Shown piece by piece: positions 1-64,000 of a stretch of DNA of 64,000 nt. The DNA comes from an uncultured Anaerolineales bacterium (GTDB lineage Bacteria > Planctomycetota > Phycisphaerae > FEN-1346). The DNA lies in contig CAZGKW010000013.1 of the NCBI GenBank assembly GCA_964526295.1, positions 31,468-95,467 of the forward strand. Direction: 5' to 3'. Within the stretch, counting starts at the first letter, position 1. Every line of letters starts with the position of its first letter. Below the pieces are notes generated by a model. The model was not told the DNA's origin and did no database searches. It saw nothing but the letters and a program-made list of their open reading frames with translations. The position numbers and the translations under genes are program-made.

Positions 1-988
1 CCTGGAGCGGCAGATCCACACGTTCCTGAACCACGCCCAGGGCCTGTGGCACATGGGCCAGCGCGACATCAACTGGATTCGCATCTCGAAGGAGGCATTC
101 GAGAAAGGCTTCCGATTGGAGCACGTCGGCAAGATCCTCCACGCCCTGCTCCACGAGGACTTCTCCAGCATCGTCGACAAGGTCCAGGTCAAGCTCTACA
201 CCGACGAGGCGAAGGTGACGGAGCTGCACGAGATGGCCCGCCAGACGTACGACGAGCGGGACGCCCGGATGGCCGGCCTGACCGACGAGGCCGTCGACAC
301 GTTCTACTCCTGTGCCCTGTGCCAGTCGTTCGCCCCGGACCACATCTGCATCATCACGCCGCAGCATCCCGGCCTGTGCGGGGCGTACAGCTGGCTGGAC
401 GGCCAGGCCGCCTACGAGATCAACCCCGCCGGGCCCAACCAGCCCGTGCCGAAGGGCAGTGCGGTCGACGAGAAGCTCGGCCAGTGGGACAAGGTCAACC
501 AGTTCGTCCTGGAGCAGAGCCACGGGGCGATCGAGCGGATGAGCGCCTACTCGATGATCACCGACCCGATGACCTCGTGCGGGTGCTTCGAGTGCATCTC
601 GGCCTTGCTGCCCTCCACGAACGGCATCATGATCGTGCCCCGCGAGTACAGCGAGATGACGCCGTGCGGGATGAAGTTCTCGACGGCGGCGGGCACGGTC
701 GGGGGCGGCCGGCAGACGCCGGGCTTCTTCGGTCACTCGCGGCAGTACATCCTGAGCCCGAAGTTCATCAGCGCCGACGGGGGCTTCGCCCGCATCGTCT
801 GGATGCCCAAGATGCTGAAGGAAGCCCTGCACGACGGCTTGGCGAAGCGGGCCGAGGAGCTCGACCTGGGGGGCGAGGCGTTCCTGGAGAGGATCGCCGA
901 CGAGACCGTCGCCACCACCGAGGAAGAGGTCGCCGAGTACATCGCCCGGAACGAGCACCCGGCGATGGCGATGGAGGCGATGTTCTAA
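1..988 (+). CDS. acsB: Acetyl-CoA synthase (CODH/ACS beta / A-cluster subunit), C-terminal part. It is 5'-truncated at the window edge.
   Basis: The reading frame is open from nt 2. It carries a CxxC..C..C [4Fe-4S] motif and the Cys-Gly-Cys (CGCFEC) Ni-Ni A-cluster motif. It lies in an acs gene cluster. Confidence 0.85.
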   Translation, partial: LERQIHTFLNHAQGLWHMGQRDINWIRISKEAFEKGFRLEHVGKILHALLHEDFSSIVDKVQVKLYTDEAKVTELHEMARQTYDERDARMAGLTDEAVDTFYSCALCQSFAPDHICIITPQHPGLCGAYSWLDGQAAYEINPAGPNQPVPKGSAVDEKLGQWDKVNQFVLEQSHGAIERMSAYSMITDPMTSCGCFECISALLPSTNGIMIVPREYSEMTPCGMKFSTAAGTVGGGRQTPGFFGHSRQYILSPKFISADGGFARIVWMPKMLKEALHDGLAKRAEELDLGGEAFLERIADETVATTEEEVAEYIARNEHPAMAMEAMF

Positions 989-1038
989 CCGCGAAGACGC
1001 GAAACCCGAACGCCCAATGACGAATGAAGTCCGAAGCT

Positions 1039-1077
1039 CGAAGGACCACGTGTGCCAGCACACGCCTTCGTCCTTCG
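1039..1077 (+). other. Nested RNA hairpin in the acsB-acsC intergenic region
   Basis: The outer stem is cgaaggac/gtccttcg. The inner stem is cgtgtg/cacacg with a ccag loop. There is no U-tract. Confidence 0.3.
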
Positions 1078-1207
1078 CCACGGCCGGGTGATTCGTCACT
1101 CGCGCCTTCGTCATTCGGATTTCCGTGACGGCGGCCCGGGACAAATGGCTGGTTTGCGAGGCTGGCCCGCGTTACAAGATTAGGCCCAGGAAAGGACACG
1201 ACCGCCC

Positions 1208-2545
1208 ATGGCCCTGACCGGACTCGACATCTTCAAGCTGCTCCCGAAGACCAACTGCAAGAAGTGCGGCATGCCGACGTGCTTGGCGTTTGCCATGGCC
1301 CTGGCCCAGAAGAAGGTGGGCCTCGACCAGTGCCCGGACGCCAGCGACGAGGCGAAGGAGGCGCTGGCGGCCGCCGCGGCCCCGCCGATGAAGTCCATCA
1401 CCTTCGGCACCGGCGAAGCGGCCTGCAAGATCGGCGGCGAGACCGTCATGTTCCGCCACGAGGAGAAGTTCCACAGCCCCACGGCCGTCGCCGTCGCCCT
1501 GCCGGACGACCTCTCGGCCGACGACCTGAAGGCCCGAGCCGAAATGATCATGGGGTTCGCTTTCGAGCGGATCGGCCTGGCCATGCCCATCGAGGCCGTC
1601 GCCGTCCGCAACCCGAGCGGGGACGCCGACAAGTTCGCCGCCGCGGCCGAGGCGGCCCGCTCCACGGGCAAGGCCCTTGTGCTCATGACGGAGAGCCCCG
1701 ACGCGATGTCGGCCGCCCTGGAGCGGGTCAAGGAGGAGAAGCCCCTCCTCTTCGGGGCCAACGCCGACAATGCCGACGCCCTGGCCAAGCTGGCCGCCGA
1801 GGCGGGATGCCCCCTGGTGGCGAGCGCCCCGGACGTCGAGGCCTTGGCTGAGCTGACCGAGAAGCTCCAGGCCGCCGGGGCCGAGGACCTCGTCCTGCAC
1901 CTCGACGCCCCCGACGGGTGGTCCGAGCTGGCCGGCCTGACGCTCGCGCGGAAGCTGGCCCTGAAGAAAAACTTCCGGCCGCTGGGCTATCCGACGATCG
2001 CGTGCGCGTGCGACGGGTCGCCCGCCGAGCAGGCCGCCCGAGCCGGGGCCCTCGTCTGCAAGTACGCCGGCGTCGTCGTCGTCGAGACGCTCGAACCGTG
2101 GGCCCTGCTGGCCGTGCTGACGGCCCGCCAGAACCTCTACACCGACCCGCAGAAGCCCGTCCAGGTCGAGCCGAAGCTCTACGCCGTCGGCGAGGCCGGG
2201 GCCGACAGCCCCGTCCTGTTCACCACGAACTTCTCCCTGACCTACTACACGGTCGAGAGCGACGTCGAGGCCAGCCGCGTCCCCTCCTGGATCCTCTGCG
2301 TCGACACCGAAGGCACGAGCGTCCTGACGGCCTACTCGGGCGACAAGCTCAACGAGCAGATCGTCGCCAAGGCCATGAAGGACACCGAAGTCGAGGGCAA
2401 GGTCAACCACAAGAAGCTCATCATCCCGGGCTACGTCGCCGTCATGAGCGGGAAGATCGAAGAGGCTACCGGCTGGGAGGTCCTCGTCGGGCCCCGCGAA
2501 TCGAGCATCATCCCGCGGTACCTCCAGGAGGTCTGGGCGTCGTAA
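1208..2545 (+). CDS. acsC: Corrinoid iron-sulfur protein large subunit (CFeSP gamma)
   Basis: The N-terminal CKKCGMPTC...C motif is the 4Fe-4S site of AcsC/CdhE. It is followed by a TIM-barrel and a B12-binding region. An RBS-like AGGAAAGGA sits upstream of the ATG. Confidence 0.85.
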   Translation: MALTGLDIFKLLPKTNCKKCGMPTCLAFAMALAQKKVGLDQCPDASDEAKEALAAAAAPPMKSITFGTGEAACKIGGETVMFRHEEKFHSPTAVAVALPDDLSADDLKARAEMIMGFAFERIGLAMPIEAVAVRNPSGDADKFAAAAEAARSTGKALVLMTESPDAMSAALERVKEEKPLLFGANADNADALAKLAAEAGCPLVASAPDVEALAELTEKLQAAGAEDLVLHLDAPDGWSELAGLTLARKLALKKNFRPLGYPTIACACDGSPAEQAARAGALVCKYAGVVVVETLEPWALLAVLTARQNLYTDPQKPVQVEPKLYAVGEAGADSPVLFTTNFSLTYYTVESDVEASRVPSWILCVDTEGTSVLTAYSGDKLNEQIVAKAMKDTEVEGKVNHKKLIIPGYVAVMSGKIEEATGWEVLVGPRESSIIPRYLQEVWAS

Positions 2546-2638
2546 GGGCAACCCGGTGCTGAAGGTCTGGGGCCGCCGCAAAGGGGCCGGCCGGGGGCCC
2601 CGGGCGTCGAGCGTTCCACGCATTCCGTAGGGCCGTCC

Positions 2639-4603
2639 ATGGCGAAGGCGCGGAAATCCGACAGGAAGAAGCCGACCTGCCAGGTCCGCTTCGAGCCGGC
2701 AGGCCTCAAGACCGAGGTCCCCCAGGGCTCGACGCTCCTGGAGGCCGCCCGTCTGGCCGGCGTCTACCTGACGAGCATCTGCGGCGGCGACGGGTACTGC
2801 GGCAAGTGCAAGGTCGTCGTCAACGAGGGCGAGGTCGAGTCGCCCCCGACGACGCTCCTGGCGCCCCAGGAGGTCCGGGAGAACGTCGTCCTGGCCTGCC
2901 AGGCCCAGGTCCGAAGCGACGCCGTCGTCACCGTGCCCAAGAGCCACCTCCTCGACACGGGCCGCATCCTCGTCGACAGCGACGCCCACCGGTTCAGCGA
3001 GCTGCCCACCGAGGACCTGGGCGAAGGGGCGTTCCCCTACGACCCGCTCGTCCAGAAGCATTACCTCGAGATGAACGTCCCGAACGAGCAGGACCAGCTC
3101 GCCGACCACGAGCGGCTCTACATGGCCATCCGCGAGCGATTCGACGCCCCGCTCATGCAGACCGGCTACCGCATCCTCCAGAGCCTGCCCGGCATCCTGG
3201 CCGAAAGCAGCTACAAGGTGACCGCGATCGTCGCCCAGCGGGGCGGCACAATGGAGGTCGTCGACGTCGAGCCCGACGACACCAGCGACTGCAACTTCGC
3301 CGTCGTCGTCGACGTCGGCACCACCACGGTCGTCGCCCACCTGGTGAACCTCTCCACCGCCTCCACCGTCGACGCCGAGGCCACGTACAACTCGCAGATG
3401 CACTTCGGCGACGACTATGTCCGCCGCATCATCTACGCCGAGCAGAACGACGCCTTCGAAGAGATGCAGCGCCGGGTCGTGCACGACGTGAACGACCTGA
3501 TCCAGACGCTGGCCCTCAGGCAGGGCATCGAGCTGAGCTGTATCACCGCGGTCTGCTGCTCGGGCAACACGGCGATGATCCACTTCCTGCTGAACCTGGA
3601 CCCGCGCCGGATTCGCCGCTCGCCCTACATTCCGACCGCCGCCTGGGTGCCGCCCATCCGCGCGTCGGAGGCCGGCATCCGCATCAACCGCCGCGGCCTG
3701 CTCTACACCCTCCCCGCCGTCGGGGCCTACGTCGGAAGCGACATTGTGGCGGGCGTCCTGGCTACGCGGCTGTACGAGGCGCCGGGGCTCTCGCTCTTCA
3801 TCGACATCGGCACCAACGGCGAGGTCGTCCTCGGGTCGAAGGAGTGGATGGTCTGCGCCAGTTCCAGCGCCGGCCCCGCCTTCGAGGGCTCGGGGGTGAA
3901 GCACGGCATGCGGGCCGCCCGCGGAGCCATCGAACGTCTCACCCTGGCCGAGGACGGCTCGTTCCGATACCAGACGGTGGGCAACGAGCCGCCGCGGGGC
4001 CTGTGCGGGTCCGGCCTCCTGGACACGCTGGCGGGCCTGCTGGAGGCCGGGGTCATCGACCGCACCGGGCGGTTCACCCGGACGGGCGACCCCCGGCTCC
4101 GCGAGGGCTCGGACGGGCCGGAGTTCGCCCTGGTCCCGCCGTCCGACGGACGCGACGCCATCGTCATCACCCAGGCCGACATCTCGAACCTTGTGCGGTC
4201 GAAGGCCGGCGTCTACGCCGCCGTCCAGGTCCTCCTAGACGCCACCGACACCCGGGCCGACCAGCTCGAGGGCATTTACGTGGCGGGCGGGTTCGGCAAC
4301 TACCTCGACGTGCGGAAGGCGATCGCGGTCGGCATGCTGCCCGACGTGCCGGTCGATCGCATCCGGTTCGTGGGCAACTCCTCGATCGCCGGGGCGAAGA
4401 TGGGCGCCATGAGCCGCCACGCCCTCGCGAAGGCCGAGGAGATCGCCGCCCGTATGACCTATTTCGACCTGATGAGCCATCCCGGCTACATGGACGCCTT
4501 CATCCAGGCCAACTTTCTCCCCCACACGGACCTGGCCCGGTTTCCCAGCGTCCAGAAACGGCTGGCCAAGGCCGGCGTCGCCCCCGAAGGGGGTGCCTCG
4601 TGA
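2639..4603 (+). CDS. Reductive activator of CoFeSP (RACo-like). It has an N-terminal plant-type [2Fe-2S] ferredoxin domain plus an ASKHA ATPase.
   Basis: The CGGDGYCGKCKV 2Fe-2S ferredoxin motif is at the N-terminus. The ~650-aa architecture is typical of RACo encoded in acs operons. Confidence 0.75.
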   Translation: MAKARKSDRKKPTCQVRFEPAGLKTEVPQGSTLLEAARLAGVYLTSICGGDGYCGKCKVVVNEGEVESPPTTLLAPQEVRENVVLACQAQVRSDAVVTVPKSHLLDTGRILVDSDAHRFSELPTEDLGEGAFPYDPLVQKHYLEMNVPNEQDQLADHERLYMAIRERFDAPLMQTGYRILQSLPGILAESSYKVTAIVAQRGGTMEVVDVEPDDTSDCNFAVVVDVGTTTVVAHLVNLSTASTVDAEATYNSQMHFGDDYVRRIIYAEQNDAFEEMQRRVVHDVNDLIQTLALRQGIELSCITAVCCSGNTAMIHFLLNLDPRRIRRSPYIPTAAWVPPIRASEAGIRINRRGLLYTLPAVGAYVGSDIVAGVLATRLYEAPGLSLFIDIGTNGEVVLGSKEWMVCASSSAGPAFEGSGVKHGMRAARGAIERLTLAEDGSFRYQTVGNEPPRGLCGSGLLDTLAGLLEAGVIDRTGRFTRTGDPRLREGSDGPEFALVPPSDGRDAIVITQADISNLVRSKAGVYAAVQVLLDATDTRADQLEGIYVAGGFGNYLDVRKAIAVGMLPDVPVDRIRFVGNSSIAGAKMGAMSRHALAKAEEIAARMTYFDLMSHPGYMDAFIQANFLPHTDLARFPSVQKRLAKAGVAPEGGAS

Positions 4604-5364
4604 GCACCACCATCGCCGTCTCCGGCAAGGGCGGCAGCGGCAAGACGACCGTCGCGGCCATGGTCGTCCGGCACCTCGTCGAGCGGGCCGGACGAAGCGT
4701 CCTGGCGGTCGACGCCGACCCGAACGCCTGCCTCGGCCTCGCCTTGGGCGTCGAGCCCGAGACGACCTGCGCCGACATCCGCGAGCAGACCCTCGACCAC
4801 AAGCTCCAGACCGGCCCCGGAATGAACCGGGAACGGGCCTTCGAGTACGCCGTCCACCGGGCCATCGCCGAGGCCAAGGGCTTCGACCTGCTGGCCATGG
4901 GCCAGCCCGAGGGCCCCAAGTGCTACTGCGCGGTCAACCACCTCCTGCGGAGCTACCTCGACTCGGCCGGCCAGGACTACGCCTTCCTCGTCCTGGATAA
5001 CGAGGCGGGTATGGAGCACCTGTCGCGGCGGACGACCAACGACGCGGACCAGTTGATCGTGGTGGCCGAGCCGACGGCCGTCGGCCTGGCGACCGCCAGG
5101 CGGATTCTCTGCCTGTCGGAGCGGCTGCCCATCCGCGTCGAGCGCCGCAGCGTCCTGTGGAACAAAGTGGCCGCCGGGTCGCCGCCTCCGCAGGCCGACG
5201 ACCTGCCCGTCGTGGGCGAGGTGCCGCTCGACGCGGGCGTGCTCGACCTCTCGATGCGCGGCGAGGCCGTCTTCGAGCTGGACGCCGACAACCCCGCCTT
5301 CCGCGCGGTCGGCGATGCACTGAACGAGCTTCTCGGACTGGCGGCCTCCGCCAAGGCCGGCTAG
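4600..5364 (+). CDS. acsF: CODH/ACS nickel-insertion accessory ATPase (CooC/AcsF, MinD/ParA family)
   Basis: It has a Walker A GKGGSGKTT at the N-terminus and a CxC (KCYC) motif. The GTG start overlaps the RACo stop (GTGA). Confidence 0.8.
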   Translation: MSTTIAVSGKGGSGKTTVAAMVVRHLVERAGRSVLAVDADPNACLGLALGVEPETTCADIREQTLDHKLQTGPGMNRERAFEYAVHRAIAEAKGFDLLAMGQPEGPKCYCAVNHLLRSYLDSAGQDYAFLVLDNEAGMEHLSRRTTNDADQLIVVAEPTAVGLATARRILCLSERLPIRVERRSVLWNKVAAGSPPPQADDLPVVGEVPLDAGVLDLSMRGEAVFELDADNPAFRAVGDALNELLGLAASAKAG

Positions 5365-5379
5365 CAAAAGGAGACCCCT

Positions 5380-6333
5380 ATGCCGTTACCCGACGTCAAG
5401 GACAGCTATTCCGGGACCGTGAACAAGATCACCCTGGGAGGCGGGGGCACCCGCACTTCGTCCGTCACCATCGGCGGGGCCAAGACCGTCCCTTACGGGG
5501 CCCAGGCCGGGGCCACCGGCAACCGGCCCGTCATCGCCGTCGACGTCCTCGACACGGCGCCCGAGGACTGGCCGCCCGTCCTGGCCGAGGTCTACCAGGA
5601 CGTCCTCCAGGACCCGGCCGCCTGGGCCAAGAAGGCCGTCGAGGAGGTCGGGGCCGACCTGGTCTGCGTCAAGTTCGACGGCATCCATCCCGACCGGGGC
5701 GACTTGGGCGCCCAGCACGCCGTCCACGTCACCCGACAGGTCCTCGAGGCCGTCGGCGTGCCGGTCATCCTGTGGGGATGCGGCAACGACGAGAAGGACA
5801 ACGAGGTCATGCCGAAGGTCTCGGAGGCGGCCAAGGGCGAGCTGGCCCTCTTGGGCACCGTCAGCCAGGACAACTATAAGAGCCTGACGGCCGTGGCGCT
5901 GGCCGACGGGCACTTCCTGATCGCCGAGGCCCCCCTCGACATCAACATCGCCAAGCAGGTCAACATCCTCGTCTCCGACATGGGCTTCCCCCTGGAGCGG
6001 CTCGTCATGTTCCAGACGACCGGGGCCCTGGGATACGGCATGGAGTACGCCTACTCGATCCAGGAGCGCGAGCGGCTCGCGGCCCTCCAGGGCGACAAGC
6101 TCATGGCCATGCCGGTCATCTGCGACGTCGGCTACGAGGCCTGGCGGGCCAAGGAGGCCAAGACGCCGACCGACGACGCCCCCGAGTGGGGCGACGCCAA
6201 GGACCGCGGCCCCGCCTGGGAGGCCGTCACCGCCGTCTCCCTGCTCCAGTCGGGCGTCGACATCATGCGGATGCGCCATCCGCAGGCCATCGCCACCGCC
6301 AGGAGCTACATCGGCAGCGTCTGGGGAGCGTAA
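5380..6333 (+). CDS. acsD: Corrinoid iron-sulfur protein small subunit (CFeSP delta)
   Basis: It is about 317 aa and of the AcsD/CdhD type. It follows acsF as in canonical acs clusters. An RBS AAGGAGA sits upstream. Confidence 0.85.
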   Translation: MPLPDVKDSYSGTVNKITLGGGGTRTSSVTIGGAKTVPYGAQAGATGNRPVIAVDVLDTAPEDWPPVLAEVYQDVLQDPAAWAKKAVEEVGADLVCVKFDGIHPDRGDLGAQHAVHVTRQVLEAVGVPVILWGCGNDEKDNEVMPKVSEAAKGELALLGTVSQDNYKSLTAVALADGHFLIAEAPLDINIAKQVNILVSDMGFPLERLVMFQTTGALGYGMEYAYSIQERERLAALQGDKLMAMPVICDVGYEAWRAKEAKTPTDDAPEWGDAKDRGPAWEAVTAVSLLQSGVDIMRMRHPQAIATARSYIGSVWGA

Positions 6334-6396
6334 AGCGCGGAACCGTTTCGCCGGCGGCCCTGCCCGCCATGCACTCAGCCTGGAAGGGGACACTGG

Positions 6397-7224
6397 ATGA
6401 TCGCAATCGGTGAACGCATCAACGGGATGTTCACGGACGTCAAGCAGGCCATCGCCGACCACGACCCCGGCCCGGTCGTCGATCTGGCCAAACGCCAGAC
6501 GGAAGCCGGCGCCGCCTACCTCGACATCAACGTCGGCACGGCCGCCGCCGACCAGGAAGCCACCATGAAGTGGCTCGTCGAGACGACCCAGGGGGCCGTC
6601 GAGACGCCCCTGTGCCTCGACAGCCAGAAGCCCGACGTCATCCGGGCCGGCCTGGAGGTCTGCGACACGGGCCGCGGCGTCCTCCTCAACAGCTCCCCCC
6701 TCAACAAGAAGAGCGACCCGGAGGTGCTCGATAAGTACGTCGGCATGGCCCAGGAGGCCGACGGCAAGCTGATCGCCCTGACGATGGACGTCGAGGGGGT
6801 CCCCCAGAACATCGACCGGCGGGTCGAGATCGCCGCCGAGCTCCTCACCAGGGCCCTGGAACTGGGCCTGACGCCCGACCGCCTCTTCATCGACCCGATC
6901 ATCCTCCCGGTCAACGTGCCCGGGGCCCAGGAGCAGCCCGGCAACATCCTGGCGGCCATCGACCAGATCAAGCTGATGTCCGACCCGCCGCCGCACATCA
7001 CGATGGGCCTGTCGAACCTCAGCCAGGGGACCGTCGAGCGGAGCCTGATCAACCGCGTCTTCGTGGCGATGGCCATCAGCCACGGCTGCGACTCGGCCAT
7101 CGTCGACGTCCTCGACGACGCCCTCGTCGACGTCGTGGCCACCAGCGAGATGCTGATGGACCAGCAGATCTACTCGGACAGCTTCCTGAGGGCCTACCGG
7201 AGCATCGCCGGGGGCCAAAGGTAG
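6397..7224 (+). CDS. acsE: Methyl-H4folate:CFeSP methyltransferase (pterin-binding, MeTr)
   Basis: It is a 275-aa pterin-binding-domain protein (IAIGERINGMF...). It is the last acs gene in the canonical order. Confidence 0.85.
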   Translation: MIAIGERINGMFTDVKQAIADHDPGPVVDLAKRQTEAGAAYLDINVGTAAADQEATMKWLVETTQGAVETPLCLDSQKPDVIRAGLEVCDTGRGVLLNSSPLNKKSDPEVLDKYVGMAQEADGKLIALTMDVEGVPQNIDRRVEIAAELLTRALELGLTPDRLFIDPIILPVNVPGAQEQPGNILAAIDQIKLMSDPPPHITMGLSNLSQGTVERSLINRVFVAMAISHGCDSAIVDVLDDALVDVVATSEMLMDQQIYSDSFLRAYRSIAGGQR

Positions 7225-7348
7225 AGCACGAAAGGAGCAGCGCGGCCCGCCTGCCTGCCCTGAGCAGGGCCGAACGGCCGGACCGGCGCGGCGCTGCCCT
7301 CGCGGGCGTTTCGCCGCCGCGCTTGCGCGGCGCGACGAGGCGAACTTC

Positions 7349-8452
7349 ATGAAGCCGTTGTACGTCAGCGCGACCAAGCAGGACACCGGCAAGACCACCG
7401 TCCTGCTCGGGCTGATGCAGGCCCTCCGAGACGCCGGCCACGACGTCGGCTACTTCAAGCCCGTCGGCCAGCGGTACGTCCAGTACGAGGGCCTGAACGT
7501 CGACGAGGACGCCGTCCTGGCCCGTCACGCCTTCGACCTGGCCGACAACCCGGGCGACATGAGCCCGATCGCCATCGAGCGGGGCTTCACGGAGCACTAC
7601 ATCTTCCACCGCGACCCGCTGCCGCTGGAGTGGCGGATGATGGAGGCCTTCGGTCGCCTCCGGGCCGCCCACGACATCCTCCTGGTCGAGGGCACCGGCC
7701 ACGCCGGCGTCGGAAGCTGCTTCGACCTGTCGAACGCCCGCGCCGCCGAGCTGTTCGGCGCCCCCGTCATCATCATCACGTCGGGCGGCATCGGCCGGGC
7801 CATCGACGAAGTCGCCCTCAGCCTCCACCTGTTCGGCAAGCACGGCGTCAACGTCATGGGCGTCATCCTGAACAAGGTCTGGCCCGAAAAGCAGGCCAAG
7901 GTCCAGCGGGCCGTCGCCGAGGGCCTCAAGCACCTCGGGACGGCCCTCCTCGGGGTCGTGCCGTACCGGTCCACGCTGGTCTACCCCCGGATCGAGCAGA
8001 TCGCCGAGGAGGCCCAAGGGCGGATCCTCTGCGGCACCGACGAGCAGCTCGAGCACATCGTCGAGCACACGGTGGTGGCGGCCATGTCGCCCCAGAACGT
8101 CTGCGCCTACATCCGGCCCCACACGCTCGTCATCACCCCGGGCGACCGGATCGACAACATCCTGATCTCGACGATCACCTGCCCGGCCGAGCAGCCCGAC
8201 GCCGGCCCGATCAGCGGCCTCGTGCTGACGGGAGGGTTCGAGCCGCCCGGCAGCATCATCGCCCTGCTCCGGTCGGCGGGCATTCCCGTCCTGCTGTGCC
8301 AGGACGACACCTACACGGTCGCGTCGCGTCTGCGGGAGCTGCGGTTCAAGATCCGCCCGGAGGACACCGAGAAGATCGAGGCCGCCAAGCTGCTCGTCCG
8401 GCACAGCATCGACGCCGACGCAATCACGGCGGCCCTTGCCGACGACGCCTGA
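7349..8452 (+). CDS. Phosphotransacetylase N-terminal-domain-like protein (BioD/CobQ-like P-loop fold plus DRTGG domain). It lacks a Pta catalytic domain.
   Basis: The N-terminal ATKQDTGKTT is a P-loop-like motif. Overall it resembles the regulatory N-terminal half of long Pta proteins. It is about 367 aa. Confidence 0.5.
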   Translation: MKPLYVSATKQDTGKTTVLLGLMQALRDAGHDVGYFKPVGQRYVQYEGLNVDEDAVLARHAFDLADNPGDMSPIAIERGFTEHYIFHRDPLPLEWRMMEAFGRLRAAHDILLVEGTGHAGVGSCFDLSNARAAELFGAPVIIITSGGIGRAIDEVALSLHLFGKHGVNVMGVILNKVWPEKQAKVQRAVAEGLKHLGTALLGVVPYRSTLVYPRIEQIAEEAQGRILCGTDEQLEHIVEHTVVAAMSPQNVCAYIRPHTLVITPGDRIDNILISTITCPAEQPDAGPISGLVLTGGFEPPGSIIALLRSAGIPVLLCQDDTYTVASRLRELRFKIRPEDTEKIEAAKLLVRHSIDADAITAALADDA

Positions 8453-8473
8453 ACCGGGAAAAATGAGCGAGGA

Positions 8474-9019
8474 ATGACGGACATGCCCGAGAAGACGGTT
8501 GCCGGCGAGGAGGCGGTCGCCTGCATCACGCCCAAAGAGGAGGAGATCGCCGCCTTCCTCGACGGCCTGGCGATCTCGCCCGAGTCGAACCTGATCGGCC
8601 TTCTCCAGAAGGTGCAGGATCGGTTCGGGTACCTGCCGCCGGGGGCGCTCGAGCAGATCAGCCGCCGCATGCGCGTGCCCTTGGTCCGCATCTGGGGCGT
8701 GGTCAGCTTCTACGCCCAGTTCTACACCGAGCCCCGGGGCCGGCACACCATCCGGTGCTGCCGCGGCACCGCCTGCCACGTCCGCGGCGCCAAGCGGGTC
8801 ATCAAGACAGTCGAGGACGTGCTCGGCATCGCCGACGGTGAGACCCGCCCGGACCTGGCGTTTTCGTTCGAGACGGTCGCGTGCCTGGGGGCGTGCGCCC
8901 TCTCGCCGGTCATGGTGGTAAACGGGACCTACTACGGGAAGCTGAACGCCCGCCGCGTCGAGGCGGTCCTGGGCCGTCTCGTGGCCGAGGAAGAGGCCAG
9001 AAAGGGGGCAAGCTCATGA
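8474..9019 (+). CDS. NuoE/HoxE/FdsG-like thioredoxin-fold [2Fe-2S] protein (24-kDa subunit family)
   Basis: It has the characteristic C..C...C..C spacing of NuoE (RCCRGTAC...CLGAC). It lies immediately upstream of a NuoF-like gene. Confidence 0.75.
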   Translation: MTDMPEKTVAGEEAVACITPKEEEIAAFLDGLAISPESNLIGLLQKVQDRFGYLPPGALEQISRRMRVPLVRIWGVVSFYAQFYTEPRGRHTIRCCRGTACHVRGAKRVIKTVEDVLGIADGETRPDLAFSFETVACLGACALSPVMVVNGTYYGKLNARRVEAVLGRLVAEEEARKGASS

Positions 9020-12000
9020 CCCCCTTCGATTCGGTCGCCACTTTCCGCCGCAGACAGGACGAGCTCAAGGCCGCCCTCGACCCCGACCGCAAGGTTGTGA
9101 CGCTTTGCGGCGGGACCGGCTGCGGCGCCCTCGGATCGGCCGACGTCTACGAAGCCTTTCGCCGGGAGCTGGACGAGCGGGGCCTGACCGAGACGATCGG
9201 CCTCAAGCGGACCGGCTGCCACGGCTTCTGCGAACAGGGGCCGGTCCTCGTCATCCTGCCGGAGAAGGTCTTCTACCCCAACGTCCAGCCCGAGGACGTC
9301 CCCGAGATCGTCGAGAAGACCCTCCTGCAGGGGAAGCTGGTCAAACGCCTGCTCTACGTCGACCCGGCCACCGGCCGCAAGGTCTCCCGGGAGCACGACG
9401 TCCCGTTCTACGCCAAGCAGCAGCGGTCCGTGTTCCGGTTCAACGGCGTGCTCGACCCGGTCGACCTCGAGGACTACATCGCCCGCGACGGATACGCGGC
9501 GGTGGCCAAGGCGCTGGCCGAGATGACGCCGGAGCAGGTCGTCGAAGAGGTCCTGGCGTCGGGCCTCCGCGGCCGCGGCGGGGCGGGCTTTCCTACCGGC
9601 CGCAAGTGGCAGTTCGCTCGGGCCGCCCGAGGGGGGCCCAAGTACCTCATCTGCAACGCCGACGAGGGCGACCCCGGGGCCTTCATGGACCGGAGCCTCC
9701 TCGAAGGGGCGCCCCACGCCGTCCTGGAGGGCATGGTCCTCGCGGCCTACGCCATCGGGGCGTCCCACGGCATCATCTACGTCCGGGCTGAGTATCCCCT
9801 GGCGGTCCAGCACACCCAGACCGCCCTGCGGCAGGCCCGCGAGGCCGGATTGCTCGGCCCTGATCTCCTCGGCACCGGCTTCGCCTTCGACGTCGAGATC
9901 CACCAGGGGGCCGGGGCGTTCGTCTGCGGCGAGGAGACCGCCCTGATCGCCTCCCTCGAAAGCGAGCGGGGCATGCCCCGGCCACGGCCGCCCTTCCCCG
10001 CCACGAGCGGCTACCGCGAATGCCCCACCATCATCAACAACGTCGAGACCCTCTCCAACGTGCCCCTGATCGTCCTGAACGGCGGCGAGTCGTATGCGAC
10101 CGTCGGCACGGACAAGTCGAAGGGCACGAAGATCTTCGCCCTGGCCGGCAAGGTCACCAGCACCGGCCTCGTCGAAGTGCCGATGGGGACGACGCTTCGC
10201 GAGATCATCTTCGACATCGGCGGCGGGGTGCCGCGTGGGCGCAAGTTCAAGGCCGCCCAGATGGGCGGACCCTCCGGCGGGTGCGTCCCGGCCCAGTACC
10301 TGGACATGCCCATCGACTACGACTCCGTCCAGGAGGTCGGGGCCATCATGGGCTCGGGCGGCCTCATCGTCATGGACGAGGCCACCTGCATGGTCGACAT
10401 CGCACGCTTCTTCACCGACTTCTGTGCCAAGGAATCGTGCGGCAAGTGCGCCCCGTGCCGCATCGGCACCAAGCGGATGCTCGAGGTGCTGGAGAAGATC
10501 TGCCGCGGCGAGGGCGAGATGGAGGACCTCGACCGCCTCGAAGACCTCGGCCGGACGATCCGCGACGCCTCCCTCTGCGGCCTGGGGCAGACCGCCGCCA
10601 ACCCGGTCCTCTCGACGCTGCGGCACTTCCGCGACGAATACGTGGCCCATATCAAGGAGAATCGCTGCCCGTCGCACGCGTGCGAGGCGCTCTCGCCCAT
10701 CACGTGCCGGAGCGCGTGCCCGGCCCACGTGAACATCCCGGAGTACGTCGCGCTGATCGCCGAGGGCCGCTTCGCCGACGCCCTCGACGTCATCCGGCGG
10801 CGGAACCCCTTGGCCTCGGTCTGCGGCCGGGCCTGTCACCACCCGTGCGAGCTGTTCTGCCGCCGCGGCGACGTCGACGAGCCGGTGGCCATCCGCCACC
10901 TGAAGCGGTTCGCCAGCGACCGGGTGAAGCAGGTCGGCGAGCCGCCCCAGTGGCAGGGCCCGAGGCGTGGCCGCGTGGCCGTCGTCGGCTCCGGCCCGGC
11001 CGGCCTGACGGCGGCCTACTTCCTCGCCCTCATGGGTCGCGAGGTCAAGGTCTTCGAGTCCCTCGACACGGTCGGCGGGATGTTGGCTGTGGGTGTGCCG
11101 CAGTACCGCCTGCCTCGCGAGGCGCTGGAGCGCGACGTCGAGTATATCCGCCGGGCCGGCGTCGAGATCGTCACGGGCCACCGCGTGGAATCGATCAAGG
11201 GCCTCCGCGAGGAGGGCTTCGACGCCATCTTTGTGGCCGCCGGGGCCCACGAGAGCTACGCGCTGGACATTCCGGGCGAGGAGCTCGAGGGCGTTCACGA
11301 TGCCATCGCGTTCCTCCGGCGGGCCGCACTCGGCGAACTGGACGCGATGTCCGGCCGCGTCGTCGTCATCGGCGGGGGAAATGCGGCCATCGACGCCGCC
11401 CGGACCGCCCTCAGGCTCGGCGCCGAGTCCGTGACGATTCTCTACCGACGCACCCGCGACGAGATGCCCGCCATCCGCGACGAGATCGACGACGCCGTCA
11501 TGGAAGGCGTCGACATCCACTTGCTGGTCTCGCCGCTGGCGATCGAGGGGGACGGCCGCGTCCGGGCGATCCGCTGTGCCGAGATGGAGCTGGGCGAGGC
11601 CGACGCCAGCGGCCGACGCCGACCCATCCCGAAGCCCGGCTGCGAGCGGGTCTTCGAGACCGACCACGTGATCGTGGCCGTCGGCCAGGCGCCGGAGCTC
11701 GACTTCGCCGCCATCGACGGCGGCCTGGTCGTCAAGCGTGGCAAGGCCGTGGCCGACCCCGTGACGCAGGAGTCGGCCGAGGGCGTCTTCGTGGGCGGCG
11801 ACGCCGTCACCGGCCCGGCGACGATCATCGAAGCCATTGCCGCCGGCCAGCGGGCGGCCATGGCGATCGACCGGCTCCTCGGGGGCAAGGGCGAGCTGCC
11901 GCCGGACCACGGCTGGGCCGCGCCGGGCAAACCCGAGCCGGATGAATCCGAGGAGGCGTCCCGGCGTCGACCCATCCGCCAGCGCTCGGCGCGCAAGCGC

Positions 12001-12093
12001 CGGGGCAACTTCGAGGAAGTCGTCAAGGGCTACTCGCTCCAGGCCGCCTGCTCCGAAGCGCGCCGGTGCCTGCGGTGTGACCTGGAGCAATGA
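9016..12093 (+). CDS. NuoF-like FMN/NAD(H)-binding [4Fe-4S] subunit fused to ferredoxin and GltD/NfnB-like FAD/NAD(P)H oxidoreductase domains
   Basis: The NuoF core motifs are present (GGAGFPTGRKW; CGKCAPCR). Downstream are 2x[4Fe-4S] ferredoxin cysteines and then the GltD-like VAVVGSGPAGLTAAYFLA dinucleotide fold. The ATG at 9016 overlaps the NuoE stop. Confidence 0.75.
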   Translation: MTPFDSVATFRRRQDELKAALDPDRKVVTLCGGTGCGALGSADVYEAFRRELDERGLTETIGLKRTGCHGFCEQGPVLVILPEKVFYPNVQPEDVPEIVEKTLLQGKLVKRLLYVDPATGRKVSREHDVPFYAKQQRSVFRFNGVLDPVDLEDYIARDGYAAVAKALAEMTPEQVVEEVLASGLRGRGGAGFPTGRKWQFARAARGGPKYLICNADEGDPGAFMDRSLLEGAPHAVLEGMVLAAYAIGASHGIIYVRAEYPLAVQHTQTALRQAREAGLLGPDLLGTGFAFDVEIHQGAGAFVCGEETALIASLESERGMPRPRPPFPATSGYRECPTIINNVETLSNVPLIVLNGGESYATVGTDKSKGTKIFALAGKVTSTGLVEVPMGTTLREIIFDIGGGVPRGRKFKAAQMGGPSGGCVPAQYLDMPIDYDSVQEVGAIMGSGGLIVMDEATCMVDIARFFTDFCAKESCGKCAPCRIGTKRMLEVLEKICRGEGEMEDLDRLEDLGRTIRDASLCGLGQTAANPVLSTLRHFRDEYVAHIKENRCPSHACEALSPITCRSACPAHVNIPEYVALIAEGRFADALDVIRRRNPLASVCGRACHHPCELFCRRGDVDEPVAIRHLKRFASDRVKQVGEPPQWQGPRRGRVAVVGSGPAGLTAAYFLALMGREVKVFESLDTVGGMLAVGVPQYRLPREALERDVEYIRRAGVEIVTGHRVESIKGLREEGFDAIFVAAGAHESYALDIPGEELEGVHDAIAFLRRAALGELDAMSGRVVVIGGGNAAIDAARTALRLGAESVTILYRRTRDEMPAIRDEIDDAVMEGVDIHLLVSPLAIEGDGRVRAIRCAEMELGEADASGRRRPIPKPGCERVFETDHVIVAVGQAPELDFAAIDGGLVVKRGKAVADPVTQESAEGVFVGGDAVTGPATIIEAIAAGQRAAMAIDRLLGGKGELPPDHGWAAPGKPEPDESEEASRRRPIRQRSARKRRGNFEEVVKGYSLQAACSEARRCLRCDLEQ

Positions 12094-12140
12094 GCTTGTC
12101 TACCGGCCGCCCCCACGCGGCCCGAGCAGAGGACCACCGG

Positions 12141-14942
12141 ATGGCCGACGACATCAAGCTGACCATCGACGGCCGCGAGGTCACCGCCCCGGCGGGCACG
12201 ACCGTCTTCCTGGCGGCCCGCCAGGCGGGCATCGACATCCCCCACCTGTGCTACGACCCGCGCCTGGGCCTGGAGCCGACCAGCTCGTGCCGCCTCTGCA
12301 TCGTCGAGGCCGAAGGGGCCCGGGCCCCCGTCCCGTCGTGCTCCTACCCGGCGGCCGACGGCATGGTGGTGCGAACCGACACGCCCGAGCTGAGGAAGAC
12401 GCGGCGGACGGTCGTCGAGCTGCTCCTCTCGGACCACCCCCAGGACTGCCTGACGTGCGAGCTGAACGGCCGGTGCGACCTCCAGAAGTACGCCTACGAG
12501 CTGGGCGTCCGCGAGTCGCGATTCCAGGGCGAGCCGGTCTATCCGAAGCCGGTCCGGGACGGGCCGGCCATCGTCTACGACGCCTCCAAGTGCATCCTGT
12601 GTGCGAGATGCGTTCAGATCTGCCAGGAGGTCCAGGTCAGCGGGGCGATCGACCTCCTGGGCCGAGGCTTCGACACGACGGTCTCCCTGCCGCCCGACCT
12701 GCCGCGGGAGGAGTCGGTCTGCGCCGAGTGCGGCAACTGCATCGACGTCTGCCCGACGGGGGCGCTCTACTACGCCGGCCGCGAGGGCCAGGGACGCTCG
12801 TGGGAGTTCGACCAGGTCCCCACGATCTGCCCCTACTGCGGGTGCGGATGCACGCTCGTCCTGAACGTTCACGACAACCGCGTCGTCTCGGTGACGGGCG
12901 AGCCGGGCCTGGGCGTCTCGAAGGGCCTGCTGTGCGTCAAGGGCCGGTTCGGGGCCGACTTCATCGGCCACGAGGAACGGCTCACGCAGCCGCTCATCCG
13001 GAAGGACGGCGAGCTGGTGCCCGCGACGTGGGACGAAGCGCTCGACCTGGTGGCCCGGAGGTTCAAGGAGGTCCGCGACCGCCACGGCCCGGATGCCCTG
13101 GCCGGCCTGTCCTCGGCCAAGACCACCAACGAAGAGAATTACCTGATGCAGAAGTTCATGCGGGCGGTCGTCGGCACGAACAACGTCGACCACTGCGCCC
13201 GCCTGTGCCACGCCTCGACCGTCGCCGGCCTGGCGCGGGCGTTCGGCTCGGGCGCCATGACCAACTCCATCCGAGACGTCGAGGTCACCGACGCCGTTTT
13301 CGTCATCGGCTCGAACACCACCGAATGCCACCCCATTATCGGGGCCGCCATCAAGCGGGCGGTCCTCCAACGCGGCGTGCCGCTTATCGTCGCCGACCCC
13401 CGGGCCATCGAGCTTACGGAGTTCGCCGCGGTCCACATGCAGCAGAAGGGCGGCACGGACGTGGCCCTCATCAACGGGATGATGCACGTCATCCTGGCCG
13501 AGGGCCTGGAGGACGCCGAGTTCATCGCCGAGCGGACCGAGGGCTTCGAGGAACTGCGCAAGGCCGTCGAGCCGTACACGCCCGAGCTGGCGGCGAAGAT
13601 CACGGGTGTGTCGGCCGAGAAGATCCGCCAGGCCGCCCGCCTGTATGCCCGCGTCGGCGCCGCCTCGATCGTCTACTCCATGGGCATCACCCAGCACACG
13701 ACCGGCACGGACAACGTCCTGTCGCTGGCGAACCTGGCCATGCTGACCGGCAACGTGGGCAAGGCCGGGGCGGGCGTCAATCCGCTCCGGGGCCAGAACA
13801 ACGTCCAGGGCGCCTGCGACCTCGGGGCCCTGCCGAACGTCTACCCCGGCTACCAGAAGGTCGACGACGAGGCCGCCCGGAAGAAGTTCGAGAAGGCATG
13901 GGACGCCGCGCTCAGCCCCACGCCGGGCCTCACCGTAGTTGAGATCATGGGCGCCGCCGCCGCGGGCAAGGTCAAGGCCCTCTACGTCATGGGCGAGAAC
14001 CCCATGCTCTCGGACCCCGACGTCAACCACGTCGAGGAGGCCCTGAAGGACCTCGACTTCCTCGTCGTTCAGGACATCTTCCTCTCGGAGACCGCCGAGC
14101 TGGCCGACGTCGTCCTGCCGGCGGCCCTGTTCGCCGAGAAGGAAGGCACGTTCACCAACACCGACCGCCACGTCCAGCGGTTCCGCAAGGCCGTCGACGC
14201 GCCCGGCGAGGCCCGGCCCGACTGGGAGATCCTCTCGGACCTCGCCCGCCGCATGGGCCACGAGATGAGCTACTCGGGCCCCTCGGCCATCCAGGACGAG
14301 ATCGCCTCGCTGACGCCCATCTACGGCGGCATCACCTACGACCGTCTCGAGACGGGCGGCATTCAGTGGCCCTGCCCCGACCGCGACCACCCCGGCACGC
14401 CGTTCCTCCACCAGGGCAAGTTCACCCGCGGGCTGGGCAAGTTCCACCCGGTCGAGTTCGTCCCGCCGAAGGAGCTGCCCGACGATGAGTACCCGTTCGT
14501 GCTCTCGACGGGCCGCATCCTCCAACACTTCCACACCGGGACAATGTCGAGGCGCTCGGAGGTGCTCGACCGGCTCGTCTCGGTCGGGGCGATCGAGGTC
14601 CATCCCGACGACGCCGAGCGGCTCAGCATCGAAGACTCCCAGCCCGTCCGCGTGGCCTCGAGGCGAGGCGAGATCGAGATTTCCGCCCGCGTGACGCCGC
14701 GCGTCGCCCCGGGCACGTGCTTCCTGGCGTTTCACTACCGCGAGGCCCCGGCCAACCGCCTGACCATCGCAGCCCTCGACCCCGTGGCGAAAATCCCCGA
14801 GCTGAAGGTCTGTGCGGTCAAGATCGAGCCGGCCCCGACCCGCGACCGGGAGGTCGCAGGGGCCCCCGGCCACCGGGAGTCCTCCGCCCCCGAACGGGCG
14901 AGCGGTGCGGCCGCGGACCATCAATCGCCGGCCGACTCGTGA
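12141..14942 (+). CDS. fdhA: Formate dehydrogenase catalytic subunit of the NAD(P)-linked FdsA/FdhF family. It is a Mo/W-bisPGD enzyme with a Cys (not Sec) ligand.
   Basis: It has an N-terminal 2Fe-2S domain, NuoG-like FeS domains and the CPYCGCGC Mo-oxidoreductase 4Fe-4S motif. Active-site RLCHAS aligns with RVUHGPS of FdhF, with Cys in place of Sec. There is no in-frame TGA. Confidence 0.85.
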   Translation: MADDIKLTIDGREVTAPAGTTVFLAARQAGIDIPHLCYDPRLGLEPTSSCRLCIVEAEGARAPVPSCSYPAADGMVVRTDTPELRKTRRTVVELLLSDHPQDCLTCELNGRCDLQKYAYELGVRESRFQGEPVYPKPVRDGPAIVYDASKCILCARCVQICQEVQVSGAIDLLGRGFDTTVSLPPDLPREESVCAECGNCIDVCPTGALYYAGREGQGRSWEFDQVPTICPYCGCGCTLVLNVHDNRVVSVTGEPGLGVSKGLLCVKGRFGADFIGHEERLTQPLIRKDGELVPATWDEALDLVARRFKEVRDRHGPDALAGLSSAKTTNEENYLMQKFMRAVVGTNNVDHCARLCHASTVAGLARAFGSGAMTNSIRDVEVTDAVFVIGSNTTECHPIIGAAIKRAVLQRGVPLIVADPRAIELTEFAAVHMQQKGGTDVALINGMMHVILAEGLEDAEFIAERTEGFEELRKAVEPYTPELAAKITGVSAEKIRQAARLYARVGAASIVYSMGITQHTTGTDNVLSLANLAMLTGNVGKAGAGVNPLRGQNNVQGACDLGALPNVYPGYQKVDDEAARKKFEKAWDAALSPTPGLTVVEIMGAAAAGKVKALYVMGENPMLSDPDVNHVEEALKDLDFLVVQDIFLSETAELADVVLPAALFAEKEGTFTNTDRHVQRFRKAVDAPGEARPDWEILSDLARRMGHEMSYSGPSAIQDEIASLTPIYGGITYDRLETGGIQWPCPDRDHPGTPFLHQGKFTRGLGKFHPVEFVPPKELPDDEYPFVLSTGRILQHFHTGTMSRRSEVLDRLVSVGAIEVHPDDAERLSIEDSQPVRVASRRGEIEISARVTPRVAPGTCFLAFHYREAPANRLTIAALDPVAKIPELKVCAVKIEPAPTRDREVAGAPGHRESSAPERASGAAADHQSPADS

Positions 14943-15766
14943 GCGACACGGAACATCCCGGCGCCGTCCGCCCCGTCCCTGTGTGGCGCGTCGGCCCGCC
15001 GGGCGCCGATGCCTCCGACTGCTCCGCCGGCGCGACCGACGACGTCATCGTCGAGCGGGTCGTGGCCCTCTCCCTGAACGGCCGGACGATCGTCCGGATG
15101 AGCTGCCTGCCGGAAGCGCTCGAGGACCTCGCCGTCGGGTTCCTCGCCTCGGAGGGGCTCATCGACGGCATCGACGCGATCCACGAGCTGAACGTCGCCG
15201 ACGGCGCGACCCGCGTCGAGGTGCGGGCCGGCGTCGATCCGGACCGGCTGGTGCGATTCCTGGAGCGTCTGGCGGCAAGCTCCGGCTGCGGCGGAGGGGC
15301 GTCGAGCGAGCCGGCCGCCCTGCCCCGCGTCGCCGGCGACGCGCGGTTCCGCCCCGAAGACGTATCCGCCCGGATGAGCGACCTGGTCCGGGCGTCGGCG
15401 CTCTTTCGCACGACCGGCGGCGTCCACGCGGCCGCGATCGCCGACGCCGAGGAACTGGCCGCCGTTGCCGAGGACATCGGCCGACACAACGCCGCCGACA
15501 AGACCATCGGCCGCTGCCTGCGGGAGGGCATCGACTTGGGCGGGACGATGCTGCTCTCGACCGGCCGCCTGAGCGCCGACATCCTGGCCAAGGCCGCCCG
15601 GGCCGGCGTGCCCGTCGTCGTCAGCCGGGGCGCCGTCATGTCGCGAGCCGTCGAGCTGGCCGAGGCGGCCGGCGTCGCGGCGGTCGGCTTCGCCCGCGCC
15701 GGGCGGATGAACGTCTACTCGGCCGCGTGGCGGCTGGGCCTCGCCGACGCGCCGAGCGGAGGCTGA
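14939..15766 (+). CDS. fdhD: Formate dehydrogenase accessory sulfurtransferase FdhD
   Basis: The conserved IGRHNAADK motif is present. It is about 275 aa. The GTG start overlaps the fdhA stop (GTGA). Confidence 0.8.
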   Translation: MSDTEHPGAVRPVPVWRVGPPGADASDCSAGATDDVIVERVVALSLNGRTIVRMSCLPEALEDLAVGFLASEGLIDGIDAIHELNVADGATRVEVRAGVDPDRLVRFLERLAASSGCGGGASSEPAALPRVAGDARFRPEDVSARMSDLVRASALFRTTGGVHAAAIADAEELAAVAEDIGRHNAADKTIGRCLREGIDLGGTMLLSTGRLSADILAKAARAGVPVVVSRGAVMSRAVELAEAAGVAAVGFARAGRMNVYSAAWRLGLADAPSGG

Positions 15767-15771
15767 CCCCG

Positions 15772-16968
15772 ATGATCACGCCCGAGGAAGCCCTCCGGAC
15801 CATCCTGGAGCACACCCCGCGGCTCGAGGCGGTCGAGGTGCCGCTCCTGGACGCCGTGGGAGCATGCCTCGCCGAGCCGGTCGCGAGCGACCTGGACCTG
15901 CCGCCGTTCGACAAGAGCGCGATGGACGGCTTCGCGGCCCGCGCTGACGACCTGGCGGAGACCCCCGTCGAGCTCGAGATCGTCGAGGAGGTCCCCGCCG
16001 GCGTCGCCCCGAGGCGGGCGGTCGCACAAGGCACCTGTGCGAAGATCATGACCGGCGCGCCCGTGCCGGAGGGCGCCGACGTCGTCGTCCGCGTCGAGGA
16101 CACCGAGCCCGCCGGGGTCGACCGCGTCCGCATCCTCCGGGCCGACCCCAAGCGCCGGAACATCTGCTCCCGCGGCGAGGACGTCCGCCGGGGCGAGGCG
16201 GTCCTGGAGACCGGGACGGTCGTCGAGCCGGCCGAGGTCGGCGTGCTCGCGAGTGTCGGCCGGGACCGCGTCTGCATCGTCCGGCGGCCGCGCGTCGCCG
16301 TCCTGGCGACCGGCGACGAGCTGGTCGGCATCACGGAGGTGCCCGGGCCGGGCGAGATTCGCGACTCGAACTCCTGGGGCCTGCTGGCCTGCTGCCGCCG
16401 GGCGGGCGTCCCGGCCGAGTGCCTGGGCGTCGCCCGCGACGACGAGGCGGACCTGGCCGAGAAGATCGGCCGGGGCCTCCAGCGCGACGTGCTCCTCGTC
16501 TCGGGCGGCGTCAGCATGGGCGAATGGGACCTCGTGCCGAAGGTCTTCGACTCGCTCGGCGTGACGACGCGGTTCCATGCGATCCGCCAGAAGCCCGGCA
16601 AGCCGACGGTGTTTTCGACCCGCCGGGAGCGGCTCGTCTTCGGCCTGCCGGGGAACCCCGTCTCGACGCTCGTGGGCTTTCGCCTTTACGTCTGGCCGGC
16701 GCTTCGGAAGATGATGGGGCACCCGGAGCCGGCCCCGCCGCCGCTCGTGGCAGCGCTGGCGGCCGAGTCGTCGATCCGTGGCGACCGGACGGCCTTCGCC
16801 CCGGCGGCGCTTCGGTGGGAAGCAGGCGGCTACGTCGCCGAGGTGGTCCCGACGCACGGGTCGGCCGACCTGGTGGCCTTCAGCCGGGCCGACGCCCTGG
16901 CCGTCCTCGAGCCCGGCCGCCACGGGCCCGGCGCCCGCGTGACGGTCCATCCCCTCGACCTGTCCTGA
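15772..16968 (+). CDS. moeA: Molybdopterin molybdotransferase MoeA
   Basis: It is 398 aa with MoeA-type domain order. The GGVSMG motif is present. Confidence 0.85.
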   Translation: MITPEEALRTILEHTPRLEAVEVPLLDAVGACLAEPVASDLDLPPFDKSAMDGFAARADDLAETPVELEIVEEVPAGVAPRRAVAQGTCAKIMTGAPVPEGADVVVRVEDTEPAGVDRVRILRADPKRRNICSRGEDVRRGEAVLETGTVVEPAEVGVLASVGRDRVCIVRRPRVAVLATGDELVGITEVPGPGEIRDSNSWGLLACCRRAGVPAECLGVARDDEADLAEKIGRGLQRDVLLVSGGVSMGEWDLVPKVFDSLGVTTRFHAIRQKPGKPTVFSTRRERLVFGLPGNPVSTLVGFRLYVWPALRKMMGHPEPAPPPLVAALAAESSIRGDRTAFAPAALRWEAGGYVAEVVPTHGSADLVAFSRADALAVLEPGRHGPGARVTVHPLDLS

Positions 16969-17378
16969 CATCGCACCCCGGCCGTGAGCGGTCGCTTCCG
17001 CGACGCAGAGCGCGGCTCGTGGGATTTGACTATCGCCCAACATGGGGCATATTTCGCCGTCGCAGCGTCGCTGGCGGGGGCTCGTGAAGCCGGACTTCGC
17101 AAGGGCGTGCTGCGCCCGCACGACGGCCCGAGGACCTTCCCCCGGTGCGACACTCCGCGTCCGTTTACGCGCCGGTGGCGGCGAGAAGGCGAACGTCAGG
17201 CTGACAGTCCATTGCGGCTCCGGCCCCGACGACGTGTACGACTTCCTGGTGGACGATTGGTTCGACGACGCGCCCGACGACGGGGCGGGCAGGACGCTCT
17301 CGGCGATGCCGCCGGGGGTGACGCTGTATCAGCTCGCCGACGGCCAGGACCAACGTACGGCGCCCCGCGGGCCCGCGT

Positions 17379-18803
17379 CTATTCCGACGGCAGCAGGTCG
17401 ATGGGCTCGCCCGCCTCGAACGCCCGCATGACCTTCTCGGCGGCGTCGCGCGTGGAGATGACGGGGTAGCGCGGCGGGTCCGTGACGCCCCGCTTCGCCA
17501 GGAGCCGGGCCACCAGGAGCCTCACCTGCTGGGCCCCGTTGGTCGCATCGCCGAGGATTCGCATCGACTCCTGGGCCGAGTGGAAGCCCATCCCGTTGTT
17601 CGAGCCGATGAAGTCCCAGCGGAACTGGGCGTGACGGAGCATCCGGCGGGCCTCGGCCAGCTCCTCGTCTCCGACGCCCGCCTGCATCGCCGCCGCCACG
17701 TCGAAGTGGGCCTTCACCAGGGCGTCCTCGGTCTGGAGCGTGGCGTTCTCGACCTTGTCCTGGATGCCATAGACGCGGGTGCGGACCTCCTCCTCGCTCC
17801 ACCGGTGGCACACCGCGCAGCTCTTGGCGATGTTCAGCAAGGGGCTGCGGACGTGGTGGTCGGTGAACTTGACGCCGCCCTCGGTCCGGTAGGGCATGTG
17901 GCAGTCGGCACAGGACACGTCGCGATAGCTGTGGATGCCCGTCGACCACAGCTCGTAGTCCGGGTGCTGGGCCTTGACGATCGGCGTCTTCGAGATGGCG
18001 TGGGTGAAGTCCGAGAAGTCGTACGAATCATAGTAGTCGATGATCTCGTCGATCCGGAGCCCGTTCTTCCAGGGGAACGTCAGGTAGGTCTTGTCCTTGA
18101 AGTAGTACTCGACGTGGCACTGAGCGCAGACGAGCGACCGCATCTCCTGATGGTCGGCCTGGTCGACGTCCCGACCCATGGCCTCGAAGGCCTCCCGAAG
18201 CGCCGGCCGCGTGATCCGCAGGTTCATCGTCTTGGGGTCGTGGCAGTCCTGGCAGCCGATCGAGTGGGTGATCTCGTCCGCCAGGTCCATGAACGGCGTC
18301 TCGTAGAACGCCGCCACGCCGAGCCGGTCCATCATCCGCGGCACGTCGGTGCTTTTGCAGGTCCAGCAGGTGGCGGGCGTCGCCGGGCCCACGCGCTTCG
18401 TGGCCGTCACGTCGCGGATCGAGTACCCGTGGCCCCGGGCCTGCTGGTAGTCTTTGCTGAAGCTGTAGCCGGTCCAGAGGATGACCAGCCGGGGGTCTTC
18501 GTCGAGGTAGTCCCTGGGGAACGCGCCCCCGTAGCGGGTCCGGGTGTCGGTGATGCGCGTCTCGAGGAAGGTCTCGTATTCGCGGGGATAGTTCTCGCCC
18601 CAGACGGCGTTATCGGGCTCCCACCGGTCGATGGGCTTCAGGACGAGGGCCGGCCGCTGGGCCTCCCAGCGTCGCTCCATGATCGAGACGGCCAGCATCC
18701 CGAGCAGCGCAACGACCCCCGCCGCCAGGATGAAGACCACCGGCCCGACCCAGCGGGGGGCTCGGCTGCTGTGGGACGGCTGTTCAGACGGCTCAGGGCC
18801 CAT
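17379..18803 (-). CDS. nrfA: Pentahaem cytochrome c nitrite reductase (ammonia-forming) NrfA
   Basis: It has the CWTCK (CxxCK haem 1) motif plus four CxxCH motifs. An N-terminal TM anchor is present. Confidence 0.9.
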   Translation of the reverse strand: MGPEPSEQPSHSSRAPRWVGPVVFILAAGVVALLGMLAVSIMERRWEAQRPALVLKPIDRWEPDNAVWGENYPREYETFLETRITDTRTRYGGAFPRDYLDEDPRLVILWTGYSFSKDYQQARGHGYSIRDVTATKRVGPATPATCWTCKSTDVPRMMDRLGVAAFYETPFMDLADEITHSIGCQDCHDPKTMNLRITRPALREAFEAMGRDVDQADHQEMRSLVCAQCHVEYYFKDKTYLTFPWKNGLRIDEIIDYYDSYDFSDFTHAISKTPIVKAQHPDYELWSTGIHSYRDVSCADCHMPYRTEGGVKFTDHHVRSPLLNIAKSCAVCHRWSEEEVRTRVYGIQDKVENATLQTEDALVKAHFDVAAAMQAGVGDEELAEARRMLRHAQFRWDFIGSNNGMGFHSAQESMRILGDATNGAQQVRLLVARLLAKRGVTDPPRYPVISTRDAAEKVMRAFEAGEPIDLLPSE

Positions 18804-19383
18804 CGGGCGCTCCTTCCTTCAGCCAGTCCAGCCCGGCCGACGGAAGCTCCGGCCGACGGACGTGGGGCGATGAGGACAGGCTCCGGGCCCGCCCGTGGAC
18901 CTCCTGGTGGCAGTCCCAGCAGGTCCGCTCCTCGGCTTCCGCCAGCCGGACCATGGTGAGCTGGTCCAGGTGGCACCGGACGCAGTTCGCCTGGACCACC
19001 GGCACGGCCTCCTCCGAGAGGCGCAGGACCTGGGGCTCGAGGCGGAACGTGAACACATAGGAATGCTTCATCCCATCGTACGCCTTGAACGCCCACGCCG
19101 CCACGGGGTTCGCGTGCGGCACGTGACAGTCGTTGCACACGGCGTCGCGGGCGTGGCTGCCCCGCTGCCACGTCGCGTACGAGTTCATCATGACGTGACA
19201 GTTGATGCAGGTCTCGGGGGCGTCGGAGAGGTAAGAGGTGGCGTTGGCGATCCGGGCGACCACGACGGCCGCACCCGCTGCCGCTCCCAGCAGGGCGAAG
19301 ATACCCAGCCGCGCGCCGCGGCCCAGGGGAGCCAGCGTCAGCCGGTCCCCGGATCGCCGCCCGGCTGTCGTCGAGCCTGCCAT
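18793..19383 (-). CDS. nrfH: Tetrahaem NapC/NirT-family quinol dehydrogenase NrfH
   Basis: It has four CxxCH motifs (CINCH, CNDCH, CVRCH, CWDCH) and an N-terminal TM helix. It lies directly upstream of nrfA. Confidence 0.85.
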   Translation of the reverse strand: MAGSTTAGRRSGDRLTLAPLGRGARLGIFALLGAAAGAAVVVARIANATSYLSDAPETCINCHVMMNSYATWQRGSHARDAVCNDCHVPHANPVAAWAFKAYDGMKHSYVFTFRLEPQVLRLSEEAVPVVQANCVRCHLDQLTMVRLAEAEERTCWDCHQEVHGRARSLSSSPHVRRPELPSAGLDWLKEGAPDGP

Positions 19384-19387
19384 GAGC

Positions 19388-20470
19388 TCAATTCTCGGAT
19401 GCGCCCGACGGCCTTGTCAAGCGGTCCCGCAATTCGTCCTCGGTGTTGACGTTGATCCAGGCACCGCGAAGGCGCTGCGGCGGCTCCGGCGTGAGGACCT
19501 TCGGATGGCCCGCCAGGCGCGACGGTGTGAACCGCCCCGCCGCAGCCAACTCCTCCAGGAGCAGCCGGCCCCGGAGGTCGTAGTGCGCAAGGAGCGGCTC
19601 CGCCGTGCGGCGCCCGGACAGGCGCGGCAGCGTGGCCCAGACGCCCGGCCGGCGGGTATCGAGCAGCCACTCGAGCGCCACGGGCCCCATCTCGGGCAGG
19701 TCGCAAGCGGCCATGAGCCACGTCGAGCCCGGTGCCCAGCGCATCGCCGCCAGGAGCCCGGCCATCGGCCCGTCGACGCCCGGCGCGTCCGGAAGCCTCT
19801 CCGATGCGGTCAGCCCGGGCGGCAGGTCCCCGACGCCCAGGACCACGACGCGCTCCACCTTGCTTCCGAGCACCTCCATCGTCCGTTCGAGCCACGTCCG
19901 ACCGCCCGTCTCGATCAGGTGCTTGGGACGGCCCATGCGTGTGCTCCGGCCGCCGATCAACACGCCGCCATAGACCGGCGGACGCCGCCAGACTTCCGGC
20001 AGCCAACCGTCGAGGGTATCAAGGACGGCCTCGACCCGGTCGGCATCGCGTCGGAGCGTCGCCACGACCGGGCCGATCTCGGGGGGCGCCGCGGATTCGC
20101 CTTCGCCCAGGAGCCAGACCTTCGGCCAGCCCAGGGGCTTGCGGCCCTCGACCAGCACCAGGTCGTACCGCCGGCCCAGCTCGATCAGGCCGAGCGGCAT
20201 CCCCGGGCGGCCGGCATGCCCTTGGCGGCCGGCGGGATGCGTCCGGGCGAAGCCCTGCTCCTCCGAGCCGATGAACACGTCCGCTCCCGTGCGAAAGAAG
20301 CGGTCGCTGTCCTTTCCGAGGCGGTCGACGTCGAGATGCCCGGCGCCGGGCTTGGCCACGGCGACCGCCAGCCCGCGGCCGGCGAACCGGGAAGCGACGG
20401 CCTCGATGACGGTGGTCTTGCCGGAATCGTGGTGGCCGAAGATGCCGAAGACGGGCAGGTCAGCGAGCAT
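19388..20470 (-). CDS. mobA: MobB::MobA fusion. MobB is the GTP-binding MGD-biosynthesis protein and MobA is the molybdenum cofactor guanylyltransferase.
   Basis: The N-terminal GHHDSGKTT is the MobB P-loop. The C-terminal LIGGRSTRMG...K is MobA. Confidence 0.8.
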   Translation of the reverse strand: MLADLPVFGIFGHHDSGKTTVIEAVASRFAGRGLAVAVAKPGAGHLDVDRLGKDSDRFFRTGADVFIGSEEQGFARTHPAGRQGHAGRPGMPLGLIELGRRYDLVLVEGRKPLGWPKVWLLGEGESAAPPEIGPVVATLRRDADRVEAVLDTLDGWLPEVWRRPPVYGGVLIGGRSTRMGRPKHLIETGGRTWLERTMEVLGSKVERVVVLGVGDLPPGLTASERLPDAPGVDGPMAGLLAAMRWAPGSTWLMAACDLPEMGPVALEWLLDTRRPGVWATLPRLSGRRTAEPLLAHYDLRGRLLLEELAAAGRFTPSRLAGHPKVLTPEPPQRLRGAWINVNTEDELRDRLTRPSGASEN

Positions 20471-21449
20471 GCCCGCCCTCCGCCGGGCTCGACCGGGCCG
20501 GCGCGGCAGGTCGCCCGCACTCGCTCGGATCGCCCCGGAGCTTCGCCAGGCCGTGCCCGAGGGCCGGCAGGACGGCCTCCAGGTTCTCGACGGCCCCCCG
20601 CTCCGAGCCGGGCAGGTTCAGGATGAGCGCCGAACCGCGGATGCCCGACGAGCCGCGCGACAGCATGGCGTGCGGCGTCTTGGCCAGCGACGCCGCCCGC
20701 ATCGCCTCGTCCAGGCCGGGCGTCGGCCGATCCAGGACCTGACGGGTGGCCTCCGGGGTCACGTCGCGGGGGGCGAAGCCCGTGCCCCCCACCGCCGCCA
20801 CGAGGTCGATACTGTGCCCGTCGGCATAGTGCCGGAGCCGGTCGGCAATCCGGTCGACCTCGTCGGGCAAGACCTCCGTGCAGTAGACGTGGGCGCCGAG
20901 ATCGTCTTCGAGCCGCCGGGCGACGGCCGGGCCGGCCGTGTCGGCCGCCTCGCCTCGCGAGCAGCGGTCGCTGATCGTCAGGACGACCGCCTGGAACCGA
21001 TCGCGCTCCACGAGTTTCAGGACCGCCGCTTCGTCGCCCGGCCGGACCGTCCCGCCGCTTTCGACCCGGGCGAACAGGCCCAGCCGCGGCATGATGCAGT
21101 CGCCCGTCAGGCGGCCGATGGCACACGGCGCGTGACAGACCTTGCCGATCTGGGTGATGGAGAGGACCACGTCTCGGCCCAGCCGGAGCCGCGTTCCGAG
21201 CCCCAGCGCCGAGAGTTCGATGCCTGAGAGGACGACGTTCTCAGCGAACGCCCCCGGCGTCAGGTCCGGCAGGCCGGCCTCGCGGACCGCCTGGATGTCT
21301 TCGTCGGCGAGGAGGCTGACCTGGCGGTGCCAGGGGCCGGCGTGGGCGTCGCCTATGATGCCGTGGTCGGGGCGGAAGACGGCCGCCTCCACAGGGCGCT
21401 TCTGGACGCCGGTGACCTCGCTCGTGCAGAGGGCCTCAGCCCTGGCCAT
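20460..21449 (-). CDS. MOSC-domain::MogA/MoaB fusion. The second domain is a molybdopterin adenylyltransferase-like domain.
   Basis: The N-terminal ~150 aa carries a conserved Cys (SITQIGKVCH) of MOSC type. The C-terminal half has the MogA/MoaB GGTG motif. Confidence 0.65.
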   Translation of the reverse strand: MARAEALCTSEVTGVQKRPVEAAVFRPDHGIIGDAHAGPWHRQVSLLADEDIQAVREAGLPDLTPGAFAENVVLSGIELSALGLGTRLRLGRDVVLSITQIGKVCHAPCAIGRLTGDCIMPRLGLFARVESGGTVRPGDEAAVLKLVERDRFQAVVLTISDRCSRGEAADTAGPAVARRLEDDLGAHVYCTEVLPDEVDRIADRLRHYADGHSIDLVAAVGGTGFAPRDVTPEATRQVLDRPTPGLDEAMRAASLAKTPHAMLSRGSSGIRGSALILNLPGSERGAVENLEAVLPALGHGLAKLRGDPSECGRPAAPARSSPAEGGHAR

Positions 21450-21939
21450 GCCCGCCCTCCTCGCGGACCCAATGGCCCGACTTGCCGCCCTCCTTCTCGA
21501 GGAGCCGGACCTGGCTGATCTCGACGCCCGGCCCGGCCGACTTCACCATGTCGTAGACCGTCAGGGCCGCCACCGACGCCGCCACCATCGCCTCCATCTC
21601 GACCCCCGTGCGGGCCTCCGTCGCGACCCGGGCCACGATGTGGACGCGGCCGCCGGAGAGCGTCGTGTCGCAATCGACGGCGTCGAGCGTCAGCGTGTGG
21701 CACAGGGGTATGAGGGTGGCGGTGTGCTTGGCGGCGGTGATGCCGGCGAGGCGGGCCGTGTCGAGGACATTGCCCTTGGCCATGCCGCCGTGCCTTCGGA
21801 TCCGTTCCTCGATATCCGAGCCGATGGTGATCCAGGCCTCCGCGACGGCGCGGCGCCTCGTCACGGGTTTGCCTCCGACGTTGACCATTCGGGCCTCGCC
21901 GCCGGGCGCCAGGTGGTTCAGGCCGGACGATTCGCTCAT
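21436..21939 (-). CDS. moaC: Cyclic pyranopterin monophosphate synthase MoaC
   Basis: It is 167 aa with MoaC-typical conserved blocks (LIPLCH..., GVEMEAM). Confidence 0.85.
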   Translation of the reverse strand: MSESSGLNHLAPGGEARMVNVGGKPVTRRRAVAEAWITIGSDIEERIRRHGGMAKGNVLDTARLAGITAAKHTATLIPLCHTLTLDAVDCDTTLSGGRVHIVARVATEARTGVEMEAMVAASVAALTVYDMVKSAGPGVEISQVRLLEKEGGKSGHWVREEGGHGQG

Positions 21940-22023
21940 CTCTCACCCCCAGTGGAAAGGTGCGGTCGGTACCCCGTCCCCAGCCGCACTCATGATCACA
22001 CCCCGGCGGGTGGGGACTTCCGT

Positions 22024-23049
22024 CTATCCGCCGATGCCGGCCATAAGTTGCTGGTCGGCGAAGCGCCGGCCGGCCCGCTTGAGGCCGAGGGCCTCCTCGA
22101 CGGCGTCGGCCAGGGCTGCTTCGTAGGTCGGCCCCCGGGCCCGAAGGAGGGGCCGGACGTCGATCCCCTCCGGCCGCGCCAGGCACCCCAGAAGCCGCCC
22201 CGTCGCCGTCAGCCGGAGCCGGCGGCAATCGCCGCAGAACGGCGCCGTGCACGGCGAGATGAAGCCGATGCGGCCCGTGCGGCCGTCCGCGTCGCGGGCC
22301 AGGAAGTCGCGGCTCGACGCCCCGGGCTCGCGCGGGAGCGGCTCCAGTGCCAACTCCTCCGCGAGCCGCGCCCGGACCTCGCCGCTCGGGACGAGCCAAT
22401 CCCGATGCCGCCCGGCTGCCGCACCGATCGGCATCACCTCCAGGAACCGCACGGGGCAGCCCCGCTCCAGGCCGTAGCGGGCCATGCGGACGACCTCGTC
22501 CTGATTGATGCCGCGGAGGACCACCATGTTGAGCTTCACGGGCCGGAGCCCGGCCCCGAGGGCGGCGTCGATACCGGCCAGTGCATCGGCCAGGCGCCCG
22601 CCTCGCGTCAACTCACGATAGACCTGCGGGTCGAGCGTGTCGAGGCTGACGTTGACCCGTCGAACCCCCGTCCGGCGGAGGTCAGCAGCCAGGTCGGCCA
22701 GCCGCACGCCGTTGGTCGTCAGCGCCAGGTCGGGAAGCCCCATCGCCCCGAGAGCGGCGACGAAGTCGACGATGCCGCGCCGAATGAGCGGCTCGCCGCC
22801 CGTGATGCGGACTTTTGACACTCCCAATCGGGCGCGAACGATGCGGACGAAGTCGGCCACCTCCTCGTACCGAAGCACGTCCTCATGACGGCCCATCGAG
22901 GCCCCTTCGGGGGGGAGGCAGTAGAGGCACCGCAGGTCGCACCGGTCGGTCACGGAGAGACGCAGCGTCAGCGGGGCCGGTGATCGGCCGGCCTGTCCTT
23001 GCCCGGCTTCGGGCACGGACCCGAGCTTGTTGCCCGACGTCCTGTCCAT
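22024..23049 (-). CDS. moaA: GTP 3',8-cyclase MoaA (radical SAM)
   Basis: It has the CxxxCxxC (CDLRCLYC) radical-SAM motif and the C-terminal second cluster CTAPFCGDC. The internal ATG at 23049 was chosen because the ORF extension upstream is Arg/Pro-rich junk. Confidence 0.85.
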   Translation of the reverse strand: MDRTSGNKLGSVPEAGQGQAGRSPAPLTLRLSVTDRCDLRCLYCLPPEGASMGRHEDVLRYEEVADFVRIVRARLGVSKVRITGGEPLIRRGIVDFVAALGAMGLPDLALTTNGVRLADLAADLRRTGVRRVNVSLDTLDPQVYRELTRGGRLADALAGIDAALGAGLRPVKLNMVVLRGINQDEVVRMARYGLERGCPVRFLEVMPIGAAAGRHRDWLVPSGEVRARLAEELALEPLPREPGASSRDFLARDADGRTGRIGFISPCTAPFCGDCRRLRLTATGRLLGCLARPEGIDVRPLLRARGPTYEAALADAVEEALGLKRAGRRFADQQLMAGIGG

Positions 23050-23246
23050 GGAAGAAGCACCCCGATTGGCCGCCGCCCTGCGACCGCGGTTATTATACCC
23101 ATTCGTGGGGGCATTTGCACCCCCGTCCCGGGGGAAGTTTCCGGTCACCACCCGGTGGGACGCGAGCGGCCGGAACGGGGGCCTGACCCGGGGGCATCGA
23201 AAGGCCTTGACCGCACCGGAAAACGGGCGAGAATGGGTCACCCGCC

Positions 23247-25220
23247 ATGGCCGCCGAGACCACAACCCTTGACGTCCGCGCCACGGGCGACGTGTCGCCT
23301 GAGGCGGAGAGCGATGCGCCCGCGAGCCGCCCCGGTCCCGGCAGGGCGGCCCGTCGAGGGGGCACGCCGGGACGGGACTCCCAGCCGCTGAGCGTCCTGT
23401 TCGACCTCGGTCATCCGGCCCACTTCCACCTGTTCCATCACACGATCGCCGCCCTGAAGGAGGCGGGCCACCGCGTTCGGATCATCGCCCGGCAGAAGGA
23501 CTGCCTGCCCGACCTGCTCGACCGGTCGGGGTGGGACTACGAGCTGGTGCCCCGGCCCCGGAAAGGCCTTGCGGCCCTGGCGGCCGAGCAGTTCCACGTC
23601 CTGGCCAGGATCTGCGCCCTGGCGGCCCGGAAGCCGGTCGACCTCATGATCGGAACGTCGGTCGTGATCGGCCTGGCCTCGCGCCTGACAGGGGCGACGT
23701 CTCTGGTGTTCTGCGAAGACGACCAGGACGTGGTGCCCCTGTTCGCCCAGTTGGCCTACTCGCCCGCCCACTTCGTCGTCACGCCGCGGTCGTTGAAAAA
23801 GGAGAACCACGGCCGGAAGCACCTGACGTACCCGGGGTACCAGGAGCTGGCGTACCTGCATCCGGACCTGTACCGGCCATCGCCGGACGTCCTGGAGAGG
23901 CTGGGCGTCGAGCCGGGCGAGCGGTACTTCATCGTCCGCCTGGTCGCCCTTCGAGCCCATCACGACATCGGACAGCAGGGCCTGAGCCACGCCCAGGCCC
24001 GGGCGGTGGTCGAGCGGCTGCTCCCCCACGGCCGGGTGTTCCTGAGCGTCGAGGGCGACGTGCCCGAGGACCTTCGGTCGCACCTGCTGCCCACGCCCGT
24101 CGACCGCATCTTCGACGTCATGCACTACGCCGACATGATCGTCGGCGACAGCCAGACGATGACTATCGAGGCGGCCGTCCTGGGGACGCCGGCCCTGAGG
24201 TGCAACACGTTCGTGGGGCGTCTGAGCGTCCTGGAGGAGCTCGAGCATCGGTACGGCCTGACCGTGGGCATCCACCCGCGCGACTTCCCGCGGCTCCTGG
24301 AGCAGGTCGACCGCTGGCTGGCGACGGACGACCTCAAGGCCGTCTGGGAGCGGCGACGACAGGGCTTGCTGGCCGAGTCGGTCAACCTGACGGACTGGAC
24401 GCTCGGGTTGGTCGACTCGCTGGCCGAGAAGCGGCGACGCGCCCATGAGGTGCCCCCCTCCCGGGGCCGGTCCACGTTCGGTGCGGAGCGCGAAACCGTC
24501 CGCCTGGAGCCGTTCGGAAGCCACGCCCGCCAGGAGAAATACGCCACCCGCAACCCGGTTGAGCGGTGGCTGATCCGCAATTTCTTCGACGAGCTGGAGA
24601 ACCTGCTCGGCCCTTCCGAAGGATCGATCCTCGACGTCGGGGCCGGCGAAGGCGATGCCTACCGGTTCCTGTCGCCCGCCATCGCGCGGAAGGGCGTCAC
24701 GGCCCTGGAGGTCGACGCGACCTGCTTCCCCCGGATGCGGCGCATCGCCCCGGCCGTCACGCCCGTCCAGGGCGACGTCTACGCCCTGCCGTTTCAGGAC
24801 GCGGCCTTCGACACGGTCATGTGTCTGGAGGTCTTCGAGCACCTGACCGATCCCGGGCGGGCCCTCCAGGAGCTGTTGCGTGTCAGCCGGCGCGGTGTGG
24901 TGCTGAGCGTCCCGTGGGAACCGGTGTGGCGGCTGGGGAACCTCGTGGCGACCCGGTACATCTGGGACCTCGGCAACACGCCCGGACACATCCAGCACTG
25001 GACCCACCGGGGATTCGTCGAGTGGGTGGGTCAGCATGCCCGCGTCCTCGCGGTCCGATGCCCCGTGCCGTGGACGATGGTGCTGGCGTCACCGGTGCAA
25101 CGGCACGACCCGAGCGGCCCTGCCGCCGCTGGCTCGTTGGGAAAACGCGGATTCGATTGGTTCCTCGCGAAGGGGCGGCCACGAGGGGGGCCAAGCCGCA
25201 GCTTCAGGTCCGGTCCGTGA
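23247..25220 (+). CDS. DUF354-family (GT-B-like) domain fused to a class I SAM-dependent methyltransferase
   Basis: The N-terminal 400 aa resemble DUF354. The C-terminal part has the ILDVGAGEGD SAM-binding motif (Methyltransf_11-like). Confidence 0.55.
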   Translation: MAAETTTLDVRATGDVSPEAESDAPASRPGPGRAARRGGTPGRDSQPLSVLFDLGHPAHFHLFHHTIAALKEAGHRVRIIARQKDCLPDLLDRSGWDYELVPRPRKGLAALAAEQFHVLARICALAARKPVDLMIGTSVVIGLASRLTGATSLVFCEDDQDVVPLFAQLAYSPAHFVVTPRSLKKENHGRKHLTYPGYQELAYLHPDLYRPSPDVLERLGVEPGERYFIVRLVALRAHHDIGQQGLSHAQARAVVERLLPHGRVFLSVEGDVPEDLRSHLLPTPVDRIFDVMHYADMIVGDSQTMTIEAAVLGTPALRCNTFVGRLSVLEELEHRYGLTVGIHPRDFPRLLEQVDRWLATDDLKAVWERRRQGLLAESVNLTDWTLGLVDSLAEKRRRAHEVPPSRGRSTFGAERETVRLEPFGSHARQEKYATRNPVERWLIRNFFDELENLLGPSEGSILDVGAGEGDAYRFLSPAIARKGVTALEVDATCFPRMRRIAPAVTPVQGDVYALPFQDAAFDTVMCLEVFEHLTDPGRALQELLRVSRRGVVLSVPWEPVWRLGNLVATRYIWDLGNTPGHIQHWTHRGFVEWVGQHARVLAVRCPVPWTMVLASPVQRHDPSGPAAAGSLGKRGFDWFLAKGRPRGGPSRSFRSGP

Positions 25221-26818
25221 CGAAGCGTTCGCTCATCCTGGTGGTCTTCGCGGCCATCGCTGCCCTTCACCTGGCAGCGCTGACCAACCACTGGGTCCCG
25301 AAGCAGGACTCCGCCCTGTATATGGTCCTGGGTCGATCGCTGGCCGAGGGCCGGGGCATGGAGTTCGCCGGCAGGCAGGAATGGGGCATTCCCCCGTTCG
25401 TGCCGCTTCTGATCGCCGGCTGCCGACTCGCCGTCGGGCCCGATCCGTGGCTTCCGAACCTGATCATGACGCTGTTCGGTCTGGGAACGGTGGCCCTTTC
25501 CTACGGGCTGGCACGGCGATGGGCGGCCGAGTTACCGCCTGTCTATCGCCAGGACTTGCCCATCGCCGTCCTGATCTTGGCGGGGACGTCGGCCCGGCTG
25601 TTCGTCGACTCGACGCACATCCTCACGGACGTGCCGTTCGCGTTCTGGGTGACGTTGGGCCTGTACGGTTTCGTGCGTGGCTGGCAGGGCCACTGGGCGT
25701 GGTGCCTGGCGGGGTCGCTGGCCCTGGCGGTGGGCGTCTACACGCGGCTGCCCGCCCCGGCCATCCTCCTCGCCGCCGTGGTGTCGGTGCTGATCGACCG
25801 GCGTCGGCCGGGATGGGGCAAGCGTGCGGCGGCCGCCCTGGGCGGCGGGGCCCTCGTCCTGGCCGGTGCGGCCCTCTGGCTTGTCCTGCTGGGAGGGCGC
25901 CGCGACGCCGGTTCCATCGACTACCTCGCCTCGGTTCGCCCGGATCAGCTCCTGTCCTGGGAGGGCCTTGGGGATACGTGGGCGACCGTGGCGGAGTTCC
26001 CGGGGGCGATCGTCGCGGCCGTCATCTACCAGAAGCTGGAATGGTTCCACTTCAGCCTGGTGCCGACGGCCTTCGTCGTCCTCGGTCTGGTTACGTCGGT
26101 CCGGCACCGTCAATGGCTGGCCGTGCTGCCGCTCGTGGCGTACTTCCTGGTGCTGGCGGCCCGTGGCGGCGGATCGGCCGCCTCACGGTACATGCTTCCG
26201 GTGATGCCGATCCTGGCCTACGCCCTGCTGGCAGGCGTCCAGACGCTGGCCAACTGGGGGACGCGGCTGGGCCGGGCGCTCGGCGTGCCGGACAGCCGGA
26301 CGACGGTGTTCCTGAACCGGGTGCCGATCGCCGTGGCGGTTGCGCTCCTCACGGCCACGGGTCTCTTCCGCGTGGGCCGACAGATCCTTTGGATCCGCCA
26401 CCCGCAATTTGAGAAAGTCTACGAGGAGGGGCGGTGGCGGGACACCCTGGCCGTGGGACGTTACCTGGCCGCCCGAGGCCAGCGGAGCGAGGACGCCGTT
26501 CTGACGCCCGACGACACCGTGGTGGCCTATGCGTCGGGGCTCCGGACGGAGGGCCTCATCGCCTGGCAGGGCCGCCGCGAGGAGCACTGGTCGGACCTGC
26601 CCCCGGAGGCGCTGCTGCGTGCGGCGACCGGCGGCGAGTACCGCTTCGTCGTGGTGCCGGCGGACAAGGGCGACTGGAGTCGCGCGGTCGAGAAGGGGAT
26701 GGCCGAGAGCGACCTCTTCATGGGCCCGCCCCGGCGGTTCGGCCGATTCGCCCTCTACGAACGGCGCCGCCCGCCCGGCGACGAGCCGGAACCCGGCGGC
26801 GAAGACGGCGGCGGCTGA
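25217..26818 (+). CDS. Polytopic membrane GT-C glycosyltransferase (PMT/ArnT-like, GT39/GT83-type)
   Basis: It has more than 10 predicted TM helices plus a C-terminal soluble domain. Overall it resembles PMT_2-family proteins. The GTG overlaps the upstream stop. Confidence 0.5.
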   Translation: MTKRSLILVVFAAIAALHLAALTNHWVPKQDSALYMVLGRSLAEGRGMEFAGRQEWGIPPFVPLLIAGCRLAVGPDPWLPNLIMTLFGLGTVALSYGLARRWAAELPPVYRQDLPIAVLILAGTSARLFVDSTHILTDVPFAFWVTLGLYGFVRGWQGHWAWCLAGSLALAVGVYTRLPAPAILLAAVVSVLIDRRRPGWGKRAAAALGGGALVLAGAALWLVLLGGRRDAGSIDYLASVRPDQLLSWEGLGDTWATVAEFPGAIVAAVIYQKLEWFHFSLVPTAFVVLGLVTSVRHRQWLAVLPLVAYFLVLAARGGGSAASRYMLPVMPILAYALLAGVQTLANWGTRLGRALGVPDSRTTVFLNRVPIAVAVALLTATGLFRVGRQILWIRHPQFEKVYEEGRWRDTLAVGRYLAARGQRSEDAVLTPDDTVVAYASGLRTEGLIAWQGRREEHWSDLPPEALLRAATGGEYRFVVVPADKGDWSRAVEKGMAESDLFMGPPRRFGRFALYERRRPPGDEPEPGGEDGGG

Positions 26819-26868
26819 TGCCGCTCCCGCCGTGCCCGGCGCCCGAGGACCCGCCGCCCGGCCCACTC

Positions 26869-28689
26869 TCAGCCGGCGGCAGCGGCCGGTGCATCGGCGA
26901 CCGGTCCATGGGCGGCGGGCCCGCCGCGCGGATCCCGCATCGGGACCGGGTTGGACGGCGGGGCCGTGGCGCGCCGGATAGGGCCCGACCGAAGCCGCCG
27001 GGCCCAATCGAGAGTCCGTCGCGCGTTCAGCGCGAGACCCAGCATGCCGAGGAACTGCGGCCCGCAGTCCAGCAGGTACGCCGAACTTTTCGGCCGGAGG
27101 AGCGCGTTCAGAAGGCGGGCTGGATTATAGAAATAGGCGTACGTAGCCAGGATGTTGAGCTGGGCCCGCCACGGCCGGGCCTCGCGCGACGCCACCACGT
27201 AGTTGCCGTCGATCATGTGGGGCCCGACGGGTCTGCCTCCGGCGCTTTCGATCACGAGCCCGTCGCGGTAGGCCTCGTCAGCCCACTTCGACCCCGGGGC
27301 CGGCGTCACTGAAAGGACCTGGAGCGTGCAGGCCCCGGCCCGCCTGAGGAGCCGGGCCTGGTTGATCAGGCCGTACGGTTTCTCGCCGCGGCTGATGAGC
27401 GGCTGTCCGTCGTGGTGCATGAGCATGGGCATGGGGGCGATGCCCCGTTCGCGGAGCGCTCTGAACGCCTCCAGCGTCCGGCTCGACGTCTGGCCCTTCC
27501 GAACGAACGTGGCGGTCATGTCCTCGACGCCCAGCCACAGGGCCCGGCAGCCGGCCTTTCGGATCGACCGCAGGTGGTCCTTGATCCGCAGCGTGTCGGC
27601 GACGGTAACCTCGGTGGCCCAACGCATGGTCTTGCGGAGCCGGACCCCGTCGCGCTCGGCTCGGATGAGCGTCTCGGCGATGTCGAGCGCCCGCCGGGGA
27701 TCGTTGAAGAAGTTGTCGTCGGCGCCGAAGAAGTGGCGGATGCCGTAGGCCTTGTACAGTCCCCACATCTCGTCGGCGACACGAGGACCGCCCTTGGCCC
27801 GGAACCGGCCCTGGTTGTAGGCCGGGATCGGGCAGTACGGACACCGGAACCGGCACCCGAGCGTCAGGACGAGCGTCGCCAGGGCCGTGTTCCGGCGGAC
27901 CCGCTCGGGTGGAATGGGCCGCGGCGACAGGCCCTCTCGCCGGCTCGGGGGCTCGAGCATCGCGTAGCCCGGCACCGGGTCCGGAAGCTCGTCCAGGTCG
28001 GCGACGAGCCGCTGGACGCCCGTGTCGACCAGCTCCTCGGCGACGCCGTCCGTCTCGCCCCGCGGCCAGACGAGCCCGGGAATCTCGTCCAGCGCCCCCG
28101 AATCCCGCGCCCGGAGGAACGCCGACCGGAGCGGCTCGCCCGCGGCCCGCTCGGCCAGGACCACCTCCAGCAGCCGCAGCAGCACGTACTCCTCGCCGGT
28201 GACGGCCACGTCGGCGCCCCACGGATCGGCCGGGTCGGTGCCGAATACGTCCCACGGCTCGTAGATGGTCTTCGGGCCGCCGGCGATGACGAGCGGCCGC
28301 TCGGCGGACGGCATACGGCAGACCTCGCGGATCCACGCCTGGCACGATGCGGTGTGGATCTGCATGCTCGAGACGAGAAACAGGTCCGGCGTCCGCCCGT
28401 CCAAGCGGGCCAGCGACGGCCGGAACCGCCGGTTCCACTGGCCGAGGACAATGCGGGTCCGGTCGAACCCGCAGTCGGCCAGGGCCGAGCCGATCGCCCG
28501 GACCCCCGCCGGGACCATCCGCGTGTCGACAAAAAGGAACGGGAGCATCCGCGTCCGGAAATCGAACGCGTTGGCGATGACGGTAACGAGGTCGTGGCGC
28601 GGGGCGATCCGCCGGAGCCGACGACGGACGTCGACCAGCTCGCCCGGTGCGAGAAACACGTCGCCCGGCTCACGCTGCGGAAGCTCCAT
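26869..28689 (-). CDS. B12-binding radical SAM protein
   Basis: It has an N-terminal cobalamin-binding-like domain and the CRFRCPYC radical-SAM cluster motif. Confidence 0.75.
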   Translation of the reverse strand: MELPQREPGDVFLAPGELVDVRRRLRRIAPRHDLVTVIANAFDFRTRMLPFLFVDTRMVPAGVRAIGSALADCGFDRTRIVLGQWNRRFRPSLARLDGRTPDLFLVSSMQIHTASCQAWIREVCRMPSAERPLVIAGGPKTIYEPWDVFGTDPADPWGADVAVTGEEYVLLRLLEVVLAERAAGEPLRSAFLRARDSGALDEIPGLVWPRGETDGVAEELVDTGVQRLVADLDELPDPVPGYAMLEPPSRREGLSPRPIPPERVRRNTALATLVLTLGCRFRCPYCPIPAYNQGRFRAKGGPRVADEMWGLYKAYGIRHFFGADDNFFNDPRRALDIAETLIRAERDGVRLRKTMRWATEVTVADTLRIKDHLRSIRKAGCRALWLGVEDMTATFVRKGQTSSRTLEAFRALRERGIAPMPMLMHHDGQPLISRGEKPYGLINQARLLRRAGACTLQVLSVTPAPGSKWADEAYRDGLVIESAGGRPVGPHMIDGNYVVASREARPWRAQLNILATYAYFYNPARLLNALLRPKSSAYLLDCGPQFLGMLGLALNARRTLDWARRLRSGPIRRATAPPSNPVPMRDPRGGPAAHGPVADAPAAAAG

Positions 28690-28766
28690 CGCCTCACCAC
28701 TCCTCGGAAAGGCCCGGCGGCAGGAATTCTTGCAGGTCGCGGACCCGGAAGCAACCGGAAGGACGC

Positions 28767-29642
28767 TCAGCCGCGGCCCGTCTCGCGGCGGACCGCCTCG
28801 CGGTAGGCCTCGGCCAAACGGCGCCAGACGGGGCCCGGTCGGCCCTCACCGATCGGGCGCTGCTCGACACGGCCGACAGGCAGCAGCTCCATGATCGAGT
28901 TCGTCAGAAACACCTCGTCGGCGTCCAGCAAATCGTGGACGGTCAACGACCGCTGCTCGGCCGGCACACCGACCTCGGCGGCCAGCTCCAGGACGGCCGC
29001 CCGCGTCACGCCCGGCAGGAGGCCGTCCTCGACCGGCGGCGTCAGGAGGCGGCCGTCGAGCACGAGGAACACGTTCGAGACGGCCCCCTCGGCCAGGCGG
29101 TTCTTCGTGTTGAACCGGATGGCCTCGGTCGCGCGGGCCCGGCGGGCCTCGCGCAGCGCCAGCAGGTTCGCCATGTACCCGGTCGTCTTGTGGAACGTCG
29201 TCGGGTCGGTCTCGTTGATGCGGACCTCGCTGGCGACGACCGTCGCGCCGCGCTCGTACGCTGCGGCCGGGTAAGGGACCATCGGGCCGGCCGTGACGAC
29301 AAGCGTAGCCGGAGGGACGGCCTCATCGTCGACGGCGGCCGTCAGCCGACCGCGGCTGGCCGTGATGCGGACCCGGGCGTCGGGCACGCCGTTCGTCTCG
29401 ACGAGACGGGCGACGGTCCCGGCGATCTTCTCGTCGCTCTCGCGGACGAAGATGCGGAGCGCCTCGCCGCTCTCGCGGAGCCGCCGGAGGTGGGCCTCGA
29501 GGCGGAACGGCCTCCCGTCGTAGGTCCGAAGCGTCTCGAAAAGGCCGGCCCCGAGGAGGAAGCCGGCATCGTCGGCCGCGACGGTCGCTTCGTCGGCCGG
29601 AAGGAACCGCCCGGCCACATAGACCTCGTCGCTTCCTGCCAT
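28767..29642 (-). CDS. pabC: Class IV aminotransferase-fold enzyme, probably aminodeoxychorismate lyase
   Basis: It is a 291-aa fold-type IV PLP enzyme. It lies immediately downstream of a PabB-like gene. Confidence 0.6.
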   Translation of the reverse strand: MAGSDEVYVAGRFLPADEATVAADDAGFLLGAGLFETLRTYDGRPFRLEAHLRRLRESGEALRIFVRESDEKIAGTVARLVETNGVPDARVRITASRGRLTAAVDDEAVPPATLVVTAGPMVPYPAAAYERGATVVASEVRINETDPTTFHKTTGYMANLLALREARRARATEAIRFNTKNRLAEGAVSNVFLVLDGRLLTPPVEDGLLPGVTRAAVLELAAEVGVPAEQRSLTVHDLLDADEVFLTNSIMELLPVGRVEQRPIGEGRPGPVWRRLAEAYREAVRRETGRG

Positions 29643-29672
29643 GGATGACCTCCGGGTGACGCCAGGAGCGCG

Positions 29673-31124
29673 TTACGGCGTGAGGCCGAAGGCGGCCAGC
29701 ATGGCGCGGGCCTTGTCGGCGGTCTCGTCGAACTCGGCCGCCGGGTCCGAGTCGGCCACGATGCCCCCGCCGACCTGCATGTGGACCCGCCCCCCGGCGG
29801 CCAGCAGCGTCCGAATGGCGATGTTGAGGGCACATCGTCCGGCCGGCTCGCCCGGCGATGGGGGCGCGATGTACCCCACCGCCCCGGTGTAGACGCTCCG
29901 GCGGGTCGGCTCCAGCTCGGCGATGATCTGCATCGCACGGACCTTCGGGGCCCCCGTGATCGAGCCGCCCGGGAACGTCGCCTTCAGCAGGTCGACGACG
30001 TCGCGGTCGGGGTGCAGCCGGCCCTCGACGGTCGCCACCGTATGATAGACCGCCTCGTAGGCCTCGAGGGTCCGCGGCTCGGTGACCCGGACCGACCCGT
30101 AAGAGGCGACGCGCCCGAGGTCGTTCCGCTCGAGGTCGACGATCATGACGAGTTCGGCCCGGTCCTTGGCGGAGACGTCGAGGTCGGCCCGCATGCGGCG
30201 ATTGAACGAAGCGTCGGCGGGCCGGCGAGGCCGCGTGCCCTTGATCGGCCGCGTGATAATCCGCCCGCCCGCCAGGTCGAGGAACAGCTCCGGGCTGCTC
30301 GAGAGGACCGCCCGGTCGGGCGCCACGCCGACGTAGGCCGCGTAGGGAGCGGGGTTCGCACGCCGGAGGGCCTCGTAGAGCGCCGGCGGCGCGGGAGCGG
30401 ACGCACCGGCCATCGCGATCGTGAAGCGGCGGCTCAGATTCACCTGGAAAATGTCGCCGGCGGCGATGTACTCGCGTGCCGCCGCCACCGCCTCCAGGTA
30501 ACCGGCGCGGGTGAAGTTGCACGCGACGACGGGCCGCTCGGGAAACGTCGTCTCACCCGGGCGCTCCGGCGCCGGGTCGGCAAGGGCGGCCTCGAGGGTC
30601 TCGCAGGCCGGGCCGTCGGCGCCGATGATCGTCGCGCTGCGCCGCCGATGCTCCAGCACCAGGACCGCGTCGTAGAGGCCGAACCAGAGCTCCGGCAGCG
30701 GTACGTCGCGCTGCCGCGCCAGGGCGGCTTTCGGCTCCACGTGGACCCCGAGGTCGTAGGCCAAGTAGCCGTAGAGCCCCGGCCCGTACGGCGGGCTTCC
30801 GACGTCCGCCGCCTCGTCCTCGACGCCCGTCGAGCGCAGCACCTCGCGGAGGGCCTCGAAGGGGCGGCACCCAAGCTCTTGCACGGTCCGGACGCCGGGG
30901 TCGAGCAGCCGCCCCGTCCCGTGCTCGAACACGAACGTCGCCGAGGGCTCGGCCGTCAGGACGCTCCACCGGGCCAGCCGGGCCGGACCGCCGGCACTGT
31001 CGAGCCAGACCGGCCCCCGCCGCTGGGCCAGGCGGCGGAAGACGCCGGCCACGTTCTCCGGCCACGGCACGCTGCGGACGGACCGGCGCAGGGCGTGTCG
31101 CGGGATGGTCGGCGTGCGGGTCAT
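29673..31124 (-). CDS. pabB: Aminodeoxychorismate synthase component I (chorismate-binding enzyme family)
   Basis: The C-terminal chorismate-binding domain is present (GGSITGAPK...GAVGY). There is no glutaminase domain. The ATG at 31124 overlaps the purN stop (ATGA). Confidence 0.75.
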   Translation of the reverse strand: MTRTPTIPRHALRRSVRSVPWPENVAGVFRRLAQRRGPVWLDSAGGPARLARWSVLTAEPSATFVFEHGTGRLLDPGVRTVQELGCRPFEALREVLRSTGVEDEAADVGSPPYGPGLYGYLAYDLGVHVEPKAALARQRDVPLPELWFGLYDAVLVLEHRRRSATIIGADGPACETLEAALADPAPERPGETTFPERPVVACNFTRAGYLEAVAAAREYIAAGDIFQVNLSRRFTIAMAGASAPAPPALYEALRRANPAPYAAYVGVAPDRAVLSSSPELFLDLAGGRIITRPIKGTRPRRPADASFNRRMRADLDVSAKDRAELVMIVDLERNDLGRVASYGSVRVTEPRTLEAYEAVYHTVATVEGRLHPDRDVVDLLKATFPGGSITGAPKVRAMQIIAELEPTRRSVYTGAVGYIAPPSPGEPAGRCALNIAIRTLLAAGGRVHMQVGGGIVADSDPAAEFDETADKARAMLAAFGLTP

Positions 31125-31762
31125 GGGCGGCGGTACTTCGGGGCGTCGACGTGGACGGTCCGGCCCTCGATGCGGAGCCGTCCCTCGGCGAACAGGCGGA
31201 TCGCCTCCGGATACGCGATGCACTCCTCGCGGAACACCCGGGCCGCCAGCTCGTCGGGCGTGTCCTTGGCATAGGCCGGCACGGTCCGCTGGAGGACGAT
31301 CGGCCCCTCGTCGTAGGCGTTGTCGACGAAGTGGACGGTACAGCCGGAGACCTTGCACCCCCGCGCGAGGACCGCCTCGTGAACGTGGTGCCCGTACATG
31401 CCCTTCCCGCCGAAGGACGGCAGCAGGGCCGGATGGATGTTCATCACGCGGCCGAGATAGCGGTCGGGTAAGGTCCAGTGGGAAAGGAACCCGGCCAGGC
31501 AAGTGAGGTCCGGCTCGGCCTCGTCGAGGACCGCGTCTATCGCCGCTGAGAAGGCCTCGGTGGTGTCGAAGTCGCGGCGGCGGACGAGGTGCGTCGGGAT
31601 GCCGGCCTCGCGGGCGATCTCGATGCCGCGGATACCCGGCCGGGACGCGATGACGAGGACCACCTCGGCCGCGAGGCGGTCCTCGGCGATGTGCTGGAGG
31701 ATGTTCTCGAGCGTCCGCCCGCCACCCGACAGCAGGACGCCGATACGGAGCGGCTGGGTCAT
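31121..31762 (-). CDS. purN: Phosphoribosylglycinamide formyltransferase
   Basis: It is 213 aa with PurN motifs (IGVLLSGGGRTL; NIHPALLP). Confidence 0.85.
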   Translation of the reverse strand: MTQPLRIGVLLSGGGRTLENILQHIAEDRLAAEVVLVIASRPGIRGIEIAREAGIPTHLVRRRDFDTTEAFSAAIDAVLDEAEPDLTCLAGFLSHWTLPDRYLGRVMNIHPALLPSFGGKGMYGHHVHEAVLARGCKVSGCTVHFVDNAYDEGPIVLQRTVPAYAKDTPDELAARVFREECIAYPEAIRLFAEGRLRIEGRTVHVDAPKYRRP

Positions 31763-31855
31763 TCGATGCCCTTCCCCCGGACCGGCTGGAGTGTACGCTT
31801 CGGCCCGAGAGGGGTCAACCCGCGCCCCTGACGGGCGGGCCCCGGCAAGCCCGCC

Positions 31856-34150
31856 TCAGAGGCCGCCGCGGTGCTGGATCGAATCGAGATAGCCCACGGC
31901 GTTGGGGCCCAGCTCGGCGGCGTTCGCTTCGTCCGTGTCGATGTGCATGTCGAGGCGGAAGTCGGGGTGGACCCGGACGCAGACGTCGCCGAAGATGAGC
32001 GACCGCTCGCCGGGCACGCGGATGCGGACGATGTCGCGGTCGCGGACGGCGAACTCCATGGCGTCTTCCGGCAACATGTGAATGTGCCGCATGGCACAGA
32101 TCACGCCTCGCTCCAAACGCACCTGGCCTGCGGGCCCCTCCAGGACGATGGCCGGCGTGCCGTCCAGGTCGCCCGAGAGGCGGATCGGGGCGTCGATGCC
32201 CAGCTTGAACTCTTCGGTCCGGGAGATCTCGACCTGGCTCTCCGGCCGCTCGGGCCCCAGGACGCGGACCCGCTCGATGCGGCCCTTCGGCCCGACCAGC
32301 GTGACGGCCTCCCGGCAGGCGAACTGGCCCGGCTGGGTCAGGTCGGCGTGCCAGGTCAGCGTGTGGCCCGGCCCGAAGAGGGCCTCGACGTGCTCGGCCG
32401 TCAGGTGAACGTGATGGGCCGACGTGCCGATCGGGATCGACCGTTCCTTCCGCCGCATGACGGCCGTGACGCGGGCGTGGGAGAGGGCCTGGACGGCGTG
32501 GAGGGCGACGGTCCGCTGCTCGTCGCTGCCGACCACGAAGATGCGGGCCCGCGACTGAGGGGCGGAGATCTCCGCCGTGTGGGCCGCCTCGACCTGGACC
32601 GACCGGTTGCGTCCCTCGTCCAGGACGATGCCCATCCAATCGAGGCCCTGGCAGATGCGGGCCCGGACGCCGGGGCTGTTCTCGCCGACGCCGCCGGTGA
32701 AGACGATGGCGTCGGCCCCTCCGAGGAGGCCGATGTAGGCGCTCAGGTGCTTCCGCGCCCGGAGGCAGAAGACCTGGAGCGCGAGCAGGGCCATGGGGTT
32801 GCCCCGGTTGGCCTCCTCGATCACGCGGATGACGTCGCCCGAGACGCACGAGAGGCCGAACAGGCCCGACTCGGTGAACAGCCGCTCGTACAGCTCGTCG
32901 GGGGGAATGCCGCGCTCCCGCACCAGATGCAGGACGAGGCCGGGGTCGAGGTCGCCCGGCCGGGTGGCCATGACGAGGCCCTCGAGCGGCGTGAAGCCCA
33001 TCGTCGTGTCGACGCACCGGCCGTGGTTGATCGCCGCCAGCGACGCCCCCTGCCCGAGGTGGCACGTGACGAACCGCAAGGCGTCGAACCCCGCGCCCAT
33101 GAACGCGGCGGCCGTGCGGGCCGCCCCCTCGTGCGAGATGCCGTGGAAGCCGAACCGACGCAGCTCCGGATCGTGGGCCAGGTCGGGCGGCAGGGCGTAG
33201 CGGCAGGCCGCCTCCGGCATCGTCCGGTGGAACGCCGTGTCGAAGACGGCCACCTGCGGCACGCCGGGTGCGAGCCCCTCGCACGCCTCAATGCCCCGGA
33301 GGTTGTACGGGTTGTCCTGGGGTGCCAGGGCCGACAGCTCCCGGATCCGCTCCTTCGTCTCCGGTGCGACCATCGCCGGCCCGTTGAACTCCGTGCCGCC
33401 GTGACGGACCATGTGGCCGACGGCCGACAGGTCGGATGGCGATCCAAGCAGCGGCTCGGGCCCGGAGGTCAGGGCGGCGAGGGCCGCTCCGAGGGCCGCC
33501 TCGTGGTCGGCCCGGCCGAGAGGACGCTGCCCCTCGCCTTCCGGGCCGTGGTAGGTGTGGACGGCCTCGCCGTCGGCGAAGCCCCCGATCCGGCCCCAAG
33601 CGAGCGCCGATTCGGACGTCGTGTCGAAGTAGGCGTACCGGACGTCGTCGCGTCGACACGTGACGGCCAGCAGCCGCATCGGCTCGGTGGCGCCGAGTGC
33701 GTAGCGGACCGCCGCCGCCGGCGCCGGCGCGGAAGGCTCCGAGTGCGGGGTCAGGCGGCGCGCGATCAGCTTCGTCAGAAACTGGATGGCCCGGCGGTTC
33801 ATCGCAATGAGAGGGCTGATCGCCTCCTGATAGAAGACGACCGCCTCGGACTCGACGAGCGCGACGACCGACGCGTTCGTGGGGTCGCCGGTCAGCATGC
33901 TCATCTCGCCGAAGCACTCGCCGGGCTCGATGGTCCCGATCCGTTCCCGCATGGCCGTGCCATAGCCTCGCACGGCTTCCAGGCGCCCCGCCGTCAGGAC
34001 GCCGAACACCTCGCCGGGGTTGTCGCCGTGGATGCAGACGTCGCCCGCCGCGTAGCGGACGGCCGTGCCGAGTCGGACCGCCTCGGCCAGCGCCTCGGGC
34101 GCGAACGTTTCGAACAGGGGGTGAGACTGGAGTTGATGGAGCACGTCCAT
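31856..34150 (-). CDS. Tri-domain fusion: a cyclic-nucleotide-binding domain, acetate/propionate kinase and a PduL/EutD-type phosphate acyltransferase
   Basis: Residues ~10-120 form a cNMP-binding fold (GECFGEMSMLTG). Residues ~290-560 carry acetate-kinase motifs (VAVFDTAFH; GFHGISH). The C-terminal ~200 aa are two PduL-type repeats with His-rich metal sites (SAHHVHL; MRHIHM). Confidence 0.7.
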   Translation of the reverse strand: MDVLHQLQSHPLFETFAPEALAEAVRLGTAVRYAAGDVCIHGDNPGEVFGVLTAGRLEAVRGYGTAMRERIGTIEPGECFGEMSMLTGDPTNASVVALVESEAVVFYQEAISPLIAMNRRAIQFLTKLIARRLTPHSEPSAPAPAAAVRYALGATEPMRLLAVTCRRDDVRYAYFDTTSESALAWGRIGGFADGEAVHTYHGPEGEGQRPLGRADHEAALGAALAALTSGPEPLLGSPSDLSAVGHMVRHGGTEFNGPAMVAPETKERIRELSALAPQDNPYNLRGIEACEGLAPGVPQVAVFDTAFHRTMPEAACRYALPPDLAHDPELRRFGFHGISHEGAARTAAAFMGAGFDALRFVTCHLGQGASLAAINHGRCVDTTMGFTPLEGLVMATRPGDLDPGLVLHLVRERGIPPDELYERLFTESGLFGLSCVSGDVIRVIEEANRGNPMALLALQVFCLRARKHLSAYIGLLGGADAIVFTGGVGENSPGVRARICQGLDWMGIVLDEGRNRSVQVEAAHTAEISAPQSRARIFVVGSDEQRTVALHAVQALSHARVTAVMRRKERSIPIGTSAHHVHLTAEHVEALFGPGHTLTWHADLTQPGQFACREAVTLVGPKGRIERVRVLGPERPESQVEISRTEEFKLGIDAPIRLSGDLDGTPAIVLEGPAGQVRLERGVICAMRHIHMLPEDAMEFAVRDRDIVRIRVPGERSLIFGDVCVRVHPDFRLDMHIDTDEANAAELGPNAVGYLDSIQHRGGL

Positions 34151-34274
34151 GGCGGTTCCTCCAGCGGCACGGGGAAGCCGGCCCGTGACGATAGCAGAGC
34201 GCGCCAGGGGTGTAAAGCGGGGCCCCGGCCGTCGGAGGCCGGGGCGGGGTCGGCGTCAGTCGTCCCGGCTGGGC

Positions 34275-34667
34275 CTACTCCGCCTCGGCCGTCACCCGCT
34301 GGACGACCCGCTTGAACGTGTCGGGGTCGATGGGCTTCTCGACGTAGGCGTCGGGTTCCTTGCCGAGGAACTCGCCCACGTCCTCGGCGGAGAACTGGAT
34401 GCCGACCTTCTCGGCGACGCCCGTCAGCATGATGACCTTGGTGGCCCGGAGGTCGGGGTCCTTGATGACCTCGGTGAAGACGTCGAAGCCGCTCTTGTTG
34501 GGCATCTGAACGTCGAGGACCATCAGGTCGGGCTTGAGGGACCTGGCCTTCTCGAGTCCGATCTCGCCGTCCTCGGCCTCGGCGATGTCCCATCCGTCGG
34601 GTTCGAGGATGGCCCGGACGAACTCGCGGGCCTCGTACTCATCGTCAACAATCAATGCTTTCTTCAT
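34275..34667 (-). CDS. Single-domain response regulator (CheY-like receiver)
   Basis: It is 130 aa with the DD..D..K receiver signature (LIVDDE...LMVLDVQMP...K). Confidence 0.85.
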   Translation of the reverse strand: MKKALIVDDEYEAREFVRAILEPDGWDIAEAEDGEIGLEKARSLKPDLMVLDVQMPNKSGFDVFTEVIKDPDLRATKVIMLTGVAEKVGIQFSAEDVGEFLGKEPDAYVEKPIDPDTFKRVVQRVTAEAE

Positions 34668-34704
34668 GGCTCCGGTGGCTCCTTCGTGTCCGCTCCGCCG
34701 CGCT

Positions 34705-35991
34705 TCAGCCCGACGCCTCCTGGTCCGGAGGCCGGACCGGCAGGAGCAGCGCGAACTCCGTTCCCACGCCGACCGTCGAGCCGACGCGGATGGTCCCGCC
34801 GTGCTCCTGGACGATCTTTTTCGTCACGGCCAGCCCCAGGCCGGTCCCTTTCCCCCCCTTGGTCGAGAAGAACGGGTCGAATACCTTGTCCCGTGTCTCG
34901 GGCCCCATGCCGCACCCGTTGTCGCGGACCCGGATGGTGAACTGCCCGTCCCCGTCTCCGGGCTCGACGACCAGCTCGACACGGGCGTCCTCGCGGTCGG
35001 CACAGGCGTCGACGGCGTTGCCGGCCAAATTGATCAGGCACCGCCGGATGCCGGACTCGTCGACACAGACGGTCTCGATTTCGCTGCGGGTCTCGAGCCG
35101 GACGTTCTTGCCGCGGGCCTGCTCCTCCAGGAGGTCGACGATGTCCTTGCACAGGTCGCCGATAGCGCAGTCCTGGTACAGGGGCTTGCGTTTCTTGGTG
35201 TAGGCGAGCATGTCGAGGACAATGTCGCTGAGTATCTGCATGTTGCGCTTGACCATCGCCCATCCGCGTTTCAGGGCGTCCGGCGTCTCGTCCGACAGGT
35301 TCTGGTCGATGATGTAGGAGCCGGCCCGGAGGCCGTTCAGGATGTTCTTGACGCAATGGGCCATGCCGGCCACGGTCTGGCCGACCGTGGCCAAGCGTTC
35401 GGCCAGGAGCCGGGCCTCGTGCTCCTCGGCGTTGTGGATGGCCACGGCGATGAGACTGGCTACGGCCCGGGCCAGCTCGAGGTCGTGGTCATCGAACGAC
35501 TGGCCGTCGCGGCGGTTGAGGACCTGCACGACGCCCACCGGCTTGCCTTTGGCCACCAGGGGCGCCGAGAGGATCGATCGGGTGCGAAACCCCGTCCGCC
35601 GGTCGTAATCGCGATTGAAGCGCTCGTCCTGGTACGCATCCGGTATGAGGAGGGCTTCCTGGTGGTGGGCGACCCATCCGGCGATGCTGTTGTCGTCGAT
35701 GGGGAGGCTCTGCTTGGCCAGCGAAGCGGTCTGGGGGCCCTCGACGAGGTGAAACGTCAGGCAGTCGGCCCCGGCCGGCTGGAGGAGGATCGAGCAGGCC
35801 TCGGCGTTCATCGCCTCCTGGGCCGCGTTCATCGCCGATCGCAGGACCGAGTCCAGGTCCAGCTCGCCCGCGACCATCTGGCTGACCTCGGACAGGGCCT
35901 CCAGGGCCCGGCGGCACTCGGGCGTCGAGGCGGCCTCGGCCGCTCGTTCGGAGGGTCCTGACCCGCCCGCGTGTGGGTCCCGGCGTGCCAC
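34705..35991 (-). CDS. GAF-domain sensor histidine kinase
   Basis: It has a GAF domain, HisKA (MAHCVKN) and HATPase_c (GTGLGL) domains. The GTG start at 35991 was chosen for a strong GGAAGGAGG-like RBS (GGGGAGGTG). The upstream ORF extension is low complexity. Confidence 0.7.
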   Translation of the reverse strand: MARRDPHAGGSGPSERAAEAASTPECRRALEALSEVSQMVAGELDLDSVLRSAMNAAQEAMNAEACSILLQPAGADCLTFHLVEGPQTASLAKQSLPIDDNSIAGWVAHHQEALLIPDAYQDERFNRDYDRRTGFRTRSILSAPLVAKGKPVGVVQVLNRRDGQSFDDHDLELARAVASLIAVAIHNAEEHEARLLAERLATVGQTVAGMAHCVKNILNGLRAGSYIIDQNLSDETPDALKRGWAMVKRNMQILSDIVLDMLAYTKKRKPLYQDCAIGDLCKDIVDLLEEQARGKNVRLETRSEIETVCVDESGIRRCLINLAGNAVDACADREDARVELVVEPGDGDGQFTIRVRDNGCGMGPETRDKVFDPFFSTKGGKGTGLGLAVTKKIVQEHGGTIRVGSTVGVGTEFALLLPVRPPDQEASG

Positions 35992-36238
35992 TCGGGCACC
36001 TCCCCGCCAAGTGAAGCCGGACGACTGGACGCCCGGCCGGCTCAGTCCCCGACGTGAAAAGGGACCGTTGCATAGAATAGGTGCCGCGAGGGGGTTGTCA
36101 ATCGGTTTTCGCGAGGACCTCTCGTGCCGGCAGCCGATGCCCGTCGGCTCCGGGACGCGAAAAGCCTTCCCTCGGGGCCCCCTGACGAGTATCCTTGGCG
36201 GCCGTCTGCTGGCACCTTGCCATACGCCGGAGCCGACC

Positions 36239-37276
36239 ATGTTCGAGGACAGAATGGTCGCGGTCGTCGTCCCGTGCTACAACGAGGAGACGCAGATCGA
36301 ACGGGTCCTGGCGACCATGCCGGACTTCGTCGACGCCATCATCGTCGTCGACGACGCCAGCCGCGACGCGAGTGGGGACGTCGTCCGACGCGCCATCGAC
36401 CGCGACGGGCCGGACGGACGGATCACTCTGGTCACGCACGATGTGAACCGCGGCGTCGGGGCCGCCATCGCCACCGGTTACAAGGAGGCCCTCCGGCGGG
36501 GCGTCGACGTGGCGGCCGTCATGGCCGGCGACGGCCAGATGGACCCCGGGGAGCTCGAGCTCCTCGTCGGGCCGGTGGCCCGAGGCGAGGCCGACTACGC
36601 CAAGGGCAACCGCCTCTTCTACCAGGGCGCCTGGGGCAACACCCCCAAGCATCGCTATATGGGCAACGCGTTCCTCTCGATGCTCACGAAGATCGCCAGC
36701 GGCTACTGGCACGTCGCCGACTCCCAGACCGGCTTCACGGCCATCAACCGCCGCGCCCTGGAGCTCGTGGACCTCGATCGGCTGTATCCCCGCTACGGGT
36801 ACCCGAACGATCTGCTGATCCGTCTGAACGTCTTCGACATGCGGGTCGCTGACGTCCACGTCCGGCCGGTCTACAACGTGGGAGAGTCCTCGAAGATGCG
36901 CCTGCGGCACGTCGTGCCGAAGCTCTCGTGGCTCATCCTGAAGCGGTTCGTCTGGCGCCTGAAACAGAAGTACGTGGTCCACGACTTCCATCCGCTGGTC
37001 CTCTTCTACGGGGCAGCGGGGTTCTTCACAGCGTCTTCCCTGGTGTTGTTCGTGCGGTTGATCTGGGTGTGGGCCGCCAAGGGCGACATCCCCGACATGA
37101 ACGCGCTCCTGTGGGCCATGTGCGTCATCACGTCGATCCAGCTCGGCCTGTTCGCCATGTGGTTCGACATGGAGATGAACCGCCACCTTCGCATCGTCAT
37201 CAACTCCCAGCCCCGGCCGGCCTGTCCGCTTCCCCCGGACGAGCTCCGCGAAGACGGCGGCGACGGAGAGGCATGA
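36239..37276 (+). CDS. GT2-family glycosyltransferase (DPM1/polyprenyl-phosphate sugar transferase-like) with C-terminal TM helices
   Basis: The N-terminal VVVPCYNEE...DDAS.D is a GT-A DxD fold. Two C-terminal TM helices are predicted. Confidence 0.75.
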   Translation: MFEDRMVAVVVPCYNEETQIERVLATMPDFVDAIIVVDDASRDASGDVVRRAIDRDGPDGRITLVTHDVNRGVGAAIATGYKEALRRGVDVAAVMAGDGQMDPGELELLVGPVARGEADYAKGNRLFYQGAWGNTPKHRYMGNAFLSMLTKIASGYWHVADSQTGFTAINRRALELVDLDRLYPRYGYPNDLLIRLNVFDMRVADVHVRPVYNVGESSKMRLRHVVPKLSWLILKRFVWRLKQKYVVHDFHPLVLFYGAAGFFTASSLVLFVRLIWVWAAKGDIPDMNALLWAMCVITSIQLGLFAMWFDMEMNRHLRIVINSQPRPACPLPPDELREDGGDGEA

Positions 37277-37365
37277 GCGCAAGCCGCGTGGAGCGGAGCG
37301 GGCGAAGGGACGCCTTGCCCGTGAGGAAACGACCCGCGACGTCGCCAAGAGGAAGCCTGATTCGC

Positions 37366-38148
37366 ATGGCAGCACCTCCGGACGGGTTCCAAAGACGCGC
37401 CATCATGGGAGGGCTTCCGCGTTCGGGGTCCAGCCTGATACGAAGCATTCTGAACGGCCATCCGCGGATTCTCGCGCCGCGGGAGACGGCGGTCTTTATC
37501 CACGACTTGGACGTACTCCGGTCGAAATCGCCCCGCATAGCACCGCGAATCGGTCGGCGGCTCGGGTTGCCGGCCGACCTCGTCTCGGAGCTGCTCGCGG
37601 AGGCGGGCTCGACCGTCGAGTTCTTCGACGAGTTGATGTTTGCGTGGCGCCGAACCACCGGGCGCTGGGACGCCGACGTGTGGCTTGAGAAGACACCCCG
37701 CAACTGCCGGCGCTGTGCCGCCATACGACGAGAGTGCCCCGACGCCGGGTTTATCTCGATCCTGCGGGACGGCCGCGACGTGGTCACCTCCGTCTTCCCG
37801 GGGAGGGAAGGCTATTACTGCAGCATCGACCGTTACGTCCGCGCGGTTCGCCAGATCATGGCGTTCGAGAACGACGCCCACCTCCTTGTCCGCTATGAGG
37901 CGTTCGTCGAATCGACGGAGGAGGTGCTCCGTGACATCACTAAGCACATCGGGGTTGAATGGTCCGACGAGATGATGGGATCTTGCCGCAGGCGGCCGGG
38001 GCTTTCGGGCAACCGGAAGGTCGAGGAACCCGTCACGGACCGCTGGGTCGGCCGATGGCGGCTGCCCGAGCACGCGGACCGCATCCGTGCCTTCTACGAG
38101 ACGCCGGAAGCCGTGGAGTGCCTCGCTCTGAGCGGTTACGAGCCGTGA
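37366..38148 (+). CDS. PAPS-dependent sulfotransferase
   Basis: It has a 5'-PSB loop (GLPRSGSS) and a 3'-PB-like region. An AGAGGAAG RBS sits upstream. Confidence 0.7.
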   Translation: MAAPPDGFQRRAIMGGLPRSGSSLIRSILNGHPRILAPRETAVFIHDLDVLRSKSPRIAPRIGRRLGLPADLVSELLAEAGSTVEFFDELMFAWRRTTGRWDADVWLEKTPRNCRRCAAIRRECPDAGFISILRDGRDVVTSVFPGREGYYCSIDRYVRAVRQIMAFENDAHLLVRYEAFVESTEEVLRDITKHIGVEWSDEMMGSCRRRPGLSGNRKVEEPVTDRWVGRWRLPEHADRIRAFYETPEAVECLALSGYEP

Positions 38149-38343
38149 CGATTGGGGGGGGCGCGAAATCTGCTTGTCATGTCTCACCTCGGCCGGGATA
38201 ATGTCACAAGAAGCGAGAGGCTGCGCAAGACTCCTGAAAGCCCGCTCCGAGCCGTGCCTTTCCCTCCCCGATCGCGCCCGGACCCGTAACGCAGCGCCGT
38301 TCGCCCTCAAAAGCCCTGGCAACGCGAACGGCAGGAGCAAGCC

Positions 38344-39876
38344 GTGGATTTGAGCAAGATGATCTTCGTGACCGGCTTCGCCCGGGGCGGCACCACGTGG
38401 CTCCGCAACTGTATCGCCTCGCATCCGCAGGTCTCGAAGATCGACAAGGAGCTGGTGCTCTTCAAGCGGTTCGGCGGGGACCGCAACGCCATCGAGGCGG
38501 AGCTGGAAGCGTTCATCGCCGACAGGGGCCTGGAGGGGCCCTACTTCGTCGAGAAAGGGCCAGCCAACGCTCCCCACGTCGCCAAGGCGTGCCGGGCGCT
38601 GCCCGAGGCGAAGTTCCTTTTCATCATCCGGGACCCCCGCGACGTATTCATCTCGCACAAGCGGGGAAAGCGCAAATGGATGGGCGGAAGCAACAGCGAA
38701 GTCGCCGGATGCATGCGCAAAACCCGTCGGTACTATGAAGGCTACATCGAGGGACGGGAGCAGCCCAACCTCATGCTGGTCCGCTACGAGGACCTGCACC
38801 AGGACTTCGAGACGACGCTCGGCCGGGTGCTGGAGTTCGTCGGCCTCCGGGCCGACCCCGCCATCGTGGAGCAGGCCTACGAGGCGAACGCCTTTTCCCG
38901 GGTGACCGGCGGCCGCCGGAAGGAGGACCGCGACGCCGCCGTCCGCAAGGGCTGCGTCGGCGACTGGCAGACGTTCCTTTCCGACCGCGAAGCCGCTTGG
39001 CACCGGAAGCAGACATTCTGGCGGGATTTCATGGCCAAGCACGGGTACGGGTGGCGGAAGCTGACCTTCGAGTCGATCCTGCAGACCTTGGCGGAGGCGG
39101 GGGTTCGCTTTCTCTCGGAAGACGACATCCTGGCCGCGCGACTCGATACCGAGCGGCTGAACGTGTTCCTGTATCACGACATCGACAACCTGTCCAGCCG
39201 CGCTGCTCGGGAGAGCCTGCGGCGAACCGTCGAGATCGAGGCGACCCTCGGCGCTGCCTCCACGACATACTTCCTGCCGCTCGACGAGTGGCGGTACCGG
39301 GGGCTCTCCCCCGAGGGGGTGGCCAAGATCGCACGGGAGGTCCTCGGCGCCTCGCCGCGCCATGCCGTGGGGCTCCACCTGAACGCCGCGGAGCGGTTCT
39401 TTCCGCCCGAGGCGCCGGCGGCGGACGACACGCATCCCGACATGGCCAAGGCCATTGCCTATCTCCATGCCCAGATCGACGCGTACGAGGAGCGGGGGTT
39501 CCGCCTCCGCAGCGCCACGGCCCACGGCTACGGCCGCAAGAAGAAACGCCCCAACAATCGCGACAGCGACGTGTTCCCCGCCGAGCTGGCGAAACGCGAC
39601 ATCGTATTGCTGGATCACCATATTAAGCGCCGCATTGAGAAGGCGGCGTCGCACCGGGCACGCTTTCTCGATGTGGGAGGGCCCCTTTCGGCACGCCGGA
39701 TGCCGAACGCGGGACGCCTCGACGACCCGGAGACGTATCGCCGGTTCCCGCCGAAAAGCGTCCTGGTCTTCCAGACCCACCCGGGCAACTACGACGTAAC
39801 CCGCGGCCTTTGCCTCGGCCAGCGCCGAAACGTCCCGTTAGGCGAGACCGACACGGTCGAAGAGGCCGTCGAGTAG
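38344..39876 (+). CDS. Sulfotransferase domain fused to a C-terminal deacetylase-like domain. The second domain has two paralogues in this island.
   Basis: The N-terminal GFARGGTTWL (5'-PSB) and RDPRD (3'-PB) motifs are present. The C-terminal 250 aa share motifs (LYHDID.., TYFLPL, GLHLN) with the ORFs at 42381 and 49177. Confidence 0.65.
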   Translation: MDLSKMIFVTGFARGGTTWLRNCIASHPQVSKIDKELVLFKRFGGDRNAIEAELEAFIADRGLEGPYFVEKGPANAPHVAKACRALPEAKFLFIIRDPRDVFISHKRGKRKWMGGSNSEVAGCMRKTRRYYEGYIEGREQPNLMLVRYEDLHQDFETTLGRVLEFVGLRADPAIVEQAYEANAFSRVTGGRRKEDRDAAVRKGCVGDWQTFLSDREAAWHRKQTFWRDFMAKHGYGWRKLTFESILQTLAEAGVRFLSEDDILAARLDTERLNVFLYHDIDNLSSRAARESLRRTVEIEATLGAASTTYFLPLDEWRYRGLSPEGVAKIAREVLGASPRHAVGLHLNAAERFFPPEAPAADDTHPDMAKAIAYLHAQIDAYEERGFRLRSATAHGYGRKKKRPNNRDSDVFPAELAKRDIVLLDHHIKRRIEKAASHRARFLDVGGPLSARRMPNAGRLDDPETYRRFPPKSVLVFQTHPGNYDVTRGLCLGQRRNVPLGETDTVEEAVE

Positions 39877-39884
39877 GACCGCTC

Positions 39885-40643
39885 ATGGACGACGACCAGG
39901 TTACGCGGCTGTATCGGGGCGAGATCATGACCCCCGGGGCCCAGCGCCGCTGCCGCGAGCGCATCGCCTGGATCACCGAGCGGGCGTCGGGGCCCCGAGT
40001 TCTGGACGTGGGATGCAGCCAGGGGGTCGTCTCGATTCTGCTGGCCCGCCGGGGGCTGGAGTGCCTGGGGGTGGACATCGCCGAGCCGCAGATACGCTTT
40101 GCTAGGCGGGCGTTGGCCGACGAATCGCCGGCGGTCCGCAAACGCATCCGCTTCGAGCTGGCCGACGTCCGGCGGGTTGACTGCGGCCCGTTCGACACCA
40201 TTATCCTGGGCGAGGTCCTGGAGCATGACGATGACCCCGAGGAACTGTTGGCGGTGGTCAAGGACCTGGTGCGGCCGGAGGGCAATGTGATCATCACCGT
40301 GCCTTACGGCCATCAGCCGTCCGTTGATCACAAGCGGTCGTACTACCTGGCGGACTTCCACGACCTGGTGCGGAAGCCGTTTCGGATTCGAGAGTTGGGG
40401 CTGCTCAACCGCAACATCGTGTGCCTGGCTTCGCCGGGAGACCCGGAGCCACGCCCCGCCCTGGGCAAGCGGCACGTGGCCCAGGTGGAGCGGATCGTGG
40501 CCGAACTGGAGCAGGAGGTCCAGCGGATCAAGGGGCGCCTGAAGGCCGCGGCAGAGCCGGTGCAGAAGCCGGGCGGCGCGGCTCAACTCGCGCGGAGGCT
40601 GCTCCGGAAAGTCCGGGGGCGGCATACCGGCAAGGCCCCATAG
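39885..40643 (+). CDS. Class I SAM-dependent methyltransferase
   Basis: It has the VLDVGCSQG glycine-rich SAM motif and the ILGEVLEH motif (Methyltransf_11/23-like). Confidence 0.75.
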   Translation: MDDDQVTRLYRGEIMTPGAQRRCRERIAWITERASGPRVLDVGCSQGVVSILLARRGLECLGVDIAEPQIRFARRALADESPAVRKRIRFELADVRRVDCGPFDTIILGEVLEHDDDPEELLAVVKDLVRPEGNVIITVPYGHQPSVDHKRSYYLADFHDLVRKPFRIRELGLLNRNIVCLASPGDPEPRPALGKRHVAQVERIVAELEQEVQRIKGRLKAAAEPVQKPGGAAQLARRLLRKVRGRHTGKAP

Positions 40644-40676
40644 CACCCCGCACCCGAGACCGAGAGACAGTTCGCG

Positions 40677-41504
40677 ATGAGCGCCAACGGCGATACCAAC
40701 GAGGTGCCGGACATCGACGAGCGATTCCAGAGCCTTGTCGAGGAAGACCGGCAAAGCTACGGCGAGCCGGGGGTGATCCTGGTCCGTAGCCGGCTGGAGG
40801 AGGGACGCTGTCTCGACGCGTGTCGCAAGAAGGTGGAGGACTGGATCGCCTGGCACGGGGCGCCGTATCCAGCGGACCGGCATGCCGAGTACATGTACGT
40901 CCCGTCGCGATCGGACAGGAAGGTCCTGCTCTCGGCGGTCCTCGTGCTGCCGGGCACGTTCGAAGATTACCGGTCGTGGTTCTCCCGCAAGCGGCGCTCC
41001 AACGCGATGGGGCGGAAAGCGGCTAACTTGGGCTACAAGACCAGCCCCTTTCGACCCCGGGACTACGCCGAGCAGATCTACCGCATCATACATTCCAGGC
41101 CCGAGCGTCAGGGGCGAGAGGTCGAAGCCGCCTTCTGGGACAGGCCCCCGGACGAGCCATTTGATCGGTACGAACCTATCGGATGCCCTCGACACGAGAA
41201 CCTGGCGTGGGGGGTATTCACGCCGGAAGGGGGCTTAGCCGCCTATCTGCTGGGCATGCGGGTGGGGGACGTCCTGTTCTACGAGGAAATCATGGGCCAT
41301 GCGGACCATCTCGACAACGACGTCATGTACCTGCTGCACGCCGAGCTGGTCGGCCACTGCATCGGTCTTCGCGAACCGCCCGAATTCCTCCACTACGGCC
41401 CCTGGTACAGCGGGAGGGACCCATTCAATCCTCGGGGAGGCCTGAATCGATGGAAGCGAAAGGTCCGGATGCGGCCGGCGTATCTCGTGCTTGCGTCCTC
41501 CTAG
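40677..41504 (+). CDS. Hypothetical protein in the glycan island. No confident family assignment.
   Basis: It is a 275-aa ORF co-directional with the island and has good codon bias. No motif was recognised. Confidence 0.4.
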   Translation: MSANGDTNEVPDIDERFQSLVEEDRQSYGEPGVILVRSRLEEGRCLDACRKKVEDWIAWHGAPYPADRHAEYMYVPSRSDRKVLLSAVLVLPGTFEDYRSWFSRKRRSNAMGRKAANLGYKTSPFRPRDYAEQIYRIIHSRPERQGREVEAAFWDRPPDEPFDRYEPIGCPRHENLAWGVFTPEGGLAAYLLGMRVGDVLFYEEIMGHADHLDNDVMYLLHAELVGHCIGLREPPEFLHYGPWYSGRDPFNPRGGLNRWKRKVRMRPAYLVLASS

Positions 41505-42391
41505 GCGGCCAACCGCGGTCCGGCACGACCCTGCTGGCCAGCATCCTCGGCAGCGCCCCGGGCCACGTTCAGGCCTACGAGCTGCACGTTCGAAAGCCCA
41601 GCTTCGTCGTCGGCCTGGAGGGCCGATATACCCGGAACCTGCTGACCGAGCTTGGCCTCCCCCCGGAAACCTACGACCGGATCGTCGCGGGCTGGGACAC
41701 CGACCGCATGAACCTGGGGGCCTGGGCCGGACCGGTCGAAGAGCACAGCGCCGAGCCACTGACCGGCGCCGAGACCGACCGGTTCGAGGAAGAGCTGGCG
41801 GCCCGGTGCGAGCTCATCGAAGCCCTCATGGAGGCCCTCTGCAGGCACTTGGGCGGCCGATCCTGGGGGATCAAGATCCTGGCCGACATCGCGTTCGCCG
41901 ACAGATACGCCAAGGCGTGGCCCGCCGCCCGCGTCATCCACGCCGTCCGCGACCCCCGGGACCAGGCGCTGTCGGTCCTCCGGCTGAACGAACAGCGCCA
42001 CGAGCGGGGCCAGCCTCCGTTTTACGAATCGGTGCGCGAGGCCGCCGAAGGGTGGCGGCGGAACCTCCTGGCCGGGCGCGAGGCCGTCCGCCGGGCCGGC
42101 CTGACCGCGGTAGAGGTCCGGTACGAAGAGCTGGCTCGGCGTCCCGAGACCATCCTGCGGGTCCTCGAAGGGCGGCTCGGCCTGGAGGGGCTGGTCGCCT
42201 CCGCCGGGGAGTTCCACCGCTCGGCCGTCGTTCAAAGGCACGCCCGCCGGTTCCGGCATCACGACAACGTCCTCCGACCGATCAACACCTCCCGGATTGG
42301 AAACTGGCGGACCGCCATGGCGCCCGACGACCGGGCCGCCGTGGCCGAAATCTGCGGAGACCTCATGGCGGAGCTGGGCTATGAGCCGTAA
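41450..42391 (+). CDS. PAPS-dependent sulfotransferase
   Basis: It has the GQPRSGTTLL 5'-PSB loop and the RDPRD 3'-PB motif. A GGAGG RBS lies before the ATG. It overlaps the upstream ORF by ~55 nt. Confidence 0.7.
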   Translation: MEAKGPDAAGVSRACVLLGGQPRSGTTLLASILGSAPGHVQAYELHVRKPSFVVGLEGRYTRNLLTELGLPPETYDRIVAGWDTDRMNLGAWAGPVEEHSAEPLTGAETDRFEEELAARCELIEALMEALCRHLGGRSWGIKILADIAFADRYAKAWPAARVIHAVRDPRDQALSVLRLNEQRHERGQPPFYESVREAAEGWRRNLLAGREAVRRAGLTAVEVRYEELARRPETILRVLEGRLGLEGLVASAGEFHRSAVVQRHARRFRHHDNVLRPINTSRIGNWRTAMAPDDRAAVAEICGDLMAELGYEP

Positions 42392-43343
42392 CGACGCCGC
42401 GACGGAACTGTGGTCGCCGGAAATGCTGATCGAGGCGTTGACGGCAGCCGGCGCCGAGACCCCGGCCATCCAGCCGGTCTGCGCCGTCGACCGGGCGCTG
42501 GCCGAACGCCGCGCCGTCTGGTTCCTGAAGCACGACGTCCACGCTGTGCCGCTGGAGGACATCCGGGAGCTGGCCCAGGCCGAGGCGGCCAGAGACCTCC
42601 ATGCGACCTACTTCTTCCTGGTCCCCGGGCACCCGGCATCGTCCGAAGCGTACGGCACGGAGGAGCTCCTGGAGACGTGCCGGGTGCTGATTGCCCTGGA
42701 CCACGAGGTGGGCCTGCATCTGGACCCCTATTTCCTGATCGAATGGCGCGCCCAGCCTCTCCGGGAAACCATCGCCGAGGCCGCCGAGACGTTCCGCTCG
42801 GCCGGGATCCCCCTCTGGACCGCCAATACCCACGGCAACACGGCCTACCGCTACACCGACCAGGACGGGTTCGGGATTTTCTTCGAGGTGTACGAGGAGC
42901 TGGCCCGGCAGCCGGACTACCCCACTCTGGCCGGGGTGGACGCGGTGCGGCGGGAGGTGATCCGGCGCCATCGGTTCGGCGTCCGCGACTTGGGATTCCG
43001 ATGGTGGGGCGACGTGCCGCTCTGGTCCGCGGCCCGCGGGTTCGCCGTGATGCACTACGTCTCCGACAACCCGCTGGATCGGAGAGGCACGTGGGATCAC
43101 ACGATTTTCGCGGAGGCGAAGGGACGGTACAAGCTCTCGGACCGTCAGCCGCCCGGTGCTCGTACGCGTGCCGAGGCGCGGGACTTCGTCCTTTGCAAAA
43201 ACGGGTGGCCGGGAGCTTTCGAGGAGGGTCCCGCCCGGTTCGAGGTGGACCCCCGGAGTCCGGCCCACGCCGACGCGATGCGTCGGCTGGCCTCGGGGCC
43301 GGCCCAGTTCTTGCTCCATCCCCAGTTTTATGGCACGATGTAG
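42381..43343 (+). CDS. Deacetylase-like domain protein. It is paralogous to the C-terminal domain of the 38344 ORF and to the 49177 ORF.
   Basis: It shares blocks FLKHDVH / TYFFL / VGLHLD with the two other copies. Confidence 0.5.
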   Translation: MSRNDAATELWSPEMLIEALTAAGAETPAIQPVCAVDRALAERRAVWFLKHDVHAVPLEDIRELAQAEAARDLHATYFFLVPGHPASSEAYGTEELLETCRVLIALDHEVGLHLDPYFLIEWRAQPLRETIAEAAETFRSAGIPLWTANTHGNTAYRYTDQDGFGIFFEVYEELARQPDYPTLAGVDAVRREVIRRHRFGVRDLGFRWWGDVPLWSAARGFAVMHYVSDNPLDRRGTWDHTIFAEAKGRYKLSDRQPPGARTRAEARDFVLCKNGWPGAFEEGPARFEVDPRSPAHADAMRRLASGPAQFLLHPQFYGTM

Positions 43344-43391
43344 GCTGCGGGCCGGACGGCAGCGGTGCGGCGGCCCCGACGAGGCCACTAC

Positions 43392-45224
43392 ATGGCTCCC
43401 ATCGAGTTCCTGCGCAACTTCAAACGCAAGGCCGGGTCCTACCTGCGCCTCTACGGCTGGCTCCTGTGGGACGGGGCCCGGGAGATGAAGTTGCTGGTGG
43501 CGGCGGTGGTGGTGCTGAGCTTTCTGGGCGTGATGGCGCGGGCCAGCACCTACGGAGCGGTCCTGAAGTTCGCCCGGTGCATCGAGACGGGCAAGCCGGC
43601 CCGGCTGGGTCCGATCGTCGTTCCGGTCGGCACGAGCCTCGAGGTTCTGCTGCTGTGGGCGGGCCTCGTGCTCGGCGTCGGGCTCCTCAGCGCGCTGGTG
43701 GTCTACATCGCCCAGGCGTCCGCCCTGCGAGCCGGGCACCGCTTCGAAGTCAAGGCTTCTTCCCGGCTGCTGTCGTTGGTCTCCCGCTCGCCGACCGTGG
43801 CCGCGTCCGGTTTTGGTGATTTGCAGCCCGCGGCGCTGCTTTCGCGCCTGTCGCGGACCGACACCCGCTTCATGCGTCGGGCCTATCAGTTGATGCTGGA
43901 CTCGGTCATCCCGTTCCTCCAGCTTGTGGTGTGGACGGGCGTCCTGATCTACACCGACTGGCTGCTGACGGTCGTGGTAGGCGTAATCGGGGTGTTCTAC
44001 CTGTTCCCGTTCTACCTGGTGCAACGTCAGGCGGCCCAGCACTCGCGGGATTACGAAGCGGCCCTGTACGAATCATCACCCTCGGCCGTTCCGTCGGTGC
44101 TGCAGCGTTTCATTGAGAGCGAATCGCCGCCCGACGCCGAGGAGCGGTGGAAAGAACGCGTTTACGGCGCCGGGCCCACCCGCCGCCGTCTCGACGCCTA
44201 TCGGGGACGACTTCTGGTCCGGGCCAAGAGCGACCTGCTCAACGACGGGTTCTTCGGCCTCTTCCTGGCGGTCATTCTCGTGGTCTTCGGCGTGGCCGTC
44301 CTTCAGGGCAACCGCTACTGGTCGGACTTCGCGACCTACCTGGTGGCCCTGAAGCTGGCCCAGGGCAGTCTGAAGCGGCTGACGGCCAAGGTCTCCAGCA
44401 TGAGCCGCTTCCATCCCCAGATATCGCGGTATCGCCGGTTCCTGCGCCGCCATGCCGAGACGCCGCCGGCGGCCGCGACCGGGAGGGAGCCCGACCTGCC
44501 TTACATCCTGAAGGCAGCAGGAGAAGGGCTCGGCGAGATCGCCGAGCCGGTGACGGTCACGGCCGGCAGCTCGCTGCTGTGTCTGGCGCCGCAGCGCCCC
44601 ACCCGCTATACGCTGGCCGCGGTCGTGCTCCCCCTGCTGGACGGCGCGTACGACGACCCCGAGGAACGTGCGTCGTCGGTGGCACTCCTGGGCCGCGCGG
44701 AGGGGCTGCTGCCCGGAAGCCTTCTTTACAACCTGGTGGGCTCCGATCCGGGCGCCGAAGCGCGAGGGAGCGCCGAGGACATCCTCAGCCAGCTCGGGGT
44801 GCTGGAGTCTCTGACCTCGCTTCCCGAGGGCCTGGAGACGGACGTGTCGGACCCGGCGGTTGCCGACCTCGAAGCCGACCCCTGGTTTGCCGTCGTAGCG
44901 ATGCCTTGTCTCCTCTCCGGCAAGCCGTTTCTTGCGATCGACTGGAGTGCGCTGATGCGAACCAGTCCGGAGTTTCGCCGCCGGCTCTTCGGTCTGCTGG
45001 AGGAGCAGGTCCTGTTTCTTCTGGCCACTCGAGCGCCGGACGAGCCGGAGGACGTGGAGTTGCACGGCTGCGCGGTTGTCGACGAAGCACGGCTCGTGGC
45101 AAGTGGGGGCATGGACTGGTACCGGCGGGCCCGCCCCCAACTCCAGCAGTACCTGGACGCACGCCGCAAAGCCGAGGCCGCCGAGGAGGAAGAGGACCTC
45201 GACCTCCTTCTCGAGGACTCGTAA
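43392..45224 (+). CDS. ABC-exporter-like membrane protein with a 6-TM domain and a degenerate nucleotide-binding domain
   Basis: It has ABC_membrane-like TM topology. The C-terminal domain lacks a Walker A motif but retains LSGK (signature-like) and FLAID (Walker B-like) remnants. Confidence 0.45.
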   Translation: MAPIEFLRNFKRKAGSYLRLYGWLLWDGAREMKLLVAAVVVLSFLGVMARASTYGAVLKFARCIETGKPARLGPIVVPVGTSLEVLLLWAGLVLGVGLLSALVVYIAQASALRAGHRFEVKASSRLLSLVSRSPTVAASGFGDLQPAALLSRLSRTDTRFMRRAYQLMLDSVIPFLQLVVWTGVLIYTDWLLTVVVGVIGVFYLFPFYLVQRQAAQHSRDYEAALYESSPSAVPSVLQRFIESESPPDAEERWKERVYGAGPTRRRLDAYRGRLLVRAKSDLLNDGFFGLFLAVILVVFGVAVLQGNRYWSDFATYLVALKLAQGSLKRLTAKVSSMSRFHPQISRYRRFLRRHAETPPAAATGREPDLPYILKAAGEGLGEIAEPVTVTAGSSLLCLAPQRPTRYTLAAVVLPLLDGAYDDPEERASSVALLGRAEGLLPGSLLYNLVGSDPGAEARGSAEDILSQLGVLESLTSLPEGLETDVSDPAVADLEADPWFAVVAMPCLLSGKPFLAIDWSALMRTSPEFRRRLFGLLEEQVLFLLATRAPDEPEDVELHGCAVVDEARLVASGGMDWYRRARPQLQQYLDARRKAEAAEEEEDLDLLLEDS

Positions 45225-45328
45225 CCGGAGGCGAAGAAGGCTCCGGGAGGCACTATGCAGACCGGACGACAAGGCGCTGCGACCGAGGGGCCGTCGAGCC
45301 TGATCGGCGCCGGGGCGGACGAGGTGAG

Positions 45329-46675
45329 ATGAACAAAGTCGCCATGGTCGTCCTGAACAACGTCACCCGCGACCCGCGGGTGATGAAGGAGTCCGCCGCG
45401 TTGGCCCGGGCCGGTTACGCGGTTCACGCCGTGGGCCTGGCCGAGGATTCGGAGCGCGACATCCCCGTCGAGGCCGCCGAAGGCGTCACCATCCACCGAT
45501 ACGTCAAGCCGACGGCGTCCTCCCGGCGTTTCACCGGTCGGCACCTGGCGGCCTTGTCGATCGTTGGGCTCCTGGCCGTGGGAGGCGCCGTGACGCTGGC
45601 GGTCGTCTGGGATCAGGAATCGGTCATCCGTGTCGTGAAGGTGGTGATCACATCGCTGGGGACGGGGGGCGCAGCCGTCCTGGCGATCCGGCACCGGCGC
45701 GCCCTGGTCCGGCTGCTTCGGCCGTTCACCGTGGCGTTGCGACTCCGCCGATTCCGGCGTTTTGCCGAGCGGACCTTGGCCGAGATCGACCCGGAGATCG
45801 TCCATTGCCACGACCTGCTGGCCCTTCCGGTCGGCGTCCGCTACGCACGGAAGCGGCCGCGCGTCAAAGTGGTCTACGACAGCCACGAGATCTTCGAGGA
45901 CCAGTCCCTGCTGGCGGCATGGGAGTCGCGGTTCTATCGACGGCTCCAGGCCCGCTATACAGAAGACCTCGACGGCTTCATCACGGTCAACGGTTCGATC
46001 GCCTCGCTGCTGAAAGAGCGGTACCCGAAGCTGCCCGAGCCGACCGTCATCATGAACGCGGCGGAGTACGACGGCGAGAATGTCGCCTACGACGGCTGTC
46101 TGCACGACGCCGCGGGGCTGCCCCCCGAAACGCGGATTCTGCTCTACCACGGGGGCTACGCCAGGTTCCGAGGCCTGATGACGCTGGTTCGCGCCGGGCA
46201 CCATTTGCCCGGAGGGTGGGCGATCGTCCTGATGGGACGCGGCCCGCTGGAGCCGCAGCTCCGCCGGACCGTGGACGAGGAAAACCTCTCCAACGTCTTC
46301 CTGGTCAAGCCGGTGCCCCGGGACGATCTGCTGTACTGGACGGCGGGAGCCGAGGTGGGCGTCATCGCCTACGAGAACGTCAGCCTCAACCACTGGTACT
46401 GCAGCCCCAACAAGCTGTGGGAGTACCCCGCGGCCGGGGTGCCGATCCTGGCCGGCCCGCTGGCGGTCGTGAGGGAGATGGTTGAGGAAAACGGCATCGG
46501 CTGGGTCGTGTCCGACCCGGTGACGTCGCATGCAATCGCCTCACGGATCGAGTCCCTGACGGAAGAGGAAATCGAGCGGAAACGTCGCGCCTGCCTGGAG
46601 TTCATCCAGCGGGACAACTGGGCGGTCTACGAGAAGCGCCTCCTACGGCTGTACCAGGAACTCACGGGCCTGTAG
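45329..46675 (+). CDS. GT4-family (GT-B) glycosyltransferase
   Basis: It has the C-terminal EX7E-like GT4 motif region (KLWEYPAAGVPIL). A GAGGTGA RBS is present. Confidence 0.75.
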   Translation: MNKVAMVVLNNVTRDPRVMKESAALARAGYAVHAVGLAEDSERDIPVEAAEGVTIHRYVKPTASSRRFTGRHLAALSIVGLLAVGGAVTLAVVWDQESVIRVVKVVITSLGTGGAAVLAIRHRRALVRLLRPFTVALRLRRFRRFAERTLAEIDPEIVHCHDLLALPVGVRYARKRPRVKVVYDSHEIFEDQSLLAAWESRFYRRLQARYTEDLDGFITVNGSIASLLKERYPKLPEPTVIMNAAEYDGENVAYDGCLHDAAGLPPETRILLYHGGYARFRGLMTLVRAGHHLPGGWAIVLMGRGPLEPQLRRTVDEENLSNVFLVKPVPRDDLLYWTAGAEVGVIAYENVSLNHWYCSPNKLWEYPAAGVPILAGPLAVVREMVEENGIGWVVSDPVTSHAIASRIESLTEEEIERKRRACLEFIQRDNWAVYEKRLLRLYQELTGL

Positions 46676-47046
46676 GCCGCTGCCGATTTGGGCGGCCATC
46701 ACGAAATGCCCGGCCCGAGACACAAAGAGGAAAACACCATGGCTAAAGCCCGACTCGGTGCGATTCAACGAAGTGATCCTTTACAAGGACGCGCCGATTC
46801 GGCCTGAAGAGAAGATTCGCCGCGGGGCCGCCTCCGTACGTCGAACTCGAAGAATACCTGGAACACGCCCACCACACGGCCTCGCACGGCGGGATCGCGT
46901 GGGTCCACTCGCCCTCGAAAGGGGAGGACGACCCGCGGCGGACGTATTTCGACTGAGCGGTTCGGCCCGCCTCCGGTCACCGGACATCCAGCGCCGGGGG
47001 CGAAACGGGGTGGAGCGCCTTCCCGAGAGAGTTGGGAGAGCATCGG

Positions 47047-49104
47047 ATGCAGGCAAAGCGACTTCTGCTGCCGGTCCTGGCCGGGCTCGCCGTCCTGGGC
47101 GGCGCGGTCTGGGCCATCCGCGAGTTGCACGAGGAGGCAGTGGAACAGAGCCGAGAGGCGGCGTCCAAGGTACCTCGGCTCGACTTGGCCGAGCTCACGC
47201 CAGCGTGGCTGGTCCACCACGTCGAGCTACCCCCGGAGGCCGTGCCAAGCCCACAGACGGCCGAGCCGTCTCCGGACCCCCGGAGCCGGCGGATCGCGGC
47301 CTGGCTTCTCGGCCGACCGCCCATCGCCGGCCTGCCGGTCAAGTTTTGTGGACACCGGCAGGCTCTGGCCAACTACCGAAAGGGCGTGATCCAGTTCCGC
47401 GAATTCCCACCGATCCCTTGGCGAGCACCGGTAGATTGGACGGAGGGCCCGAGCTGGACGTTCCTGGCCGAGCTCCACTCCTGGCGGTACCTGACCCCCG
47501 TAATCAACGAGTACGCCCGGACGGGTGATCCGCAACTCCTGAAGGACGTGGTCGACATCGTGCTGGACTGGTCCCGATCGAACCCCCCGCCCGAAGGCGC
47601 CCATCGCAGGGCTTGGCACGACGGATCCGTGGTCAAGCGGACCGGCGTCCTGCTGATCCTGCTGAACGCCTATCGGCAACAAGGGGCGTCCCCCCGCCTG
47701 CCCGTCCAGGCGCTGATGGCGCTGATCCATCAGCACGCCCGGGCCGTGGCCAGCCCGGAGCGATACATGGGACTGGGCAACCACGGCCTGCGCCAGGACA
47801 TGTCCCTCTACTTCGTGGCCACGGGGGTGCCCGAGTTCAAAGCGTCCCCCGGGTGGAGAAGACTTGCCGAGGAGCGTCTCCGGCGACAGATCCGCGAAGG
47901 ATTCACCGCCGAAGGGGTCTGGCGCGAGCACTCTCCCGGCTACCACGTCTACGTCATGCTGCGGCTGCACGACTTGACCCGTTTCATGCAGGCCCTCGGC
48001 ATCGACGAGCCCGAGTGGCTGCGTCAGCACGTCCTGCGGTCGCAGCACTACCTGGCACACGTGATGACGCCCGAGGGCAACCTGCCGCCGGTCGGCGACA
48101 CCAATCTCAAGCCCCTCCCGGACGCCTATCCGATACGGCTGCCGGCGCTGCGGTATACCGTCACAGGCGGCCGGGAAGGCCGGCCGCCGTCCGAGCGCGT
48201 AGGCTTCTTTCCGGGCGCCGGCGAGGTGACGTTTCGCCGCACCTGGGGCCCCACGCCGGCCGACGTTCGCGACTCGCTCTACCTCCATCTGCACGCCGAC
48301 TCCCCCGGCCGCTTCGGCCATCGCCACGAGGACGCCCTCTCGTTCATCCTCTACGCCCACGGTAACTGGTGGGTAATCGACCCCGGCAAGTACCGGCCTC
48401 GGAAGGACGCCTTCCGCGAGTATGTGGTCGGCCAATGGGCCCACAATACCTACGTTCTGAACGAAAAGCCCGTCCACCCCCGAGTGCCGCTGGACAAGGG
48501 TGTTGGGATAGAGGGAGAGCCTGTGGTCCGCGACGATCTCCTGGCGGTGGCAGCCTTCTCCGGGCGTTTCTCCTCCCCCGCCCAAGCCACGCGGGTCCTG
48601 GCGTACCTGCCGGGGGAAGACACGCTCGTCGTGCTGGACGTTCTGCGGGCCGAGCCCGGCGACCGCTGGACAGGCCACTTCCACGTGGCCCCCGAACTGA
48701 AGACCGAGGTCCGCGGCCACTGCGTGACGGCTTCCGCCGACGACCGGGCCTGGATGCTGGACGTCGCCGACTCCCGGCAGGAGAACGACCGGCTCGAGAT
48801 CGTCCGCGGCAGAGAGGACCCCCTACTCGGTTGGGCCTATCGCAGGGGCCGCGGCAGGCGTCCCCTGTCAACGCTCCAGTACCGGAGATCGGGCCACCGG
48901 CGGGAGGTGGCCACCGTGTTCCGCTGGCGCCGTCCCGACGCCGGTCCCACGGAAGGCATGTCCGTCCTGCGGCAGGGCAACGGGTACCTTGTCCGATGGC
49001 ACGCGGACGGACAGAAGCACGAAATCCGCTTCGATCTGGCGGACGGCCTGCGCGTCACTCAGCGCGAAGCGGGCTTGACGAACCCCGGGCCCTCCGTACC
49101 ATAG
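47047..49104 (+). CDS. Heparinase II/III-fold protein with an N-terminal signal/anchor. It is either a polysaccharide lyase or a uronyl C5-epimerase-like enzyme.
   Basis: It has the N-terminal hydrophobic MQAKRLLLPVLAGLAVLGGAVWA segment. The Hepar_II_III-like block is YLHLHADSPGRFGHRHEDALSF. The (alpha/alpha)-toroid portion is about 690 aa. Confidence 0.6.
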   Translation: MQAKRLLLPVLAGLAVLGGAVWAIRELHEEAVEQSREAASKVPRLDLAELTPAWLVHHVELPPEAVPSPQTAEPSPDPRSRRIAAWLLGRPPIAGLPVKFCGHRQALANYRKGVIQFREFPPIPWRAPVDWTEGPSWTFLAELHSWRYLTPVINEYARTGDPQLLKDVVDIVLDWSRSNPPPEGAHRRAWHDGSVVKRTGVLLILLNAYRQQGASPRLPVQALMALIHQHARAVASPERYMGLGNHGLRQDMSLYFVATGVPEFKASPGWRRLAEERLRRQIREGFTAEGVWREHSPGYHVYVMLRLHDLTRFMQALGIDEPEWLRQHVLRSQHYLAHVMTPEGNLPPVGDTNLKPLPDAYPIRLPALRYTVTGGREGRPPSERVGFFPGAGEVTFRRTWGPTPADVRDSLYLHLHADSPGRFGHRHEDALSFILYAHGNWWVIDPGKYRPRKDAFREYVVGQWAHNTYVLNEKPVHPRVPLDKGVGIEGEPVVRDDLLAVAAFSGRFSSPAQATRVLAYLPGEDTLVVLDVLRAEPGDRWTGHFHVAPELKTEVRGHCVTASADDRAWMLDVADSRQENDRLEIVRGREDPLLGWAYRRGRGRRPLSTLQYRRSGHRREVATVFRWRRPDAGPTEGMSVLRQGNGYLVRWHADGQKHEIRFDLADGLRVTQREAGLTNPGPSVP

Positions 49105-49176
49105 CGGCGTCTTCCGTCCTCTGCAGTTCGTGTCCGCGCCAACGGCTCGTCCGCCCGAGCGTCCGGGATCGGTGCC

Positions 49177-50079
49177 ATGGCCTATCGCTTCGCGGAGTAT
49201 CTGATGTTACTCGATGCCGTGGCGGAGGCCGGCATACCCACCCGGACCGTCAGGGAGTGGGGGCCGCCCGGCCTCTACATCCTCCACGACGTCCACTCAC
49301 AGATCGAACCGTGCCGCGCGTTTGCCCGGGAGGAGGCACGCCGGGGCGTCCGGACGAGTTTCTTCTTCCTCCCGGAGTCGCGGTACAATCGCGAGTGGTT
49401 CGGGACGAGCCAGATGTTCGATGTCCTGGCCGACCTCCGCGACGCCGGAGCGGAACTGGGCTTTCACATCGACCCGTTCGAACTGGACATCCTGTACGGC
49501 CGTTTCGACTTCCTCTACCGGCCCGTCTATCGCCGCGTCCGGGAGTGGAAGGCATACTTCCACCGGCGGGGTTTCCCGATGGCCGTTGCGAATCTGCACG
49601 GCTCGACGAAGCATCGTCGGTCGGGCATGGTGGCGTCGGACTTCTTCCGAGAGACGCAGCGGGACCGGAACGTGATCCGGGGGTGCGACCCCTCACGCTT
49701 CCATCCTCACTTTGGGCGGTATAGGCTCCGCAGGCTCCCGTTTGACCGAACCGTCGTCCTCTCAATGGTTTACGAGCAGCGGGCACGGCGGCTCACCCAC
49801 CCGGACTACTATCTCAGCGACAACAGCAAACGCATCGTGCTCCACAAGATCGATCCGGAGAGGGAACTCAGCCTCCTCCTGACGGATTTTCACGCCAACG
49901 TGGAGCACCTCCGCCGGACCGGCCGCTACGAGGAGCTCCGGCGTCACGTGGAGCTGGAAGGCGACCTCTGGTCGCTCGATGCGGACCTGATAGCCGAGCT
50001 GGTCCGCCGGATCGACGGTCGCCGCGTCCTGGCCCTGATCCATCCGCAGTGGTTCCACGGGGCCGAAGATGAAGTCTAA
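49177..50079 (+). CDS. Deacetylase-like domain protein, the third paralogue
   Basis: The blocks YILHDVHS / SFFFLPE / LGFHIDP align with the other two copies. Confidence 0.5.
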   Translation: MAYRFAEYLMLLDAVAEAGIPTRTVREWGPPGLYILHDVHSQIEPCRAFAREEARRGVRTSFFFLPESRYNREWFGTSQMFDVLADLRDAGAELGFHIDPFELDILYGRFDFLYRPVYRRVREWKAYFHRRGFPMAVANLHGSTKHRRSGMVASDFFRETQRDRNVIRGCDPSRFHPHFGRYRLRRLPFDRTVVLSMVYEQRARRLTHPDYYLSDNSKRIVLHKIDPERELSLLLTDFHANVEHLRRTGRYEELRRHVELEGDLWSLDADLIAELVRRIDGRRVLALIHPQWFHGAEDEV

Positions 50080-51226
50080 GCCTCAGAAGACGCGACGCTC
50101 TTCGCGGCGGGCCCGCCGGGTGGCACACGTCTGCGTGGTCCACGCCGCCGGCGACGCCCGCATCTTCCTGAAGGAGTGCCGGACGCTCGCCGCACAGGGG
50201 TACGACGTCCACCTGGTGGCGCCGGAGCCCGGACCCGAGGCGCCGGGCGAGGTCGCGTTTCACCCGGTCCGGCGGGCACGTCCGCGGGTCGCCAGCGTCG
50301 TGGCGAGTCTGGCGGACGCGTTCCGGCAGGTGACCTGCATCCGGCCGGACGTCGTCCACCTGCACGAGCCGGTCCTGCTGCCCCTCGGCCTGATGGCGAA
50401 GGCGGCCGGAGCGGCCACCGTGATCTACGACGCCCACGAGGACGCGCCTCGCCAGGCGCGGTCGGTCGGACGCAATCAGAACCGCCCGGTCTATGGATGG
50501 GCCCTCTCGGTCGCCTACGCCGCCCTGGTGTCCACGGCCCGTTTCTTGGACGGCTTCGTGTGCGCGACGCCGGCCATCGCCGCCCGGTTTCCGGCCGGTC
50601 GGCGGGTGGTGGTCCGCAACTTCCCGCAGCGCCGGGAGTTCGCCTCCGCGGCCCAGGTCCCCTACGCCGACCGCCCGGCCCGGGTGATCTACGCGGGCGG
50701 CATCTCACGGACCCGCGGCATCCGCGAGGTGGTCCTGGCGGCCGAGCGTCTGTCTTCTGCTCTCGGGGCCCGGTTCAGGCTGGCGGGGCGGTTCGCCCCG
50801 GCGGCGCTGCGCCGCGAAGTCGAGGCCCTGCCCGGGTGGGACCGCACGGACTTCCTGGGCTGGTTGAGCCGCGAAGACCTTGCGGCCGAGCTGGGCCGGG
50901 CACGCGTCGGCCTGCTGCCGTTCCATCCCCAGCCGAACCACGTCCGGGCCTTGCCCGCGAAGCTCTTCGAGTACATGGCGGCGGGGCTGCCGGTCGTCGC
51001 GTCGGACTTCCCGCTCTGGCGGCGCCTCGTGGAGGGGCACGGGTGCGGCGTATGTGTCGATCCGCTCGACCCGGAGGCCATCGCCGGGGCGGTCCGGCAT
51101 CTGCTGGAGCAACCGGCCGAGGCCGAAGCCATGGGCAGCCGGGGCAGCGACGCCGTTAAGCACCGATACAACTGGGACCGCGAGGCAGGGCGTCTGCTGG
51201 AGCTGTACCGCCGGCTCGGGGGGTGA
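50069..51226 (+). CDS. GT4-family (GT-B) glycosyltransferase
   Basis: It has GT4 C-terminal motifs (GLLPF..., KLFEYMAAGLPVVASD). Confidence 0.75.
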   Translation: MKSKPQKTRRSSRRARRVAHVCVVHAAGDARIFLKECRTLAAQGYDVHLVAPEPGPEAPGEVAFHPVRRARPRVASVVASLADAFRQVTCIRPDVVHLHEPVLLPLGLMAKAAGAATVIYDAHEDAPRQARSVGRNQNRPVYGWALSVAYAALVSTARFLDGFVCATPAIAARFPAGRRVVVRNFPQRREFASAAQVPYADRPARVIYAGGISRTRGIREVVLAAERLSSALGARFRLAGRFAPAALRREVEALPGWDRTDFLGWLSREDLAAELGRARVGLLPFHPQPNHVRALPAKLFEYMAAGLPVVASDFPLWRRLVEGHGCGVCVDPLDPEAIAGAVRHLLEQPAEAEAMGSRGSDAVKHRYNWDREAGRLLELYRRLGG

Positions 51227-51290
51227 GCGTCGCATGGGGCTCGCCCCCGGGGCCCGGCCGGGGTGCAGCAAGGCCGTCCGGGAGGTCGGG

Positions 51291-52232
51291 ATGCTCTCGA
51301 GAGCCAGGATGGGCCGCTTTCTTCGCCGCCTTGGCGGAGCGGCCCTCTTCGCCCTGGTCCTCGTGTTCGTCGGACGGGAGTTCGTGCGGCGCCTCGCCGA
51401 CTTCGACTGGCAGGCGGCATCGTTTGCGCCCGGCTACGCGGCCGCGGCGGCGGCGGCCCTGCTGGCGGCCAACGCCCTCCTCGGCGTGCCCTACCGACAC
51501 CTCGTGGCGCGGCTTTCCAGGCGCCTGCCGCTCGCCTTCGTCAGTGCCGTCGCATGGGTCAGCCAGACGGGCAAGTACGTACCCGGCAAGGTGCCGAGCG
51601 TGGCGACGCTGGTATGGCTGCTCTACCGACGGGGCGTGCCGCGGCGGGCGGGCCTGACGGCGGCGGTGATGGTCGCCGCCCTGTGGGTCGGGCTGGCGCT
51701 GATCATGGCGGCGCCGCTGGGCCTGTGGGAGCCGGTCCGGGAGCGGGTGCCGCCGGCGTGGCTATGGGGAGCGGCGGCAGCGGCAGCCGGCCTGGCGGGG
51801 CTGCACCCGAGGGTCCTCGGCCCGGTCGCCAGCGCCGTCCTCAGGCGGCTGGGGCGAGACCCCCTCGGGCCCCTGCCCCGGGTCCGCGACTACGCCCTTC
51901 CGGCCGCCGCCCTCGCCCTGTACCTGGGGCTGAACGGCGTCGCGCTCTGGCTCGTGGCGCGGGCCGTGACGGACGTGCCGGTCGGCCTGCTCGGGCTGTT
52001 CATCGGGGCGACGGCCCTGGCGTACGCGGCGGGGTTCCTGTCGCTGTTCGCCCCGGCCGGGATCGGCGTCCGCGAGGGCGTCCTGCTGCTCGTCCTCGGC
52101 CTCGTCCTGCCGCGGGGGGTCGACGCGGCGGCCGTGACGGCCGTCCGGCTCCTGACGATCCTGGTGGAAGTCGGGCTGGCGGGGGTCGGCCTGGCGCTGC
52201 TTCGACGGGGACGGCCTGACGCCTCGACTTGA
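51291..52232 (+). CDS. Polytopic membrane protein of the flippase-like / lysyl-PG-synthase TM-domain (UPF0104) type
   Basis: It has about 8 TM helices and is Ala/Leu-rich. A GGAGG RBS is present. This family is commonly found next to GT genes. Confidence 0.5.
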   Translation: MLSRARMGRFLRRLGGAALFALVLVFVGREFVRRLADFDWQAASFAPGYAAAAAAALLAANALLGVPYRHLVARLSRRLPLAFVSAVAWVSQTGKYVPGKVPSVATLVWLLYRRGVPRRAGLTAAVMVAALWVGLALIMAAPLGLWEPVRERVPPAWLWGAAAAAAGLAGLHPRVLGPVASAVLRRLGRDPLGPLPRVRDYALPAAALALYLGLNGVALWLVARAVTDVPVGLLGLFIGATALAYAAGFLSLFAPAGIGVREGVLLLVLGLVLPRGVDAAAVTAVRLLTILVEVGLAGVGLALLRRGRPDAST

Positions 52233-52337
52233 TGCATTTCCGCCGGGAACCCGCCCGTTCGGCGCGGTTTAACGAAACATCACAGGAGGGATTCGTCCCG
52301 CCAGGTCGTCCGCCCGAACTCGTAGGATGGCAAGACT

Positions 52338-54521
52338 ATGAAGCATGTGGCGATTGTGTGGGCCTGTACGGTCCTGGCCGCAGCTACCGCAGACGCCGAC
52401 GTCCGGATCGAGGTCGTCCCGCCCTTCGTCCGCATCGGCCCGAAGGCCGCCGCCGACATGGGCCCCGCCGCGTCCAAGGTGATCGACCTGCGTGCCCCGC
52501 GTAACGGCATCGCCTCGGCCCAGGTGGTCGTCCGCGCGGAGGAGCCGTTCAGCGGGCCCTCGGCCTCGGCGAGCGATCTCACGGGCGAGACGGGCGGCCG
52601 CATCCCGGCCGAGGCCGTCCGCCTCCGCTACGGCCGCCTCGGAGGCGCCTATGTGCCCCTGCTGGACGAGCCCGCCTCCGGCGAAGCCCTCCACATGGTG
52701 TGGCTGACGGTCCGCGTGCCGGAAGACGCCCGGCCCGGGGCATACCGCGGGAAGCTTGACCTCCGCGGACCGTTCGGCTCGCGGACCGTGCCGATCGAGC
52801 TCCGGGTCCATGCCTGGCGCGTCGGCGATCCGCACCAGTGGCGGACCTGGGTCAACCTGCTCCAGTCGCCCGAGTCGGTGGCGGCCCACTACAAGGTGCC
52901 GCGGTGGTCCGACAGGCACTTCCGCCTGATGGAGAAGTCGCTGGCCCTGATGGGGGCGGCGGGCAACGACGTGCTGGGCATCTCGGCCGTCCGCGAGACC
53001 GTCTTCGGCGACGACCCGATGCTCGTCTTCCGCCGCACCGGCGACCGATGGGTCCCTGAGTTCGACCTCGTCGAGCGATACCTCGGCCTCTACGACCGCC
53101 ACGCCGGCGAGCCGGCCTACCTGGCCCTCCACGTGTGGTCCTACGGGATGTACTACAGGGGGGAGGGCCGCGACGGCGGCAAGGAGCAGGTCCGGGCCGA
53201 GACGATCCCCGTCCTGGAGCGCCGCGGCGGCGAACTCGTGCCGGTCGAGATGCCCATCTTCGGAGGGCCCGGCACGGGGCCCGTCTGGCGGGCCGTCGTC
53301 GAGGGCCTCAAGGCCCGCTTCGAGCGGCTCGGCTGGACGCGGACGCGGCTCCTGCTGGGGACAGGCGGCGACACATGGCCCTCGCCCGAGACGGTCGGCT
53401 TCTTCCAGACGATCGCCCCGGACGTCCGGTGGCGTGTCCTGACGCACGGCTGCGGGTGCCCCAAGTGGGGACCGACCCCCCTGGAGCGGACCCAGCCGAA
53501 CGGCATGGTCGTCGGGTACCTGGAGATCGCCCGGCGCCTCACGAACCACCGCGACCGGCTGCCCGGCCGCCCCGTCGTCTGCAACAGCCGCGACCGCGTC
53601 GGCTCGGACCCCTTCGCCTACCGCGGCCTGGCGAGCGTGACGGTCTTCGGCCACGGCTACGAGGGCATCTGCTGGAAGGGCATCGACTACTGGACCTACA
53701 CGACGCCGGAGGGCACCCGCCGCAACGCCCTCAACACGTACGTCCACTTCGGCAACATGGTGGGCGGGACGCCGCGGGCCATGTGCGCCCCCGGCCCCGA
53801 CGGGGCGGTCACCACGCAGCAGTTCGAACAGCTCCGCGAGGGGCTCCAGGAGTGCGAGGCCATGCTCGCCATCCGGGCCGGCCTGGACCGCCTGTACCCC
53901 CAGCCGGTCACCCGCTGCGACGTGCTGCAACTCGTGCTCAAGGACGCCCTCGCCCGGGAGGACCGGCGGCGAAAGGCCGAGGGCGAGTTCGTCGACGTGC
54001 AGGACCTGGAACTGTCGCTCCGGTTCCGCGATGGGGAGTTGCTGCCCGAGGTCCGCTCGAAGGCGTCGACCTACAACACGGGCCGCCACACCGCACGGGC
54101 GAAGGCCCTGCCCTCCAGCGACAGCCTGCGGCTCGAAGTCGAGGTGACCATCGCCGACGACCCATGGATTGCCGGCGGCACCGGCACCTTCGTTCTGGAC
54201 CTGGAGCGGGGCAATCCGTCCTGCACGGGACGCTTCGAGGGCGCCTTCAACGGCCACGAGCGGGAGGGGCCGGTCATCGGGACGTTCGTGCCGAACGGGT
54301 ACGCCGTGCCCACAGGCGAACCCCGGCCGGGGACGGAGGCCGTCGCCCGCGCCGAGGCCGTCATCGAAACGGCCGTCGGCGTGGTGAAGACCCGCAAGCC
54401 CGATTCGCGGACGACGGAGGCGTGGCCGGAAGCGTTGGACCGACTCTACGAGGAAGCGGCGGCCATCGAGGCGAGCGCCGCGGCGACCCAGGTGAGTGCG
54501 GACCCCCGCGCGGCGAAGTGA
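52338..54521 (+). CDS. Secreted 727-aa protein of unknown function. It is a possible glycan-processing enzyme.
   Basis: It has a cleavable-type signal peptide (MKHVAIVWACTVLAAATADA). It is large and globular and is the last gene of the island. Confidence 0.4.
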   Translation: MKHVAIVWACTVLAAATADADVRIEVVPPFVRIGPKAAADMGPAASKVIDLRAPRNGIASAQVVVRAEEPFSGPSASASDLTGETGGRIPAEAVRLRYGRLGGAYVPLLDEPASGEALHMVWLTVRVPEDARPGAYRGKLDLRGPFGSRTVPIELRVHAWRVGDPHQWRTWVNLLQSPESVAAHYKVPRWSDRHFRLMEKSLALMGAAGNDVLGISAVRETVFGDDPMLVFRRTGDRWVPEFDLVERYLGLYDRHAGEPAYLALHVWSYGMYYRGEGRDGGKEQVRAETIPVLERRGGELVPVEMPIFGGPGTGPVWRAVVEGLKARFERLGWTRTRLLLGTGGDTWPSPETVGFFQTIAPDVRWRVLTHGCGCPKWGPTPLERTQPNGMVVGYLEIARRLTNHRDRLPGRPVVCNSRDRVGSDPFAYRGLASVTVFGHGYEGICWKGIDYWTYTTPEGTRRNALNTYVHFGNMVGGTPRAMCAPGPDGAVTTQQFEQLREGLQECEAMLAIRAGLDRLYPQPVTRCDVLQLVLKDALAREDRRRKAEGEFVDVQDLELSLRFRDGELLPEVRSKASTYNTGRHTARAKALPSSDSLRLEVEVTIADDPWIAGGTGTFVLDLERGNPSCTGRFEGAFNGHEREGPVIGTFVPNGYAVPTGEPRPGTEAVARAEAVIETAVGVVKTRKPDSRTTEAWPEALDRLYEEAAAIEASAAATQVSADPRAAK

Positions 54522-54584
54522 CCGGCACGCCCGAGCGGCGGTCCGCCGACGCCGAGAGGGGGCCTCGCCCAAACCGTCGAGCCG

Positions 54585-55829
54585 TCATTCCTCCTCGGGG
54601 TAGCCATACTGGTCCGGCGGGGTCCCATGGGACTCAAGGACCCGAGGCCGGTCAAACCCTCGGCTTGAGGGGTCCACGCGGACCAGCCGCACATTGAAGG
54701 ACCAGCAATCTCCGAAGTCGTAGAGAAACTCCATCGCCTCGCCGTCGGCCAGCGGCAGATCGCCCAGTCGCACGTCCGCCGTGGAGGGTGACTCTTCACA
54801 GAACGGATGAAGGAACCTGGTGGATCCGCCGAAGCGGTCCGCGCACGTGAACGAATAGAGGTGGTCCAGGTCGAAGTTGAAGGCGTGCACGATGCCGACG
54901 GCCAGGTCATCCAGCGTCCGGCCGGCCGATAGCCCGATCCGCCGTCGCGCACGGCCCAGCGAGACGCCAAAGACCCACACCCCTTTCCGGAAAGCGGGCG
55001 CCGAAATCTCCAGGTCCTTCTGCCACGCGGGTACGAACGGCCCGAACACCTCCCGGAGACCCCCGGATGTCGTCGATTTCGGTTCGCCCTCGCACAAGAT
55101 ACGCAGCAAGTGGTCAGGGTCGCGCAGCGGCCGGAAGATCGCCCGGCCCCACGCCGTGCGGCGGATGGCCTTCGGCTGCCAGGTCCGGCCTTCCACCGGG
55201 GGCCCCTGGTCCACGGCCAACAGGCCGAACATGTCCATCAGCATAAGTTCCCAAGCGGTGGCCCATGCGCCCGCCACGTACCGTCCGCCTTGCACCTCGT
55301 CGTCGATTTGCAGGCCGTCCTTCGGAAGGGCCTCCCAGAGCATCAAGGCCGAAGTGAGACAGCCAAAAACCGGGGTTCGGCGCTCGCCCACGACCTCGGG
55401 CCGGCCGTTCAGCAGCCAAGCCTCCAGGAGCGCGAAGTACCGCTCGGTCGCATTGAGGCCCTGCCACAACTCGTGGACCTCTTCGTCCACAACCAGGCAG
55501 CCCTTTGTCCCGCCGGCCTTGGCCTGGATCAAGCCGCTGCACCGGCCCACGAGATACAGGCCGTGAAGGTTCGGATAGGACTGCTGTTGTGGGCGTTTCA
55601 AGCGGACCGCCAAAGGGCGGCCCATCCGCGAGTTGAGCTCCACCAGGCACGAGCCCGGCAACAAGCCCCGACGGGCGGTGCTCCGAACCCCTGCGGGCCC
55701 GATGAAGTCCAGCAGGACCCCGAAGTCGTGCAGGATAGGCCCGGGGTGCTCGTCGTCGATGGTCTGCTCGCGGAACGTACGAACCGCGTCCAGCGAGATC
55801 ACGGCCTGATTTCGACTTCTGGCCGCCAC
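54585..55829 (-). CDS. PRiA4b-ORF3-like domain protein
   Basis: The C-terminal FLYDFGDCWSFNV block resembles the YDFGDxWxH signature of PF07929-type proteins. The GTG start was chosen for a strong GGAAGGAGG RBS. Confidence 0.45.
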   Translation of the reverse strand: MAARSRNQAVISLDAVRTFREQTIDDEHPGPILHDFGVLLDFIGPAGVRSTARRGLLPGSCLVELNSRMGRPLAVRLKRPQQQSYPNLHGLYLVGRCSGLIQAKAGGTKGCLVVDEEVHELWQGLNATERYFALLEAWLLNGRPEVVGERRTPVFGCLTSALMLWEALPKDGLQIDDEVQGGRYVAGAWATAWELMLMDMFGLLAVDQGPPVEGRTWQPKAIRRTAWGRAIFRPLRDPDHLLRILCEGEPKSTTSGGLREVFGPFVPAWQKDLEISAPAFRKGVWVFGVSLGRARRRIGLSAGRTLDDLAVGIVHAFNFDLDHLYSFTCADRFGGSTRFLHPFCEESPSTADVRLGDLPLADGEAMEFLYDFGDCWSFNVRLVRVDPSSRGFDRPRVLESHGTPPDQYGYPEEE

Positions 55830-55894
55830 CGCGGGCCTCCTTCCGAAATACCTCCCGCAACGTCGCTCCGACAAGCGCCCTGACAGACGGCCGC

Positions 55895-56518
55895 TCAGCC
55901 CCCAAGGCCGGCGCGGGCGTGGGCCCGAAGGGCCTGGACGCGTTGCCGCCATTGGCGGTCGGCGGCCTCCCACCTCTTCACCTTCCCGCCGGCCCGGGCG
56001 GCCTTGATCCCGCCGATGATCAGGTTCAGCAAGCCGCCCAGGATACAGACGCCCCCCACGAGGAGCAGCGGCTCCAGTTCCGGATCGGCCTGCCCTGCGC
56101 CGAGGGCCACCACGCCGAGCGGCAGCGCCACCACCCCCACGATGACCCACCGGACACCCTTGCGGCGGGCCCGCCGCAGGCGAGGCAGGGCGACGCGCAT
56201 CCGGCCCTGGAACGTGGCGTACTGCTCGCGGGCCTCATCGAGGGCCAGCCGGGCCTGTTCCCGGGCGGCCATCGCCTGGTGACGCTGCATCAGGCCGTCC
56301 GTCGTGTCCCGGACGGCCGTCATGTGGTCCTGGATCTCGGTGACCCGGCCGTGGACCTCATCGATGGCCCGCTTGAGGACCGTCAGCTCGATCGAGCCGT
56401 CGGCGGCCCGCGTCACGCGGAAGACCGACCGGCAGCTCGAGCACCGGACGGCGTCGGACGTGTCCTCGACGTGCAGGTTGTCGCCGCAGTTCCTGCACTC
56501 GAAGGTCTGGAGTTCCAT
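55895..56518 (-). CDS. Zn-ribbon / coiled-coil / single-TM protein
   Basis: It has an N-terminal CxxC...CxxC ribbon (CRNCGDN...CSSCRS), a central coiled coil and a C-terminal TM helix. It starts 5 nt after the upstream gene's stop. Confidence 0.5.
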   Translation of the reverse strand: MELQTFECRNCGDNLHVEDTSDAVRCSSCRSVFRVTRAADGSIELTVLKRAIDEVHGRVTEIQDHMTAVRDTTDGLMQRHQAMAAREQARLALDEAREQYATFQGRMRVALPRLRRARRKGVRWVIVGVVALPLGVVALGAGQADPELEPLLLVGGVCILGGLLNLIIGGIKAARAGGKVKRWEAADRQWRQRVQALRAHARAGLGG

Positions 56519-56523
56519 GCGGC

Positions 56524-57294
56524 CTACTTTCGGAGCCCCTGGGCGAGTGCTGTGACCTTCCGGCTGATCTCGTCGGCCCGACGGGCGGCCCCGGCGGCCC
56601 GCTCCTCGCCGGGCGACGCCGGGTCGATGCGGCCCGCCTCCTCCGAGAGCTGCTGCACCTCGGCCGCCAGCATGCCGTACTCGGCCGACCGCCCGACCGT
56701 GCCTGCGTGCGGCAGCGAGTAGGTGAGCTTCTCGCGGAGGGCCTTCAGGCGCGCGGCCAGGTCGGCCGTCGCCTCGGATGAGGCCAGACGGTCCTCCTGG
56801 GTGCGGATCGCCGCGGCCAGGGCCGGCGGCGCCGGGACGCCCTCCGGCACGGGCTCGCCGCCCGCCGCCGCCCCCGCACGGGCCAGGTAGAGGAACACGA
56901 AGATGCCCAGCGCCGCGGCGGCCAGCAGCACCTGCGTCGCCAAGTGCAGCCGGTCGTACAGCTCGCTGCTCTCTCCGGCCGCGTGGACCAGCATCAGGGC
57001 GAAGCTGATGATCGCATAGATGATGACGACGACGTTGACGGCCGGGAGGACGCCGCCCGTCGCGCCGGACGGCATGGACCGGCGGATGGCGTAGAAGGCA
57101 TAGGCCCCCAGGCCGCCCCAGACCACCAGCGCGAGCACCTCGGTCCAGAGCATGTTCCGCCAGAACTGGGGCGTGCGGTCGTCCGTCTCGACCAGCAGCA
57201 GGGCGAGGACCACGATCGCCGCCGCCGTGATGATGTACCCCAGAACCGACGCGACCCACACGCCGTGGATGGGCCTGGCCATGGCGGTCTCCAT
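56524..57294 (-). CDS. 4-TM membrane protein with a C-terminal coiled-coil
   Basis: Its ATG overlaps the SPFH gene stop by 1 nt (TGATG). Four hydrophobic helices are predicted. Confidence 0.5.
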   Translation of the reverse strand: METAMARPIHGVWVASVLGYIITAAAIVVLALLLVETDDRTPQFWRNMLWTEVLALVVWGGLGAYAFYAIRRSMPSGATGGVLPAVNVVVIIYAIISFALMLVHAAGESSELYDRLHLATQVLLAAAALGIFVFLYLARAGAAAGGEPVPEGVPAPPALAAAIRTQEDRLASSEATADLAARLKALREKLTYSLPHAGTVGRSAEYGMLAAEVQQLSEEAGRIDPASPGEERAAGAARRADEISRKVTALAQGLRK

Positions 57295-58493
57295 CACAGG
57301 TCCTTCAGGATCTCGGCCTTCTTGGCGTCGTAATCGTCCTGCGTGATGAGCCCGCCGTCGAGGAGGGCCTTGAGCTGCTGGAGCTTGGCCACGGGGTCGG
57401 CCTGGCCGGCCGGGGCGGCGCCCCCGCCGGGCGCGGCGGGCGGTCCAGGCGGAGGCGTCTCGGGGGCTTGGGGCGCCTGCGCCCCGGTCGCCGACTCGGG
57501 CGGGGGTTCGGCCGAGGGTGGGGGCTCGCCGGACGGGGGCGGAGTCCTGCCCTTCGGCCCTTCGCCCCCCTGGCCTTCCTGCCCCTGTTGGCCCGGCCGG
57601 CCGGGCTGGACGTTCAGGTTGCTCCCCATCTGCTGACCGACCGGCATGCCGGCCCCCAGGCCGACGCCTAGGCCCAGCCCCGCCGAAAGGAGCTGCCCGG
57701 CCCCGCCGCCCTCGTTCGAGGCGGCCTGGTCGAGGGTGTCGAAGGTCCGCATCGTCGTGTAGGCGGGGCCGACGTTCGCGCCGGAGATCTGCTCGATCTC
57801 CATCCGCCGACGGAGCACCTCCTGGAACTGCTCCTTCTCCTCCTGCGGGATGCTGATGCTGACGACGTTGAAGTTGATGACTTCGATGCCGAACCGGCCG
57901 AACTCTTCCCGCATGTCGCTCTCGGTGAACTGCGACAGGTCGTTGAGGCGGGCGGCGATGTCGAAGATCGACGCCCCCCGCTCGACGAAGTACTTCGCCA
58001 GGGCATCGGAGAACCGCTGAACGATCAGGCCGATGAAGTAGTCGAAGATCTTGCCGCTGTCGGCCGACGGGAGGGTCCCCACGATCTGCGTGATGAACGC
58101 CCGGGAGTCCTCGATCCTGAGGCCCCACGTCCCCCGGGCCCGGACGCTGATGGGGAAGTTGTACCGCGGGTCCACCAGGTTCACCGGCGAGGGCGTGCCC
58201 CACCGGAGGTCGCGCTTCACGTGACGGTTGACGAACCAGACCTCGGCCGTAAACGGCGTCTGCCCGCCGAACGGCCGATTGATGAGCCGGCGCAGCAGGG
58301 GCAGGTTGCCCGTGGCCAGCGAGTGGGTGCCCGGCCCGAACAAGTCGAGGGCCTTCCCGCCCTTGACGAGCAGGGCCTCCTGGGCCTGGTTGACGATGAG
58401 CTGGGTCCCGAGGCGAAGCTCTTCCCCGGGGAACTTGAAGGCCAGCTCCTCGTCGCTGGCAGCATCGTGCTTGACGCGATCGATCAGTGCCAT
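57294..58493 (-). CDS. SPFH/band-7 (stomatin/flotillin-like) protein with a Pro/Gly-rich linker and a C-terminal SHOCT domain
   Basis: It has an SPFH core followed by a low-complexity PPP-rich linker. The terminal LKALLDGGLITQDDYDAKKAEIL is a SHOCT-like motif. Confidence 0.75.
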   Translation of the reverse strand: MALIDRVKHDAASDEELAFKFPGEELRLGTQLIVNQAQEALLVKGGKALDLFGPGTHSLATGNLPLLRRLINRPFGGQTPFTAEVWFVNRHVKRDLRWGTPSPVNLVDPRYNFPISVRARGTWGLRIEDSRAFITQIVGTLPSADSGKIFDYFIGLIVQRFSDALAKYFVERGASIFDIAARLNDLSQFTESDMREEFGRFGIEVINFNVVSISIPQEEKEQFQEVLRRRMEIEQISGANVGPAYTTMRTFDTLDQAASNEGGGAGQLLSAGLGLGVGLGAGMPVGQQMGSNLNVQPGRPGQQGQEGQGGEGPKGRTPPPSGEPPPSAEPPPESATGAQAPQAPETPPPGPPAAPGGGAAPAGQADPVAKLQQLKALLDGGLITQDDYDAKKAEILKDL

Positions 58494-58699
58494 GACGTGG
58501 TCCCCTCAGATCACTTGCCGCTCCCGCGAGGACGATACGGCAGCAGGCCACGGCGGGACACCCCTCGGCGTACGCCTCGAAGGGCCGCCTCTGGGTACCA
58601 TAGGCCCCCGCCCGGCGGGGCGTCAACCCAAAAGGGCCTCGGCATCTCCCGCAGGCCGGTCGCGGGCGGCCCGTCCGCCCAAAATGGGGCGGAAACTGC

Positions 58700-58728
58700 T
58701 TACACCGGCCGCCCAGGGATGCTAGAAT
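58700..58728 (+). promoter_or_regulatory. Candidate sigma70-type promoter with an extended -10 (TGcTAGAAT) for the Ubl operon
   Basis: TGCTAGAAT lies ~125 nt upstream of the Ubl ATG in a 350-bp divergent intergenic region. The -35 element is weak (TTACAC). Confidence 0.25.
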
Positions 58729-58851
58729 TGCCGCGGGTGCATTTGAGGGGCCGGCGCGCCTGGTCGTCACCGCCCACGGCGACGACCAGATGGGCAATAC
58801 GTGCGAATTCAGACACCGGCTGGTGCGTATGAGCAGGTGAGGCAGGGGTCG

Positions 58852-59145
58852 ATGGCCGACGAGGACGAGAACATCAACGTCGAGGTCTGGGACGCCACCG
58901 GAAACAAGCGGATCACCGCCAGCCTCCCGCGAAACGCACCGGTCAACCGCATCCTGGTCCTGCTGGTGGACCGGATGAACCTGCCGCGGCACAGCCCCGA
59001 CGGCCAGTTGATGAGCTACAAGTTCCACCACAAGGCGAGCGGGCGGCAACTCCTGGACGAGGAGACTCTCGAGGACGCCGGCGTCCACGAAGGCGACGTC
59101 CTCAGAATCCAGCCGGAGATCACGGCGGGGGGCCGCGAGCCATAA
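58852..59145 (+). CDS. Ubiquitin-like beta-grasp protein (pro-form). A di-glycine is followed by a 3-residue tail (…ITAGG-REP).
   Basis: The GRQLLDEETLEDAGVHEGDVLRIQPE block parallels ubiquitin's [26 protein letters not shown]. The core ends in GG+REP. The ATG at 58852 has a GTGAGG RBS. Confidence 0.6.
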   Translation: MADEDENINVEVWDATGNKRITASLPRNAPVNRILVLLVDRMNLPRHSPDGQLMSYKFHHKASGRQLLDEETLEDAGVHEGDVLRIQPEITAGGREP

Positions 59146-59292
59146 GCAGGTAACGCGATTCAGCGCATCGGGTCTCCGTCCCCGCCGGGCCCGCCGGGGC
59201 AGGGACGGGAACACGTCCGCCCTTGTCGCGGTGTGCACAGAGACCCACCGCACGATGAGCGACGCCTCGCATGAACACGACGGGAATGCCCC

Positions 59293-60480
59293 GTGAGTGA
59301 GACCCCCGCTATCCGGATCGACGGCGCCGAGCCGGAGGCGCGGTTCAGCCGCTTCGAGCTCATCTCCTGGTGGGACCAGAGGCGCCTGCGGGAGGCCAAG
59401 GTCCTCGTCATCGGGGCCGGGGCCCTGGGCAACGAGCTCGTTAAGAACGCCGCCCTCCTGGGCATCGGGAACCTCCTCGTCGCCGACATGGACCGCATCG
59501 AGGGGTCGAACCTGTCGCGGTCGGTCCTGTTTCGGGCCGAGGACGAGGGCCGGCCCAAGGCGGAGGTGGCCTGCGAATCGGCCCGGGCGATCTACCCGGA
59601 CGTCGCCGCCCACCCCTTCGTCGGCAACGTGGTCCACGACCTCGGACTCGGGCCCTACCTCTGGGCCGACGTGGTCCTCGGGGGGCTTGACAACCGTGAG
59701 GCCCGCGTGGCGGTCAACCGCGGGGCCGCCCTGGCCGGGAAGACGTGGATCGACGGGGCCATCGAGGTCTTGAGCGGCCTGGTGCGGGTCTTCGACCCGG
59801 CCGGCGGGCCGTGCTACGAGTGCACCATGAGCGAGGTGGACTGGAAGATCCTCCAGGGCCGCCGGTCCTGCGCCCTGCTGACGCGGGAGGAGATGGAGAC
59901 GGGCAAGGTGCCCACCACGCCGACGACCGGCAGCGTCGTCGCCGGCCTCCAGGTCCAGGAGGCAGTGAAGCTCCTGCACGGCCTCGACGTGCGGACGGGC
60001 GAAGGCGTGCGGCTCGACGGCATCACGGGCGGATTCGAGCCCGTCCGCTACCCCCGGAAGGCCGATTGCGCGGGGCACGAACGGCTGGAGCGCATCGAGC
60101 CGCTGGACGCCGGCGCCGCCGACGTGACCGTCGGGGAGCTGCGGGCGAGGGCCCAGGCCGACCTCGGGCCGGCAGCGACGCTCGAGCTGTCGCGCGACAT
60201 TATCGCGCGGCTCGTGTGCCCCCAGTGCGGCGCGGCCGAGGATCGGTTCGCCTCGCTGGGCCGGGTGACCGTCTCGGAGGCGGCGTGCCCGGCGTGCGGC
60301 CAGGTCCGCATTCCCGAGACGCTCTTCGAGCTGGAGGCCGAGGAAGGCCTGGCCGATAGGACGTTCGCAGCGCTCGGCGTCCCGCCGATGGACGTCGTTA
60401 TCGCCCGGCAGGGCGACGACGCGGTCGGGTACCTGTTCGACGGCGACGCGGAGGCCGTGCTGGGCCCGCTGGCCCGGTGA
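59293..60480 (+). CDS. ThiF/MoeB/E1-like adenylyltransferase with Zn-binding CxxC pairs
   Basis: It has a Rossmann GxGxxG (VLVIGAGALGNELVKN) and the CYEC...C / CPQC...CPAC motifs. Confidence 0.7.
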   Translation: MSETPAIRIDGAEPEARFSRFELISWWDQRRLREAKVLVIGAGALGNELVKNAALLGIGNLLVADMDRIEGSNLSRSVLFRAEDEGRPKAEVACESARAIYPDVAAHPFVGNVVHDLGLGPYLWADVVLGGLDNREARVAVNRGAALAGKTWIDGAIEVLSGLVRVFDPAGGPCYECTMSEVDWKILQGRRSCALLTREEMETGKVPTTPTTGSVVAGLQVQEAVKLLHGLDVRTGEGVRLDGITGGFEPVRYPRKADCAGHERLERIEPLDAGAADVTVGELRARAQADLGPAATLELSRDIIARLVCPQCGAAEDRFASLGRVTVSEAACPACGQVRIPETLFELEAEEGLADRTFAALGVPPMDVVIARQGDDAVGYLFDGDAEAVLGPLAR

Positions 60481-60557
60481 TCGGCGGACCCGACGCCGCG
60501 TGACGTCTGCGGTCGCCGGGGCGCCGGCGCGGACGCGACCCATGAGGAGGACCCCAG

Positions 60558-61874
60558 GTGAGTGACGCCGACCAGCGCGGGGGCGGTTCGTCCGAGGCGG
60601 GCGGTCGGGCCGGCAGCGGACCGGACTGCCGGCGGATCGACCCGTCGGGGCTCCGGGAGGCGGCGTTTCCCGCCCCGGAGTCGCCGGAGTATCGGGTCCA
60701 CTTCAGCGAAGACGCCTACGAGCAGATGAAGGCCCACGCCGCCACCACCGACGAGGTGGAGCTGTGCGGCGTCCTGGTGGGCGAGGTCTGCAAGGACGAG
60801 CAGGGACCGTACCTGCGGATCACGGGGGCCATCGAGGGCCAGGGGGCCAAAAACTACGGGGCCCAGGTCACGTTCACCCACGAGACCTGGAGCCACCTGC
60901 ACGAGGTCAAGGACGCCCGCTACCCGGACACGCGGATCGTGGGCTGGTATCACACGCACCCGGGGTTCGGCGTGTTCCTGTCGAGCATGGACACGTTCAT
61001 CCAGGAGAACTTCTTCAGCGAGCCGTACCAGGTGGCGGTGGTCATCGAGACGCGCCGCGGGGTGGAAGGCTGCTTCGTGTGGCAGGACGGCCGGTGCGTG
61101 CCGCTGCGGCGGTACTGGGTCGGCGACCGGGAGGTCTCGCTGACGCCGGGCGAGGCGGAGGCGTTCGAGGGGTCGCCGGACCGGGCCAAGGCCGAGGACG
61201 TCCCGGTGGAGAACGAGGACGAGGCGGGGCCCCTGCTGCCTCCCTCGATGCTGACGTACGCCCTGGTCGTGCTGGTCTTCGTGGGCGGGGTGATGATCGG
61301 GGCGTTCTTCCTGGGCACGAAGGGGAACGGCGCGGCCGAGCGGGCCGCCGAGAACGAGGTCTATTCGATCCTCGAGTCGGCCGCCCTGGGCACCCTGGCC
61401 GCCGAGGACCTGGAGCGGGTGCGGAGCGAGCTCGAGGCCGTCCGGCGGAATCTGGACGAAGGCAAGGCCGACCTGGCCGTAGAACAGGTGGAGCGGTTGA
61501 CGGCGGAGGTAGACTCCCTCAAGGGGGACTACGCCGAGCGGCGGTCGGTCCGGCGGGCCCAGTTGGCCCATCTGGCCGGCAAGCGCCGAAGCCTCAGCGA
61601 CCGCCTCGAGGTGGTCTGGCGGAACCAGGCGGAGCTGCAACGGGTCGTCGCCGACCTTTATCTGCTGCGGCTCGTCGACGCCCTGCAAAGTCTGGGCGGC
61701 ACGGACCCGTCGAAGTGGAGCGAGGCCGAGCGCCTGGCCGTCAAGCAGATGCTGGACCGGACGCTCCAGCTCGACCCCGGCAACAAGGCGACCATCGAGC
61801 GGGCCGTGCCCGGCCTGGTCGAGCACTTCTATCCGCCCAAGGAGGCGGCCAAGAAGGACAAGCCGGACGATTAG
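60558..61874 (+). CDS. JAB/MPN (JAMM) metallopeptidase with a TM helix and a C-terminal coiled-coil
   Basis: It has the E..H.H..(7)S..D JAMM motif (GWYHTHPGFGVFLSSMD). A hydrophobic helix LTYALVVLVFVGGVMIGAFFLG follows. A GAGGAGG RBS sits before the GTG. Confidence 0.7.
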   Translation: MSDADQRGGGSSEAGGRAGSGPDCRRIDPSGLREAAFPAPESPEYRVHFSEDAYEQMKAHAATTDEVELCGVLVGEVCKDEQGPYLRITGAIEGQGAKNYGAQVTFTHETWSHLHEVKDARYPDTRIVGWYHTHPGFGVFLSSMDTFIQENFFSEPYQVAVVIETRRGVEGCFVWQDGRCVPLRRYWVGDREVSLTPGEAEAFEGSPDRAKAEDVPVENEDEAGPLLPPSMLTYALVVLVFVGGVMIGAFFLGTKGNGAAERAAENEVYSILESAALGTLAAEDLERVRSELEAVRRNLDEGKADLAVEQVERLTAEVDSLKGDYAERRSVRRAQLAHLAGKRRSLSDRLEVVWRNQAELQRVVADLYLLRLVDALQSLGGTDPSKWSEAERLAVKQMLDRTLQLDPGNKATIERAVPGLVEHFYPPKEAAKKDKPDD

Positions 61875-61952
61875 GGCCGGGGCGGCCGCGCCGGCTGGGC
61901 CTGTGCCGGTCCGGATGAGCGGCGGCGAGGCCGCGCTCCGAGGACGTGACCC

Positions 61953-63014
61953 ATGGCGGACATCCGCATCACCCGAAACGAGCTGAACGATCCGGCCATC
62001 GACGAGGTCATCGGCCTGGAGCGGCAGTTCCGTCAGGCGACCGGCGAGGCCGTCGAGGACATCCCCACCCCCTTCTACTACAACCCGCTCTTCTACTACT
62101 CGCTGGCGGGCCTGGCGGGGGGCCTGATCGCCTGGGGCACCCACGAGCCGTTCTACTCCGACCGCGAGTCCATGACCCCCCTCCCGTTCATCAACGACTT
62201 TCTCCTGTTCGGGCCGGTAGCGGCGTTCATCGGGCTGTTCATCGGCGTTTCCTACGGCCTGTCGAACCGAAACGTCAAGCAGGCGCTCTACTGCGGCGTC
62301 GTGGGGCTGGGCGTCGGGCTGGGGGCGACGGTGGTGACGACCTTCGCCGCCAACTGGCTCTACAACATCACCGCGACCATGGCGGTGACGATGTCCGGGG
62401 CACGGCACGACGGCATCTACCAGCCGCGCGGGGTGGCCTTCTTCGTTCAGACGTGCGGCCGGGGGATCGCCTGGGCCATCGTGGCGACGGGGGGCGGCGT
62501 GGGGCTGGGCATCAGCCTGAAGAGCCCCCACCGGATCCTGAACGGCCTGGCGGGGGCCCTCGTCGGGGGGCTGCTGGGCGGCCTCCTGTTCGATCCCATC
62601 GACCGGTTCATCTACGGCTGGGGGGAGGAGGCCGCCACGAGCCGCGGCATCGGCATCGCCGCCATCGGCCTCCTGGTCGGTTTCTTCGTCGGCCTGTTCG
62701 AAAACATCTCGAAGGAGGCTTGGTTCCAGATGCTCCGCGGGCCGCTGGCCGGAAAGCAGTTCATCCTGTTCAAGAGCCCGATGGTCGTCGGCTCGGCCCC
62801 GAAGTGCGACATCTATATCTTCAAGGACCCGGTCATCGAGCCCTGCCACGCCTCCATCACGAAGACGGGGACCAAGTACCTCCTGAGGGACGAAGGGACC
62901 GAGGCCGGCACGTTCGTCAACGGCCGGCGCATCGACCGGTACATTCTCCAGCCCGACGACTTCGTCACCATCGGAGAGGCGGTCCTGAAGTACCACGAGC
63001 GGCACCAGTCGTAG
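61953..63014 (+). CDS. Polytopic membrane protein with a C-terminal FHA domain
   Basis: It has about 6 TM helices. The C-terminal FHA signature is YIFKDPVIEPCHASI...GTFVNGRRI...DDFVTIGE. Confidence 0.65.
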   Translation: MADIRITRNELNDPAIDEVIGLERQFRQATGEAVEDIPTPFYYNPLFYYSLAGLAGGLIAWGTHEPFYSDRESMTPLPFINDFLLFGPVAAFIGLFIGVSYGLSNRNVKQALYCGVVGLGVGLGATVVTTFAANWLYNITATMAVTMSGARHDGIYQPRGVAFFVQTCGRGIAWAIVATGGGVGLGISLKSPHRILNGLAGALVGGLLGGLLFDPIDRFIYGWGEEAATSRGIGIAAIGLLVGFFVGLFENISKEAWFQMLRGPLAGKQFILFKSPMVVGSAPKCDIYIFKDPVIEPCHASITKTGTKYLLRDEGTEAGTFVNGRRIDRYILQPDDFVTIGEAVLKYHERHQS

Positions 63015-63032
63015 CCGGCGAGAGGCAGATTC

Positions 63033-63950
63033 ATGGCCGAACCGGGCGAGAAGCGGCGGATGACGTGCCCGCACTGCCGGGTCACGGTCGAGTTCCCGGC
63101 CCGGCTGGCCGGGCACGAGCGTCCGTGCCCGAAGTGTCTGCGGGCCATCACCCTGGAGGCCCGCCCGGCGACGGGGGCGACGCCGGCCCCGGGTCCCTCG
63201 CCGGCCGCGGCCGTCCCGCCGCCGGCGGCGGGTCCGCTTTCGGAGGGCCCCGGCGCCGGTCCCCCGCCCTCGCCGGAGAAGGAGCGGCACGCCTTCACGC
63301 CGGTCCGGCCGCCGGGCAAGGAGGGGCCGGCGTTCCTGGAGCGGATGCGGGCCAACCGGGTCCTGGCCGGCCGGATCTGCCCCGGCTGCGGACAGGAGAT
63401 CGACCTGGGCGACGACGTGTTCAACTGCCCGAGCTGCAACGTGACGATGCACTTCGCCTGCCGCGAGCAGCACGGCGGCTGCGCGAACCCGGACTGCCCG
63501 GCCTATCAGGCGGCCGCCCCTGCGGCGGCTGCGGCCCCTGCGGGGGGGGCCGCGGCCCCCCCCGCAGGGGCCGACCTCGTGCCGTGCCGGTTCTGCGGCG
63601 AACCGATCACCCGGCAGGCCCGCCGGTGCCTCTATTGCGGCGAGTATCAGCAGCGCGTCCACCCGCGGTTCCGCGCCCGCCAGGATCCCCTGTCGCAGAA
63701 GGCCACCACGGCGATGGTGCTCGGGATCCTGGGGCTGGTCTTCTCGACCGTGACGTGCTGCCCGCCGCTGGGCATCGGCCTCGGGACCGGCGCCATCGTC
63801 CTCGGGGGCAAGGCCAAGGCGTCGACGACCTCGGCCGGCAAGGCCAACGCCGGCTTCATCATGGGGATCATCGCGGTGGTCCTGGGCGGGCTGGGCCTCG
63901 TGTGGCTCCTGTTCATGATCGGGGTCAATTTCCAGGCGAACGGGTACTAG
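63033..63950 (+). CDS. Multi-zinc-ribbon protein with a Pro/Ala-rich linker and a C-terminal double-TM (DUF4190-like) anchor
   Basis: It has four CxxC pairs (CPHC/CPKC; CPGC/CPSC; ...CRFC/CLYC). The C-terminal hydrophobic helices include a CCPP segment. Confidence 0.55.
   Translation: MAEPGEKRRMTCPHCRVTVEFPARLAGHERPCPKCLRAITLEARPATGATPAPGPSPAAAVPPPAAGPLSEGPGAGPPPSPEKERHAFTPVRPPGKEGPAFLERMRANRVLAGRICPGCGQEIDLGDDVFNCPSCNVTMHFACREQHGGCANPDCPAYQAAAPAAAAAPAGGAAAPPAGADLVPCRFCGEPITRQARRCLYCGEYQQRVHPRFRARQDPLSQKATTAMVLGILGLVFSTVTCCPPLGIGLGTGAIVLGGKAKASTTSAGKANAGFIMGIIAVVLGGLGLVWLLFMIGVNFQANGY
63532..63573. repeat. Perfect ~42-bp palindrome containing G8 and C8 homopolymer tracts, inside the Zn-ribbon gene
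   Basis: The left arm is cggcccctgcgggggggg, the central spacer is ccgcgg, and the right arm is ccccccccgcaggggccg. The arms are exact reverse complements. Confidence 0.7.
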
Positions 63951-64000
63951 TGTAGTGTATCAAGCAGATTGCACATTATTCAGTACGGCCCGTGCCCGTT

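Follow-up and report, generated by a model that had tools for sequence, protein, structure and literature searches.

The window, by which we mean the whole 64-kb stretch of DNA analysed here (64,000 nt), has a G+C content of 67-75% and carries near its right end an operon of the bacterial Ubl-E1-JAB-RING system. The gene of interest, hereafter the host gene, was delimited as an open reading frame and mapped for Pfam domains, and the genes and protein domains at the locus are as follows.

58801-59145, + strand: YukD-like Ubl, upstream in the same operon
59293-60480, + strand: ThiF/E1, upstream in the same operon
60558-61874, + strand: JAB/MPN peptidase, upstream in the same operon
61953-63014, + strand: membrane FHA protein, upstream in the same operon
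63033-63950, + strand: host gene, RING-finger protein of 305 aa
N-terminal part of the host gene (before aa 113), + strand: N-terminal zinc ribbon (CxxC...CxxC), then a Pro/Ala linker
63369-63500 (aa 113-156), + strand: Prok-RING_1 finger, above the Pfam gathering score
63585-63647 (aa 185-205), + strand: second zinc ribbon
63702-63893 (aa 224-287), + strand: DUF4190-like membrane region with two hydrophobic helices

Relatives share the upstream gene order (Ubl, E1, JAB/MPN, FHA), and in the closest of them the orthologue of the host gene is followed on its 3' side by a second RING gene (198 aa), a RING-trypsin fusion and then a UQ_con E2 gene. The window ends 50 nt past the stop codon of the host gene, and the description of this gene in an earlier note as the last of its operon is, in view of the RING, RING-trypsin and E2 genes that lie downstream of the orthologue in relatives, probably wrong.

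Between the Prok-RING_1 finger and the second zinc ribbon, the Ala/Pro/Gly linker of the host protein is encoded in part by a perfect palindrome that sits in frame, with the following components.

63532-63573, identical on both strands: perfect palindrome of 42 bp, equal to its own reverse complement CGGCCCCTGCGGGGGGGGCCGCGGCCCCCCCCGCAGGGGCCG
63532-63552, + strand: left arm CGGCCCCTGCGGGGGGGGCCG, carrying the rare Pro codon CCT (63537-63539) and the G8 tract
63542-63549: G8 tract, in the left arm
63550-63555: palindrome centre CCGCGG, read from the sequence
63553-63573, + strand: right arm CGGCCCCCCCCGCAGGGGCCG, carrying the C8 tract and the rare Ala codon GCA (63564-63566)
63556-63563: C8 tract, in the right arm
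63514-63534, + strand: imperfect direct copy of the left arm, 16/21 identical at an 18-nt offset and about 80% complementary to the right arm

On rechecking, the coordinates of the 42-bp exact inverted repeat and its description as containing G8 and C8 tracts proved exact. The placement of its peptide in the protein stood in part: the stretch is indeed in frame and rich in Ala, Pro and Gly, but it joins the RING finger to the second ribbon, rather than a zinc ribbon to the membrane part, and the first transmembrane segment starts about 45 residues further on. The two arms of 21 nt each meet without a spacer, and the axis of symmetry falls between 63552 and 63553, after the first base of the GCG codon of Ala174. 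The encoded peptide, AAPAGGAAAPPAGA, runs from A167 (codon positions 2-3) to A180, plus the first base of the D181 codon. Pairing is complete within the palindrome (21/21) and ceases at once outside it. The first outer pair is already mismatched (63531 G vs 63574 A), and complementarity returns at only 9 of the 30 positions further out, so that the repeat has sharp edges. An inverted repeat that is perfect throughout and whose pairing breaks off suddenly on either side is the form looked for in a template-switch product. A second, 9-bp stem lies immediately upstream (63510-63532), and the first linker of the same gene also holds a perfect palindrome, of 18 bp (63215-63232).

A long perfect palindrome in a contig of this kind might be an artefact of the sequencing library or of assembly, such as a fold-back chimera or a misjoin; the earlier note had raised an assembly artefact. 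The contig is of the MAG type, and NCBI has a single record of the host protein, on a 95-kb contig. We used the Logan contigs, which derive from a k=31 de Bruijn graph built separately for each SRA run (PMC12424806); such a graph keeps every 31-mer seen at least twice. Looking up the upstream FHA protein led to the Logan contig SRR7048227_11387 (10,070 nt), seen in two samples, which equals window positions 53492-63561 with zero mismatches and ends at 63561. When the k=31 graph of the window was simulated, the only breaks within 60001-64000 fell after 63561 and between the 31-mers starting at 63543 and 63544, and shortening the simulated palindrome by 1, 3 or 5 pairs moved the left break to 63562, 63564 or 63566. 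The end of the Logan contig is thus the break predicted for the full 42 bp, which makes it a base-exact fingerprint of the palindrome in the reads. The contig also shows no alternative branch at 63552/63553, as a palindrome-free true allele would give, and a fold-back chimera would have run on as the reverse complement of the upstream sequence, which is absent here. The reading frame continues unbroken across both homopolymers into the conserved zinc ribbon and the membrane region.

On the right-hand side, look-ups of the C-terminal fragment expected on the adjoining Logan contig (starting from 63546, from 63579, and as an M-start version) gave no match, and the right junction is supported only indirectly. 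The full host protein likewise had no exact match in the contig index, which is likely because k=31 assemblies split the gene at the palindrome. We conclude that the palindrome is real and not the product of one assembler; with an independent assembly identical over 10,070 nt and broken at the single predicted base, an artefactual origin is largely removed from consideration and we regard it as very improbable. Two practical points arise from this result. The end position of a contig from a k-mer graph can be used as a base-exact, read-level check on a palindrome without recourse to raw reads, and, as a corollary, genes with palindromes longer than k are systematically split, and thus hidden, in k-mer assemblies.

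The phase of the reading frame relative to the axis, derived from the sequence, gives the palindrome a particular codon geometry. The first base of each codon pairs with the second base of its mirror codon, the second with the first and the third with the third. In this phase the mirror image of an Ala codon (GCN) is again Ala and that of a Pro codon (CCN) is Gly (GGN), a symmetry that the peptide follows exactly (A-P-A-G-G-A-[A]-A-P-P-A-G-A). High-GC Ala/Pro/Gly linkers are therefore built-in quasi-palindromes in which only the third positions need matching, and a reverse-complement copy of such a linker still reads as Ala/Pro/Gly, with no stops. To our knowledge this codon symmetry (Ala with Ala, Pro with Gly), which would make high-GC linkers natural substrates for fold-back copying, has not been described. 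Five of the 14 codons in the palindrome are non-preferred, all three Gly codons being the minor GGG, and the T:A pair at 63539/63566 is contributed by two rare codons, CCT (5.4% of Pro codons) and GCA (3.4% of Ala codons), with a joint probability of 0.0018. In its sequence this pairing of rare codons looks like the result of complement copying at the DNA level rather than of codon preference.

The same geometry lends some credit to coincidence, that is, to GC-rich Ala/Pro/Gly coding DNA having become self-complementary by luck, as two-thirds of any Ala run is self-complementary automatically and the 18-bp palindrome of the first linker belongs to the same gene. Perfect palindromes in the window with exact arm lengths of 1 to 9 nt numbered 13326, 4052, 917, 280, 80, 26, 13, 5 and 3, a drop of about 3-fold per added nucleotide; the three cases with 9-nt arms are the runners-up in the 64 kb, and beyond them stands the single case at arm 21. 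As a deliberately generous null model we drew on the codon mix of the window's own Ala/Pro/Gly-rich stretches over 36 million simulated positions, which gave P(arm>=12)=1.6e-5, P(arm>=15)=1.3e-6 and P(arm>=18)=1.1e-7. Each further codon multiplies the null probability by about 0.07, and extrapolation puts it at about 7e-9 per position for arm 21. For the Ala/Pro/Gly linkers of the window, in total about 113 codons (about 340 nt) within 41 kb of confidently coding sequence, this null still expects only about 2e-6 arm-21 palindromes per window, which for a whole genome amounts to roughly 1e-4 to 1e-3, and the T:A pair from rare codons lowers the expectation further. Given the peptide, the complementarity of all seven third-codon-position pairs has a probability of 1.7e-3. 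Chance is not viable as an explanation of the palindrome; the earlier claim that it was unlikely to arise by chance is upheld even under the linker-codon null, and we give pure compositional coincidence next to no weight.

Relatives come from Planctomycetota and allied MAGs. A scan of GTDB representative genomes returned relatives 30-40% identical, in Planctomycetota MAGs; the RING orthologues are 43-48% identical to the host protein, and the best match to the neighbouring FHA protein is 65% identical, so that the collections searched contained no close relative. Six orthologues were compared (L001, L002, L006, L026, L028 and L029). All six keep the RING finger and the CRFC[GR]E zinc ribbon that flank the linker, and the linkers themselves vary in sequence and in length, the distance between these shared landmarks ranging from roughly 35 to 67 residues; the linker is hypervariable and presumably disordered. 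Neither the palindrome nor the linker peptide is conserved in any of the six. The earlier note had held that orthologues conserving the peptide without the nucleotide palindrome would speak against its reading, and the absence of both is a stronger form of that outcome. The longest perfect stems anywhere in the six orthologous genes are of 5-7 bp. With the flanks conserved and no palindrome or structure in the orthologous linkers, the comparison of these sequences indicates that the palindrome is specific to this lineage and falls where the protein is least constrained.

Short counterparts of the arm ends can nevertheless be recognised in some of these linkers. The outer end of the left arm has a counterpart, GCS CCT GYG, in L001 and L006. 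At the other end, the outer right-arm codons A-G-A before DLVPC align with A-G-T/A-G-G in orthologues, with A-G-x-[DN]-L-V-P-C in L026, and P-[PS]-A-G-G-P occurs in L002 and L006 at an equal distance from the zinc ribbon. This distribution suggests that a short ancestral inverted repeat may have expanded inward. Within the window, matches as good as that of the imperfect direct copy at an 18-nt offset occur at 15 of 63,960 positions, and the 10-mer GCCCCTGCGG is found in the 64 kb only at 63516 and 63534, plus its reverse complement at 63562. The upstream unit 63516-63535 is 80% complementary to 63552-63571, and thus provides the kind of seed repeat from which a template switch could start.

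In bacteria, template switching is known to make inverted repeats perfect that had been imperfect (PMC5941160, PMC7202029), as followed with quasi-palindrome reporters in E. coli (PMC7202029) and in proteobacterial inverted repeats (PMC5941160). In yeast coding genes it rewrites several adjacent codons (PMC8604942), it can make perfect RNA hairpins de novo in one step (PMC8794818), and it is reported to expand repeat arms (PMC13100816). At the present locus, a polymerase would briefly have copied a neighbouring or nascent strand during replication or repair (template switching, quasi-palindrome 'correction', arm expansion). The nascent strand would have folded back, or used the opposite strand, copied about 21 nt as reverse complement and then returned. 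In this way the arms of a short inverted repeat already present (GCCCCTGCGG ... CCGCAGGGGC) probably grew inward until they met. The 21 nt (7 codons) would have been written in reverse complement and would still have been in-frame Ala/Pro/Gly, which implies that the protein tolerated the copying event. Either arm could be the copied one, both arm ends having plausible counterparts in orthologues. An arm of 21 nt is at the long end of usual single short-range template switches, and more than one step may have been involved.

Sharp edges with a perfect interior are expected of a copying event rather than of gradual selection. The data above show that the palindrome is real and not due to chance, that it lies in an unconserved linker, and that it has the codon symmetry and local repeats described. 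We infer the template-switch origin, its direction and the absence of a selected function, and we assign a probability of roughly 0.6 to the reading of the palindrome as a lineage-specific template-switch product in a permissive linker, with no selected function. Such an event would have left several by-products: an mRNA hairpin of 19-21 bp, all G/C, which translating ribosomes have to open; two runs of 8 nt that are prone to slippage; and a tendency to in-frame deletion. Each arm is exactly 7 codons, and deletion of one or both keeps the frame.

Selection for structure gives a different account of the same repeat, in which a hairpin or DNA dyad is retained for a function, as a translation pause before the membrane anchor, as an element that stabilises or processes the operon mRNA, or as a dyad-symmetric DNA binding site. 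Folding predictions are extreme. The 42-mer has a predicted RNA fold of -51.9 kcal/mol (z -6.65 vs shuffles), far beyond what shuffled sequences reach, so that the 'very stable hairpin' proposed in the earlier note is borne out by predicted folding, and its predicted DNA fold is -30.2 kcal/mol. The stem is perfect with zero decay, it is located exactly at a domain boundary, and a 9-bp stem directly precedes it, all of which would suit a selected element. However, no structure is found in the six orthologous linkers, and the three whose RNAs were folded did no better than shuffles (z -0.33, +0.89 and +0.79). There is no Rfam match, U-tract or promoter, 42 bp is much longer than usual operators, and the pairing is strictly Watson-Crick down to the rare codons, as would come from DNA copying. 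A centre composed only of G and C would be kinetically poor for cruciform extrusion. A functional role for the hairpin or cruciform named in the earlier note found no positive support, with six orthologues keeping neither palindrome nor peptide, and we think it unlikely that the structure is a selected one; the palindrome as such is probably not a selected device. The perfect 21-pair stem with zero decay could equally reflect recent origin or active maintenance, and a predicted hairpin of -52 kcal/mol within a coding region may not be neutral.

Searches for known signals at the site were negative within their scope. No match at E<=1 was obtained with the covariance models of Rfam 15 over 62500-64000, and promoter and terminator scans returned nothing at the palindrome. 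The stem is followed on its 3' side by ACCTCGTGCC on the + strand and by CGCAGCCGCC on the - strand, with no U-tract, and an intrinsic (Rho-independent) terminator was rejected on this ground and on the empty terminator scan. A -1 programmed ribosomal frameshift signal has a slippery heptamer 5-9 nt ahead of a stable structure, and the site was rejected as one since its only slippery-like strings, G GGG GGG and C CCC CCC, lie within the arms and not upstream of the stem; the product of the -1 frame is generic off-frame sequence. We also set aside a G-quadruplex (too few G-tracts), an in vivo cruciform (the centre is G/C-only), a protelomerase-type target (the palindrome is read in frame within a conserved gene, and the conserved sequence to either side of it is colinear) and a hidden overlapping gene (alternative frames stay open here as an artefact common in high-GC DNA).

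The two homopolymers invite a further reading, namely phase variation, in which slippage in G8 or C8 would toggle between a membrane-anchored and an out-of-frame protein. These are the only coding homopolymers of at least 8 nt in the 64 kb, the other 8-nt run of the window (at 38154) lying just past the stop of ORF 36928-38148. When G8 or C8 loses one base, a stop arises at residue 239, and the second zinc ribbon and both transmembrane helices are lost. If either tract gains one base, the product has 307 residues and an Arg-rich tail, and opposite length changes in the two tracts restore the frame. The locus thus has, as contingency loci do, coding homopolymers of about 8 nt whose change in length alters the product. 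Against a switch, the Logan k=31 contig crosses G8 and runs into C8 unbranched and is identical in two samples, although minor variants might have been lost to bubble-popping. Throughout the six orthologous genes, the homologous site included, G and C runs never reach 7 nt, the longest being 6 nt. The frameshifted products resemble ordinary high-GC off-frame sequence, and the tracts are explained as mirror images of each other. We know of no tract-based phase variation in Planctomycetota. The phase-variation idea of the earlier note therefore remains without positive support, the contig being unbranched at G8 and the orthologous runs reaching at most 6 nt, and we hold such a switch to be improbable. 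The combined proposal, that a maintained coding hairpin, its stem keeping G8 and C8 in register, doubles as a two-tract slippage switch between an anchored and an anchor-less RING protein or paces its translation, is similarly improbable. Were it true, this would be the first contingency or regulatory element known from this phylum and system, and a selected hairpin or slippage switch would add a layer of control to the poorly understood bacterial Ubl-E1-JAB-RING system.

As a last alternative, a small mobile palindromic element of the REP/MITE kind could have inserted here or left a footprint, or break repair through a hairpin could have filled in a palindrome, and both the sharp edges and the GC-rich perfect dyad are reminiscent of REP-type hairpins. 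We found no further copies of the palindrome in the 64 kb, even with 3 mismatches allowed; a REP/MITE-like mobile palindrome is a multiple-copy element, and it was rejected on this single site. A metagenome scan for the 15-nt stem core with a free loop returned 17 contigs, which resolve into two hairpin loci on low-GC contigs and share the stem core with our palindrome. In these hairpins similarity ends exactly at the demanded 15-mers, loops and flanks differ, and one locus that was checked lies inside a span matched by an organelle-like large-subunit rRNA gene with group I introns. These matches were accordingly rejected as relatives of the palindrome, and the corresponding scan of viral contigs gave no match. 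The arms moreover share sequence with their own surroundings (the upstream copy and the orthologue motifs), which speaks for a local origin, and we judge a mobile or break-repair origin highly improbable.

Under the template-switch reading, the palindrome is a clean worked example rather than a discovery. It illustrates that a statistically outrageous intragenic palindrome may be real and yet need no function, and the codon symmetry described above may help to explain the growth and turnover of low-complexity linkers in GC-rich bacteria.

Among known systems, REP/BIME palindromes and intrinsic terminators resemble the palindrome in being G+C-rich dyads that can form hairpins, but ours is intragenic, in frame and single in the 64 kb, with no U-tract and no match in the Rfam or terminator scans. 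Simple-sequence contingency loci are familiar from the poly-G/poly-C phase variation of Neisseria, Haemophilus and Campylobacter. The likeness to them lies in a G8 and a C8 inside a coding region, where a one-base change truncates or recodes the C-terminal part. Here, in contrast, the tracts are not kept in relatives and are mirror images created by the palindrome, no heterogeneity in tract length was seen in the Logan k=31 contig (in which minor variants could have been popped), and the host is not of a type known for such a strategy. The coding palindromes of nematomorph mitochondria (PMC6649704) are, like this one, perfect inverted repeats in frame with both arms translated. In Nematomorpha there are many repeats per genome, of up to 284 bp, and the arms encode conserved protein under selection (PMC6649704), whereas ours, at 42 bp, is the only such case in the window and belongs to a bacterial gene, in a linker of low complexity that is not conserved. 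Compared with documented template switches and quasi-palindrome products, the event proposed here is inferred from one sequence without an ancestor, and its 21-nt arms without a spacer are longer and tighter than in most documented cases. In its other features it resembles them closely, with a perfect repeat, sharp ends, an imperfect repeat nearby as a plausible seed, adjacent codons apparently rewritten together, and a long stem without stepwise compensatory evolution.

The linkers of the gene for the RING-membrane protein (305 AA; 63033-63950, plus strand) contain self-complementary sequence in addition to the perfect 42-bp palindrome at 63532-63573, as follows:

63215-63232: a second perfect palindrome of 18 bp, CCCGCCGCCGGCGGCGGG, within the gene's first Pro/Ala linker
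63510-63532: a predicted 9-bp stem that includes a single G-U pair, GCGGCCGCC/GGCGGCUGC, directly 5' of the big hairpin

Only three palindromes with arms of 9 nt were present in the whole window, and the location of one of them in the first linker fits the idea that the linkers of this gene are prone to self-complementarity. With the 9-bp stem adjoining the big hairpin, the linker RNA is predicted to fold as two adjacent hairpins, and the right arm of the main palindrome can also pair with the upstream unit, giving alternative pairings. Apart from the G8 and C8 tracts of the main palindrome, a single homopolymer of at least 8 nt was found in the window:

38154-38161: G8, lying 6 nt past the stop codon of an ORF (36928-38148) and also inside a long ORF on the minus strand (37006-39780)

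A k=31 de Bruijn assembly must break wherever a perfect palindrome exceeds k in length, and as a result palindrome-bearing genes are split and lost from indexes of exact proteins. The Logan contig SRR7048227_11387, identical to window 53492-63561, ends at window position 63561, which gives a base-exact confirmation of the palindrome boundary at the level of the reads.

A scan of metagenome contigs for the stem core of the main palindrome, with the loop left free, matched 17 contigs of 41-57% G+C carrying hairpins composed only of G and C, with stems of approximately 25 bp (GTCCCCCTCCCCCCTGCGGGGGGGG...), of which two examples are:

L023, 12338-12377: G/C-only hairpin
L012, 723-766: G/C-only hairpin

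Two loci in this set shared the same stem, with loops of different length (10 vs 14 nt) and different flanks. The L023 hairpin falls within the match to a large-subunit rRNA gene split by several group I introns, an organelle-like arrangement, and the source of this contig is perhaps an algal plastid. Collectively, these hairpins have the look of palindromic, GC-rich insertions that form one small family, and they bear no relation to the window locus.

The palindrome-bearing gene belongs to an operon that is preceded by a divergent neighbor:

57294-58493, minus strand: SPFH/Band-7 protein whose C terminus carries a SHOCT domain, encoded a short distance 5' of the Ubl gene
58801-63950: operon encoding, in order, a YukD-like Ubl, a ThiF E1, a JAB protein, a membrane FHA protein, and the RING-membrane protein

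The SPFH/Band-7 neighbor was also found on the Logan contig. In three loci of relatives (L026, L028, and L029), the operon extends further downstream with genes for a 198-AA RING protein, a RING-trypsin fusion of approximately 450 AA, and a UQ_con E2. Separately, a distant homologue from a prokaryotic metagenome (P0005) joins Prok-RING_1 to UQ_con (E2) as a RING-E2 fusion. Homologues of the FHA protein numbered more than 300, spread over Planctomycetota, Lentisphaerae, and other MAGs. The Ubl conjugation cassette is widespread and seemingly uncharacterized, and it looks to be of greater interest than the main palindrome.
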